This document shows positions 1 through 64,000 of a DNA stretch of 64,000 nt, piece by piece (positions within the stretch are counted from its first letter, which is position 1; the number at the start of each line of letters is the position of its first letter). Source of the DNA: Balanoglossus misakiensis. Its lineage: Eukaryota; Animalia; Hemichordata. The translations under genes and the position numbers were made by a program. A model generated the notes under the pieces. The model was not told the origin of the DNA, ran no database searches, and worked only from the letters and a program-made list of their open reading frames with translations. The stretch is taken from positions 10,002,461 to 10,066,460 of the forward strand of contig CM082596.2 of the NCBI GenBank assembly GCA_040954595.2. The letters are read 5' to 3'.

Positions 1-3000
1 TTTTTTGATGATTTTCACCCATGTTTTTTTTCAAAATTGAACGAACCCATGATTTTTTTCAAAAATCGACGAAATTTTTAGATTTTGCAAAGTCGAAAAT
101 TTGTAATTTTTTGATGATTTTTACCCATGATTTTTTTTTTCAAAAATCGACGAAATTTTGAGATTTTGCAAAGACGAAAATTTGTAATTTTTTGATGATT
201 TTCACCCATGACTTTTTTTCAAAAATTTACGAAATTTTGAGATTTTGCAAAGTCGAAAATTTGTCATTTTTTGATGATTTTCACCAATGTTTTTTTTTTC
301 AAAAATCGACGAAATTTTGAGATTTTGCAAATTCGAAAATTTGTAATTTTTTGATGATTTTCACCCATGTTTTTTTTCAAAAATCAACGAACCCATGATT
401 TTTTTTTCAAAAAAGGACAACATTTTGAGATTTTGCAAAGTCGAACATTTGTCATTTTTTGATGATTTTCACCCATGATTTTTTTCAAAAATCGACGAAA
501 TTTTGAGATTTTGGAAAGTCGAAAATTTGTCATTTTTTGATGATTTTCACCCATGATTTTTTTTCAAAAATTGACGAAATTTTGAGATTTTGCAAAGTCG
601 AAAATTTGTCATTTATTAATGATTTTCACCCATGATTATTTTTCAAAAATCGACAAAATTTTGAGATTTTGCAAAGTCGAAAATTTGTAATTTTTTGATG
701 ATTTTCACCCATGTTTTTTTTTCAAAATTGAACGAACCCATGATTTTTTTCAAAAATCGACAAAATTTTTAGATTTTGCAAAGTCGAAAATTTGTCATTT
801 TTTGATGATTTTCACCCATGATTTTTTTTCAAAAATGTACGAAATTTTGAGATTTTGCAAAGTCGAAAATTTGTCATTTTTTGATGATTTTCACCCATGA
901 TTTTTTTCAAAAATCGACAAAATTTTGAGATTTTGCAAAGACGAAAATTTGTCATTTTTTGATGATTTTCACCCATGATTTTTTTCAAAAGTCGACGAAA
1001 TTTTGAGATTTTGCAAAGACAAAAATTTTTCATTTTTTGATGATTTTCACCCGTGATTTTTTTCAAAAATCGACAAAATTTTGAGATTTTGCAAAGTCGA
1101 AAATTTGACATTTTTTGATGATTTTCACCCATGTTTTTTTTCAAAAATCAACGACCCATGATTTTTTTTCAAAAATCGACGAAATTTAGAGATTTTGCAA
1201 AGTCGAAAATTTGTCATTTCTTAATGATTTTCACCCATGTTTTTTTTTCAAAAATCGACAAAATTTTGAGATTTTGCAAAGTCGAAAATTTGTAATTTTT
1301 TGATGATTTTCACCAATGTTTTTTTTTAAAAATCAACGAACCCATGATTTTTTTCAAAAATTGACAACATTTTGAGATTTTGCAAAGTCGAAAATTTGTC
1401 ATTTTTTGATGATTTTCACCCATGATTTTTTTCAAAAATCGACGAAATTTTGAGATTTTGCAAAGTCGAAAATTTGTCATTTTTTGATGATTTTCACCCA
1501 TGATTTTTTTTTCAAAAACCGACAAAATTTTGAGATTTTGCAAAGTCGAAAATTTGTCATTTTTTGATTATTTTCACCCATGATTTTTTTCAAAAATCGA
1601 CAAAATTTTTAGATTTTGCAAAGTCGAAAATTTGTCATTTTTTGATGATTTTCACCATGATTTTTTTTTCAAAAATCGACGAAATTTTGAGATTTTGCAA
1701 AGTCGAAAATTTGTCATTTTTTGATGATTTTCACCCATGATTTTTTTCAAAAATCGACGAAATTTGAGATTTTGCAAAGTCGAAAATTTGTCATTTTTTG
1801 ATGATTTTCATCCATGATTTTTTTCAAAAGTCGACGAAATTTTGAGATTTTGCAAATTCGAAAATTTGTAATTTTTTGATGATTTTCACCCATGTTTTTT
1901 TTCAACAATCAACGAACCCATGATTTTTTTTTCAAAAATCGACCAAATTTTGGGATTTTGCAAATTCGAAAATTTCTAATTTTTTGATGATTTTCACCCA
2001 TGATTTTTTTTTCAAAAATCGACAAAATTTTGAGATTTTGCAAAGTCGAAAATGTGTCATTTTTTGATGATTTTCACCCAAGATTTTTTTCAAAAATCGA
2101 CGAAATTTGAGATTTTGCAAAGTCGAAAATTTGTCATTTTTTGATGATTTTTACCCATGATTTTTTTTTTCAAAAATCGACCAAATTTTGAGATTTTGCA
2201 AAGCCGAAAATTTGTCATTTTTTGATGATTTTCACCCATGATTTTTCTCAAAAATCGACGAAATTTTGAGATTTTGCAAAGTCGAAAATTTTTCATTTTT
2301 TGATGATTTTCACCCATGATTTTTCTCAAAAATCGACGAAATTTTGAGATTTTGCAAAGTCGAAAATTTGTCATTTTTTGATGATTTTCACCCATGTTTT
2401 TTTTCAAAATTGAACGAACCCATGATTTTTTTCAAAAATCGACAAAATTTTGAGATTTTGCAAAGTAGAAAATTTGTCATTTTTTGATGATTTTCACCCA
2501 TGATTTTTTTCAAAAATCGACGAAATTTTAAGATTTTGCAAAGTCGAAAATTTGTCATTTTTTGATGATTTTCACCCATGATTTTTTTTTCAAAAACCGA
2601 CAAAATTTTGAGATTTTGCAAAGTCGAAAATTTGTCATTTTTTGATTATTTTCACCCATGTTTTTTTTCAACAATCAACGAACCCATGATTTTTTTTTCA
2701 AAAATCGACCAAATTTTGGGATTTTGCAAATTCGAAAATTTCTAATTTTTTGATGATTTTCACCCATGATTTTTTTTTCAAAAATCGACAAAATTTTGAG
2801 ATTTTGCAAAGTCGAAAATGTGTCATTTTTTGATGATTTTCACCCAAGATTTTTTTCAAAAATCGACGAAATTTGAGATTTTGCAAAGTCGAAAATTTGT
2901 CATTTTTTGATGATTTTTACCCATGATTTTTTTTTTCAAAAATCGACCAAATTTTGAGATTTTGCAAAGCCGAAAATTTGTCATTTTTTGATGATTTTCA

Positions 3001-6000
3001 CCCATGATTTTTCTCAAAAATCGACGAAATTTTGAGATTTTGCAAAGTCGAAAATTTTTCATTTTTTGATGATTTTCACCCATGATTTTTCTCAAAAATC
3101 GACGAAATTTTGAGATTTTGCAAAGTCGAAAATTTGTCATTTTTTGATGATTTTCACCCATGTTTTTTTTCAAAATTGAACGAACCCATGATTTTTTTCA
3201 AAAATCGACAAAATTTTGAGATTTTGCAAAGTAGAAAATTTGTCATTTTTTGATGATTTTCACCCATGATTTTTTTCAAAAATCGACGAAATTTTAAGAT
3301 TTTGCAAAGTCGAAAATTTGTCATTTTTTGATGATTTTCACCCATGATTTTTTTTTCAAAAACCGACAAAATTTTGAGATTTTGCAAAGTCGAAAATTTG
3401 TCATTTTTTGATTATTTTCACCCATGATTTTTTTCAAAAATCGACAAAATTTTTAGATTTTGCAAAGTCGAAAATTTGTCATTTTTTGATGATTTTCACC
3501 ATGATTTTTTTTTAAAAAATCGACGAAATTTTGAGATTTTGCAAAGTCGAAAATTTGTCATTTTTTGATGATTTTCACCCATGATTTTTTTCAAAAATCG
3601 ACGAAATTTTAAGATTTTGCAAAGTCGAAAATTTGTCATTTTTTGATGATTTTCACCCATGATTTTTTTTTCAAAAACCGACAAAATTTTGAGATTTTGC
3701 AAAGTCGAAAATTTGTCATTTTTTGATTATTTTCACCCATGATTTTTTTCAAAAATCGACAAAATTTTTAGATTTTGCAAAGTCGAAAATTTGTCATTTT
3801 TTGATGATTTTCACCATGATTTTTTTTTAAAAAATCGACGAAATTTTGAGATTTTGCAAAGTCGAAAATTTGTCATTTTTTGATGATTTTCACCCATGAT
3901 TTTTTTCAAAAATCGACGAAATTTGAGATTTTGCAAAGTCGAAAATTTGTCATTTTTTGATGATTTTCACCCATGATTTTTTTCAAAAATCGACGAAATT
4001 TTGAGATTTTGCAAAGTCGAAAATTTGTCATTTTTTGATGATTTTCACCCATGATTTTTTTCAATAATCGACGAAATTTGAGATTTTGCAAATTCGAAAA
4101 TTTGTAATTTTTTGTTGATTTTCACCCTTTTTTTTCAAAAATCAACGAACCCATGATTTTTTTTCAAAAATCGACAAAATTTTGAGATTTTGCATAGCCG
4201 AAAATTTGTCATTTTTTGATGATTTTCACCCATGTTTTTTTTCAAAATTGAACGAACCCATGATTTTTTTCAAAAATCGACGAAATTTTGAGATTTTGCA
4301 AAGTAGAAAATTTGTCATTTTTTGATGATTTTCACCCATGATTTTTTTCAAAAATCGACGAAATTTTGAGATTTTGCAAAGTCGAAAATTTGTCATTTTT
4401 TGATGATTTTCACCCATGATTTTTTTTTCAAAAACCGACAAAATTTTGAGATTTTGCAAAGTCGAAAATTTGTCATTTTTTGATTATTTTCACCCATGAT
4501 TTTTTTCAAAAATCGACAAAATTTTTAGATTTTGCAAAGTCGAAAATTTGTCATTTTTTGATGATTTTCACGATGATTTTTTTTTTAAAAATCGACGAAA
4601 TTTTGAGATTTTGCAAAGTCGAAAATTTGTCATTTTTTGATGATTTTCACCCATGATTTTTTTCAAAAATCGACGAAATTTGAGATTTTGCAAAGTCGAA
4701 AATTTGTCATTTTTTGATGATTTTCACCCATGATTTTTTTCAAAAATCGACGAAATTTTGAGATTTTGCAAATTCGAAAATTTGTAATTTTTTGATGATT
4801 TTCACCCATGTTTTTTTTCAAAAATCAACGAACCCATGATTTTTTTTCAAAAATCGACCAAATTTTGGGATTTTGCAAAGACGAAAATTTGTCATTTTTT
4901 GATGATTTTCACCCATGATTTTTCTCAAAAATCGACGAAATTTTGAGATTTTGCAAAGTCGAAAATTTGTCATTTTTTGATGATTTTCACCCATGATTTT
5001 TTTTTCAAAAACCGACAAAATTTTGAGATTTTGCAAAGTCGAAAATTTGTCATTTTTTGATTATTTTCACCCATGATTTTTTTCAAAAATCGACAAAATT
5101 TTTAGATTTTGCAAAGTCGAACATTTGTCATTTTTTGATGATTTTCAAAATGATTTTTTTTTAAAAAATCGACGAAATTTTGAGATTTTGCAAAGTCGAA
5201 AATTTGTCATTTTTTGATGATTTTCACCCATGATTTTTTTCAAAAATCGACGAAATTTGAGATTTTGCAAAGTCGATAATTTGTCATTTTTTGATGATTT
5301 TCACCCATGATTTTTTTCAAAAATCGACGAAATTTTGAGATTTTGCAAATTCGAAAATTTGTAATTTTTTGATGATTTTCACCAATGTTTTTTTTTAAAA
5401 ATCAACGAACCCATGATTTTTTTCAAAAATTGACAACATTTTGAGATTTTGCAAAGTCGAAAATTTGTCATTTTTTGATGATTTTCACCCATGATTTTTT
5501 TCAAAAATCGACGAAATTTTGAGATTTTGCAAAGTCGAAAATTTGTCATTTTTTGATGATTTTCACCCATGATTTTTTTTTCAAAAACCGACAAAATTTT
5601 GAGATTTTGCAAAGTCGAAAATTTGTCATTTTTTGATTATTTTCACCCATGATTTTTTTCAAAAATCGACAAAATTTTTAGATTTTGCAAAGTCGAAAAT
5701 TTGTCATTTTTTGATGATTTTCACCATGATTTTTTTTTCAAAAATCGACGAAATTTTGAGATTTTGCAAAGTCGAAAATTTGTCATTTTTTGATGATTTT
5801 CACCCATGATTTTTTTCAAAAATCGACGAAATTTGAGATTTTGCAAAGTCGAAAATTTGTCATTTTTTGATGATTTTCATCCATGATTTTTTTCAAAAGT
5901 CGACGAAATTTTGAGATTTTGCAAATTCGAAAATTTGTAATTTTTTGATGATTTTCACCCATGTTTTTTTTCAACAATCAACGAACCCATGATTTTTTTT

Positions 6001-9000
6001 TCAAAAATCGACCAAATTTTGGGATTTTGCAAATTCGAAAATTTCTAATTTTTTGATGATTTTCACCCATGATTTTTTTTTCAAAAATCGACAAAATTTT
6101 GAGATTTTGCAAAGTCGAAAATGTGTCATTTTTTGATGATTTTCACCCAAGATTTTTTTCAAAAATCGACGAAATTTGAGATTTTGCAAAGTCGAAAATT
6201 TGTCATTTTTTGATGATTTTTACCCATGATTTTTTTTTTCAAAAATCGACCAAATTTTGAGATTTTGCAAAGCCGAAAATTTGTCATTTTTTGATGATTT
6301 TCACCCATGATTTTTCTCAAAAATCGACGAAATTTTGAGATTTTGCAAAGTCGAAAATTTTTCATTTTTTGATGATTTTCACCCATGATTTTTCTCAAAA
6401 ATCGACGAAATTTTGAGATTTTGCAAAGTCGAAAATTTGTCATTTTTTGATGATTTTCACCCATGTTTTTTTTCAAAATTGAACGAACCCATGATTTTTT
6501 TCAAAAATCGACAAAATTTTGAGATTTTGCAAAGTAGAAAATTTGTCATTTTTTGATGATTTTCACCCATGATTTTTTTCAAAAATCGACGAAATTTTAA
6601 GATTTTGCAAAGTCGAAAATTTGTCATTTTTTGATGATTTTCACCCATGATTTTTTTTTCAAAAACCGACAAAATTTTGAGATTTTGCAAAGTCGAAAAT
6701 TTGTCATTTTTTGATTATTTTCACCCATGATTTTTTTCAAAAATCGACAAAATTTTTAGATTTTGCAAAGTCGAAAATTTGTCATTTTTTGATGATTTTC
6801 ACCATGATTTTTTTTTAAAAAATCGACGAAATTTTGAGATTTTGCAAAGTCGAAAATTTGTCATTTTTTGATGATTTTCACCCATGATTTTTTTCAAAAA
6901 TCGACGAAATTTGAGATTTTGCAAAGTCGAAAATTTGTCATTTTTTGATGATTTTCACCCATGATTTTTTTCAAAAATCGACGAAATTTTGAGATTTTGC
7001 AAATTCGAAAATTTGTAATTTTTTGATGATTTTCACCCATGTTTTTTTTCAAAAATCAACGAACCCATGATTTTTTTTCAAAAATCGACCAAATTTTGGG
7101 ATTTTGCAAAGACGAAAATTTGTCATTTTTTGATGATTTTCACCCATGATTTTTCTCAAAAATCGACGAAATTTTGAGATTTTGCAAAGTCGAAAATTTG
7201 TCATTTTTTGATGATTTTCACCCATGATTTTTTTCAATAATCGACGAAATTTGAGATTTTGCAAATTCGAAAATTTGTAATTTTTTGTTGATTTTCACCC
7301 TTTTTTTTCAAAAATCAACGAACCCATGATTTTTTTTCAAAAATCGACAAAATTTTGAGATTTTGCATAGCCGAAAATTTGTCATTTTTTGATGATTTTC
7401 ACCCATGTTTTTTTTCAAAATTGAACGAACCCATGATTTTTTTCAAAAATCGACGAAATTTTGAGATTTTGCAAAGTAGAAAATTTGTCATTTTTTGATG
7501 ATTTTCACCCATGATTTTTTTCAAAAATCGACGAAATTTTGAGATTTTGCAAAGTCGAAAATTTGTCATTTTTTGATGATTTTCACCCATGATTTTTTTT
7601 TCAAAAACCGACAAAATTTTGAGATTTTGCAAAGTCGAAAATTTGTCATTTTTTGATTATTTTCACCCATGATTTTTTTCAAAAATCGACAAAATTTTTA
7701 GATTTTGCAAAGTCGAAAATTTGTCATTTTTTGATGATTTTCACGATGATTTTTTTTTTAAAAATCGACGAAATTTTGAGATTTTGCAAAGTCGAAAATT
7801 TGTCATTTTTTGATGATTTTCACCCATGATTTTTTTCAAAAATCGACGAAATTTGAGATTTTGCAAAGTCGAAAATTTGTCATTTTTTGATGATTTTCAC
7901 CCATGATTTTTTTCAAAAATCGACGAAATTTTGAGATTTTGCAAATTCGAAAATTTGTAATTTTTTGATGATTTTCACCCATGTTTTTTTTCAAAAATCA
8001 ACGAACCCATGATTTTTTTTCAAAAATCGACCAAATTTTGGGATTTTGCAAAGACGAAAATTTGTCATTTTTTGATGATTTTCACCCATGATTTTTCTCA
8101 AAAATCGACGAAATTTTGAGATTTTGCAAAGTCGAAAATTTGTCATTTTTTGATGATTTTCACCCATGATTTTTTTTTCAAAAACCGACAAAATTTTGAG
8201 ATTTTGCAAAGTCGAAAATTTGTCATTTTTTGATTATTTTCACCCATGATTTTTTTCAAAAATCGACAAAATTTTTAGATTTTGCAAAGTCGAACATTTG
8301 TCATTTTTTGATGATTTTCAAAATGATTTTTTTTTAAAAAATCGACGAAATTTTGAGATTTTGCAAAGTCGAAAATTTGTCATTTTTTGATGATTTTCAC
8401 CCATGATTTTTTTCAAAAATCGACGAAATTTGAGATTTTGCAAAGTCGATAATTTGTCATTTTTTGATGATTTTCACCCATGATTTTTTTCAAAAATCGA
8501 CGAAATTTTGAGATTTTGCAAATTCGAAAATTTGTAATTTTTTGATGATTTTCACCCATGTTTTTTTTCAAAAATCAACGAACCCATGATTTTTTTTCAA
8601 AAATCGACCAAATTTTGGGATTTTGCAAAGACGAAAATTTGTCATTTTTTGATGATTTTCACCCATGATTTTTCTCAAAAATCGACGAAATTTTGAGATT
8701 TTGCAAAGTCGAAAATTTGTCATTTTTTGATGATTTTCACCCATGATTTTTTTCAAAAATCGACGAAATTTGAGATTTTGCAAATTCGAAAATTTGTAAT
8801 TTTTTGTTGATTTTCACCCTTTTTTTCAAAAATCAACGATACCATGATTTTTTTTCAAAAATCGACAAAATTTTGAGATTTTGCATAGCCGAAAATTTGT
8901 CATTTTTTGATGATTTTCACCCATGATTTTTCTCAAAAATCGACGAAATTTTGAGATTTTGCAAAGTCGAAAATTTGTCATTTTTTGATGATTTTCACCC

Positions 9001-12000
9001 ATGTTTTTTTTCAAAATTGAACGAACCCATGATTTTTTTCAAAAATCGACGAAATTTTGAGATTTTGCAAAGTAGAAAATTTGTCATTTTTTGATGATTT
9101 TCACCCATGATTTTTTTCAAAAATCGACGAAATTTTGAGATTTTGCAAAGTCGAAAATTTGTCATTTTTTGATGATTTTCACCCATGATTTTTTTTTCAA
9201 AAACCGACAAAATTTTGAGATTTTGCAAAGTCGAAAATTTGTCATTTTTTGATTATTTTCACCCATGATTTTTTTCAAAAATCGACAAAATTTTTAGATT
9301 TGGCAAAGTCGAAAATTTGTCATTTTTTGATGATTTTCACCATGATTTTTTTTTAAAAATCGACGAAATTTTGAGATTTTGCAAAGTCGAAAATTTGTCA
9401 TTTTTTGATGATTTTCACCCATGATTTTTTTCAAAAATCGACGAAATTTGAGATTTTGCAAAGTCGAAAATTTGTCATTTTTTGATGATTTTCACCCATG
9501 ATTTTTTTCAAAAATCGACAAAATTTTGAGATTTTGCAAAGTCGAAAATTTGTCATTTTTTGATGATTTTCACCAATGATTTTTCTCAAAAATCGACGAA
9601 ATTTTGAGATTTTGCAAAGTCGAAAATTTGTAATTTTTTGATGATTTTCACCCATGTTTTTTTTCAAAATTGAACGAACCCATGATTTTTTTCAAAAATC
9701 GACGAAATTTTGAGATTTTGCAAAGACGAAAATTTGTAATTTTTTGATGATTTTCACCCATGTTTTTTTTCAAAATTGAACGAACCCATGATTTTTTTCA
9801 AAAATCGACGAAATTTTTAGATTTTGCAAAGTCGAAAATTTGTAATTTTTTGATGATTTTTACCCATGATTTTTTTTTTCAAAAATCGACGAAATTTTGA
9901 GATTTTGCAAAGACGAAAATTTGTAATTTTTTGATGATTTTCACCCATGACTTTTTTTCAAAAATTTACGAAATTTTGAGATTTTGCAAAGTCGAAAATT
10001 TGTCATTTTTTGATGATTTTCACCCATGTTTTTTTTTTCAAAAATCGACGAAATTTTGAGATTTTGCAAATTCGAAAATTTGTAATTTTTTGATGATTTT
10101 CACCCGTTTTTTTTCAAAAATCAACGAACCCATGATTTTTTTTTCAAAAAAGGACAACATTTTGAGATTTTGCAAAGTCGAAAATTTGTCATTTTTTGAT
10201 GATTTTCACCCATGATTTTTCTCAAAAATCGACGAAATTTTGAGATTTTGGAAAGTCGAAAATTTGTCATTTTTTGATGATTTTCACCCATGATTTTTTT
10301 TCAAAAATTGACGAAATTTTGAGATTTTGCAAAGTCGAAAATTTGTCATTTATTAATGATTTTCACCCATGATTATTTTTCAAAAATCGACAAAATTTTG
10401 AGATTTTGCAAAGTCGAAAATTTGTAATTTTTTGATGATTTTCACCCATGTTTTTTTTTCAAAATTGAACGAACCCATGATTTTTTTCAAAAATCGACAA
10501 AATTTTTAGATTTTGCAAAGTCGAAAATTTGTCATTTTTTGATGATTTTCACCCATGATTTTTTTTCAAAAATGTACGAAATTTTGAGATTTTGCAAAGT
10601 CGAAAATTTGTCATTTTTTGATGATTTTCACCCATGATTTTTTTCAAAAATCGACAAAATTTTGAGATTTTGCAAAGACGAAAATTTGTCATTTTTTGAT
10701 GATTTTCACCCATGATTTTTTTCAAAAGTCGACGAAATTTTGAGATTTTGCAAAGACAAAAATTTTTCATTTTTTGATGATTTTCACCCGTGATTTTTTT
10801 CAAAAATCGACAAAATTTTGAGATTTTGCAAAGTCGAAAATTTGACATTTTTTGATGATTTTCACCCATGTTTTTTTTCAAAAATCAACGACCCATGATT
10901 TTTTTTCAAAAATCGACGAAATTTAGAGATTTTGCAAAGTCGAAAATTTGTCATTTCTTAATGATTTTCACCCATGTTTTTTTTTCAAAAATCGACAAAA
11001 TTTTGAGATTTTGCAAAGTCGAAAATTTGTAATTTTTTGATGATTTTCACCAGTTTTTTTTTAAAAATCAACGAACCCATGATTTTTTTCAAAAATTGAC
11101 AACATTTTGAGATTTTGCAAAGTCGAAAATTTGTCATTTTTTGATGATTTTCACCCATGATTTTTTTCAAAAATCGACGAAATTTTGAGATTTTGCAAAG
11201 TCGAAAATTTGTCATTTTTTGATGATTTTCACCCATGATTTTTTTTTCAAAAACCGACAAAATTTTGAGATTTTGCAAAGTCGAAAATTTGTCATTTTTT
11301 GATTATTTTCACCCATGTTTTTTTTCAAAATTGAACGAACCCATGATTTTTTTCAAAAATCGACGAAATTTTGAGATTTTGCAAAGACAAAAATTTGTAA
11401 TTTTTTGATGATTTTCACCCATGTTTTTTTTCAAAATTGAACGAACCCATGATTTTTTTCAAAAATCGACGAAATTTTTAGATTTTGCAAAGTTGAAAAT
11501 TTGTAATTTTTTGATGATTTTTACCCATGATTTTTTTTTTCAAAAATCGACGAAATTTTGAGATTTTGCAAAGACGAAAATTTGTAATTTTTTGATGATT
11601 TTCACCCATGACTTTTTTTCAAAAATTTACGAAATTTTGAGATTTTGCAAAGTCGAAAATTTGTCATTTTTTAATGATTTTCACCCATGTTTTTTTTTTT
11701 CAAAAATCGACGAAATTTTGAGATTTTGCAAATTCGAAAATTTGTAATTTTTTGATGATTTTCACCCATGTTTTTTTTCAAAAATCAACGAACCCATGAT
11801 TTTTTTTTCAAAAAAGGACAACATTTTGAGATTTTGCAAAGTCGAAAATTTGTCATTTTTTGATGATTTTCACCCATGATTTTTCTCAAAAATCGACGAA
11901 ATTTTGAGATTTTGGAAAGTCGAAAATTTGTCATTTTTTGATGATTTTCTCCCATGATTTTTTTTCAAAAATTGACGAAATTTTGAGATTTTGCAAAGTC

Positions 12001-15000
12001 GAAAATTTGTCATTTATTAATGATTTTCACCCATGATTATTTTTCAAAAATCGACAAAATTTTGAGATTTTGCAAAGTCGAAAATTTGTAATTTTTTGAT
12101 GATTTTCACCCATGTTTTTTTTTCAAAATTGAACGAACCCATGATTTTTTTCAAAAATCGACAAAATTTTTAGATTTTGCAAAGTCGAAAATTTGTCATT
12201 TTTTGATGATTTTCACCCATGATTTTTTTTCAAAAATGTACGAAATTTTGAGATTTTGCAAAGTCGAAAATTTGTCATTTTTTGATGATTTTCACCCATG
12301 ATTTTTTTCAAAAATCGACAAAATTTTGAGATTTTGCAAAGACGAAAATTTGTCATTTTTTGATGATTTTCACCCATGATTTTTTTCAAAAGTCGACGAA
12401 ATTTTGAGATTTTGCAAAGACAAAAATTTTTCATTTTTTGATGATTTTCACCCGTGATTTTTTTCAAAAATCGACAAAATTTTGAGATTTTGCAAAGTCG
12501 AAAATTTGACATTTTTTGATGATTTTCACCCATGTTTTTTTTCAAAAATCAACGACCCATGATTTTTTTTCAAAAATCGACGAAATTTAGAGATTTTGCA
12601 AAGTCGAAAATTTGTCATTTCTTAATGATTTTCACCCATGTTTTTTTTTCAAAAATCGACAAAATTTTGAGATTTTGCAAAGTCGAAAATTTGTAATTTT
12701 TTGATGATTTTCACCAATGTTTTTTTTTTAAAAATCAACGAACCCATGATTTTTTTCAAAAATTGACAACATTTTGAGATTTTGCAAAGTCGAAAATTTG
12801 TCATTTTTTGATGATTTTCACCCATGATTTTTTTCAAAATCGACGAAATTTTTGAGATTTTGCAAAGTCGAAAATTTGTCATTTTTTGATGATTTCACCA
12901 TGATTTTTTTTTCAAAAACCGACAAAATTTTGAGATTTTGCAAAGTCGAAAATTTGTCATTTTTTGATTATTTTCACCCATGATTTTTTTTCAAAAATCG
13001 ACAAAATTTTTAGATTTTGCAAAGTCGAAAATTTGTCATTTTTTGATGATTTTCACCATGATTTTTTTTTCAAAAATCGACGAAATTTTGAGATTTTGCA
13101 AAGTCGAAAATTTGTCATTTTTTGATGATTTTCACCCATGATTTTTTTCAAAAATCGACGAAATTTGAGATTTTGCAAAGTCGAAAATTTGTCATTTTTG
13201 ATGATTTTCATCCATGATTTTTTTCAAAAGTCGACGAAATTTTGAGATTTTGCAAATTCGAAAATTTGTAATTTTTTGATGATTTTCACCCATGTTTTTT
13301 TTCAACAATCAACGAACCCATGATTTTTTTTTTCAAAATCGACCAAATTTTGGGATTTTGCAAAGACGAAAATTTGTCATTTTTTGATGATTTTCACCCA
13401 TGATTTTTCTCAAAAATCGACGAAATTTTGAGATTTTGCAAAGTCGAAAATTTGTCATTTTTTGATGATTTTCAACCATGTTTTTTTTCAAAAATCAACG
13501 AACCCATGATTTTTTTTCAAAAGAGGACAAAATTTTGAGATTTTGCAAAATTCGAAAATTTGTAATTTTTTGTTGATTTTCACCCTTTTTTTCAAAAATC
13601 AACGAACCCATGATTTTTTTCAAAATCGACAAAATTTTGAGATTTTGCAAAGCCGAAAATTTGTCATTTTTTGATGATTTTCACCCATGATTTTTCTCAA
13701 AAATCGACGAAATTTTGAGATTTTGCAAAGTCGAAAATTTTACATTTTTTGATGATTTTCACCCATGATTTTTTTTCAAAAATCTACGAAATTTTGAGAT
13801 TTTGCAAAGACGAAAATTTGTCATTTTTTGATGATTTTCACCCATGATTTTTTTCAAAAATCTGCGAAATTTTGAGATTTTGCAAAGTCGAAAATTTGTC
13901 ATTTATTAATGATTTTCACCCATGGTTTTTTTCAAAAATCGACGAAATTTGAGATTTTGCAAATTCGAAAATTTGTAATTTTTTGATGATTTTCACCCTT
14001 TTTTTTCAAAAATAAACGAACCCATGATTTTTTTTCAAAAATCGACAAAATTTTGAGATTTTGCAAAGCCGAAAATTGTCCTTTTTTGATGATTTTCACC
14101 CATGATTTTTTTCAAAAATCTACGAAATTTTGAGATTTTGCAAAGTCGAAAATTTGTCCTTTGTTGCTGATTTTCACCCATGATTTTTTTCAAAAATCTG
14201 CGAAATTTTGAGATTTTGCAAAGTCGAAAATTTGTCATTTATTAATGATTTTCACCCATGATTTTTTTTCAAAAATCGACAAAATTTTGAGATTTTGCAA
14301 AGTCGAAAATTTGTAATTTTTTGATGATTTTCACCCATGTTTTTTTTCAAAAATCAACGAACCCATGATTTTTTTCAAAAATCGACAACATTTTGAGATT
14401 TTGCAAAGTCGAAAATTTGTCATTTTTTGATGATTTTCACCCATGATTTTTCTCAAAAATCGACGAAATTTTGAGATTTTGCAAAGTCGAAAATTTGTCA
14501 TTTTTTGATGATTTTCACCCCTGATTTTTTTTCAAAAATCTGCGAAATTTTGAGATTTTGCAAAGTCGAAAATTTGTCATTTTTTGATGATTTTCACCCA
14601 TGATTTTTTTTCAAAAAATCGACGAAATTTTGAGATTTTGCAAAGTCGAAAATTTGTCATTTTTTGATTATTGTCACCCATGATTTTTTTTTTTTCAAAA
14701 AATCGACACAATTTTGAGATTTTGCAAAGTCGAAAATGTGTCATTTTTTGATGATTTTCACCCATGATTTTTTCAAAAATCGACGAAATTTGAGATTTTG
14801 CAAAGTCGAAAATTTGTCATTTTTTGATTATTTTCACCCATGATTTTTTTTTTCAAAAAATCGACACAATTTTGAGATTTTGCAAAGTCGAAAATTTGTC
14901 ATTTTTTGATGATTTTCACCCATGATTTTTCTCAAAAATCGACGAAATTTTGAGATTTTGCAAAGACGAAAATTTGTAATTTTTTGATGATTTTCACCCA

Positions 15001-18000
15001 TGACTTTTTTTCAAAAATTTACGAAATTTTGAGATTTTGCAAAGTCGAAAATTTGTCATTTTTTGATGATTTTCACCCATGTTTTTTTTTTCAAAAATCG
15101 ACGAAATTTTGAGAATTTTGCAAATTCGAAAATTTGTAATTTTTTGATGATTTTCACCCATGTTTTTTTTCAAAATCAACGAACCCATGATTTTTTTTTC
15201 AAAAAAGGACAACATTTTTGAGATTTTGCAAAGTCGAAAATTTGTCATTTTTTGATGATTTTCACCCATGATTTTTCTCAAAATCGACGAAATTTTGAGA
15301 TTTTGGAAAGTCGAAAATTTGTCATTTTTTGATGATTTTCACCCATGATTTTTTTCAAAAATTGACGAAATTTTGAGATTTTGCAAAGTCGAAAATTGTC
15401 ATTTATTAATGATTTTCACCCATGATTATTTTTCAAAAATCGACAAAATTTTGAGATTTTGCAAAGTCGAAAATTTGTAATTTTTTGATGATTTTCACCC
15501 ATGTTTTTTTTTCAAAATTGAACGAACCCATGATTTTTTTCAAAAATCGACAAAATTTTTAGATTTGCAAAGTCGAAAATTTGTCATTTTTTGATGATTT
15601 TCACCCATGATTTTTTTTCAAAAATGTACGAAATTTTGAGATTTTGCAAAGTCGAAAATTTGTCATTTTTTGATGATTTTCCCCATGATTTTTTCAAAAT
15701 CGACAAAATTTGAGATTTTGCAAAGACGAAAATTTGTCATTTTTTGATGATTTTCACCCATGATTTTTTCAAAAGTCGACGAAATTTTGAGATTTTGCAA
15801 AGACAAAAATTTTTCATTTTTTGATGATTTTCACCCGTGATTTTTTTCAAAAAATCGACAAAATTTTGAGATTTTGCAAAGTCGAAAATTTGACATTTTT
15901 TGATGATTTTCACCCATGTTTTTTTTCAAAAATCAACGACCCATGATTTTTTTTCAAAAATCGACGAAATTTAGAGATTTTGCAAAGTCGAAAATTTGTC
16001 ATTTCTTAATGATTTTCACCCATGTTTTTTTTTCAAAAATCGACAAAATTTTGAGATTTTGCAAAGTCGAAAATTTGTAATTTTTTGATGATTTTCACCA
16101 ATGTTTTTTTTTAAAAATCAACGAACCCATGATTTTTTTCAAAAATTGACAACATTTTGAGATTTTGCAAAGTCGAAAATTTGTCATTTTTTGATGATTT
16201 TCACCCATGATTTTTTTCAAAAATCGACGAAATTTTGAGATTTTGCAAAGTCGAAAATTTGTCATTTTTTGATGATTTTCACCCATGATTTTTTTTTCAA
16301 AAACCGACAAAATTTTGAGATTTTGCAAAGTCGAAAATTTGTCATTTTTTGATTATTTTCACCCATGATTTTTTTCAAAAATCGACAAAATTTTTAGATT
16401 TTGCAAAGTCGAAAATTTGTCATTTTTTGATGATTTTCACCATGATTTTTTTTTCAAAAATCGACGAAATTTTGAGATTTTGCAAAGTCGAAAATTTGTC
16501 ATTTTTTGATGATTTTCACCCATGATTTTTTTCAAAAATCGACGAAATTTGAGATTTTGCAAAGTCGAAAATTTGTCATTTTTTGATGATTTTCATCCAT
16601 GATTTTTTTCAAAAGTCGACGAAATTTTGAGATTTTGCAAATTCGAAAATTTGTAATTTTTTGATGATTTTCACCCATGTTTTTTTTCAACAATCAACGA
16701 ACCCATGATTTTTTTTTCAAAAATCGACCAAATTTTGGGATTTTGCAAAGACGAAAATTTGTCATTTTTTGATGATTTTCACCCATGATTTTTCTCAAAA
16801 ATCGACGAAATTTGAGATTTTGCAAATTCGAAAATTTGTAATTTTTTGTTGATTTTCACCCTTTTTTTTTCAAAAATCAACGAACCCATGATTTTTTTTT
16901 CAAAAATCGACCAAATTTTGGGATTTTGCAAAGACGAAAATTTGTCATTTTTTGATGATTTTCACCCATGATTTTTTTCAAAAATCGACGAAATTTGAGA
17001 TTTTGCAAATTCGAAAATTTGTAATTTTTTGTTGATTTTCACCCTTTTTTTCAAAAATCAACGAACCCATGATTTTTTTTCAAAAATCGACAAAATTTTG
17101 AGATTTTGCAAAGCCGAAAATTTGTCATTTTTTGATGATTTTCACCCATGATTTTTCTCAAAAATCGACGAAATTTTGAGATTTTGCAAAGTCGAAAATT
17201 TTTCATTTTTTGATGATTTTCACTCATGATTTTTTTCAAAAATCTACGAAATTTTGAGATTTTGCAAAGTCGAAAATTTGTCATTTTTTGATGATTTTCA
17301 CCCATGATTTTTTTGAAAAAATCTGCGAAATTTTGAGATTTTGCAAAGTCGAAAATTTGTCATTTATTAATGATTTTCACCCATGATTTTTTTCAAAAAT
17401 CGACGAAATTTGAGATTTTGCAAATTCGAAAATTTCTAATTTTTTGATGATTTTCACCCATGATTTTTTTTTCAAAAATCGACAAAATTTTGAGATTTTG
17501 CAAAGTCGAAAATGTGTCATTTTTTGATGATTTTCACCCAAGATTTTTTTCAAAAATCGACGAAATTTGAGATTTTGCAAAGTCGAAAATTTGTCATTTT
17601 TTGATGATTTTTACCCATGATTTTTTTTTTCAAAAATCGACCAAATTTTGAGATTTTGCAAAGCCGAAAATTTGTCATTTTTTGATGATTTTCACCCATG
17701 ATTTTTCTCAAAAATCGACGAAATTTTGAGATTTTGCAAAGTCGAAAATTTTTCATTTTTTGATGATTTTCACCCATGATTTTTCTCAAAAATCGACGAA
17801 ATTTTGAGATTTTGCAAAGTCGAAAATTTGTCATTTTTTGATGATTTTCACCCATGTTTTTTTTCAAAATTGAACGAACCCATGATTTTTTTCAAAAATC
17901 GACAAAATTTTGAGATTTTGCAAAGTAGAAAATTTGTCATTTTTTGATGATTTTCACCCATGATTTTTTTCAAAAATCGACGAAATTTTAAGATTTTGCA

Positions 18001-21000
18001 AAGTCGAAAATTTGTCATTTTTTGATGATTTTCACCCATGATTTTTTTTTCAAAAACCGACAAAATTTTGAGATTTTGCAAAGACGAAAATTTGTCATTT
18101 TTTGATGATTTTCACCCATGATTTTTCTCAAAAATCGACGAAATTTTGAGATTTTGCAAAGTCGAAAATTTGTCATTTTTTGATGATTTTCACCCATGAT
18201 TTTTTTCAATAATCGACGAAATTTGAGATTTTGCAAATTCGAAAAATTGTAATTTTTTGTTGATTTTCACCCTTTTTTTTCAAAAATCAACGAACCCATG
18301 ATTTTTTTTCAAAAATCGACAAAATTTTGAGATTTTGCATAGCCGAAAATTTGTCATTTTTTGATGATTTTCACCCATGTTTTTTTTCAAAATTGAACGA
18401 ACCCATGATTTTTTTCAAAAATCGACGAAATTTTGAGATTTTGCAAAGTAGAAAATTTGTCATTTTTTGATGATTTTCACCCATGATTTTTTTTTTCAAA
18501 AAATCGACACAATTTTGAGATTTTGCAAAGTCGAAAATGTGTCATTTTTTGATGATTTTCACCCATGATTTTTTTCAAAAATCGACGAAATTTTGGGATT
18601 TTGCAAAGTCGAAAATTTGTCATTTTTTGATGATTTTCACCCATGATTTTTTTTTCAAAAACCGACAAAATTTTGAGATTTTGCAAAGTCGAAAATTTGT
18701 CATTTTTTGATTATTTTCACCCATGATTTTTTTCAAAAATCGACAAAATTTTTAGATTTTGCAAAGTCGAAAATTTGTCATTTTTTGATGATTTTCACGA
18801 TGATTTTTTTTTTAAAAATCGACGAAATTTTGAGATTTTGCAAAGTCGAAAATTTGTCATTTTTTGATGATTTTCACCCATGATTTTTTTCAAAAATCGA
18901 CGAAATTTGAGATTTTGCAAAGTCGAAAATTTGTCATTTTTTGATGATTTTCACCCATGATTTTTTTCAAAAATCGACGAAATTTTGAGATTTTGCAAAT
19001 TCGAAAATTTGTAATTTTTTGATGATTTTCACCCATGTTTTTTTTCAAAATCAACGAACCCATGATTTTTTTTCAAAAATCGACCAAATTTTGGGATTTT
19101 GCAAAGACGAAAATTTGTCATTTTTTGATGATTTTCACCCATGATTTTTCTCAAAAATCGACGAAATTTTGAGATTTTGCAAAGTCGAAAATTTGTCATT
19201 TTTTGATGATTTTCACCCATGATTTTTTTTTCAAAAACCGACAAAATTTTGAGATTTTGCAAAGTCGAAAATTTGTCATTTTTTGATTATTTTCACCCAT
19301 GATTTTTTTCAAAAATCGACAAAATTTTTAGATTTTGCAAAGTCGAAAATTTGTCATTTTTTGATGATTTTCAAAATGATTTTTTTTTAAAAAATCGACG
19401 AAATTTTGAGATTTTGCAAAGTCGAAAATTTGTCATTTTTTGATGATTTTCACCCATGATTTTTTTCAAAAATCGACGAAATTTGAGATTTTGCAAAGTC
19501 GAAAATTTGTCATTTTTTGATGATTTTCACCCATGATTTTTTTCAAAAATCGACGAAATTTTGAGATTTTGCAAATTCGAAAATTTGTAATTTTTTGATG
19601 ATTTTCACCCATGTTTTTTTTCAAAAATCAACGAACCCATGATTTTTTTTCAAAAATCGACCAAATTTTGGGATTTTGCAAAGACGAAAATTTGTCATTT
19701 TTTGATGATTTTCACCCATGATTTTTCTCAAAAATCGACGAAATTTTGAGATTTTGCAAAGTCGAAAATTTGTCATTTTTTGATGATTTTCACCCATGAT
19801 TTTTTTCAAAAATCGACGAAATTTGAGATTTTGCAAATTCGAAAATTTGTAATTTTTTGTTGATTTTCACCCTTTTTTTCAAAAATCAACGATACCATGA
19901 TTTTTTTTCAAAAATCGACAAAATTTTGAGATTTTGCATAGCCGAAAATTTGTCATTTTTTGATGATTTTCACCCATGATTTTTCTCAAAAATCGACGAA
20001 ATTTTGAGATTTTGCAAAGTCGAAAATTTGTCATTTTTTGATGATTTTCACCCATGTTTTTTTTCAAAATTGAACGAACCCATGATTTTTTTCAAAAATC
20101 GACGAAATTTTGAGATTTTGCAAAGTAGAAAATTTGTCATTTTTTGATGATTTTCACCCATGATTTTTTTCAAAAATCGACGAAATTTTGAGATTTTGCA
20201 AAGTCGAAAATTTGTCATTTTTTGATGATTTTCACCCATGATTTTTTTTTCAAAAACCGACAAAATTTTGAGATTTTGCAAAGTCGAAAATTTGTCATTT
20301 TTTGATTATTTTCACCCATGATTTTTTTTAAAAATCGACAAAATTTTTAGATTTTGCAAAGTCGAAAATTTGTCATTTTTTGATGATTTTCACCATGATT
20401 TTTTTTTTAAAAATCGACGAAATTTTGAGATTTTGCAAAGTCGAAAATTTGTCATTTTTTGATGATTTTCACCCATGATTTTTTTCAAAAATCGACGAAA
20501 TTTGAGATTTTGCAAAGTCGAAAATTTGTCATTTTTTGATGATTTTCACCCATGATTTTTTTCAAAAATCGACAAAATTTTGAGATTTTGCAAAGTCGAA
20601 AATTTGTCATTTTTTGATGATTTTCACCCATGATTTTTCTCAAAAATCGACGAAATTTTGAGATTTTGCAAAGTCGAAAATTTGTCATTTTTTGATGATT
20701 TTCACCCATGATTTTTTTCAAAAATCGACGAAATTTTGAGATTTTGCAAAGTCGAAAATTTGTAATTTTTTGATGATTTTCACCCATGTTTTTTTTCAAA
20801 ATTGAACGAACCCATGATTTTTTTCAAAAATCGACGAAATTTTGAGATTTTGCAAAGACGAAAATTTGTAATTTTTTGATGATTTTCACCCATGTTTTTT
20901 TTCAAAATTGAACGAACCCATGATTTTTTTCAAAAATCGACGAAATTTTTAGATTTTGCAAAGTCGAAAATTTGTAATTTTTTGATGATTTTTACCCATG

Positions 21001-24000
21001 ATTTTTTTTTTCAAAAATCGACAAAATTTTGAGATTTTGCATAGCCGAAAATTTGTCATTTTTTGATGATTTTCACCCATGATTTTTCTCAAAAATCGAC
21101 GAAATTTTGAGATTTTGCAAAGTCGAAAATTTGTCATTTTTTGATGATTTTCACCCATGTTTTTTTTCAAAATTGAACGAACCCATGATTTTTTTCAAAA
21201 ATCGACGAAATTTTGAGATTTTGCAAAGTAGAAAATTTGTCATTTTTTGATGATTTTCACCCATGATTTTTTTCAAAAATCGACGAAATTTTGAGATTTT
21301 GCAAAGTCGAAAATTTGTAATTTTTTGATGATTTTCACCCATGTTTTTTTTCAAAATTGAACGAACCCATGATTTTTTTCAAAAATCGACGAAATTTTGA
21401 GATTTTGCAAAGACGAAAATTTGTAATTTTTTGATGATTTTCACCCATGTTTTTTTTCAAAATTGAACGAACCCATGATTTTTTTCAAAAATCGACGAAA
21501 TTTTTAGATTTTGCAAAGTCGAAAATTTGTAATTTTTTGATGATTTTTACCCATGATTTTTTTTTTCAAAAATCGACAAAATTTTGAGATTTTGCATAGC
21601 CGAAAATTTGTCATTTTTTGATGATTTTCACCCTTTTTTTCAAAAATCAACGATACCATGATTTTTTTTCAAAAATCGACAAAATTTTGAGATTTTGCAT
21701 AGCCGAAAATTTGTCATTTTTTGATGATTTTCACCCATGATTTTTCTCAAAAATCGACGAAATTTTGAGATTTTGCAAAGTCGAAAATTTGTCATTTTTT
21801 GATGATTTTCACCCATGTTTTTTTTCAAAATTGAACGAACCCATGATTTTTTTCAAAAATCGACGAAATTTTGAGATTTTGCAAAGTAGAAAATTTGTCA
21901 TTTTTTGATGATTTTCACCCATGATTTTTTTCAAAAATCGACGAAATTTTGAGATTTTGCAAAGTCGAAAATTTGTCATTTTTTGATGATTTTCACCCAT
22001 GTTTTTTTTCAAAATTGAACGAACCCATGATTTTTTTCAAAAATCGACGAAATTTTTAGATTTTGCAAAGTCGAAAATTTGTAATTTTTTGATGATTTTT
22101 ACCCATGATTTTTTTTTTCAAAAATCGACGAAATTTTGAGATTTTGCAAAGACGAAAATTTGTAATTTTTTGATGATTTTCACCCATGACTTTTTTTCAA
22201 AAATTTACGAAATTTTGAGATTTTGCAAAGTCGAAAATTTGTCATTTTTTGATGATTTTCACCCATGTTTTTTTTTTCAAAAATCGACGAAATTTTGAGA
22301 TTTTGCAAATTCGAAAATTTGTAATTTTTTGATGATTTTCACCCATGTTTTTTTTCAAAAATCAACGAACCCATGATTTTTTTTTCAAAAAAGGACAACA
22401 TTTTGAGATTTTGCAAAGTCGAAAATTTGTCATTTTTTGATGATTTTCACCCATGATTTTTCTCAAAAATCGACGAAATTTTGAGATTTTGGAAAGTCGA
22501 AAATTTGTCATTTTTTGATGATTTTCACCCATGATTTTTTTTCAAAAATTGACGAAATTTTGAGATTTTGCAAAGTCGAAAATTTGTCATTTATTAATGA
22601 TTTTCACCCATGATTATTTTTCAAAAATCGACAAAATTTTGAGATTTTGCAAAGTCGAAAATTTGTAATTTTTTGATGATTTTCACCCATGTTTTTTTTT
22701 CAAAATTGAACGAACCCATGATTTTTTTCAAAAATCGACAAAATTTTTAGATTTTGCAAAGTCGAAAATTTGTCATTTTTTGATGATTTTCACCCATGAT
22801 TTTTTTTCAAAAATGTACGAAATTTTGAGATTTTGCAAAGTCGAAAATTTGTCATTTTTTGATGATTTTCACCCATGATTTTTTTCAAAAATCGACAAAA
22901 TTTTGAGATTTTGCAAAGACGAAAATTTGTCATTTTTTGATGATTTTCACCCATGATTTTTCTCAAAAATCGACGAAATGTTGAGATTTTGCAAAGTCGA
23001 AAAATTGTCATTTTTTGATGATTTTCACCCATGATTTTTTTTCAAAAATCTGCGAAATTTTGAGATTTTGCAAAGTCGAAAATTTGTCATTTTTTGATGA
23101 TTTTCACCCATGATTTTTTTTCAAAAAATCGACGAAATTTTGAGATTTTGCAAAGTCGAAAATTTGTCATTTTTTGATTATTTTCACCCATGATTTTTTT
23201 TTTCAAAAAATCGACACAATTTTGAGATTTTGCAAAGTCGAAAATGTGTCATTTTTTGATGATTTTCACCCATGATTTTTTTCAAAAATCGACGAAATTT
23301 GAGATTTTGCAAAGTCGAAAATTTGTCATTTTTTGATGATTTTCACCCATGATTTTTTTTCAAAAATCGACGAAATTTTGAGATTTTGCAAAGTCGAAAA
23401 TTTGTCATTTTTTGATGATTTTCACCCATGATTTTTTTTCAAAAATCGACGAAATTTTGAGATTTTGCAAAGTCGAAAATTTGTCATTTTTTGATGATTT
23501 TCACCCATGATTTTTCTCAAAAATCGACGAAATTTTGAGATTTTGCAAAGTCGAAAATTTGTCATTTTTTGATTATTTTCACCCATGATTTTTTTCAAAA
23601 ATCAACGAACCCATGATTTTTTTTCAAAAATCGACAAAATTTTGAGATTTTGCAAAGTCGAAAATTTGTAATTTTTTGATGATTTTCACCCATGATTTTT
23701 CTCAAAAATCGACGAAATTTTGAGATTTTGCAAAGTCGAAAATTTGTCATTTTTTGGTGATTTTCACCCATGATTTTTTTTCAAAAATCGACGAAATTTT
23801 GAGATTTTGCAAAGTCGAAAATTTGTAATTTTTTGATGATTTTCACCCATGTTTTTTTTCAAAATTGAACGAACCCATGATTTTTCTCAAAAATCGACGA
23901 AATGTTGAGATTTTGCAAAGTCGAAAATTTGTCATTTTTTGATGATTTTCACCCATGACTTTTTTCAAAAATTTACGAAATTTTGAGATTTTGCAAAGTC

Positions 24001-27000
24001 GAAAATTTGTCATTTTTTGATGATTTTCACCCATGATTTTTCTCAAAAATCGACGAAATTTTGAGATTTTGCAAAGTCGAAAATTTGTCATTTTTTGATG
24101 ATTTTCACCCATGATTTTTCTCAAAAATCGACGAAATGTTGAGATTTTGCAAAGTCGAAAAATTGTCATTTTTTGATGATTTTCAGCCATGATTTTTTTT
24201 CAAAAATCTGCGAAATTTTGAGATTTTGCAAAGTCGAAAATTTGTCATTTTTTGATGATTTTCACCCATGATTTTTTTTCAAAAAATCGACGAAATTTTG
24301 AGATTTTGCAAAGTCGAAAATTTGTCATTTTTTGATTATTTTCACCCATGATTTTTTTTTTCAAAAAATCGACACAATTTTGAGATTTTGCAAAGTCGAA
24401 AATGTGTCATTTTTTGATGATTTTCACCCATGATTTTTTTTCAAAAATCGACGAAATTTTGAGATTTTGCAAAGTCGAAAATTTGTCATTTTTTGATGAT
24501 TTTCACCCATGATTTTTTTTTTCAAAAAATCGACACAATTTTGAGATTTTGCAAAGTCGAAAATGTGTCATTTTTTGATGATTTTCACCCATGATTTTTT
24601 TCAAAAATCGACGAAATTTGAGATTTTGCAAAGTCGAAAATTTGTCATTTTTTGATGATTTTCACCCATGATTTTTTTTCAAAAATCGACGAAATTTTGA
24701 GATTTTGCAAAGTCGAAAATTTGTCATTTTTTGATGATTTTCACCCATGATTTTTCTCAAAAATCGACGAAATTTTGAGATTTTGCAAAGTCGAAAATTT
24801 GTCATTTTTTGATTATTTTCACCCATGATTTTTTTCAAAAATCAACGAACCCATGATTTTTTTTCAAAAATCGACAAAATTTTGAGATTTTGCAAAGTCG
24901 AAAATTTGTCATTTTTTGATGATTTTCACCCATGATTTTTCTCAAAAATCGACGAAATTTTGAGATTTTGCAAAGTCGAAAATTTGTCATTTTTTGATGA
25001 TTTTCACCCATGATTTTTCTCAAAAATCGACGAAATTTTGAGATTTTGCAAAGTCGAAAATTTGTCATTTTTTGATGATTTTCACCCATGATTTTTTTTC
25101 AAAAATCGACGAAATTTTGAGATTTTGCAAAGTCGAAAATTTGTAATTTTTTGATGATTTTCACCCATGTTTTTTTTCAAAATTGAACGAACCCATGATT
25201 TTTCTCAAAAATCGACGAAATGTTGAGATTTTGCAAAGTCGAAAATTTGTCATTTTTTGATGATTTTCACCCATGACTTTTTTCAAAAATTTACGAAATT
25301 TTGAGATTTTGCAAAGTCGAAAATTTGTCATTTTTTGATGATTTTCACCCATGATTTTTCTCAAAAATCGACGAAATTTTGAGATTTTGCAAAGTCGAAA
25401 ATTTGTCATTTTTTGATGATTTTCACCCATGATTTTTCTCAAAAATCGACGAAATGTTGAGATTTTGCAAAGTCGAAAAATTGTCATTTTTTGATGATTT
25501 TCAGCCATGATTTTTTTTCAAAAATCTGCGAAATTTTGAGATTTTGCAAAGTCGAAAATTTGTCATTTTTTGATGATTTTCACCCATGATTTTTTTTCAA
25601 AAAATCGACGAAATTTTGAGATTTTGCAAAGTCGAAAATTTGTCATTTTTTGATTATTTTCACCCATGATTTTTTTTTTCAAAAAATCGACACAATTTTG
25701 AGATTTTGCAAAGTCGAAAATGTGTCATTTTTTGATGATTTTCACCCATGATTTTTTTTCAAAAATCGACGAAATTTTGAGATTTTGCAAAGTCGAAAAT
25801 TTGTCATTTTTTGATGATTTTCACCCATGATTTTTTTTTTCAAAAAATCGACACAATTTTGAGATTTTGCAAAGTCGAAAATGTGTCATTTTTTGATGAT
25901 TTTCACCCATGATTTTTTTCAAAAATCGACGAAATTTGAGATTTTGCAAAGTCGAAAATTTGTCATTTTTTGATGATTTTCACCCATGATTTTTTTTCAA
26001 AAATCGACGAAATTTTGAGATTTTGCAAAGTCGAAAATTTGTCATTTTTTGATGATTTTCACCCATGATTTTTCTCAAAAATCGACGAAATTTTGAGATT
26101 TTGCAAAGTCGAAAATTTGTCATTTTTTGATTATTTTCACCCATGATTTTTTTCAAAAATCAACGAACCCATGATTTTTTTTCAAAAATCGACAAAATTT
26201 TGAGATTTTGCAAAGTCGAAAATTTGTCATTTTTTGATGATTTTCACCCATGATTTTTCTCAAAAATCGACGAAATTTTGAGATTTTGCAAAGTCGAAAA
26301 TTTGTCATTTTTTGATGATTTTCACCCATGATTTTTTTTCAAAAATCGACGAAATTTTGAGATTTTGCAAAGTCGAAAATTTGTAATTTTTTGATGATTT
26401 TCACCCATGTTTTTTTTCAAAATTGAACGAACCCATGATTTTTTTCAAAAATCGACGAAATTTTGAGATTTTGCAAAGACGAAAATTTGTAATTTTTTGA
26501 TGATTTTCACCCATGACTTTTTTTCAAAAATTTACGAAATTTTGAGATTTTGCAAAGTCGAACATTTGTCATTTTTTGATGATTTTCACCCATGATTTTT
26601 TTCAAAAATCTGCGAAATTTTGAGATTTTGCAAAGTCGAAAATTTGTCATTTATTAATGATTTTCACCCATGATTTTTTTCAAAAATCGACGAAATTTGA
26701 GATTTTGCAAATTCGAAAATTTGTAATTTTTTAATGATTTTCACCCTTTTTTTTCAAAAATCAACGAACCCATGATTTTTTTTAAAAATCGACAAAATTT
26801 TGAGATTTTGCAAAGCCGAAAATTTGTCATTTTTTGATGATTTTCACCCATGATTTTTTTCAAAAATCGACGAAATTTTGAGATTTTGCAAAGTCGAAAA
26901 TTTGTCATTTTTTGATGATTTTCACCCATGATTTTTTTCAAAAATCGACGAAATTTGAGATTTTGCAAAGTCGAAAATTTGTCATTTTTTGATGATTTTC

Positions 27001-30000
27001 ACCCATGATTTTTTTCAAAAATCGACGAAATTTGAGATTTTGCAAAGTCGAAAATTTGTCATTTTTTGATGATTTTTACCCATGATTTTTTTTTCAAAAA
27101 TCGATCAAATTTTGAGATTTTGCAAAGCCGAAAATTTGTCATTTTTTGATGATTTTCACCCATGATTTTTCTCAAAAATTGACGAAATTTTGAGATTTTG
27201 CAAAGTCGAAAATTTGTAATTTTTTGATGATTTTCACCCATGTTTTTTTCAAAATTGAACGAACCCATGATTTTTTTCAAAAATCGACAAAATTTTGAGA
27301 TTTTGCAAAGTCGAAAATTTGTCATTTTTTGATGATTTTCACCCATGATTTTTTTCAAAAGTCGACGAAATTTTGAGCTTTTGCAAAGTCGAAAATTTGT
27401 CATTTTTTGATGATTTTCACCCATGATTTTTTTCAAAAATCTACGAAATTTTGAGATTTTGCAAAGTCGAAAATTTGTCATTTTTTGATGATTTTCACCC
27501 ATGATTTTTTTCAAAAAATCGACGAAATTTTGAGATTTTGCAAAGTCGAAAATTTGTCATTTATTAATGATTTTCACCCATGATTTTTTTCAAAAATAGA
27601 CGAAATTTGAGATTTTGCAAATTCGAAAATTTGTAATTTTTTGATGATTTTCACCCATGTTTTTTTTCAAAATTGAACGAACCCATGATTTTTTTCAAAA
27701 ATCGACGAAATTTTGAGATTTTGCAAAGTCGAAAATTTGTCATTTTTTGATGATTTTCACCCATGATTTTTTTCAAAAATCGACAAAATTTTTAGATTTT
27801 GCAAAGTCGAAAATTTGTCATTTTTTGATTATTTTCACCCATGATTTTTTTCAAAAATCGACAAAATTTTTAGATTTTGCAAAGTCGAAAATTTGTCATT
27901 TTTTGATGATTTTCACCATGATTTTTTTTTAAAAATCGACGAAATTTTGAGATTTTGCAAAGACGAAAATTTGTCATTTTTTGATGATTTTCACCCATGT
28001 TTTTTTTCAAAAATCAACGAACCCATGATTTTTTTTCAAAAAAGGACAAAATTTTGAGATTTTGCAAAGTCGAAAATTTGTCATTTTTTGATGATTTTCA
28101 CCCATGATTTTTCTCAAAAATCGACGAAATTTTGAGATTTTGCAAAGTCGAAAATTTGTCATTTTTTGATGATTTTCACCCATGATTTTTTTTCAAAAAT
28201 CGACGAAATTTTGAGATTTTGCAAAGTCGAAAATTTGTCATTTATTAATGATTTTCACCCATGATTTTTTTTCAAAAATCGACAAAATTTTGAGATTTTG
28301 CAAAGTCGAAAATTTGTAATTTTTTGATGATTTTCACCCATGTTTTTTTTCAAAATTGAACGAACCCATGATTTTTTTCAAAAATCGACGAAATTTTGAG
28401 ATTTTGCAAAGTCGAAAATTTGTCATTTTTTGATGATTTTCACCCATGATTTTTTTCAAAAATCGACAAAATTTTTAGATTTTGCAAAGTCGAAAATTTG
28501 TCATTTTTTGATTATTTTCACCCATGATTTTTTTCAAAAATCGACAAAATTTTTAGATTTTGCAAAGACGAAAATTTGTCATTTTTTGATGATTTTCACC
28601 CATGTTTTTTTTCAAAAATCAACGAACCTATGATTTTTTTTCAAAAAAGGACAAAATTTTGAGATTTTGCAAAGTCGAAAATTTGTCATTATTTGAAGAT
28701 TTTCACCAATGATTTTTCTCAAAAATCGACGAAATTTTGAAATTTGTAATTTTTTGATGATTTTCACCAATGTTTTTTTTTAAAAATCAACGAACCCATG
28801 ATTTTTTTCAAAAATTGACGAAATTTTGAGATTTTGCAAAGTCGAAAATTTGTCATTTTTTGATGATTTTCACCAATGATTTTTTTCAAAAATCGACGAA
28901 ATTTTGAGATTTTGGAAAGTCGAAAATTTGTCATTTATTAACGATTTTCACCCATGATTTTTTTTCAAAAATCGACGAAATTTTGAGATTTTGCAAAGTC
29001 GAAAATTTGTCATTTATTAATGATTTTCACCCATGATTTTTTTTCAAAAATCGACAAAATTTTGAGATTTTGCAAAGTCGAAAATTTGTAATTTTTTGAT
29101 GATTTTCACCCATGTTTTTTTTCAAAATTGAACGAACCCATGATTTTTTTCAAAAATCGACGAAATTTTGAGATTTTGCAAAGTCGAAAATTTGTCATTT
29201 TTTGATGATTTTCACCCATGATTTTTTTCAAAAATCGACAAAATTTTTAGATTTTGCAAAGTCGAAAATTTGTCATTTTTTGATTATTTTCACCCATGAT
29301 TTTTTTCAAAAATCGACAAAATTTTTAGATTTTGCAAAGTCGAAATTTGTCATTTTTTGATGATTTTCACCATGATTTTTTTTTAAAAATCGACGAAATT
29401 TTGAGATTTTGCAAAGACGAAAATTTGTCATTTTTTGATGATTTTCACCCATGTTTTTTTTTCAAAAATCAACGAACCCATGATTTTTTTTCAAAAAAGG
29501 ACAAAATTTTGAGATTTTGCAAAGTCGAAAATTTGTCATTTTTTGATGATTTTCACCCAATGATTTTTTTTCAAAAATCGACGAAATTTTGAGATTTTGC
29601 AAAGTCGAAAATTTGTCATTTATTAATGATTTTCACCCATGATTTTTTTTCAAAAATCGACAAAATTTTGAGATTTTGCAAAGTCGAAAATTTGTAATTT
29701 TTTGATGATTTTCACCCATGTTTTTTTTCAAAATTGAACGAACCCATGATTTTTTTCAAAAATCGACGAAATTTTGAGATTTTGCAAAGTCGAAAATTTG
29801 TCATTTTTTGATGATTTTCACCCATGATTTTTTTCAAAAATCGACAAAATTTTTAGATTTTGCAAAGTCGAAAATTTGTCATTTTTTGATTATTTTCACC
29901 CATGATTTTTTTCAAAAATCGACAAAATTTTTAGATTTTGCAAAGACGAAAATTTGTCATTTTTTGATGATTTTCACCCATGTTTTTTTTCAAAAATCAA

Positions 30001-33000
30001 CGAACCCATGATTTTTTTTCAAAAATCGACAAAATTTTGAGATTTTGCAAAGCCGAAAATTTGTCATTTTTTGATGATTTTCACCCATGATTTTTTTCAA
30101 AAATCGACGAAATTTTGAGATTTTGCAAAGTCGAAAATTTGTCATTTTTTGATGATTTTCACCCATGTTTTTTTTTAAAAATCGACGAAATTTGAGATTT
30201 TGCAAAGTCAAAAATTTGTCATTTTTTGATGATTTTCACCCATGATTTTTTTCAAAAATCGACGAAATTTTGAGATTTTGCAAAGTCGAAAATGTGTCAT
30301 TTTTTGATGATTTTCACCCATGATTTTTTTCAAAAATCGACGAAATTTGAGATTTTGCAAAGTCGAAAATTTGTCATTTTTTGATGATTTTTACCCATGA
30401 TTTTTTTTTCAAAAATCGACCAAATTTTGAGATTTTGCAAAGCCGAAAATTTGTCATTTTTTGATGATTTTCACCCATGATTTTTCTCAAAAATCGACGA
30501 AATTTTGAGATTTTGCAAAGTCGAAAATTTTTCATTTTTTGATGATTTTCACCCATGATTTTTCTCAAAAATTGACGAAATTTTGAGATTTTGCAAAGTC
30601 GAAAATTTGTCATTTTTTGATGATTTTCACCCATGATTTTTCTCAAAAATCGACGAAATTTTGAGATTTTGCAAAGTCGAAAATTTGTCATTTTTTGATG
30701 ATTTTCACCCATGATTTTTTTTCAAAAATCGACGAAATTTTGAGATTTTGCAAAGTCGAAAATTTGTCATTTATTAATGATTTTCACCCATGATTTTTTT
30801 TCAAAAATCGACAAAATTTTGAGATTTTGCAAAGTCGAAAATTTGTAATTTTTTGATGATTTTCACCCATGTTTTTTTTCAAAATTGAACGAACCCATGA
30901 TTTTTTTCAAAAATCGACGAAATTTTGAGATTTTGCAAAGTCGAAAATTTGTCATTTTTTGATGATTTTCACCCATGATTTTTTTCAAAAATCGACAAAA
31001 TTTTTAGATTTTGCAAAGTCGAAAATTTGTCATTTTTTGATTATTTTCACCCATGATTTTTTTCAAAAATCGACAAAATTTTTAGATTTTGCAAAGACGA
31101 AAATTTGTCATTTTTTGATGATTTTCACCCATGTTTTTTTTCAAAAATCAACGAACCTATGATTTTTTTTCAAAAAAGGACAAAATTTTGAGATTTTGCA
31201 AAGTCGAAAATTTGTCATTTTTTGAAGATTTTCACCAATGATTTTTCTCAAAAATCGACGAAATTTTGAAATTTGTAATTTTTTGATGATTTTCACCAAT
31301 GTTTTTTTTTAAAAATCAACGAACCCATGATTTTTTTCAAAAATTGACGAAATTTTGAGATTTTGCAAAGTCGAAAATTTGTCATTTTTTGATGATTTTC
31401 ACCAATGATTTTTTTCAAAAATCGACGAAATTTTGAGATTTTGCAAAGTCGAAAATTTGTCATTTATTAACGATTTTCACCCATGATTTTTTTTCAAAAA
31501 TCGACGAAATTTTGAGATTTTGCAAAGTCGAAAATTTGTCATTTATTAATGATTTTCACCCATGATTTTTTTTCAAAAATCGACAAAATTTTGAGATTTT
31601 GCAAAGTCGAAAATTTGTAATTTTTTGATGATTTTCACCCATGTTTTTTTTCAAAATTGAACGAACCCATGATTTTTTTCAAAAATCGACGAAATTTTGA
31701 GATTTTGCAAAGTCGAAAATTTGTCATTTTTTGATGATTTTCACCCATGATTTTTTTCAAAAATCGACAAAATTTTTAGATTTTGCAAAGTCGAAAATTT
31801 GTCATTTTTTGATTATTTTCACCCATGATTTTTTTCAAAAATCGACAAAATTTTTAGATTTTGCAAAGTCGAAAATTTGTCATTTTTTGATGATTTTCAC
31901 CATGATTTTTTTTTAAAAATCGACGAAATTTTGAGATTTTGCAAAGACGAAAATTTGTCATTTTTTGATGATTTTCACCCATGTTTTTTTTTCAAAAATC
32001 AACGAACCCATGATTTTTTTTCAAAAAAGGACAAAATTTTGAGATTTTGCAAAGTCGAAAATTTGTCATTTTTTGATGATTTTCACCCAATGATTTTTTT
32101 TCAAAAATCGACGAAATTTTGAGATTTTGCAAAGTCGAAAATTTGTCATTTATTAATGATTTTCACCCATGATTTTTTTCAAAAATCGACTAAATTTTGA
32201 GATTTTGCAAAGTCGAAAATTTGTAATTTTTTGATGATTTTCACCCGTTTTTTTTCAAAATTGAACGAACCCATGATTTTTTTCAAAAATCGACGAAATT
32301 TTGAGATTTTGCAAAGTCGAAAATTTGTCATTTTTTGATGATTTTCACCCATGATTTTTTTCAAAAATCGACAAAATTTTTAGATTTTGCAAAGTCGAAA
32401 ATTTGTCATTTTTTGATTATTTTCACCCATGATTTTTTTCAAAAATCGACAAAATTTTTAGATTTTGCAAAGACGAAAATTTGTCATTTTTTGATGATTT
32501 TCACCCATGTTTTTTTTCAAAAATCAACGAACCCATGATTTTTTTTCAAAAATCGACAAAATTTTGAGATTTTGCAAAGCCGAAAATTTGTCATTTTTTG
32601 ATGATTTTCACCCATGATTTTTTTCAAAAATCGACGAAATTTTGAGATTTTGCAAAGTCGAAAATTTGTCATTTTTTGATGATTTTCACCCATGATTTTT
32701 TTTAAAAATCGACGAAATTTGAGATTTTGCAAAGTCAAAAATTTGTCATTTTTTGATGATTTTCACCCATGATTTTTTTCAAAAATCGACGAAATTTTGA
32801 GATTTTGCAAAGTCGAAAATGTGTCATTTTTTGATGATTTTCACCCATGATTTTTTTCAAAAATCGACGAAATTTGAGATTTTGCAAAGTCGAAAATTTG
32901 TCATTTTTTGATGATTTTTACAAATGATTTTTTTTTCAAAAATCGACCAAATTTTGAGATTTTGCAAAGCCGAAAATTTGTCATTTTTTGATGATTTTCA

Positions 33001-36000
33001 CCCATGATTTTTCTCAAAAATCGACGAAATTTTGAGATTTTGCAAAGTCGAAAATTTTTCATTTTTTGATGATTTTCACCCATGATTTTTCTCAAAAATT
33101 GACGAAATTTTGAGATTTTGCAAAGTCGAAAATTTGTCATTTTTTGATGATTTTCACCCATGTTTTTTTCAAAATTGAACGAACCCATGATTTTTTTCAA
33201 AAATCGACAAAATTTTGAGATTTTGCAAAGACGAAAATTTGTCATTTTTTGATGATTTTCACCCATGATTTTTTTCAAAAGTCGACGAAATTTTGAGATT
33301 TTGCAAAGTCGAAAATTTGTCATTTTTTGATGATTTTCACCCATGATTTTTTTAAAAAACTACGAAATTTTGAGATTTTGCAAAGTCGAAAATTTGTCAT
33401 TTTTTGATGATTTTCACCCATGATTTTTTTCAAAAATCTGCGAAATTTTGAGATTTTGCAAAGTCGAAAATTTGTCATTTATTAATGATTTTCACCCATG
33501 ATTTTTTTCAAAAATCGACGAAATTTGAGATTTTGCAAATTCGAAAATTTGTAATTTTTTAATGATTTTCACCCTTTTTTTTCAAAAATCAACGAACCCA
33601 TGATTTTTTTTAAAAATCGACAAAATTTTGAGATTTTGCAAAGCCGAAAATTTGTCATTTTTTGATGATTTTCACCCATGATTTTTTTCAAAAATCGACG
33701 AAATTTTGAGATTTTGCAAAGTCGAAAATTTGTCATTTTTTGATGATTTTCACCCATGATTTTTTTCAAAAATCGACGAAATTTGAGATTTTGCAAAGTC
33801 GAAAATTTGTCATTTTTTGATGATTTTCACCCATGATTTTTTTCAAAAATCGACGAAATTTGAGATTTTGCAAAGTCGAAAATTTGTCATTTTTTGATGA
33901 TTTTTACCCATGATTTTTTTTTCAAAAATCGATCAAATTTTGAGATTTTGCAAAGCCGAAAATTTGTCATTTTTTGATGATTTTCACCCATGATTTTTCT
34001 CAAAAATTGACGAAATTTTGAGATTTTGCAAAGTCGAAAATTTGTCATTTTTTGATGATTTTCACCCATGTTTTTTTCAAAATTGAACGAACCCATGATT
34101 TTTTTCAAAAATCGACAAGTTTGAGATTTTGCAAAGTCGAAAATTTGTCATTTTTTGATGATTTTCACCCATGATTTTTTTCAAAAGTCGACGAAATTTT
34201 GAGCTTTTGCAAAGTCGAAAATTTGTCATTTTTTGATGATTTTCACCCATGATTTTTTTCAAAAATCTACGAAATTTTGAGATTTTGCAAAGTCGAAAAT
34301 TTGTCATTTTTTGATGATTTTCACCCATGATTTTTTTCAAGAAATCGACGAAATTTTGAGATTTTGCAAAGTCGAAAATTTGTCATTTATTAATGATTTT
34401 CACCCATGATTTTTTTCAAAAATAGACGAAATTTGAGATTTTGCAAATTCGAAAATTTGTAATTTTTTAATGATTTTCACCCTTTTTTTTCAAAAATCAA
34501 CGAACCCATGATTTTTTTTCAAAAATCGACAAAATTTTGAGATTTTGCAAAGTCGAAAATTTGTCATTTTTTGATGATTTTCACCCATGATTTTTTTCAA
34601 AAATCGACGAAATTTGAGATTTTGCAAAGTCGAAAATTTGTCATTTTTTGATGATTTTCACCCATGATTTTTTTCAAAAATCGACGAAATTTTGAGATTT
34701 TGCAAAGTCGAAAATTTGTCATTTTTTGATGATTTTCACCCATGATTGTTTTTCAAAAATCTGCGAAATTTTGAGATTTTGCAAAGTCGAAAATTTGTCA
34801 TTTTTTGATGATTTTCACCCATGATTTTTTTTCAAAAAATCGACGAAATTTTGAGATTTTGCAAAGTCGAAAATTTGTCATTTTTTGATTATTTTCACCC
34901 ATGATTTTTTTTTTCAAAAATCGACAAAATTTTGAGATTTTGCAAAGTCGAAAATGTGTCATTTTTTGATGATTTTCACCCATGATTTTTTTCAAAAATC
35001 GACGAAATTTGAGATTTAGCAAAGTCGAAAATTTGTCATTTTTTGATGATTTTTACCCATGATTTTTTTTTCAAAAATCGACCAAATTTTGAGATTTTGC
35101 AAAGCCGAAAATTTGTCATTTTTTGATGATTTTCACCCATGTTTTTTTTCAAAATTGAACGAACCCATGATTTTTTTCAAAAATCGACAAAATTTTGAGA
35201 TTTTGCAAAGACGAAAATTTGTCATTTTTTGATGATTTTCACCCATGATTTTTTTCAAAAGTTGACGAAATTTTGAGATTTTGCAAAGACAAAAATTTTT
35301 CATTTTTTGATGATTTTCACCCGTGATTTTTTTCAAAAATCGACAAAATTTTGAGATTTTGCAAAGTCGAAAATTTGACATTTTTTGATGATTTTCACCC
35401 GTTTTTTTTCAAAAATCAACGAACCTATGATTTTTTTTCAAAAATCGACGAAATTTAGAGATTTTGAAAAGTCGAAAATTTGTCATTTCTTAATGATTTT
35501 CACCCATGTTTTTTTTTCAAAAATCGACAAAATTTTGAGATTTTGCAAAGTCGAAAATTTGTAATTTTTTGATGATTTTCACCAATGTTTTTTTTTAAAA
35601 ATCAACGAACCCATGATTTTTTTCAAAAATTGACAACATTTTGAGATTTTGCAAAGTCGAAAATTTGTCATTTTTTGATGATCTTCACCCATGATTTTTT
35701 TCAAAAATCGACGAAATTTGAGATTTTGCAAAGTCGAAAATTTGTCATTTTTTGATGATTTTCACCCATGATTTTTTTCAAAAATCGACGAAATTTTGAG
35801 ATTTTGCAAAGTCGAAAATTTGTAATTTTTTGATGATTTTCACCAATGTTTTTTTTTAAAAATCAACGAACCCATGATTTTTTTCAAAAATTGACAACAT
35901 TTTGAAATTTTGCAAAGTCGAAAATTTGTCATTTTTTGATGATTTTCACCCATGATTTTTTTTCAAAAAATCGACGAAATTTTGAGATTTTGCAAAGTCG

Positions 36001-38014
36001 AAAATTTGTCATTTTTTGATTATTTTCACCCATGATTTTTTTTCAAAAAATCGACGAAATTTTGAGATTTTGCAAAGTCGAAAATTTGTCATTTTTTGAT
36101 TATTTTCACCCATGATTTTTTTTTTCAAAAATCGACAAAATTTTGAGATTTTGCAAAGTCGAAAATGTGTCATTTTTTGATGATTTTCACCCATGATTTT
36201 TTTCAAAAATCGACGAAATTTGAGATTTAGCAAAGTCGAAAATTTGTCATTTTTTGATGATTTTTACCCATGATTTTTTTTTCAAAAATCGACCAAATTT
36301 TGAGATTTTGCAAAGCCGAAAATTTGTCATTTTTTGATGATTTTCACCCATGTTTTTTTTCAAAATTGAACGAACCCATGATTTTTTTCAAAAATCGACA
36401 AAATTTTGAGATTTTGCAAAGACGAAAATTTGTCATTTTTTGATGATTTTCACCCATGATTTTTTTCAAAAGTTGACGAAATTTTGAGATTTTGCAAAGA
36501 CAAAAATTTTTCATTTTTTGATGATTTTCACCCGTGATTTTTTTCAAAAATCGACAAAATTTTGAGATTTTGCAAAGTCGAAAATTTGACATTTTTTGAT
36601 GATTTTCACCCGTTTTTTTTCAAAAATCAACGAACCTATGATTTTTTTTCAAAAATCGACGAAATTTAGAGATTTTGAAAAGTCGAAAATTTGTCATTTC
36701 TTAATGATTTTCACCCATGTTTTTTTTTCAAAAATCGACAAAATTTTGAGATTTTGCAAAGTCGAAAATTTGTAATTTTTTGATGATTTTCACCAATGTT
36801 TTTTTTTAAAAATCAACGAACCCATGATTTTTTTCAAAAATTGACAACATTTTGAGATTTTGCAAAGTCGAAAATTTGTCATTTTTTGATGATCTTCACC
36901 CATGATTTTTTTCAAAAATCGACGAAATTTGAGATTTTGCAAAGTCGAAAATTTGTCATTTTTTGATGATTTTCACCCATGATTTTTTTCAAAAATCGAC
37001 GAAATTTTGAGATTTTGCAAAGTCGAAAATTTGTAATTTTTTGATGATTTTCACCAATGTTTTTTTTTAAAAATTAACGAACCCATGATTTTTTTCAAAA
37101 ATTGACAACATTTTGAAATTTTGCAAAGTCGAAAATTTGTCATTTTTTGATGATTTTCACCCATGATTTTTTTCAAAAATCGACGAAATTTGAGATTTTG
37201 CAAAGTCGAAAATTTGTCATTTTTTGATGATTTTCACCCATGATTTTTTTCAAAAATCGACGAAATTTTGAGATTTTGCAAAGTCGATAATTTGTCATTT
37301 TTTGATGATTTTCACCCATGATTTTTTTTCAAAAATGTGCGAAATTTTGAGATTTTGCAAAGTCGAAAATTTGTAATTTTTTGATGATTTTCACCCATGT
37401 TTTTTTTCAAAATTGAACGAACCCATGATTTTTTTCAAAAATCGACGAAATTTTGAGATTTTGCAAAGTCGAAAATTTGTAATTTTTTGATGATATTCAC
37501 CCATGATTTTTTTCAAAAATCGACGAAATTTTGAGATTTTGCAAAGTCGAAAATTTGTCATTTTTTGATGATATTCACCCATGATTTTTTTCAAAAATCG
37601 ACGAAATTTTGAGATTTTGCAAAGTCGAAAATTTGTCATTTTTTGATGATTTTCACCCATGATTTTTTTCAAAAATCGACGAAATTTGAGATTTTGCAAA
37701 GTCGAAAATTTGTCATTTTTTGATGATTTTCACCCATGATTTTTTTCAAAAATCGACGAAATTTTGAGATTTTGCAAAGTCGATAATTTGTCATTTTTTG
37801 ATGATTTTCACCCATGATTTTTTTTCAAAAATCTGCGAAATTTTGAGATTTTGCAAAGTCGAAAATTTGTCATTTTTTGATGATTTTCACCCATGATTTT
37901 TTTTCAAAAAATCGACGAAATTTTGAGATTTTGCAAAGTCGAAAATTTGTCATTTTTTGATTATTTTCACCCATGATTTTTTTTTTCAAAAATAGACAAA
38001 ATTATGAGATTTTG
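1..38014. repeat. AT-rich tandem satellite array, ~78-bp monomer (CAAAAATCGACGAAATTTTGAGATTTTGCAAAGTCGAAAATTTGTCATTTTTTGATGATTTTCACCCATGA-T7-10) interspersed with ~29-bp short monomers; runs off the left edge of the window
   Basis: Continuous head-to-tail repeat, same orientation throughout; the 26-aa periodic ORFs on the minus strand reflect the 78-bp period; short monomers read CAAAA(ATC/TTG)AACGAACCCATGATn. Confidence 0.99.
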
Positions 38015-38118
38015 ACCAGTTCAACTCCATATACGCACTCGCTATCGCTCGTGCGTATATGTCGTGAACTGGTCAAAATCTCGTGGTATACCATGGCTGG
38101 GGGTGTTTTATTGCTTAA
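38004..38118. mobile_element. End of a hairpin-bearing non-autonomous DNA element (possibly Crypton-like) fused to the last satellite monomer
   Basis: Stem GAGATTTTGACCAGTTCA (38006-38023) pairs with TGAACTGGTCAAAATCTC (38065-38082); inner stem CATATACGCAC/GTGCGTATATG; loop TCGCTATCGCTC; ends ...TATTGCTTAA. The family assignment is recalled resemblance only. Confidence 0.55.
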
Positions 38119-38179
38119 ATATTAAATCAAGTCAATCAATGTGCACAAACATTACACACACACTCATTAATACATAGAG

Positions 38180-38208
38180 ACAGACACAGACAGACACATA
38201 CACACTCA

Positions 38209-38270
<62 letters not shown>
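38180..38270. repeat. (CA)n microsatellite
   Basis: Pure (CA)30 at 38211-38270, preceded by degenerate CAGA/CA units. Confidence 0.98.
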
Positions 38271-38273
<3 letters not shown>

Positions 38274-38616
38274 CCTATTTTGCTTTAATTTTTTTGTTTG
38301 AAACTTTCATATCAACTGAAGAGTTGTTGACGTTTGACCTTGGATGTACTGAGGTCACCATACACACTCACATTTGTCTGTGTCATAATCACAGACTGAA
38401 GCAAAGTAAAATAAATCACAGCAGCTGTACTGATGTTAACATTGCATTGTTTAATATTCAAGATCAAGTTAAAGTGCATTTATTTATTGGAAGAATCCAG
38501 TTATGGCAACTTGATCCTAGGCGATGTAACTATCCGCCCCACACACAAGTTGAATCATGTATGATATATGTTTCAAACAGCGCGGCATAAGGCCAGAGTT
38601 AGCCTCAAGTTGTGAT

Positions 38617-38619
<3 letters not shown>

Positions 38620-38649
<30 letters not shown>
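38620..38649. repeat. (TA)n microsatellite flanked by TGATGGCATAT direct repeats
   Basis: Direct reading. Confidence 0.9.
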
Positions 38650-38651
<2 letters not shown>

Positions 38652-39084
38652 ATGGCATATGTTACATCATGAATCAAAAATCAAGCAAGTTAAGTTGAGT
38701 ACGAGATACTGACAAGAACGTCTCAGTCAACCTATTGCATGCAGCACATTGTCAACGTCGCGTCGATCGTGTTTGGCATGATCATGATGACGCTTGACGT
38801 GCAAGGCGACTCAATAGATTGCCACATCACAAACCAGTACAAATTGTGCATCGTGTGGTCATGTTACGTGTACGACAAATCTACCGGTTATGAGAAGGAG
38901 GTAAAATCCCAACTTACCAACACTCAGTCAGTCAGATAAGATACGATGCAGCATGTAAGGCAGAATCCGACGAAAAGTCCTGGTACTAGGTCAAGCTAGT
39001 AAAAGAAGGCCATATTCTCTGTACCGATACACCGCCCTCTCTGGACAGTCTCCGTACCAATACACCCGCCCTCTTTAGACAAAT

Positions 39085-39528
39085 TTATCTCGAGATCTCG
39101 AGATAAAAAAATAAAAAGTCGGGAAAACGAATTGGAATTATCTCGAGATCTCGAGATAAAAAAATAAAAAGTCGGGAAAACGAACTTGAATTATCTCGAG
39201 ATCTCGAGATAAAAAAATAAAAAGTCGGGAAAACGAATTGGAATTATCTCGAGATCTCGAGATAAAAAAATAAAAAGTCGGGAAAACGAACTTGAATTAT
39301 CTCGAGATCTCGAGATAAAAAAAATAAAAAGTCGGGAAAACGAATTGGAATTATCTCGAGATCTCGAGATAAAAAAATAAAAAGTCAGGAAAACGAATAG
39401 CATTATCTCGAGATCTCGAGATAAAAAAATAAAAAGTCAGGAAAACGAATGGAATTATCTCGAGATCTCGAGATAAAAAAATAAAAAGTCAGGAAAACGA
39501 ATGGAATTATCTCGAGATCTCGAGATAA
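39085..39528. repeat. ~53-bp minisatellite with a perfect 22-bp palindrome TTATCTCGAGATCTCGAGATAA (9 palindromes); probably the interior of a non-autonomous element
   Basis: Palindrome starts at 39085, 39138, 39191, 39244, 39297, 39351 and onward to 39507; near-identical linkers AAAAATAAAAAGTCRGGAAAACGAA... Confidence 0.95.
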
Positions 39529-39829
39529 TTTTTTATTTATTGCGTATATACATGTCCCCAACTGGCTTTCATATAAAACCACTGCATCAGGTGAATCTCA
39601 ATTTTTAAGAGCGATACTTCAAACATGCAGCACTGTTTACAAATCGGGGTCAAAGGTTATACAAGAATAACCATGTACAGTTGGTATTTTTCGGATGTAC
39701 GTCTGGCCATGGCCTTGGTCTATAAATTGCTCTTGACAACATATATTTTTAAAGATTTTGGTTTACTGAATTACATCTATAGCTTATAATGATGGCTGTT
39801 TACCTAATAATTATTTTAACAACGCCAAC

Positions 39830-40473
39830 TTAGCTGGCGCTGGATCGAGGGTACAGGACTATCCTAGGTCAAGGGTCAATCGTGAATGTTTTGGTCGCGA
39901 ATCAGCTGATCTTTTACAACAGCGTGTTACGCCCCTTTTTTAAATTTCTCATGAGTGGAGACGTCAGTGAAAGAACATATTTCGGATAATGGAGCATTCT
40001 TGGCAGTGTTTTCAAAGGGTTTCGCAACCTTTCTACATGGGACGCGGCGGCGCTTGGCAGAACTTTGCGAGGTGGTCGTCATCACAGGTCGCACCGTAGT
40101 TGAGAGAGAGAGCCATGACACCGACAGAGCCGGGTGAGTGATTGAGATCCTGGATCAGTTGCCGTCACTCAGATCACTAGACATTCTCTCTCATTAGGGT
40201 GTAGCTACGGTGTTGCCACGGGACCTACGACGTTTTATCGTGACGTCGGTGTTGCCCCGACCGGCCAGGGAAGTATATCAGATATGATGAGTCCGGTGAT
40301 GACTTGGCTTTACGGCAGTCGCTGTGCCTGTAGATAAAGGAAAGGAACAGTACAACGCGCCGCCAGTGTGATTAGCATCGCTTGGAGCAAGACTAGATGA
40401 CAGACATCGCCAGGGTCGTTGGCAAGACCTTGGCGGGCAGAGATGTGTGACACAGGTCCTCCTACAGGTAAGC
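39830..40473 (+). promoter_or_regulatory. CpG-rich, GC-elevated segment; possible promoter/first exon ending at a splice donor
   Basis: Many CpGs relative to the flanks; donor-like GTGAGT near 40134 and CAG|GTAAGC at ~40467; no supportable ORF. Confidence 0.35.
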
Positions 40474-41544
40474 CAGTCTTAATTCTTTTACATGCTTTTC
40501 AGAGTCAGCTTTTTGAGATGGTGAGATGTCTGTCTGGTGGTTTCTCTGTGTGACCTTTAGCTCTGCATACAGCCGGGAACACACAGACCTGTACGCAGAG
40601 CTATGTGACCTTCTGAGTCATATAATAATGTCACATTTAGTACTACATTATCTCTATGGAAACACAGCTAGGGGGAGGGTGGAGGGGGGGGGGGTTCTAT
40701 GCTGGTTTCCCCCATCATAGACCCACCCGTGACCCCCACCACAAAAATCTGTAGTGAAACAACAGCCAAACCAGTGCACTATATCACAGTCCCTCTATTA
40801 CATACTGTGACTGTATAAGCTATAAAATAAGACATTCACTTTTTGAAATAAACATTTCTCTGTTAATTATCTCTGAAAGCTTGATATAGGAGAACATTTC
40901 GGTTACTTCAATGTCACCATTGTTTTCACTACTATCACGTAACAAGCAATTTAAATTACCTTCGCAAAAACAGTATGCTCTATGTTTTTTGTTAACGCTT
41001 TGAGATGTCTGGCTCAAATCTTCGTGAATGCAAGCTGTCATAACTTTTGTACAAAGTAGTGTCTCATTTTTTTTTAAAGCAACTAGCTTGATTTTTAAAA
41101 TGAAAAAAAACTTCTGATATACTAGGAATAGTAGGATTTATTCACTGCTCCAGAAGTTTTCTGAATTACAATGCACTTAACGGGACATTAGCTGTAACTT
41201 TTGGCTTTAATTGATGTACATATATTTTTGTTCTGAGTATCAATGGGAATTTCTTGTTCTACTCCAAACAGCATGCTAATATACCCATTTATACTTCACT
41301 TGTCAACATAGCCCGTGAATGTGTAATGTTATCATTCACATTTTTTTACTACTGTTACGTAAATATGCAACATGTCTAAAAAATATGTTTTTATAGAATA
41401 TATTTATTTATTTAGAGTAAAATGTTTTTGGTGACATTTAAATATTTAGTGGATGGTATTTTATACATCAATTGTGGGTTTCAACATATTGTTGGGAGTA
41501 GCACAAGAATCTTAAGTGGCCACATAGAATTAATTTTCAACCTT

Positions 41545-41721
41545 CAGTAAAACCTGTCAAAACCAAACCCTGTCTAATCTGGAAACCTGTCTATACTGAA
41601 CACCTTTTCAGTACCTTCGACATAGAATCACATGTTAAAAGAACCTTTACAAACTGGAAATGTCTGTAAACTGAACAATTTCTTCAGTGCCTTCAGTGTT
41701 CGGTTCAGACAGGTTTTACTG
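41545..41721. mobile_element. Tc1/mariner (pogo/Tigger-like) MITE
   Basis: 14-bp TIR CAGTAAAACCTGTC...GACAGGTTTTACTG; TA on the right flank; internal AAACCTGTCT-like subrepeats. Confidence 0.8.
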
Positions 41722-41724
41722 TAT

Positions 41725-42187
41725 TTAATTTCTCACACTGCTGGCCGCTAGGAGTGTGGGATAGGATATCCCCGACGAGTGTGAGAAATACGATCTCAGG
41801 TCCTTGGGAGTGTGAGATTCTATTATTCTCACACTCTCACTGAATCGAAAGCTGTATATGACGCGAGCGCTGATTGGTTGACAAAGAGTTCTTTCTCTTC
41901 GCGCACTAAATGTTATCCAATGGCGTGATGTGTATTACAGGCACAGAACTATAACGTGCCCCCAGACGACAGTTCCAGAGTCATTTATTCAATGTTTTAA
42001 CGAATTTGGCTAATTTGTGACCGTGTGAGAAAAATAATCTCACACACCAAGGACCTGGGATCGTATTTCTCACACTCGTCAGGGATATTTTGTCCCACAC
42101 TCGCCTGCGGCTCGTGTGTGACAGAAAATCCCCAACTCGTGTGAGAAATACGATCCCAGGTCCTTGGGAGTGTGAGATTCTATTAAT
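41725..42187. mobile_element. Non-autonomous element with asymmetric repeats and a 3' hairpin (possibly Crypton-like)
   Basis: Block GTGTGAGAAATACGATCYCAGGTCCTTGGGAGTGTGAGATTCTATTA at ~41780 and ~42140 (direct) and inverted at ~42035-42078; hairpin loop CTCGCCTGCGGCTCGTG resembles the loop at 38038. Confidence 0.6.
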
Positions 42188-43297
42188 CCCAAATGTCATA
42201 GCAGCTGCCCCTTTAAAACAATTTCTTTAAAAAATGTGTTTCTAATAGATTTGGTCAGGTGGAAAAGTATGTCACATACTGTTTTCACTGAACACTGATG
42301 TGGTTGCAATTTTATTGACACAAATTGAATCACACTATGCATCACATTAGACTTAGGGGTAAACCATTTTATATTTAGGAGAGTGCAGTTTAGTTTCTAC
42401 TCTGCCTATTCTCTGATGTTTTTTCTTTACTATTTGGCAGAGGCAAAATGCAGACTTGTTATGGAAGTGTTCCTAAGTAACTATGCATAAATTATTTCTA
42501 TTAATCTAAGCACATTATGTAAAATATAAATCAACCAGGTAGACTCATGTCTCCCCCTACAGTAATGGTGACAATTCTTTTTATAGTACCCAACTTACTC
42601 AAGTAAACACACTTAATGTTAGCAAACAGTCCTATAGATATAGCCTGGTCCCCTGTCCCATTCCTGCTGCTGGTAGTGACAGCAGGGTTAGAAAGTGGGC
42701 AGAGAACAAGAGTATCTTACAGGCCTCTTTCATGACCCCTGTGTGACCTTACATCCTGGTGATTTGTTGGTTTGACATCATTCATCATTCAATGTTGAAC
42801 AGCTAACCTTTTCTAACAGGCAATGTTCACCAGTTTTGTTCAAGGATGAGAAAAAATGCATTGATTCAATAGCATGGTTGGTAAACTCGAAATTGTATAC
42901 TCACACCGACAAAAAGCCAGGATGTAGAGGTCAAAAGGGGTCATAAAAGTGGCATGATATAGCACAGTTGCCAGTGGTGTAATGTTTATATGAACTGTGC
43001 AACTTCATTCATATTTCTTAGTGGCAGTAATGTTATTATAAATATAAACTGACATCTGAAATCACTTTGCGATGTCGAAATTCAGTGGGAAGAAACAAAC
43101 GCCAAAAGTTACCACATTTTATACTGACACTTATTTGTTTTGTACAGTTTACCCTATGGATCCAGCTATCATAGGAATAGGTGCAATAATTGTAGCTTTG
43201 GTGGGCTGGTTGATCGCTTATGGGCTTGATCAATCATCCCATCTAGGCTACAATTATTGCAGATATCATAGGAAGGGCACATTGGGAACCCCCCCCC

Positions 43298-43334
<37 letters not shown>

Positions 43335-43389
43335 TTGGGTGACAACACAATATATATATGATGCAGTCTACAAGTTGCACCGAAATATC

Positions 43390-44270
43390 TTTAGGTCCCA
43401 TTTGTATATACTGGTGGTACCTCATGAGATCGGTTGCGTCTGTATGGATGTATGTCCGTTCACATCAAAAACTTGAAAACCGCTGAGCATATAACCTCGA
43501 TATTTGGTGTGCAGATGCAGGCAGGGCTGTAGATGGGAGTTTGTTCAAATGAAATTGTTGGGAAAAACGTAAATTTGGCCAAAACTCAGAAACTCAACAA
43601 CCACTGGTCATATTGATTTGAAAATTGGTATGCATGTACCTTATATTTACCTCACACAGTTGTGTATGTTTTGAACTAATAGTTTGTATTTTCTATAATT
43701 TATGTATTTTTTTGTTTTTCCACATTTTTGGTAAAAAATCTACTTTTCTGGAATTGATGACCTGACTTCTTTGAAATTTAGTATGGGGCTTCATATAGGT
43801 GATGTGAGTTATCAAAGTTTTGTTTAAATTTGCTGCAAAATTTGCAAATTTATAATTTTGGTGCAAATTTTGCCTTTTTGATCATTTTTTTTCTGTAAAA
43901 CCGTTTGTCAGATTGCTTTGAAATTTGGTAGGCATAGAGATGTGTGTTTGTCAAATCAATTTGTAGAATTCAATAGTATATTTTTGGGGTGATTTTTGCC
44001 ATTTTTGGTCAAAACTCTTTCTCAGAACCCTCTACCCCATTGCTTTGAAATTTGATTTGAAGGTTCCATGGTGAGTTGTCATGATGATTTACAAAACCTA
44101 TGATGAAAGTGTCAATGTTTTGTGGGGGCAATGTCTTGTATTTTGGGGGTATATTTACCAATTTTGATAAAAAATTATATTTCTCAGAAAGTGTACACTG
44201 TATGGCTGATTTCTATAAATTTTAGTTGTAAGTTAATGGGATTGGCTTCTTTAGAATTATTATGAAATCA
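43390..44270. mobile_element. Helentron/DINE-1-like non-autonomous element (HINE), degenerate; right boundary approximate
   Basis: T-run, then stem-loop TAGGTCCCAT..., then GTCTGTATGGATGTATGTCC microsatellite, then degenerate internal repeats with recurring TTTGAAATTTGG; reverse-complement match to 46290-46545. Confidence 0.65.
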
Positions 44271-45184
44271 TATCATAGGTAATTTGGAATTTCTACTGGG
44301 CTTGCGTTTGATATTTTATTTTTTACGCGCAGTGCACGCAAAGAGCCAATTTTTTTTCTCGTGAAATTGTATTTGAATTACGTGCAACAAAGTAGCGATA
44401 GACAAGCAGGCTTTCAGATAAACATACTTGAATGAGTTCTCCCTTCATGTCTAGATGGCCAAACACAAAAAATATCATTTAGAATGTAGCGAATAAAGTA
44501 CATAAACATCATGAAAGAGACTGTGTACAGTGGTCCCCCCCCCCCCCCCCCGATACGTATTAAGTACAGACAAGGTATGGAATTCTTGTGTTATATCATC
44601 AAGGAAAATGACCCAGAAGCCCTACTTGCTTTGTTATATCTAATGGCTTCTGTGTGCATAAATTATAGCCTGACACGTGTCAAGTTTGTGGCCTAGGTTA
44701 CCGCACGTACATCATTGTGCGTCCTGCTACAGCATACAAGCGCGCGTACGCGTACATGTGTACAGGGCGCCTGACCGGCCAACCTTGACAAGGCGCCCCA
44801 GATAGCCTCGCCCGCTGTTATCTTTCAATGGATTTTTTTTGTGCGCATGTCACGCAACTGTGACAAAATATTTGCGCGCACACATTGTAGTTTTGTGTTA
44901 TTTAGTGTTATTTTAAATGGGTGTCACACCGATTTAATCAGCCTCCATTCAAAGAGTACACAACAGTCGTGTTATGCATTAATTAGCAAAAGATGATAAA
45001 CTGATGCGGATACAATCAATATAGCTTAATGGTGATGATTCTAAAGCAGAAGGCTAATTGTCATTAGTATCATACATGCAGAGCCTGAATTTGCCACTTT
45101 CTATTGTTCTCACCAAATTTAGTGTAATAACCCCTAAGTACCACCCTCTAATTTTAAAGAACACTAATTATGGAAGCCCATTAA

Positions 45185-45269
45185 CCCTTTCACAACCAAG
45201 GTTCAGTCAAAACCCATTGTTTTCTATGAAAAGGTTTGACCTGCATAGAAGGAACTTGGGGTGAAAGGG
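45185..45269. mobile_element. 85-bp piggyBac-type MITE
   Basis: TTAA|CCCTTTCAC...GTGAAAGGG|TTAA; diverged second copy at 47459-47543. Confidence 0.75.
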
Positions 45270-45747
45270 TTAAAGGGACAAAGTCGCTCTTTTTGACTTT
45301 TGACTCACTTGCTTTTATTAGAGGTTCCTACCTTTAAATGTTTCATAAAATGTTTAATCAAATCTGTCTACAATCAGAGTAGACATTGTTTACATATACC
45401 TTTTGTTAAATGATTGTTGTTGTATTTCAGATTGTTGTCAGGAGCAGGTGAGAAATATGGTATGATTTCTGAAGGTCTGAGTACTGCATTGCAGTTATTT
45501 GACGATATGAAGAGGTTACGATATTCAAGGTAATTATGGTAAAATTCTGAGTTTCAAGATCATTCTCTACATATGGCCCTGACTTTTTTTGGTGGTTTAT
45601 CTGTTTTTGTAAAGTTCACCATGTCAACCAGGAAATGATTCCATACAGACAGTGGAGTACAACTGAGATGTGAAGTACATTGAAACCTGCCTAGGAAGGA
45701 CACCTCTGGGACCACAAAATGTGTCCTTAATAGAGAGGTGTCCTTAA

Positions 45748-46572
45748 AGGGACAAATTCTCTCCCTCGCTGCCCCTTTTCCATGAATTAGGTTTGTTACA
45801 GGGCACCATTTCTGTTATTCTCCATGTGGATATATAGTGAATCAATGTTTCACCACACACAACTTCAACCCTGCTTGTAGCCACCAGAGTGATAAAAAAC
45901 ACACGCCAATAATCGGTCTCTATCATTTATTCATTTTATGCGAGTTTTTATGCTCATATCATTCAAGTGGGATGGAAATTGTGTATGGTTGAACGTTCAT
46001 TAACTACATATACACATGTACATTAATATAAAATGTCTCTTGTATCAAACATAATGGAAAAAATCGCGTCAAGGACACAGTGGTCCCATTGAGGGAATAC
46101 ACAAGAAAAAGTCTACACCGGAGTAAATGGCGATATACTGACAGACACACACACTAAATAGAACAGCTGGCCTCTTTAAAACTTAGCCAGTTATGTAATC
46201 ATTCAGGAATTTCCTGTGTATATAAACAACTCAATAAAGTAAATACACACCACTTCGCAAAGCAATCTGACCAGTAGTTCTTGAGTTACTGAGTTTTGAC
46301 TAAGTTCACATTTTTCCAGCTAATTTGCATATTTTTGGCAACGAAAACTTCATTTGAACAAACTCCCATCTACAGCCCAGCCTGCATGTGCACACCAAAT
46401 ATCAAGGTGATACACACAGTGGTTTTCAAGTTTTTGATGTGGACGGACATACATCCATACATCCATCCATACATACATACATACAGATGCAACCAATCCC
46501 ATAAGGTCCCATGGTATATAGGCCTATACCAATGGGACCTAAAAAGGGCAGCGAGAGAGAGATTTTGTCCCT
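45748..46572. mobile_element. Kolobok-type MITE nested in the pogo-like MITE
   Basis: TTAA TSD (45744-45747, 46573-46576); ~30-bp imperfect TIR AGGGACAAAWTCTCTCYCTCGCTGCCC. Confidence 0.75.
46290..46545. mobile_element. Helentron/DINE-like fragment nested in the Kolobok-type MITE
   Basis: (CATA/CATC)n microsatellite, then stem-loop AGGTCCCAT-GGTATA...TATACC-AATGGGACCT, then an A-run; inverted homolog of 43390-43560. Confidence 0.65.
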
Positions 46573-46804
46573 TTAACAGAAATGTGCATGTAATATTCTA
46601 TTCAAACCATTACTCTTGTCTTGAACAATCTTTCCTTAATAGAAAGGTGTCCTGATTAGAGAGATGTCTGTATTAATTGACAGGTTTCACTGTATTATCA
46701 ACATTTTCAGTTTCATAATCCTTCTGGATGTCTTTGTCAGAAAATTTTGACAGCAGCCAAAACTTTCTCTGCCATACTCACAATAAGAGAAAGCTTGCAC
46801 CTGT

Positions 46805-47009
46805 GTGTAAAACGGGTTATTTTCGCAAGCAATTAATTTTTGCGAAATAGGCGAGAGCCAACAAAATGTGAAAAGAAAAAGTTGCGTAAAATGTTTTTCG
46901 GAGATAAAGATGCAATGAAATACAAGAACATGAAAATTAATCCTCGCATAACAGTTGACTCTTTTAATATCGCGAACATTTCCTGTCACGAAAATAATCC
47001 GTTTTACAG
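46805..47009. mobile_element. ~200-bp MITE (CTGTAAAAC...GTTTTACAG termini, TA flank)
   Basis: TGTAAAACGGGTTATTTTCG pairs with CGAAAATAATCCGTTTTACA; second family copy at 62983-63173 shares GCGAACATTTCCTGTCAC. Confidence 0.7.
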
Positions 47010-47010
47010 T

Positions 47011-47163
47011 AATATTGAAGGTCAGAATGCTTTTGATGAGAGAACAATACACCAGTTGCAAAGTATCTTGACTAACATAAAAATGATGGTATTTTCTGAA
47101 GAAGATATATTCTCGCAGTTGGTGTTTTGTTTCCTCATCAAAAGCATTCTGACCTTCAATATT
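47011..47163. repeat. Foldback/inverted repeat (hairpin MITE)
   Basis: AATATTGAAGGTCAGAATGCTTTTGATGAG pairs perfectly (30 bp) with CTCATCAAAAGCATTCTGACCTTCAATATT. Confidence 0.85.
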
Positions 47164-47458
47164 ATTCTGTTGAGCTATACATGCAATCTAGTCTGATCAG
47201 AGATGATTATATCATCGACAATAGATCCTGGATACTAAAAGAGCATAAAATGACTGCGACAGATACCTTGTTAGTTGTAACAGGTGTGAAATAAGAATTT
47301 GGATAACACTGACAGTATTTTGGCTATTGTTGGGGGGTGGGGTGGAGCAATAAGTGATTTTGAAACCCCATGTAACACCTGTCTTACCATTAATATGACT
47401 GCATTTATGGTACCATAAGGAATGTTAACAAAATGACTGGGGAACCCTGGTTACATTA

Positions 47459-47543
47459 CCCTGATCACCACAATGGTTCAGTCCAACTGCATTGTTTTCT
47501 ATGTTAAGGTTGGAGCACTGAAGAGGAAATTGGGGTGGAAGGG
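47459..47543. mobile_element. Diverged copy of the 85-bp piggyBac-type MITE
   Basis: Shares GGTTCAGTC, CATTGTTTTCTATG and TTGGGGTGRAAGGG|TTAA with 45185-45273. Confidence 0.6.
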
Positions 47544-47892
47544 TTAAAAAAAACACTGACTGACAATACTGCCAATAACAAAATATTGTTTTATCTTCTC
47601 TTTGTATACAGCGCACCAATATAGAAACATTGTATATTGATCTGAACTCTCCTCCATATCCTTTGCCAAGTCAAGGTAGTATTAATTACAGTGGATTTAC
47701 TGTAGAACAATTGGCTGCCATGTTGGGTGAGGTAAGTAAGCGATGTAAAACATTTCATACAACACTGCATACTAACAATAGTCATATCAACCTGACAAGG
47801 GAAGATGAAAAAAGCCTAAGCCCCTTTGAACAGCTGTATTTTCTTGGAATGTGGTTTTATAATACACTTTGATTGATTCCCTTACGAAAAAG

Positions 47893-48848
47893 TTCTATAG
47901 AACTTCTATTGCTTTTCAATAAAAATTTCTATTAAGAATCAATGGATATTCCATGGAAACTCAATGGAATTTCTATGGAAATTCTATTGACTTCTATGGA
48001 CTTTTGGCCACTTTTCAATTAAACTTCTATAGAAGAGATATAGATTTCAATTGATTTTCTATAGAAGAGATATAGATTTCAATTGATATTCTATTGATTT
48101 TCTATAGAAGAGTTATCGATGTGTATTGATTTTCTATAGAAGAGATATAGATTTCAATTGATTTTCTATTGAACTTCTATAGAAGAGTTATAGATGTGTA
48201 TTGATTTTCTATAGAAGAGATATAGATTTCAATTGATATTCTATTGATTTTCTATAGAAGAGTTATCGATGTGTATTGATTTTCTATAGAAGAGATATAG
48301 ATTTCAATTGATTTTCTATTGAACTTCTATAAAAGAGTTATAGATGTGTATTGATTTTCTATAGAAGAGATATAGATTTCAATTGATATTCTATTGATTT
48401 TCTATAGAAGAGTTATCGATGTGTATTGATTTTCTATAGAAGAGATCTAGATTTCAATTGATTTTCTATTGAACTTCTATAAAAGCGTTATAGATGTGTA
48501 TTGATTTTCTATAGAAGAGATATATATTTCAATTGATATTCTATTGATTTTCTATAGAAGAGTTATCGATGTGTATTGATTTTCTATAGAAGAGATATAG
48601 ATTTCAATTGATATTCTATTGATTTTCTATAGAAAAGTTATCGATGTGTATTGATTTTCTATCGAAGAGATCTAGATTTCCATTGATATGCTATTGATTT
48701 TCTATAGAAGAGATATAGATTTCAATTGATTTTCTATTTAACTTCTATAAAAGAGTTATAGATGTGTATTGATTTTCTATAGAAGAGATATAGATTTCAA
48801 TTGATTTTCTATTGAACTTCTATAGAAGAGTTATAGATGTGTATTGAT
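47893..48848. repeat. Left subterminal repeat array of the transposon (short units, 150-bp higher-order period)
   Basis: Recurrent TTCTATAGAA, TTCAATTGA and TTCTATTGA; the sequence at 48121 recurs at 48271 and 48421. Confidence 0.95.
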
Positions 48849-49173
48849 CCTGTATTATCTGGTTACCAAAGACAGAGGGGTGGGATTGGGGCAAAAAGAT
48901 TGATATTTATAAAAAAAAATACTTCACTGAATACTCAGCATATTCTTTCAGTCTGTTGTTTAATATTAACACATAAATGTGCTAAATACAGTGTTGCCTC
49001 AGTCAAATTAGTTTTCTGCTGGCTTTCAGTGAAATATTTGAGAAAAAACCAACATACTCATCAAATTAAAACTTAACATTTTATTGCAATAAATCAATAA
49101 AAAAGGTGACATGAAAAATAGAGTTTAAATAAATAAAGATAAGCAAAACACATAAATGAAACAGTTAACCACA

Positions 49174-52100
49174 CTACTTGTGTTTTGCTTCGGAGTAAAT
49201 TTCCATTTTAATGTACTGCTCCACCTCAGCAACCTTGCAGTCAAACTTGCTGCATACAATATCTGTGGGGAAACACAGAAAAATAATTGCTGAATGAAAT
49301 TGTACTGAACCAAAGCTCAAACCTTAGAGATGTCTTTGTTTGCCATACTATATTTTTTTTTCTAAAACCTAACCGCCAGAAACAAAGAACAAACTAAATG
49401 AAAATATATCAAGGTTACGGTAGAGAGAATGGTATATTTGATTTGCAGTCCCTTAAACGCTTTTACAACTTTTTAAAGATGGCCTATCTCATTCCACATA
49501 CACGTCTCCATTAGCAGACCAAAGCAGATTTTGCAAAAGCACTGCAAAATTTGCACCCTATCTACAGCAGGTTACACTATGTTAAAGAGGTATACATCAC
49601 TGATCACTCCAAATATACAAAATGCCAATATATCTTTGTGTATTCCTATGACCTAAAATAGCAAATTAATAATTGGAGATGATAAGTAACTTAATACCTA
49701 CATACCTTTAATGGCTCTTATTTTGTCGGCATCCAGCGCTGGTTTGGGTAAAGAACCCTTGACTGAGTTGCACACTCTGCCACTATACGAATGAGTCCTG
49801 AGTGTTTCCCTATCAAACACCACTGCCATCAAATCATACGTCATTTTCTTCGCTGTTGATTCGTCAACGCGGCTCAGCTGCTTGGCAGTTACTATCATCT
49901 CATCATTGACCAAAATCTGAAAAAGACCAAAATAATTGGTAACACTAGAGGCAGACACAAAATAAATATGATTTCTGTCATAGAAAACCTGATAAAATAG
50001 AAAGTACAGTAAAAACTCTATCACAGAGTTCTTACAATACTTTCTATTTTCTATGAAATCAACAGCTCTAACAATACAACCACATTTTCCATGGAAGTAA
50101 AGTTGCAGAGCCATGATCTGTTCTAAACAGAGTTGCAATCATCAGGTCTGCAGATAAATAAACAAAAACTATATGACCAAAATAATTAAATTCTTTGTTT
50201 TGCATCCACTCAGATTTTGATAGGTAAGTGCACAAGTTCAGAAACACAGAAATTTTTAACAGGTAAATTTAATATTTACTCGATAGTTTCCATGTAATAC
50301 AAGCACCTTATCAAGAATCCCAGCAGAAACTAATTTTTCACCCTGTTAAGTTGCACTCAAATGTGACATTCTGCAAGCATGCAGGTGTTCCAATCACATT
50401 TCCCAAAGCATGTATACAAAAAATTTGCAGGCAGAAAAGTTTTTTTCATGAAATCTCGCAAAACATACACATGCAGAACAAAGAATTTTCTTACTTAGGC
50501 CATATGGTTGAACCTAAGAAGCAGAAGTATTATTTGAATGACTATGACTATGTCTATGCAGATTCCTGAAATCACACATTCATGATAAATTGAAATAGAT
50601 ATCAACAGTTACCTCTTCACTGTTCAATGGGGCATCATGTGTTCCACTGGAGTTATTTGTCTTTGAGACTGCAGGTGCACCAGTCTTTACACCAAATGTT
50701 CTTTTTACATCAGCAATTTGTCCAAGCAGGCCAGGTAACTCTATACCATTTGAAAAGATTAGAAAATAGAGGTATAGGACATATGTTTATTGATTTAACT
50801 CCAATAGTTCATAGGAAAAGGAATAAAAAAGAGACAATCCTGGCAAGAAAATATTGTTAACCAATAAGACAGTGGACCATCATCCATAAACAAAATTATT
50901 TTAATTGTGGTGAACTGAGATGTTTACATACTGACCAGCATTATCAAACTATTGTCAAGTAACTACAAAACACATAGTTTGAGAAAGCTGGTCACAAATG
51001 AAGGCTTTCATTGGTGCTGAAAAAGGTAAGTTACAGCTTGCCCAGCTTAGTCATCATGTACAAGTGAATAAATTAAATGTTTTTCATTTATAAATTAATT
51101 ATGGTAACATTTTACTTTGTATTTCAAAACATATATGGAGTCCTTGATACTTCAATTTCTCGTCAAAAAAATGCTGAAAATGATGTTCTTTTGTGATATT
51201 CATGAGTATTTTCAAAAACAATCATTCTGTGGCATATTTTGGCTGTTGACTTTTGATATTTCTAAAAATAAAACCAAAAGAACACTGACAAAATAATTTG
51301 ATTCAGCTAAAACCTACTCATTGCATTAAAAATATACAAGAACTAAAACAATCCACTGACTTTATTCAATGCGTGTATCAATATTCTTTTACCTTTTAAC
51401 ACTCGAAGAGAATAGCGTAGTGCAGCATTTTCCTCCTTCAATTCCCTTATTTCTTGGTGTAGCTTGTCCTCATCATAGCCTTCTGAGCCACTGGACACTG
51501 GTGTTGAAGCACGGAATGAACTCTAGAATGCAGAGGAACATTAATGAAATAGACTAAAAATCACAGTTGTCAACAATAACAACACAGTTCATACATGGAT
51601 TTCAACATGCTTGTGATATTTACCCATCAACAGCACTGAACTGCAGTCACTTTTTGATGGAAATATTATTAGTTTCAATAATTGCATAACTTTGCTCACA
51701 TTTTAAAGATACATTTTGCAGGGGTTGCGTTAACCCCATATTTTGCTTCCCGAACTTTTCAGGGGGACTCTTACTTTTTACACAGAGGGGTCCCATCTCT
51801 CACATAAATACAAAAATTTTAATTTCCTGTCTTTAATTTCATGTGACAGGGACTCATTCTGAGCAAACACTAGTGCAATCCCTGTTTCATAATTAAGCCA
51901 CACAAGCTCACAACACTCTCTTATACGTCAGCATTATTTTAGCTTTTGTGCAAGTTTGGAAGTAAAAGTATATGCTTCAGGGGCAGAAATTGTAGCGTAT
52001 GACATTGCCAGTACTTACAGACTTAAGTGACTGGACATCCTCCTCCATTTTTTTACGAACTTCAGATGTCTTCTTGCTTTCTAACTTTCTCAGCAAATTT

Positions 52101-53004
52101 AAAGACGAATTCTTTTGGCTGATCTTCTTTTTTTTTATTCAAGTTATTTTTTTCCTGAAAAAGAAATGAAATGATTATTGTGAGATACTTCTGAACACTT
52201 GGCATGGAGTTTTGAAAATGGGTGTTTATATTGACAACGAGAAATTAATATCATCTGTACCTAGATAAATCATATTGAATTCTGCATCAGCCACATGGTA
52301 GTTAAATATCAACTTACCGGTACATAATCATCTTCATCATCTTCGCTGTCGGTGTAGATTCTCTTTGGTGCCTTTTCACGTTTCCCCCGTCCATATTCTG
52401 GAGTCTTAATGTTTGTGTTCACCCCTTTTTTGACATAGACGTTGGCTAGTCGCAACAGCTCCTGCCTGTCATCTGTAAAGATAAACATTATGACCTGGTT
52501 GTGAAAAACACACACACACACACAACTGAATGAGAAACTTTTGCTGACGATCAAAAATGCACAACACAAACCACGTAAAAAAATTGTGTCACAAAGTAAA
52601 ACAAAGGGGTTGCTGGCTTTCCTGGCAACTTGTTTTGTTATGCAAATAGTATAACAATGAACAGGAAGTAAACAAGCTGTGTTTGGTTCAAGGGAGCCCA
52701 AGACCCTGGGATCGAGATAAAGGTAACTTTCTACAATGAACGTCTTCAACATTGGGAAATGTTTCTACCTGACACGTTTTTTTTGAGTTTTGAAAAAATC
52801 CAAACAATTCTTACCGCTAAACTTGATAACTCTTGCTACATATCTCGCCGGATCTCTTCCTGCCTTCTTTGATGGCCACTGGACAGCACAATCTTCGTCG
52901 AAGTCAAAACTCATAACGTCGTCTTCATCGAGATCTTCTATCCAATTCGTCTCACCAACTTCAACACTCTTTTCTTCGTAAAAATCAAATAAAGCGTACT
53001 TCAT
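49174..53004 (-). CDS. 7-exon BEN-domain protein (BEND5-like: N-terminal domain, basic/acidic linker, coiled coil, C-terminal BEN), ~345 aa after removing one extra A in exon 3
   Basis: Exons (-): 53004-52815, 52472-52318, 52154-52019, 51522-51393, 50740-50613, 49916-49706, 49262-49174. All introns are GT-AG with phases 1,0,0,1,0,1. BEN-like segment KKMTYDLMAVVFDRETLRTHSYSG...KPALDADKIRAIKDIVCSKFDCKVAEVEQYIK; coiled coil DKLHQEIRELKEENAALRYSL; AATAAA on - at 49080-49085; +1 frameshift, most simply in the A9 run 52128-52136. Confidence 0.85.
51719..51884. mobile_element. Possible hAT-like MITE in intron 3 of the BEN gene
   Basis: CAGGGGTTGC...GCAATCCCTG termini; no clear TSD. Confidence 0.35.
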
Positions 53005-53443
53005 GGTGACTAGATCGACGTTCGTAAATAGAGAAATCTTAAGCGGAGCTGGTAGCGAGTGACGCGTGGTGTGTCTTCGGTGGTTACTGAATCAGCTGTA
53101 AAAGGTCAGGAGTTCGCCGACTATTTATTTACCTTGATGCATGCTGGGTAAGAAATGCGGGCGTTTATGAGAAGAGTCAAAGGTCATGCAGTAGGTCATG
53201 TGATTTTAAAATACAGCATTTCTTAGAGCTGAGATGTTATTTGAAAAAAAAACACGTTAAGATATCATTCACTTTATTTTGAAACGCCAAAATTCACCTT
53301 AAAGTAGTACCACAGATCGATCGGAACGTTAAAATTTGTACTTGAGATGATGCCATATCTATCACCCAGCATGCACCGCAGTCACCGACGCTTGCACAGC
53401 TGATTCACTAGATCATCAGATCGCTGTTCGTCGCAGAAGAGAC
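53005..53443. promoter_or_regulatory. Bidirectional promoter between the BEN gene and the transposase, with mirror-image motif pairs
   Basis: TGAATCAGCTGT (53088-53099) pairs with ACAGCTGATTCA (53396-53407); TGCATGCTGGGT (53138-53149) pairs with ACCCAGCATGCA (53364-53375); divergent ATGs at 53004 and 53444; CpG-rich. Confidence 0.7.
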
Positions 53444-56400
53444 ATGTCGAGGGTCGTGCGCGGTCCATACAAGTGTTACCTAAATGATACCGAAGTCAGT
53501 ATTCCAAAGAGAACCTTGTTTAGATGGCGAATTCGCGATAAACATGGTTTAGAGGTAAGTGTAGCTCTTTTTTACCACGGCCTGAAGTATGCGCCGCGCT
53601 TGCTGCAGCTGCAGTTCCGTAGCCTGCAACATTCCTCGATGTGTGTGTGTTACGGAAAGGTGCCCCTTCCGTAACACACACATCGAGGAAAGTTGCTGGC
53701 TACGGAACTGCAGCAAGCGCCGGGCGAAAACTGGCATTGTCTGTCATTTCTCGGTGATTGTTATAATTATAGGGTGTCATAGGTAGTGTATGCATTTTAT
53801 TTCTGTTCTTTTTGGTTTTATTAAAGTCCAAAAGGCTAGCTTGTACATCTCCAACTCTTTGTCTAAATATAGCAGCATTTATGCTGCTGCAGTATTTTTT
53901 TAATTGAAAAATAATTTAGTACTACGAATATTGAGGGAAAAAAACAAAAAAAAACAGGTCATTACTGACACCAGCCTACTTTTCTTTATAAGAACTATTA
54001 AAGCATTAGCACTTTCCTCTGAGATTTAGAATCAAATGATGTAATATGCATTATGTAGTCCCGCTATACTGAAATACATATCTTAACCACATTCTATTCA
54101 TATCTTTCAGACTGATGATATCGCCATCGACACTGACAGTTGTTCTGTAAATAGTGACTACCAATCTGAAAGTGGCAATGATGAATATTTATATGATGGT
54201 AACGCCTCTCATGACAGTTATCGAAGTGGACTAACTTTCTCTCACAGAGATACAGACATTGATGAATACAGCACTACAGAACCAGACACAGATGACTATT
54301 TATCAGCCGACGAAACATCAGATGATCAGACATCATTCATCATAGATGACCAAGTACCAGCTCAGGAAACGTCACATGTCAACTTACTGAGTGACGGAAG
54401 TGGAGAGATTGAAGAAAGTGAAGAAATTATACACACACGCATATCAAACAAAAACACTAATGGGACGGGCACAGGAGAAAGTGGTGATGAATTGGTAGGT
54501 TCTGCTTTTGACTTTAAAAATTTTATGGTTGCCAATTTGAATTTTGTGCGGTAACTTACCTTAATCACTTATGATCTATGACTTTTTACATTATTTTGAT
54601 GATTTACTTTCAAAGTAAGTGTACTTACTGAAGGGTGTGCATTTACAACTTGAAAAAGTGGACATGGTGCAATATACACATTGATTCCTTGACAGAAACA
54701 TGACAGTGATACACACCAAAATGTCTCTATTCTTTTAGCAATGTGACCAACTTTTGATCATCGGAAATTTAAAAATTGTTTATTTGTTTAGCTATTACAA
54801 CATCGTTTAGTATTCCACTAATCAATCTGTTTTATATGTTAATGCAACTTAATACACATCGTTATTATAAAATACAAGTATGAAAGCTAGTGTCTCTATG
54901 GTTGTGAATGCATTTATTTTAATTCTCAAGGAGGCCTATTATTTAGAGCATGACCCCTGTTTTCAAAATCTGGTGATCAATGCATAAGAGATCAGAGCCT
55001 GTTTTCACAAGGTCAAATCAAGGTTAAATGTGTCAGTCCTGTGAGTGTGACCATTGCATTGTTCATGTTATTTCTGGTTGTCCTATTTTTCTAAATGTAC
55101 TACTATTTTTCTAATTCTCAGGGAGCTGAAGAAGGAACTGGAGAGATGAATGTCACAACAGAACAGCTTTGTCTACTTCTCCAGGCTTTTGTCCTCAGAC
55201 ACCGACTTACGAAAGATGCTCTCAAAGACTTGTTGCACGTCATTAACCTGATAGCACCAGAAACTGTACCAGCAACACCATACTTTTTTAAGAACTGTTT
55301 TGCTGAGACAGCTGTGTCGTGTAAGAAGCACTTCTATTGCTGTAGTTGTATGGCATATCTTGGTGCCGAGGGCGAAATTCAAACTGACACCACTTGTGGT
55401 AGCTGTAATGAGCCTTTCAGTGAGCAAATATCTGTAGCAAATAATAATTTTTTCATTGTAATGCCAATCAAGGACCAACTTGTAGATTTATTAGAAAATC
55501 AGAATATTAATAGTGAATTGTCAGTTTCAACTTTATTGGATGGCTCCATTTATCAAGATCTCCTTGAAAATGGTATCATAAGAGATAATGACTTAACCCT
55601 TCTCTGGAATTGTGATGGGGTCCCTGCCTTTAAGTCCTCTGGTTTCTCAATATGGCCCATTCAGTGTGTAGTGACAGAACTGACTCCAAAATGTCAAAAA
55701 CAAAATATTCTCATGCCTGGCCTATGGTTTGGTCAATCCAAACCACAGATGGATTGTTTTTTGGCACCATTTGGTGAAGAATGTGTGAAATTGGGTAATG
55801 ATGGTTTTACCTGGAGAAATCAAAGTTCTGGTGAGATAATCACAACATGTGTCCATGTGTTATTGTGTTCTTCTGATTCAGCTGCCAGGCCTTTGATGCG
55901 CAATTGCAAACAGTATAATTGGCAGTATGGATGTGACTGGTGCCTGCACCCAGGGGAATACATAGCAAAGGGCAATGGTCATGCACGTGTATATAGTGTA
56001 CAGGATCTTCCTCATCCTGAGTTGAGGAATAACGATCAGTATGAGGATTGTTGTAGGCAGGCGGTTGAAAGAGACCGACCAATATTGGGTGTGAAGGGAC
56101 CCAGTGTGTGTATGTTGCTTCCCAATTTCGACATTGTGAAAGGGTTTGTTCCTGATTATTTGCATTGTGTTTTATTAGGGGTTGTCAGGCAAATCACCTC
56201 ACTTTGGCTTGACAGTGAAAACAAGCAGAAACCCTGGTACTTAGCCCCTGCTAAACAACGTGTAATTAATTCCCGTTTGGTGCAGCAGTTTCCTCCAAAT
56301 GAAATAACCAGGACACCACGATCGTTAGATTACAGAAAGTATTGGAAAGGTTCGGAGTGGAGGGCATTTCTCCTTTTCTATTCTTTAATTGTTCTGAGAG

Positions 56401-57338
56401 GTGTGTTACCTGCAGTTTTTTCTGAACCATTGGTTTTTGCTGGTTTTTGGAATCCACACGTTACTTCAGGTAAAAGTAACAGCCCGCTCTGTTGATCTGG
56501 CAGAGCAGGCAATCAGAAAGTTTGTGACTCAAACTGAATGCCTTTATGGGAAAGAAGTGATGTCATTTAATATGCACATTCTACTGCATTTGTCTAGTAG
56601 TGTTAGGGAATGGGCACCTCTCTGGGCTACATCTTCCTGTGTGTTTGAAAGTCACAATGGTGTAATCATGAAGCTATTTCAGGGTACTCAAAGTGTGCCT
56701 TCACAGATATCAAACACATTCTGTCTGTGGAGAGATTTATCAAGAAGATCCACAATTATACCACAGGATAGTGATCTGAGGCCACTATTTGACAAATTGT
56801 CTAGAGGAATTGTGCATTTAAAGAGGGACTTTCATAGCTGCTCAGGGGTTGTGGCCATGGGAGCTGCTGACAAACGGATATAAGATTGACAGACAGGTTA
56901 GCTGTAGAGGAGGCTGTGGGCCACCCTATCTTGAATGTGAACGCCAAATATTACAAGAGATTCACTATATCAGGTGCTGTGTTCACAACAAGTAGCTACA
57001 CTAGGGCAGCAAAGAGAACGAACCATTATTTTCAGGGACAAGATGAGCAATTGTATGTAATAAGAAACCTTGTAATTCTTAGGCTAGGTTGCATATGCCA
57101 AGGTGATTGTCACTGTAATGAAAGATCATTCCTGATAGCCAGTAGGTGTTTAAGTGGGAGGTCAATGTTTGTTGACAATGAAATTGGCATACAGTGTACA
57201 CATGTAAAACCACTGCGTGAGATTTCACATGAAAGAATTGCTGTGCGACCGTCGTTTTTGAGACGTAAATGTGTAGTTCTTGGAATGGGTGAGTCAATTT
57301 ACCTCTCACCACTCCCCAACCCTTTTGAAAGGGACTGA
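53444..57338 (+). pseudogene. CACTA/EnSpm-type DDE transposase, 3 exons, ~900 aa, with two frameshifts in this copy
   Basis: Exons: 53444-53554 (MSRVVRGPYK...IPKRTLFRWR), 54111-54494 (acidic, open 128 codons), 55122-57338; both introns are phase 0 GT-AG. Motifs: CxxC...CxxC, NCDGVP (D), SSDSAAR (D), GCDWC, PDYLH, WKGSEWR, NMHILLHL, VFESHNG (E). Frameshifts at the T6 run 56416-56421 and at ~56880; AATAAA at 57474-57479. Confidence 0.93.
53596..53720. repeat. GC-rich hairpin in transposase intron 1
   Basis: CTGCAGTTCCGTAGCCTGCAACATTCCTCGATGTGTGTG(TG)TTACGGAA pairs with TTCCGTAACACACACATCGAGGAAAGTTGCTGGCTACGGAACTGCAG; short loop. Confidence 0.9.
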
Positions 57339-57662
57339 TAAGGGCTGCAAAAAAGTCTGTAGGTAGCAAACACTTACCCCAGTACTGTAGTTGAGAGTCC
57401 GTTTCTTCTGATTTGTATTTATATACAGATTTGTATATGTACCAGTGTTTTGCAGATATCATTTTGAAATTGTAATAAATGAATTATTTACAGAGACATA
57501 TTTGTCAAGTATTCATTCACAATATAAAATAGAATGATTAAGAATGAATAGCTGTGTGTTTGAGCTGAATGTATACTGGTATCTGTTTGCTCGGGGTGAA
57601 CTGGTTACTTTCCATGGCCAAACGATACAATCTTCGCCTAAATCAAAATCCTTAGCGTCCGG

Positions 57663-58890
57663 TCATGGTTGGCAATATTTTTCAATAGAAAATCTATTGA
57701 CGGCAATAGAATTCAATAGAGACAGTGGATTTTTGTTAAAATACACTGTTCACATTGAAATGTATGTAGTTGGGGCAAACCTGACAAACTCTTTGTCATT
57801 TTGTGATGATTATGTGCACACATTTGCTAAAAACTAGGGGAAAATGTTTCTTTCACCTATTTCATGGTTGGCAATATTTTTCAATAGAAAATCTATTGAC
57901 GGCAATAAAATTCAATAGAGTCAGTGGATTTTTGTTAAAATACACTGTTCACAGTGAAATATATGTAGTTGGGCCAAACCTGACAAATTCATTTGTCGTT
58001 TTGTGTTGATTATGTGCACACATTTGCTAAAAACTAGGGGAAAATGTTTCTTTCACCTATTTCATAGTTGGCAATATTTTTCAATAGAAAATCTATTGAC
58101 GGCAATAGAATTCAATAGAGACAGTGGATTTTTGTTAAAATACACTGTTCACAGTGAAATGTATGTAGTTGGGGCAAACCTGACAAATTCCTTTGTCATT
58201 TTGTGATGATTATGTGCACACATTTGCTAAAAACTAGGGAAAAATATTTCTTTCAACCATTTCAAGGTTGACAATATTTTTCAATAGAAAATCTATTGAC
58301 GGCAATAGAATTCAATAGAGTCAGTGGATTTTTGTTAAAATACACTGTTCACAGTGAAATATATGTAGTTGGGCCAAACCTGACAAATTCATTTGTCGTT
58401 TTGTGTTGATTATGTGCACACATTTGCTAAAAACTAGGGGAAAATGTTTCTTTCACCTATTTCATGGTTGGCAATATTTTTCAATAGAAAATCTATTGAC
58501 GGCAATAGAATTCAACAGAGACAGTGGATTTTTGTTAAAATACACTGTTCACAGTGAAATGTATGTAGTTGGGGCAAACCTGACAAATTCCTTTGTCGTT
58601 TTGTGTTGATTATGTGCACACATTTGCTAAAAACTAGGGGAAAATGTTTCTTTCACCTATTTCATGGTTGGCAATATTTTTCAATAGAAAATCTATTGAC
58701 ATCAATAGAATTCAATAGAGTCTGTGGATTTCTGTTAAAATATACTTTGTTCACAGTGAAATATGTGTAATGGGGCAAATCTTACAAATTGCTTTGTCAT
58801 TGTATGATAATCATGTTAAAACCTATTAAAAATCATTTTTCACTTATTTCATGCTAGGTAATATTTTCAATAGAAAATCTATTGACGGCT
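57663..58890. repeat. Right subterminal array: ~6 tandem 200-bp units
   Basis: Units start at ~57663, 57862, 58062, 58262, 58462, 58662; each has TTCAATAGAAAATCTATTGACGGCAATAGAATTCAATAGAG or a close variant. Confidence 0.97.
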
Positions 58891-59511
58891 AGTTTAATGG
58901 AAATCATCTGTATAATTCTATAGAAAATAATATTCTATTGATTTTCTATTGAATTCTACACGTTTCTATAGAGGTCTATAGAGTTCTATAGAACCTTTTT
59001 CGTAAGGGTTGAAATGTGTTTTACATCTAAATGCATCGTTTTGGGAACATTTTCTAGTATGTATGTGATTATTAAATTGAACTTGTATATTTGCTGGGGC
59101 AACTAAATTTTCAGTAAAGATAAGGAATGCCCAATGTTCGGATTGTCTTCAAAAAGATGACAACAACTCAAGTCTCAAAAACTCTTTTGTTTTTAAGTTT
59201 GAATTGTAGTTGTCACATCATTAACGACTTCACATGTGAATGCCAAATTTCGATTCTTAGCAAATGTTGTATTTTCACAGAGAGGAGTCCATTTCTCAAT
59301 CATATCACCCCGCAAACTGCCTGAACTCCAAAAACTTAACTTCAAAGCATATGGTGAAGTACAGATGGTACCAATGAAGGATTATGCGGCTGATCCACAC
59401 CACATGATACTTCTCAAAGGTTATCAACTTGCAGGTAGGTATCTGTTGCTACGCAAATATTTGCAATCATACCATGATCTAGATTCTAAAGTTCACTGGT
59501 CAAATATATAT

Positions 59512-61388
59512 GGCCAAAGTAAGTAAATTCTTTGTTTTGCGTCCGCGCGCGCGTAGGTTTTCGGGTTTTTTTGAGAAAAATAACACAAAACTCATTTGCA
59601 TAAATTTCCAATCCACGGCGGTATTTTGTCGAAAAAAATGACATTTCGACAAATGCCACTTTACGGCAGTCCTATTCTAATCATGGTGTGACGTAAAACG
59701 ATACGCCCTACAGCAACTGCGCACGCTCGTAGTTGAAGTCTGTCAACACACGCTGCTGGCTGTACGCGTCCTGTCGCCGCGCATCTCCTCTGTCTGCTGG
59801 GAAAGCCAGGGATCCCCGTGATTTAACATGAATGAAGCCAACGAATAAGTCGTCCTAAAGGTTACGGAAAAAGATAAAACTATCCTTGACTAGATCAGGA
59901 TGGAAGTGACCGACGCGCAAAACTTTGCACGGCTACTGGAAGCCATGGTGAATGTACCATAAAGCCGGCCAGACAGTGTTTCAGTCGCCGATCGTCACCA
60001 CCTCGTCTACCAAAGGATGTTTTTCACCTTTTGTGCGGCCCCATACCCAGGTAACTAATTTATCTTAGTAGAGAAAATTTTTATAGTCAAGCCAGAACAC
60101 AATAATCTTTGTTGCTGTTTGATCACAGGGGGCTCTCCCTCCGCGATTTTGTTTGTTGTTATTGATTGGCATAATAAATAAATATGGTCAAGTTTGTTTG
60201 TTGACATGTAAGGTATACTAGTATTCAACGGTCAGGGTTAGCGTGTACATGTATTCAACGGTTAGAGTAAGTGTTGGCATTTTTTCGATCCATGGCACTC
60301 CCACCTGACCGTTGAATACACCGTGACCCTAACCCTGACCGTTGAATATTATACCTAACATGTCAACAAACAAACGTGACCATATTTATTTATTATGCCA
60401 ATCAATAACAACAACAAACAAACAAACAAACAAAATCGCGGAGGGAGAGCCCCCTGTGGTTTGATTTCTGTCTTTTAAATCCAGTCACATGTTTTTTTGA
60501 TTTTGTTAGATGTTTTCCTGGACAGTTTTTAAATATATTCATAAAGTGTGAAACAGTTATATTTGTCACATTTTATTTTCAAATATTTGATATTTAAAAT
60601 TCATTTCATTTGTGATTTTCAGATCTAGGTCCAACAGATGATGGTGAGCATTACAAATCGTTCTGTCAGTGAAATGGTACTAGAGAAAGGGAGCATTTAA
60701 AGGGGGGGGGGTAAGCAAAAGAAAATTCTATGGTGGTAGATCAGTAAAAATAGGTGGTGGGACTGTGAAGTTCAGTGAATGTAGAACATTTGTGTTTATT
60801 GCAATAAAGTCATATTTTAAGATTGAAAATTATCATCTCATGGGTTGGCATATGCATCATACTTCGTAGTGAGATGTTATCACTATACTCAAGCATGCTT
60901 TCGTATTTTGTTTACAGAATTTTCAAAAACATTTCTTCACAGAAATGTTTCATTGTGATCAACCAAACTTGGCAGATGGAAGTTTCTCCACATTACTACA
61001 GTGCCAGGTTGAATAGTCCTGATGTTTGATATGTTTGTGGGTCAGGAATCATCTCATCCCTATTACACCGGATATGAGGGAACAGTACCAGTCTAGCCAG
61101 CCAGAACTTGTAGAGACAGTGGCCACATTCAGCACACAAATAAGAAATCTAAAACTCGTAAAAGAAAAGCAAATGACAGATTAAAGGCTACAAATGACAT
61201 TGTATTTTGATCATATTGTAGTAGTGTGTCACACTACTACATAAATGTGCATATTGCACGAGAAAAACTCTGAAATAAAGGCAAACTAATTTTGTGTTAT
61301 TTTTTGTGTGTGTGTTTTTTGACCGCTTACCCTCGTACCTTTTAGAATTTTTAGTGGACGCAAAACAAAGAATTTACTTACTTTGGCC
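59512..61388. mobile_element. Non-autonomous TIR element with GGCC termini (Zator or PIF/Harbinger type)
   Basis: Perfect 33-bp TIR GGCCAAAGTAAGTAAATTCTTTGTTTTGCGTCC; flanks TAT/TAA (imperfect 3-bp TSD). Confidence 0.8.
60124..60458. mobile_element. Foldback MITE with 7-bp TSD (P-element-like), nested in the GGCC element
   Basis: CACAGGGGGCTCTCCCTCCGCGATTTTGTTTG... long TIR (~120 bp); TSD GTTTGAT at 60117-60123 and 60459-60465. Confidence 0.85.
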
Positions 61389-62026
61389 TAACTTGTTTAC
61401 GTGGTCATTTACAACCAATTCATCATTTTGTGGTTTGTTAAGATTTTCAGTACTCTAAATTGGTACTTCAATAAAATGGTTGTAATATATTTATTAATAT
61501 TTATTACACATCACGTATTATTATGCGCTCCTGGTTGGCTAATACTAAATATGACAGAACTTCATGACCTCTGCACACGATCTGAGGCTTATGGAAGTTA
61601 TTGTCGCGAGTGATGCAGTGTATTCTGTTGCAGTACTTTCACAAGCCAGCCTATTATTTCCCATCATGTCAATGCCTGGCCAATTAATTACACATCCTCC
61701 TGAAAATTGTTGGTAGGTGGGCAATCAATTTCCATGGTTACATCCTGGATGAAACACTGGTACAGGTTCAAGACAAGTTTAGTGACATTGTGTGAATCCA
61801 CAGCAGAATTTCACATCAACTGTATAATCCTCCAATTTTGTGTTTCAGAAAAATCGGTGTCCAGTGGTGATACAAAAGAGGTTGCCATAGACAAACCTAC
61901 AACCATAGCAACCACTTCAGTGTCTACAACCACTACCACAACACAGCCACTGAAACCCGCATCAACAGTTACCATGTTTACAGCATCTACCTCCAGTATG
62001 ACCTCAAATCCTCTCAAATCAAATGT

Positions 62027-62493
62027 TAGTCTCGGTTACCCAGATGCCTTTGCTTCTTCCGATGCTCTCCAGAAAAGGGTCTGGGGAAATGCTATTGAAA
62101 GCTTTGTAAAACAAAATGGCCGATGTCAGGATTTTGATCATCGCCTGATTGGCTGAGCTGTCAGTATGACCCGGGTCACTGGCTCTCAACAATGTGTGAT
62201 TTTTTGTCGTCTCTTCATATCAAGAGACCGGTACTTGTTGGTTGATGCGAAAGGCAAAAGGCGTCCTCTGTTAGCATTGTTGGAGAAATTATACGAAATA
62301 TCTTTGGTAGACGATTGTCGAAACTATTGCGGTGACCCGGGTCATACTGACAGCTCAGCCAATCAGGCGATGATCAAAATCCTGACATCGGCCATTTTGT
62401 TTTACAAAGCTTTCAATAGCATTTCCCCAATTTCCCCAGACTCTTTTCTGGAGAGCATCGGAAGAAGCAAAGGCGTCTGGGTAACCGAGACAA
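62027..62493. mobile_element. MITE with ~150-bp TIRs and 9-bp TSD (Academ/AcademH-like), inserted in a MED25 exon
   Basis: TAGTCTCGGTTACCCAGA...TCTGGGTAACCGAGACAA; TSD ATCAAATGT (62018-62026) and ATCAACTGT (62494-62502). Confidence 0.85.
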
Positions 62494-62982
62494 ATCAACT
62501 GTTGGAAGTTCATCCCCAGGTAAAGTCTCCAGTGTTGCTTCCCAGCCATTGTCAATTTAAGTCCGCACATAATTAGACCACCAAGTGAAGTGTGAGATAT
62601 AGTAGAATATTGCCATGTTGATCTTCACTACAAGTTAGTTAAAGTTATATAGCACTCTGTGATCAACGAGTTGAAAATACAGCATGAGTTTTCGGGGACA
62701 TGTAGTCCCCTTCATCAGATGCACACGTGGAATGAACAGAGAAACAGAGAATCATGGGGTATTCAAAGTAGGAAATATGTGCAGGACCAGGTGCATCAGA
62801 AATTTTTCCTGCAGTGGATTTTCTATCTGAGGATGGTGACTTCATGACCGAAATTTTGTGTCCGTGAGCAAGGCACTTTACTTCTCATTGCTCTGAGGAG
62901 ACTCATGGCTTTGTGTAGGTGATTTGCACCTTTTCTAGTCTTTCTACTAGACATATTTTCTGTGTTTGTGATAGATGAATTA

Positions 62983-63173
62983 CTGTCTTACAGGAAATTT
63001 TTGTGAACTTCGTGAGAACCAAAAAATGCGAATTAAAAAGTCATGTAAAAATATTTTTCAGGGATATTGGTGCAGTTAGTGAAATATGAGAATGCGAAAT
63101 TTAATTGTAGAATAACAGCTGTCTCTTAGGATTATGCGAACATTTCCTGTCACAGAAATTTTCTGTTTTACAG
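62983..63173. mobile_element. Diverged copy of the CTGTAAAAC MITE family
   Basis: TA|CTGTCTTACAGGAAATTTT...AAATTTTCTGTTTTACAG|TA; similar to 46805-47009. Confidence 0.65.
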
Positions 63174-64000
63174 TATATAAATAAATCAAGTAGATCTTTT
63201 TACTGCAGATGCTACACCAACAATTCATCTGTTACCTGGACGACCAAGTCAAATTTGAAGTCAGTCTCCACAACAACTATCGTCCTCTCAACAGAAACTG
63301 ATTCAACCAAGTCAGCCCCAGATGCAGGGCCAAGGTCAAAGGTCATCAATGCCTTTTTCCCAGCCTACCAGTTTACCAAACCAACCAGTATCCACTGTCA
63401 CAGCAAACAGGACTCAACAACCCAATGTGACTGTTTCAAGTATCCCCATGAGACAATTTTGTCCACCCAGGTACAGTTGTGGTCTACCTTCTACTTTTTG
63501 ATATTCAAATTAGCTGTTTCTAGTTACCCATCCTGTGAATTGAAAGCTTTTTATGACTGTATCGCATAGCCTTGTCTTACCAGTGTCTACACAGTAGACT
63601 ATTTATTTTCAAAACACATTCAAAACTTCTGTTTTGGTTGCAAAAAAGCCACTCTGTAAATGGAAAGACTCTTTGGATAATGCCACAGACTCATTAATCA
63701 AATTCAATTTTTAATGTGATTAATGTTGATAAGCCCTAAAACCTGATCCCTTCCAAATGTGAGTATGTGTGTTGAAAATGGGACTTTGAGAGTTGTAAGC
63801 TCAACATCGATTCAAAAATTGAAGTCATGAAGTAAAAAATGTGGTTTTGAATACTGGCCTTGATAATGCTTCATATTAACTAGGTTTGTTACCCTTTTTG
63901 GACAGGCAACTTCACCACCAAAGATGACTTCTCAGCATGTGCCAGCTGCTGCACTGAAAGCCACAGAGGGTGTCATGCAAATGGCAAATGCTAGTCAGTT

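Follow-up and report, generated by a model that had tools for sequence, protein, structure and literature searches.

We analyzed a 64,000-nucleotide stretch of the Balanoglossus misakiensis genome (hereafter, the window), in which positions 47879-59008 hold a cut-and-paste transposon of about 11 kb, a two-gene member of the EnSpm/CACTA superfamily inserted in an intron of the host gene MED25. The two ends of the element, 14 bases from 47879 and 14 bases up to 59008, are reverse complements of each other at 14 of 14 positions and have the form CCC...GGG; a TT dinucleotide flanks both. The empty allele is represented by two contigs in sequencing run X1 and two in run X2, which link the left flank straight to 59009; as these contigs carry one TT only, we regard the 2-bp target duplication as real. 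In run X3, words of the element were present at a low share (0.14), and a single GT-AG joint was seen, which lies in the right flank; runs X4 and X5, which gave short depth-2 pieces and repeats only, were left out. A preliminary description from sequence alone had proposed an EnSpm/CACTA-type element bounded by terminal repeats and a target duplication, and the 14-bp repeats, the TT duplication and a Transposase_21 match agree with this. The "CACTA" label holds for the superfamily and fails for the ends: the CACTA termini and 3-bp duplication of plant elements are replaced by CCC termini and a 2-bp duplication, as in the animal TRC type. The description also had both genes right, and lacked the Tudor-like N-terminal domain, the MED25 intron and the frameshift in the BEN gene. 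The features, by position in the window, are:

47612-47731, plus strand: host MED25 exon 5' of the insertion, outside the element (Pfam Med25_VWA; joins the next exon in frame)
47877-47878, no strand: target duplication TT, left copy (flank comparison; empty allele with one TT)
47879-47892, plus strand: left terminal inverted repeat, 14 bp, CCC start (end comparison)
47893-48850, no strand: left subterminal array (75-bp tandem unit x10.6, 48025-48816; 40 copies of TCWATWGA)
49080-49085, minus strand: AATAAA of the BEN gene (sequence)
49174-49262, minus strand: BEN gene exon 7, last BEN helices and stop (gene model)
49706-49916, minus strand: BEN gene exon 6, bulk of the BEN domain (Pfam BEN)
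50170-50505, no strand: nested inverted-repeat element, about 330 bp (BEN gene intron 5)
50613-50740, minus strand: BEN gene exon 5, linker (gene model)
51393-51522, minus strand: BEN gene exon 4, coiled coil (coiled-coil Pfam matches below cut-off; long helix in homolog model)
52019-52154, minus strand: BEN gene exon 3, basic linker; an extra A-run base shifts the frame (intron phases, X1 contig)
52318-52472, minus strand: BEN gene exon 2, helix with basic and acidic motif (gene model, homologous loci)
52815-53004, minus strand: BEN gene exon 1, Tudor-like beta barrel (exon 1 structure model and comparison)
53005-53443, no strand: intergenic region between the start codons, CpG-rich; candidate shared promoter
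53444-53554, plus strand: transposase exon 1 with a short YKxYL...PRxT-type motif shared with related loci (gene model, profile)
54111-54494, plus strand: transposase exon 2, acidic linker (gene model)
55122-57338, plus strand: transposase exon 3, with Cys pairs of zinc-binding type and the conserved D, D, E; frameshifted twice (Pfam, homolog alignment)
57474-57479, plus strand: AATAAA of the transposase gene (sequence)
57663-58994, no strand: right subterminal array and terminal motifs (200-bp unit x5.7, 57663-58798; 26 copies of TCWATWGA)
58995-59008, minus strand: right terminal inverted repeat, 14 bp (end comparison)
59009-59010, no strand: target duplication TT, right copy (flank comparison; empty allele)
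59281-59434, plus strand: host MED25 exon 3' of the insertion, outside the element (Pfam Med25_VWA, E 8e-15; in-frame join)

The transposase gene lies on the plus strand in three exons with GT-AG introns. Its product is of the tnp2/EnSpm type, matching Transposase_21 at E 9.6e-7 and 28.6 bits, exactly at the cut-off, and many of its 60 homologs carry a precomputed PF02992 annotation. Transposases of the CACTA superfamily are marked by a conserved D, D, E with CxxC and HxxxH motifs. Between 98 and 100% of the homologs conserve D165, D252, E510, C271/C274, H348 and H486/H490, with D165, D252 and E510 as the putative catalytic triad. The N-terminal motif, which could be a DNA binder, is present in 3 of the 60 database proteins by strict pattern and in 21 loci by profile. 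Two frameshifts, near 56420 and 56880, both recur in an X1 contig that spans 52578-56912 without gaps; because of them, this copy cannot encode a full transposase.

The second gene is oriented head to head with the first, the start codons (53004 on the minus strand, 53444 on the plus strand) being 440 bp apart. The ratio of observed to expected CpG is 1.23 in 53000-53499, versus 0.0-0.6 across most of the element, and the gap at 53005-53443 is likely a shared promoter.

The product of this second gene, which has seven exons and GT-AG introns, combines a Tudor-like barrel, a coiled coil and a BEN domain. Exon 6 exceeds the curated Pfam BEN cut-off (E 1.5e-7), as do all six full-length homologs and seven of nine exons from related loci. 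The BEN fold is found in the model of a full-length homolog, P0083, used in place of the window protein: Foldseek aligns it to Insv-BEN (4ix7) at E 1.5e-8, and against Bsg25A (4x0g) it reaches Z 16.3 with an rmsd of 1.3 over 104 aligned positions. For the model of exon 1 (pLDDT 79), the top three matches are the hybrid Tudor domains of ARID4B, KDM4C and ARID4A (Z 7.9, 6.9 and 6.5; next 4.3), with an rmsd of 1.2 over 50 aligned positions on ARID4B; the best Foldseek E is 0.43, and the Z-scores may mean a common arrangement only. A Pfam scan gave no match for the barrel. Tudor domains bind methyl-lysine in an aromatic cage, and one Trp of the barrel is invariant among 12 aligned sequences. The partner's folded domains are a beta barrel and a BEN domain and not the transposase-derived tandem helix-turn-helix of the TnpA family, whose members bind clustered subterminal motifs and alter the methylation of these. 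With exon 1 as query, an Atlas search gave clusters of unnamed eukaryotic proteins scoring 0.91-0.93; the recognition value was low, and we treat them as a lead only. An inverted-repeat element of some 330 bp is nested inside intron 5.

The intron phases of the BEN gene agree only when one extra base in the A-run of exon 3 is discounted; an X1 contig lacks this base, and none of the candidate alternative splice sites listed rescues exon 3 convincingly. With that qualification, the gene structure anticipated in the preliminary description is borne out: coordinates and motif counts agree with divergent genes inside the element, each with its own AATAAA, and with dense arrays at the ends; the gene model has the BEN gene split over seven exons; and the BEN domain appears in both the Pfam and the fold checks. 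The phase-consistent introns hold in the BEN gene only once the extra base is set aside.

Word-based searches for homologs confirmed none of 43 candidates with exon 6 and none of 9 with exon 1, and none of 16 pattern matches in viral contigs was confirmed; an unfiltered search then found 36 homologs. Among clusters of related metagenome loci, partner exons were found in 16 of 54, upstream of the transposase and on the opposite strand. The share is 9 of 10 for clusters with at least 6 kb of upstream DNA and 7 of 7 for those with at least 8 kb; at a bound of at least 4 kb, 7 of 16 gave no partner match in the HMM survey. All 25 matches lie upstream on the opposite strand, with none in 201.9 kb of downstream DNA versus 208.6 kb searched upstream, and reversed ORFs, used as a control, gave none. 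Loci with the partner turn up in every large branch of a transposase tree of 69 sequences, and their transposases are only 35-46% identical to that of the window. Phase-1 introns are shared, after the barrel in 15 of 16 matches and inside the BEN domain in 6 of 9. In two loci (L016 and L014), terminal repeats enclose both genes; the 2 flanking bases do not match there, and no target duplication was seen.

In nine divergent pairs of partner genes, synonymous differences of 0.63-0.93 stand against replacement differences of 0.20-0.41, with a bias toward low replacement values because the pairs were chosen by protein similarity. Pearson and nearest-neighbour tests of BEN against transposase distance were significant; a rank-based Mantel test was not (r -0.11, p 0.75, n=10). 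As the same placement, strand, introns and constraint recur in distant relatives, the BEN gene is not a one-off capture. The earlier reading of it as a dedicated partner stands, and neither of the two outcomes named beforehand as fatal to that reading (no BEN fold, or sister elements without the gene) was observed.

At its two ends the element has 66 copies of the palindromic motif TCWATWGA (40 left, 26 right); a single further copy lies in 14.9 kb of flank, and there is none in the interior, the intergenic promoter gap included. Known BEN sites are palindromes bound by dimers, such as TTCCAATTGGAA for Insv (at 2:1) and ACATGT for NACC (PMC8887127, PMC4281564); the exact Insv consensus has no occurrence in the element. 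Of the 37 clusters in which sufficient downstream DNA was available, 23 have an array built on one palindrome (9 CTATAG, 10 CCATGG, 4 other). The motif class tracks transposase clades, and BEN similarity is no clear predictor of it: L025 and L070 both have CCATGG at 17% BEN identity, and the BEN domain of L036 (CTATAG) is nearest to that of L053, whose cluster has CCATGG. For a comparison of the BEN recognition helix with the motif, last exons were recovered from 4 of 8 loci (in one case weakly), which is too few. One locus (L002) has the same 14-bp terminal repeat as the window element and a different subterminal motif, a single case that would agree with recognition by two distinct modules. 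At L070, the inverted pairs on either side of the transposase were rejected as element ends, since the array and the CCC-type end sit at the contig end.

The locus holds a frameshifted copy of a two-gene, CCC-ended animal EnSpm element, and we consider it fairly probable that the Tudor-like/coiled-coil/BEN partner binds the end palindromes as a TnpA-like helper; this role is suggested by end arrays made of short palindromes like the known BEN sites. Both genes would be transcribed from the 440-bp CpG-rich gap. The partner would form dimers by way of its coiled coil and bind the TCWATWGA palindromes with its BEN domains. Coating of both ends would help the transposase, whose cuts fall on the 14-bp terminal repeats, in pairing and excising these ends; it may also keep them open, and the Tudor-like barrel would contact chromatin or DNA. 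The copy in the window may have been mobilised in trans, or it may have moved while its own transposase was still intact.

The partner could instead be an element gene that acts on transcription only (by repressing its own element, as an insulator, or against silencing, with the central promoter or host genes as its target), leaving the arrays to the transposase. This is unlikely in our judgment, and yet it draws on several observations: BEN-solo proteins of hosts function in repression and as insulator factors (PMC4281564), the motif class follows transposase clades, the transposase N-terminal motif is conserved in 21 loci, and a 2026 preprint reports that animal transposases typically have the TnpA-type (Spm) DNA-binding domain fused to them (10.64898/2026.08.24.746577). 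Against it stand the palindromic form that the array motifs share with known BEN sites, the lack of TCWATWGA in the interior and promoter gap, and the separation of terminal repeat from subterminal motif in L002. Still less probable is a partner that steers integration, with the BEN domain holding the ends or the target DNA while the barrel reads a histone mark and selects sites. The hybrid Tudor domains among the barrel's best three matches and the position of this copy in a gene intron would suit such a role, but those Z-scores may reflect a common arrangement, with Foldseek at 0.43 at best, and from a single insertion no preference for sites emerges.

The idea that the element took up a host BEND gene once, as neutral cargo of the Pack-CACTA kind, is largely refuted by the linkage survey, and we give it very little credence. 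The nearest full-length homolog is indeed named "BEND6-like" (Ptychodera flava), and the BEN gene is frameshifted in this copy; however, "BEND6-like" homologs occur as several loci within single fish genomes, an X1 contig is free of the frameshift, the protein sequence is under constraint, and position, strand and introns are the same beside transposases 35-46% identical.

The putative end-binding partner can be set beside several known systems. PIF/Harbinger elements, of another superfamily, pair a transposase with a separate DNA-binding Myb/SANT partner and make a 3-bp duplication; here we find Transposase_21, a 2-bp duplication and BEN instead. The animal TRC elements of EnSpm (SmTRC1 of Schistosoma and the TRCs of Aedes and Tribolium) are alike in CCC repeats, 2-bp duplication, Transposase_21, introns and tandem repeats, whereas their extra proteins arise by alternative splicing on the transposase strand and are said to lack detectable conservation, unlike the separate, divergent and conserved barrel-BEN gene (PMC1636069). 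Plant En/Spm, with TnpD and TnpA, shares the transposase superfamily, a second protein and dense, family-specific motif clusters at both ends; it differs in CACTA termini, a 3-bp duplication and a TnpA that is transposase-derived, with tandem helix-turn-helix and proven binding, where our partner has an unrelated fold, the opposite strand and predicted binding (10.64898/2026.08.24.746577, in which TnpA is reported as restricted to flowering plants). The BEN-solo factors Insensitive, Bsg25A/Elba1 and BEND6 have a single C-terminal BEN of the same fold and similar palindromic sites, but are host genes described as having BEN as sole domain; the partner has a Tudor-like barrel besides and is carried by a transposon (PMC4281564, PMC8887127, PMC10206803). 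Plavaka EnSpm elements also carry conserved accessory genes (PAG1-3), one proposed to bind its own repeat arrays, but they belong to red algae and fungi and encode ParB-like, 2OG-oxygenase, methylase and SET proteins, with no BEN noted in the available part of that preprint (10.1101/2025.02.11.637652). No paper pairing an EnSpm transposase with BEN was found in the literature searched, from which Repbase and two BEN surveys were excepted, and the word "undescribed" in the preliminary description holds within that range.

A broader reading is possible, though on balance we doubt it: a widespread animal EnSpm branch would, independently, have taken on a Tudor-BEN protein in the role of TnpA, both sequence-specific end binder and anti-silencing factor, with the palindrome shifting between lineages, and would have given rise to many genes annotated as "BEND6-like" and "Insensitive-like" in invertebrates and fish, possibly also to host BEN-solo factors. 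A conserved, unrelated helper gene across animal EnSpm would, if true, be a convergent solution, the animal counterpart of transposon-encoded end-binding and anti-silencing factors. The pairing bears on the origin of BEN transcription factors, and it suggests that many of the genes labelled BEND6-like by automatic annotation belong to transposons. As end palindrome (TCWATWGA, CTATAG, CCATGG or CATATG, for instance) and BEN domain are particular to each lineage, BEN binding specificity becomes predictable and measurable. The window copy is inactive; it is of value for its cleanly defined boundary, for the target duplication, which is proven, and for the empty allele.

The 11,130-bp element (47879-59008) carries a transposase gene on the plus strand and, head to head with it, a BEN-domain gene ("partner") on the minus strand. 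The boundaries, the two genes and the terminal arrays reported in the preliminary description all stand, but neither gene is intact in this copy. The host gene and the two element genes lie as follows.

45414-59434, host MED25, three VWA-domain exons (Pfam Med25_VWA)
53444-53554, 54111-54494 and 55122-57338, plus strand, transposase exons with consistent phases
53004 to 49174, minus strand, partner gene, seven exons, predicted 345 residues

A 14-bp CCC-type terminal repeat at 47879 exactly matches the reverse complement of the element's end, and TT flanks the element on both sides. We aligned public contigs to the right junction; two contigs each from X1 and X2, sequencing runs of one sample, join the left flank straight to 59009 with one TT, so that the insertion created a 2-bp target duplication and there is an empty allele. 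The element lies in a MED25 intron: the neighbouring exons join in frame, and three MED25 exons match Pfam Med25_VWA in order. The exon at 59281-59434 is also covered by higher-depth contigs with differences, and further copies of this stretch may exist.

Two frameshifts disrupt the transposase, and they are not assembly errors, because an X1 contig spans both without a gap. The partner is broken by one extra base in exon 3, which an X1 contig lacks. Window and X1 differ by eight substitutions, four of them translated; one is silent, and in the other three the X1 residue fits the homologs better. The X1 sequence therefore has an open partner gene beside a broken transposase, and the window copy has decayed slightly further.

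The predicted transposase (~900 residues) matches Transposase_21 exactly at the cut-off. The best of 60 homologs, from Glandiceps talaboti, is 70% identical, and the others (molluscs, echinoderms, fish, arthropods, a cnidarian and unnamed sources) are 30-46% identical; conservation among the 60 is 98-100% for two Asp, one Glu, Cys pairs and His residues. In PMC1636069, animal TRC elements are defined by Transposase_21 together with CCC termini and a target duplication of 2 bp. The earlier CACTA/EnSpm assignment thus needs narrowing: with CCC termini and a 2-bp TT, the element belongs to the animal TRC/EnSpm group and is not a plant CACTA element in the strict sense. Whereas extra proteins of TRC elements arise, according to that source, by alternative splicing, here the partner is a separate gene on the opposite strand. 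In transposase intron 1, an inverted repeat of 41 bp (95%) encloses a hairpin (53608-53714). Two database transposases of this family, P0051 and P0027, have a predicted N-terminal Sleeping Beauty-type HTH or SAM domain; these could be fusions or gene-model errors.

The BEN assignment was confirmed: exon 6 of the partner matches Pfam BEN above the cut-off. An unfiltered search gave 36 relatives, among which P0083 (Ptychodera flava, named BEND6-like) also matches exons 1-2 (E 5e-25 within that set). Its model comprises a four-stranded barrel plus helix, a linker that is disordered, a helix of 30 residues and, at the C-terminus, a confidently modelled domain; this last domain matches both Insensitive-BEN (Foldseek E 1.5e-8) and Bsg25A (Z 16.3, rmsd 1.3, 104 aligned). 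Window exon 1, modelled together with 11 homologs (pLDDT 79), comes nearest to the hybrid Tudor of ARID4B, KDM4C and ARID4A (Z 7.9, 6.9 and 6.5; next 4.3), with a Foldseek E of only 0.43; "Tudor-like" is a fair label for this modelled barrel, not a statement of family membership. Partner intron 5 holds a nested inverted-repeat element of ~330 bp (50170-50505).

From 397 metagenome loci carrying this transposase we surveyed the best 80, which form 54 clusters at 85% DNA identity. The BEN profile, whose construction excluded these loci, found nine exons among the best 80, eight of them backed by Pfam (seven reach or exceed its cut-off); the barrel profile, iterated on the surveyed loci, found nine exons before iteration and 16 after. 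Neither matched reversed ORFs. Relative to the transposase, all 25 matches in these 80 loci are upstream and on the other strand; 208.6 kb was searched upstream, and the 201.9 kb searched downstream held no partner exons. The divergent BEN gene expected in relatives is thus present, with partner exons in 16 of the 54 clusters, where short contigs mostly limit the view, and in 12/23, 9/16, 9/10 and 7/7 of those with 2.5, 4, 6 and 8 kb of upstream DNA. L041 and L060 also have barrel-like exons with weak profile scores, which came from an unbiased comparison of ORFs. Some copies may be without a partner, since locus L001, which clusters with L016, has no partner exon within 4 kb upstream.

In a midpoint-rooted FastTree phylogeny of 69 transposase sequences, every large branch includes carriers. 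CCC-type inverted repeats surround both genes in L016 and L014, with mismatched flanking 2 bases at each locus. In 15 of 16 barrel matches a phase-1 donor comes after the barrel, and six of nine BEN exons have a phase-1 donor at the window's position. As dN/dS below 1 would require, synonymous differences (0.63-0.93) exceed replacement ones (0.20-0.41) in nine divergent partner pairs picked by protein similarity; seven are saturated and the other two give ~0.24 and ~0.42. The two sequences of a tenth pair are nearly identical. Co-phylogeny with the transposase was borne out for the barrel (n=12; Spearman Mantel r 0.50, p 0.0002). For BEN the outcome was mixed: the Spearman test gave r -0.11 (p 0.75) and the Pearson test r 0.56 (p 0.003), and the nearest neighbour was common to 6/10 (p 0.001); close pairs are concordant and deep relations do not resolve. 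Linkage, tree spread, common introns, constraint and co-divergence make a one-off capture very unlikely, and we are highly confident of a conserved two-gene element. Among the surveyed loci, L021:111-3761 is an internally deleted L016 relative with part of the partner gene fused directly onto the transposase core, and at L070:7464-14271 two nested inverted-repeat pairs flank a transposase gene inside an element.

The window element has one array at each end (75-bp unit x10.6; 200-bp unit x5.7), both built on palindrome-like TCWATWGA, with 40 copies at the left end, 26 at the right, none in the interior and one in 14.9 kb of flank. The commonest 10-mers, TTCTATAGAA and TTCAATTGAT, have the form of known BEN-bound palindromes: according to PMC4281564 and PMC8887127, CCAATTGG palindromes are bound by dimers of Insensitive, and ACATGT by the BEN domains of NACC. 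The element has no exact copy of the Insensitive consensus. Counting at least five copies of one palindromic hexamer in 700 bp (AT-only palindromes left out), we found arrays in 23 of 37 clusters with >1.7 kb of downstream DNA (9 CTATAG, 10 CCATGG, 2 ATGCAT, 1 GTATAC, 1 ACATGT); none of 24 pieces of coding DNA from the transposase reaches five, and some upstream low-complexity stretches do. A CCC-type end follows the array in 15 of 26 examined loci, in a search that demanded GGG and not the A-run behind it.

We lean towards a mechanism in which both genes would be transcribed from a shared promoter in the CpG-rich gap between them, and partner dimers would bind the arrays and, TnpA-like, pair or open the element ends. 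Motif class tracks transposase clades and BEN similarity is no clear predictor, so the array data do not tell which protein binds; a purely regulatory partner, with the transposase binding the arrays, is a less probable reading that deserves weight. The right end of L002 (9328-9357) reproduces all 14 bp of the window element's terminal repeat, while its array motif differs and the transposases are 46% identical, a single case that would suit two recognition modules, terminal repeat and array. That the partner targets integration through its barrel seems improbable, and a neutral capture is scarcely credible. Under the favoured mechanism the partner, a BEN protein and not a TnpA homolog, likely works like TnpA.

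A 2026 preprint comparing 962 Repbase Spm protein models (10.64898/2026.08.24.746577) places TnpA-like proteins, among those models, in flowering plants only, describes the DNA-binding domain of animal Spm as typically fused to the transposase, and mentions "various accessory proteins", given no names in its text, which may include BEN proteins. Our literature search found no paper tying BEN to EnSpm: PMC5704228 has BEN in bracoviruses only, PMC13465315 is relevant in a reference only, and PMC10027918 and PMC6431247 contain no BEN. Prior annotation of the pairing is quite possible, because Repbase and the BEN surveys Abhiman 2008 and Pan 2023 lay outside that search.

Elsewhere in the window, a 1.9-kb element (59512-61388) has a perfect 33-bp terminal repeat starting GGCC, the same terminal type as the nested element in partner intron 5, and other contigs skip it. 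Its 3-base flanks suggest a non-autonomous element of what we take to be a Harbinger-type family; within it, a contig of run X3 joins 60047 to 60915 across GT-AG ends. Positions 1-37700 (~37.7 kb) are an AT-rich satellite, which has units of 78-79 bp and a higher-order repeat structure, and a tandem array (53-bp unit x8.4, 95% matches) lies at 39085-39528.
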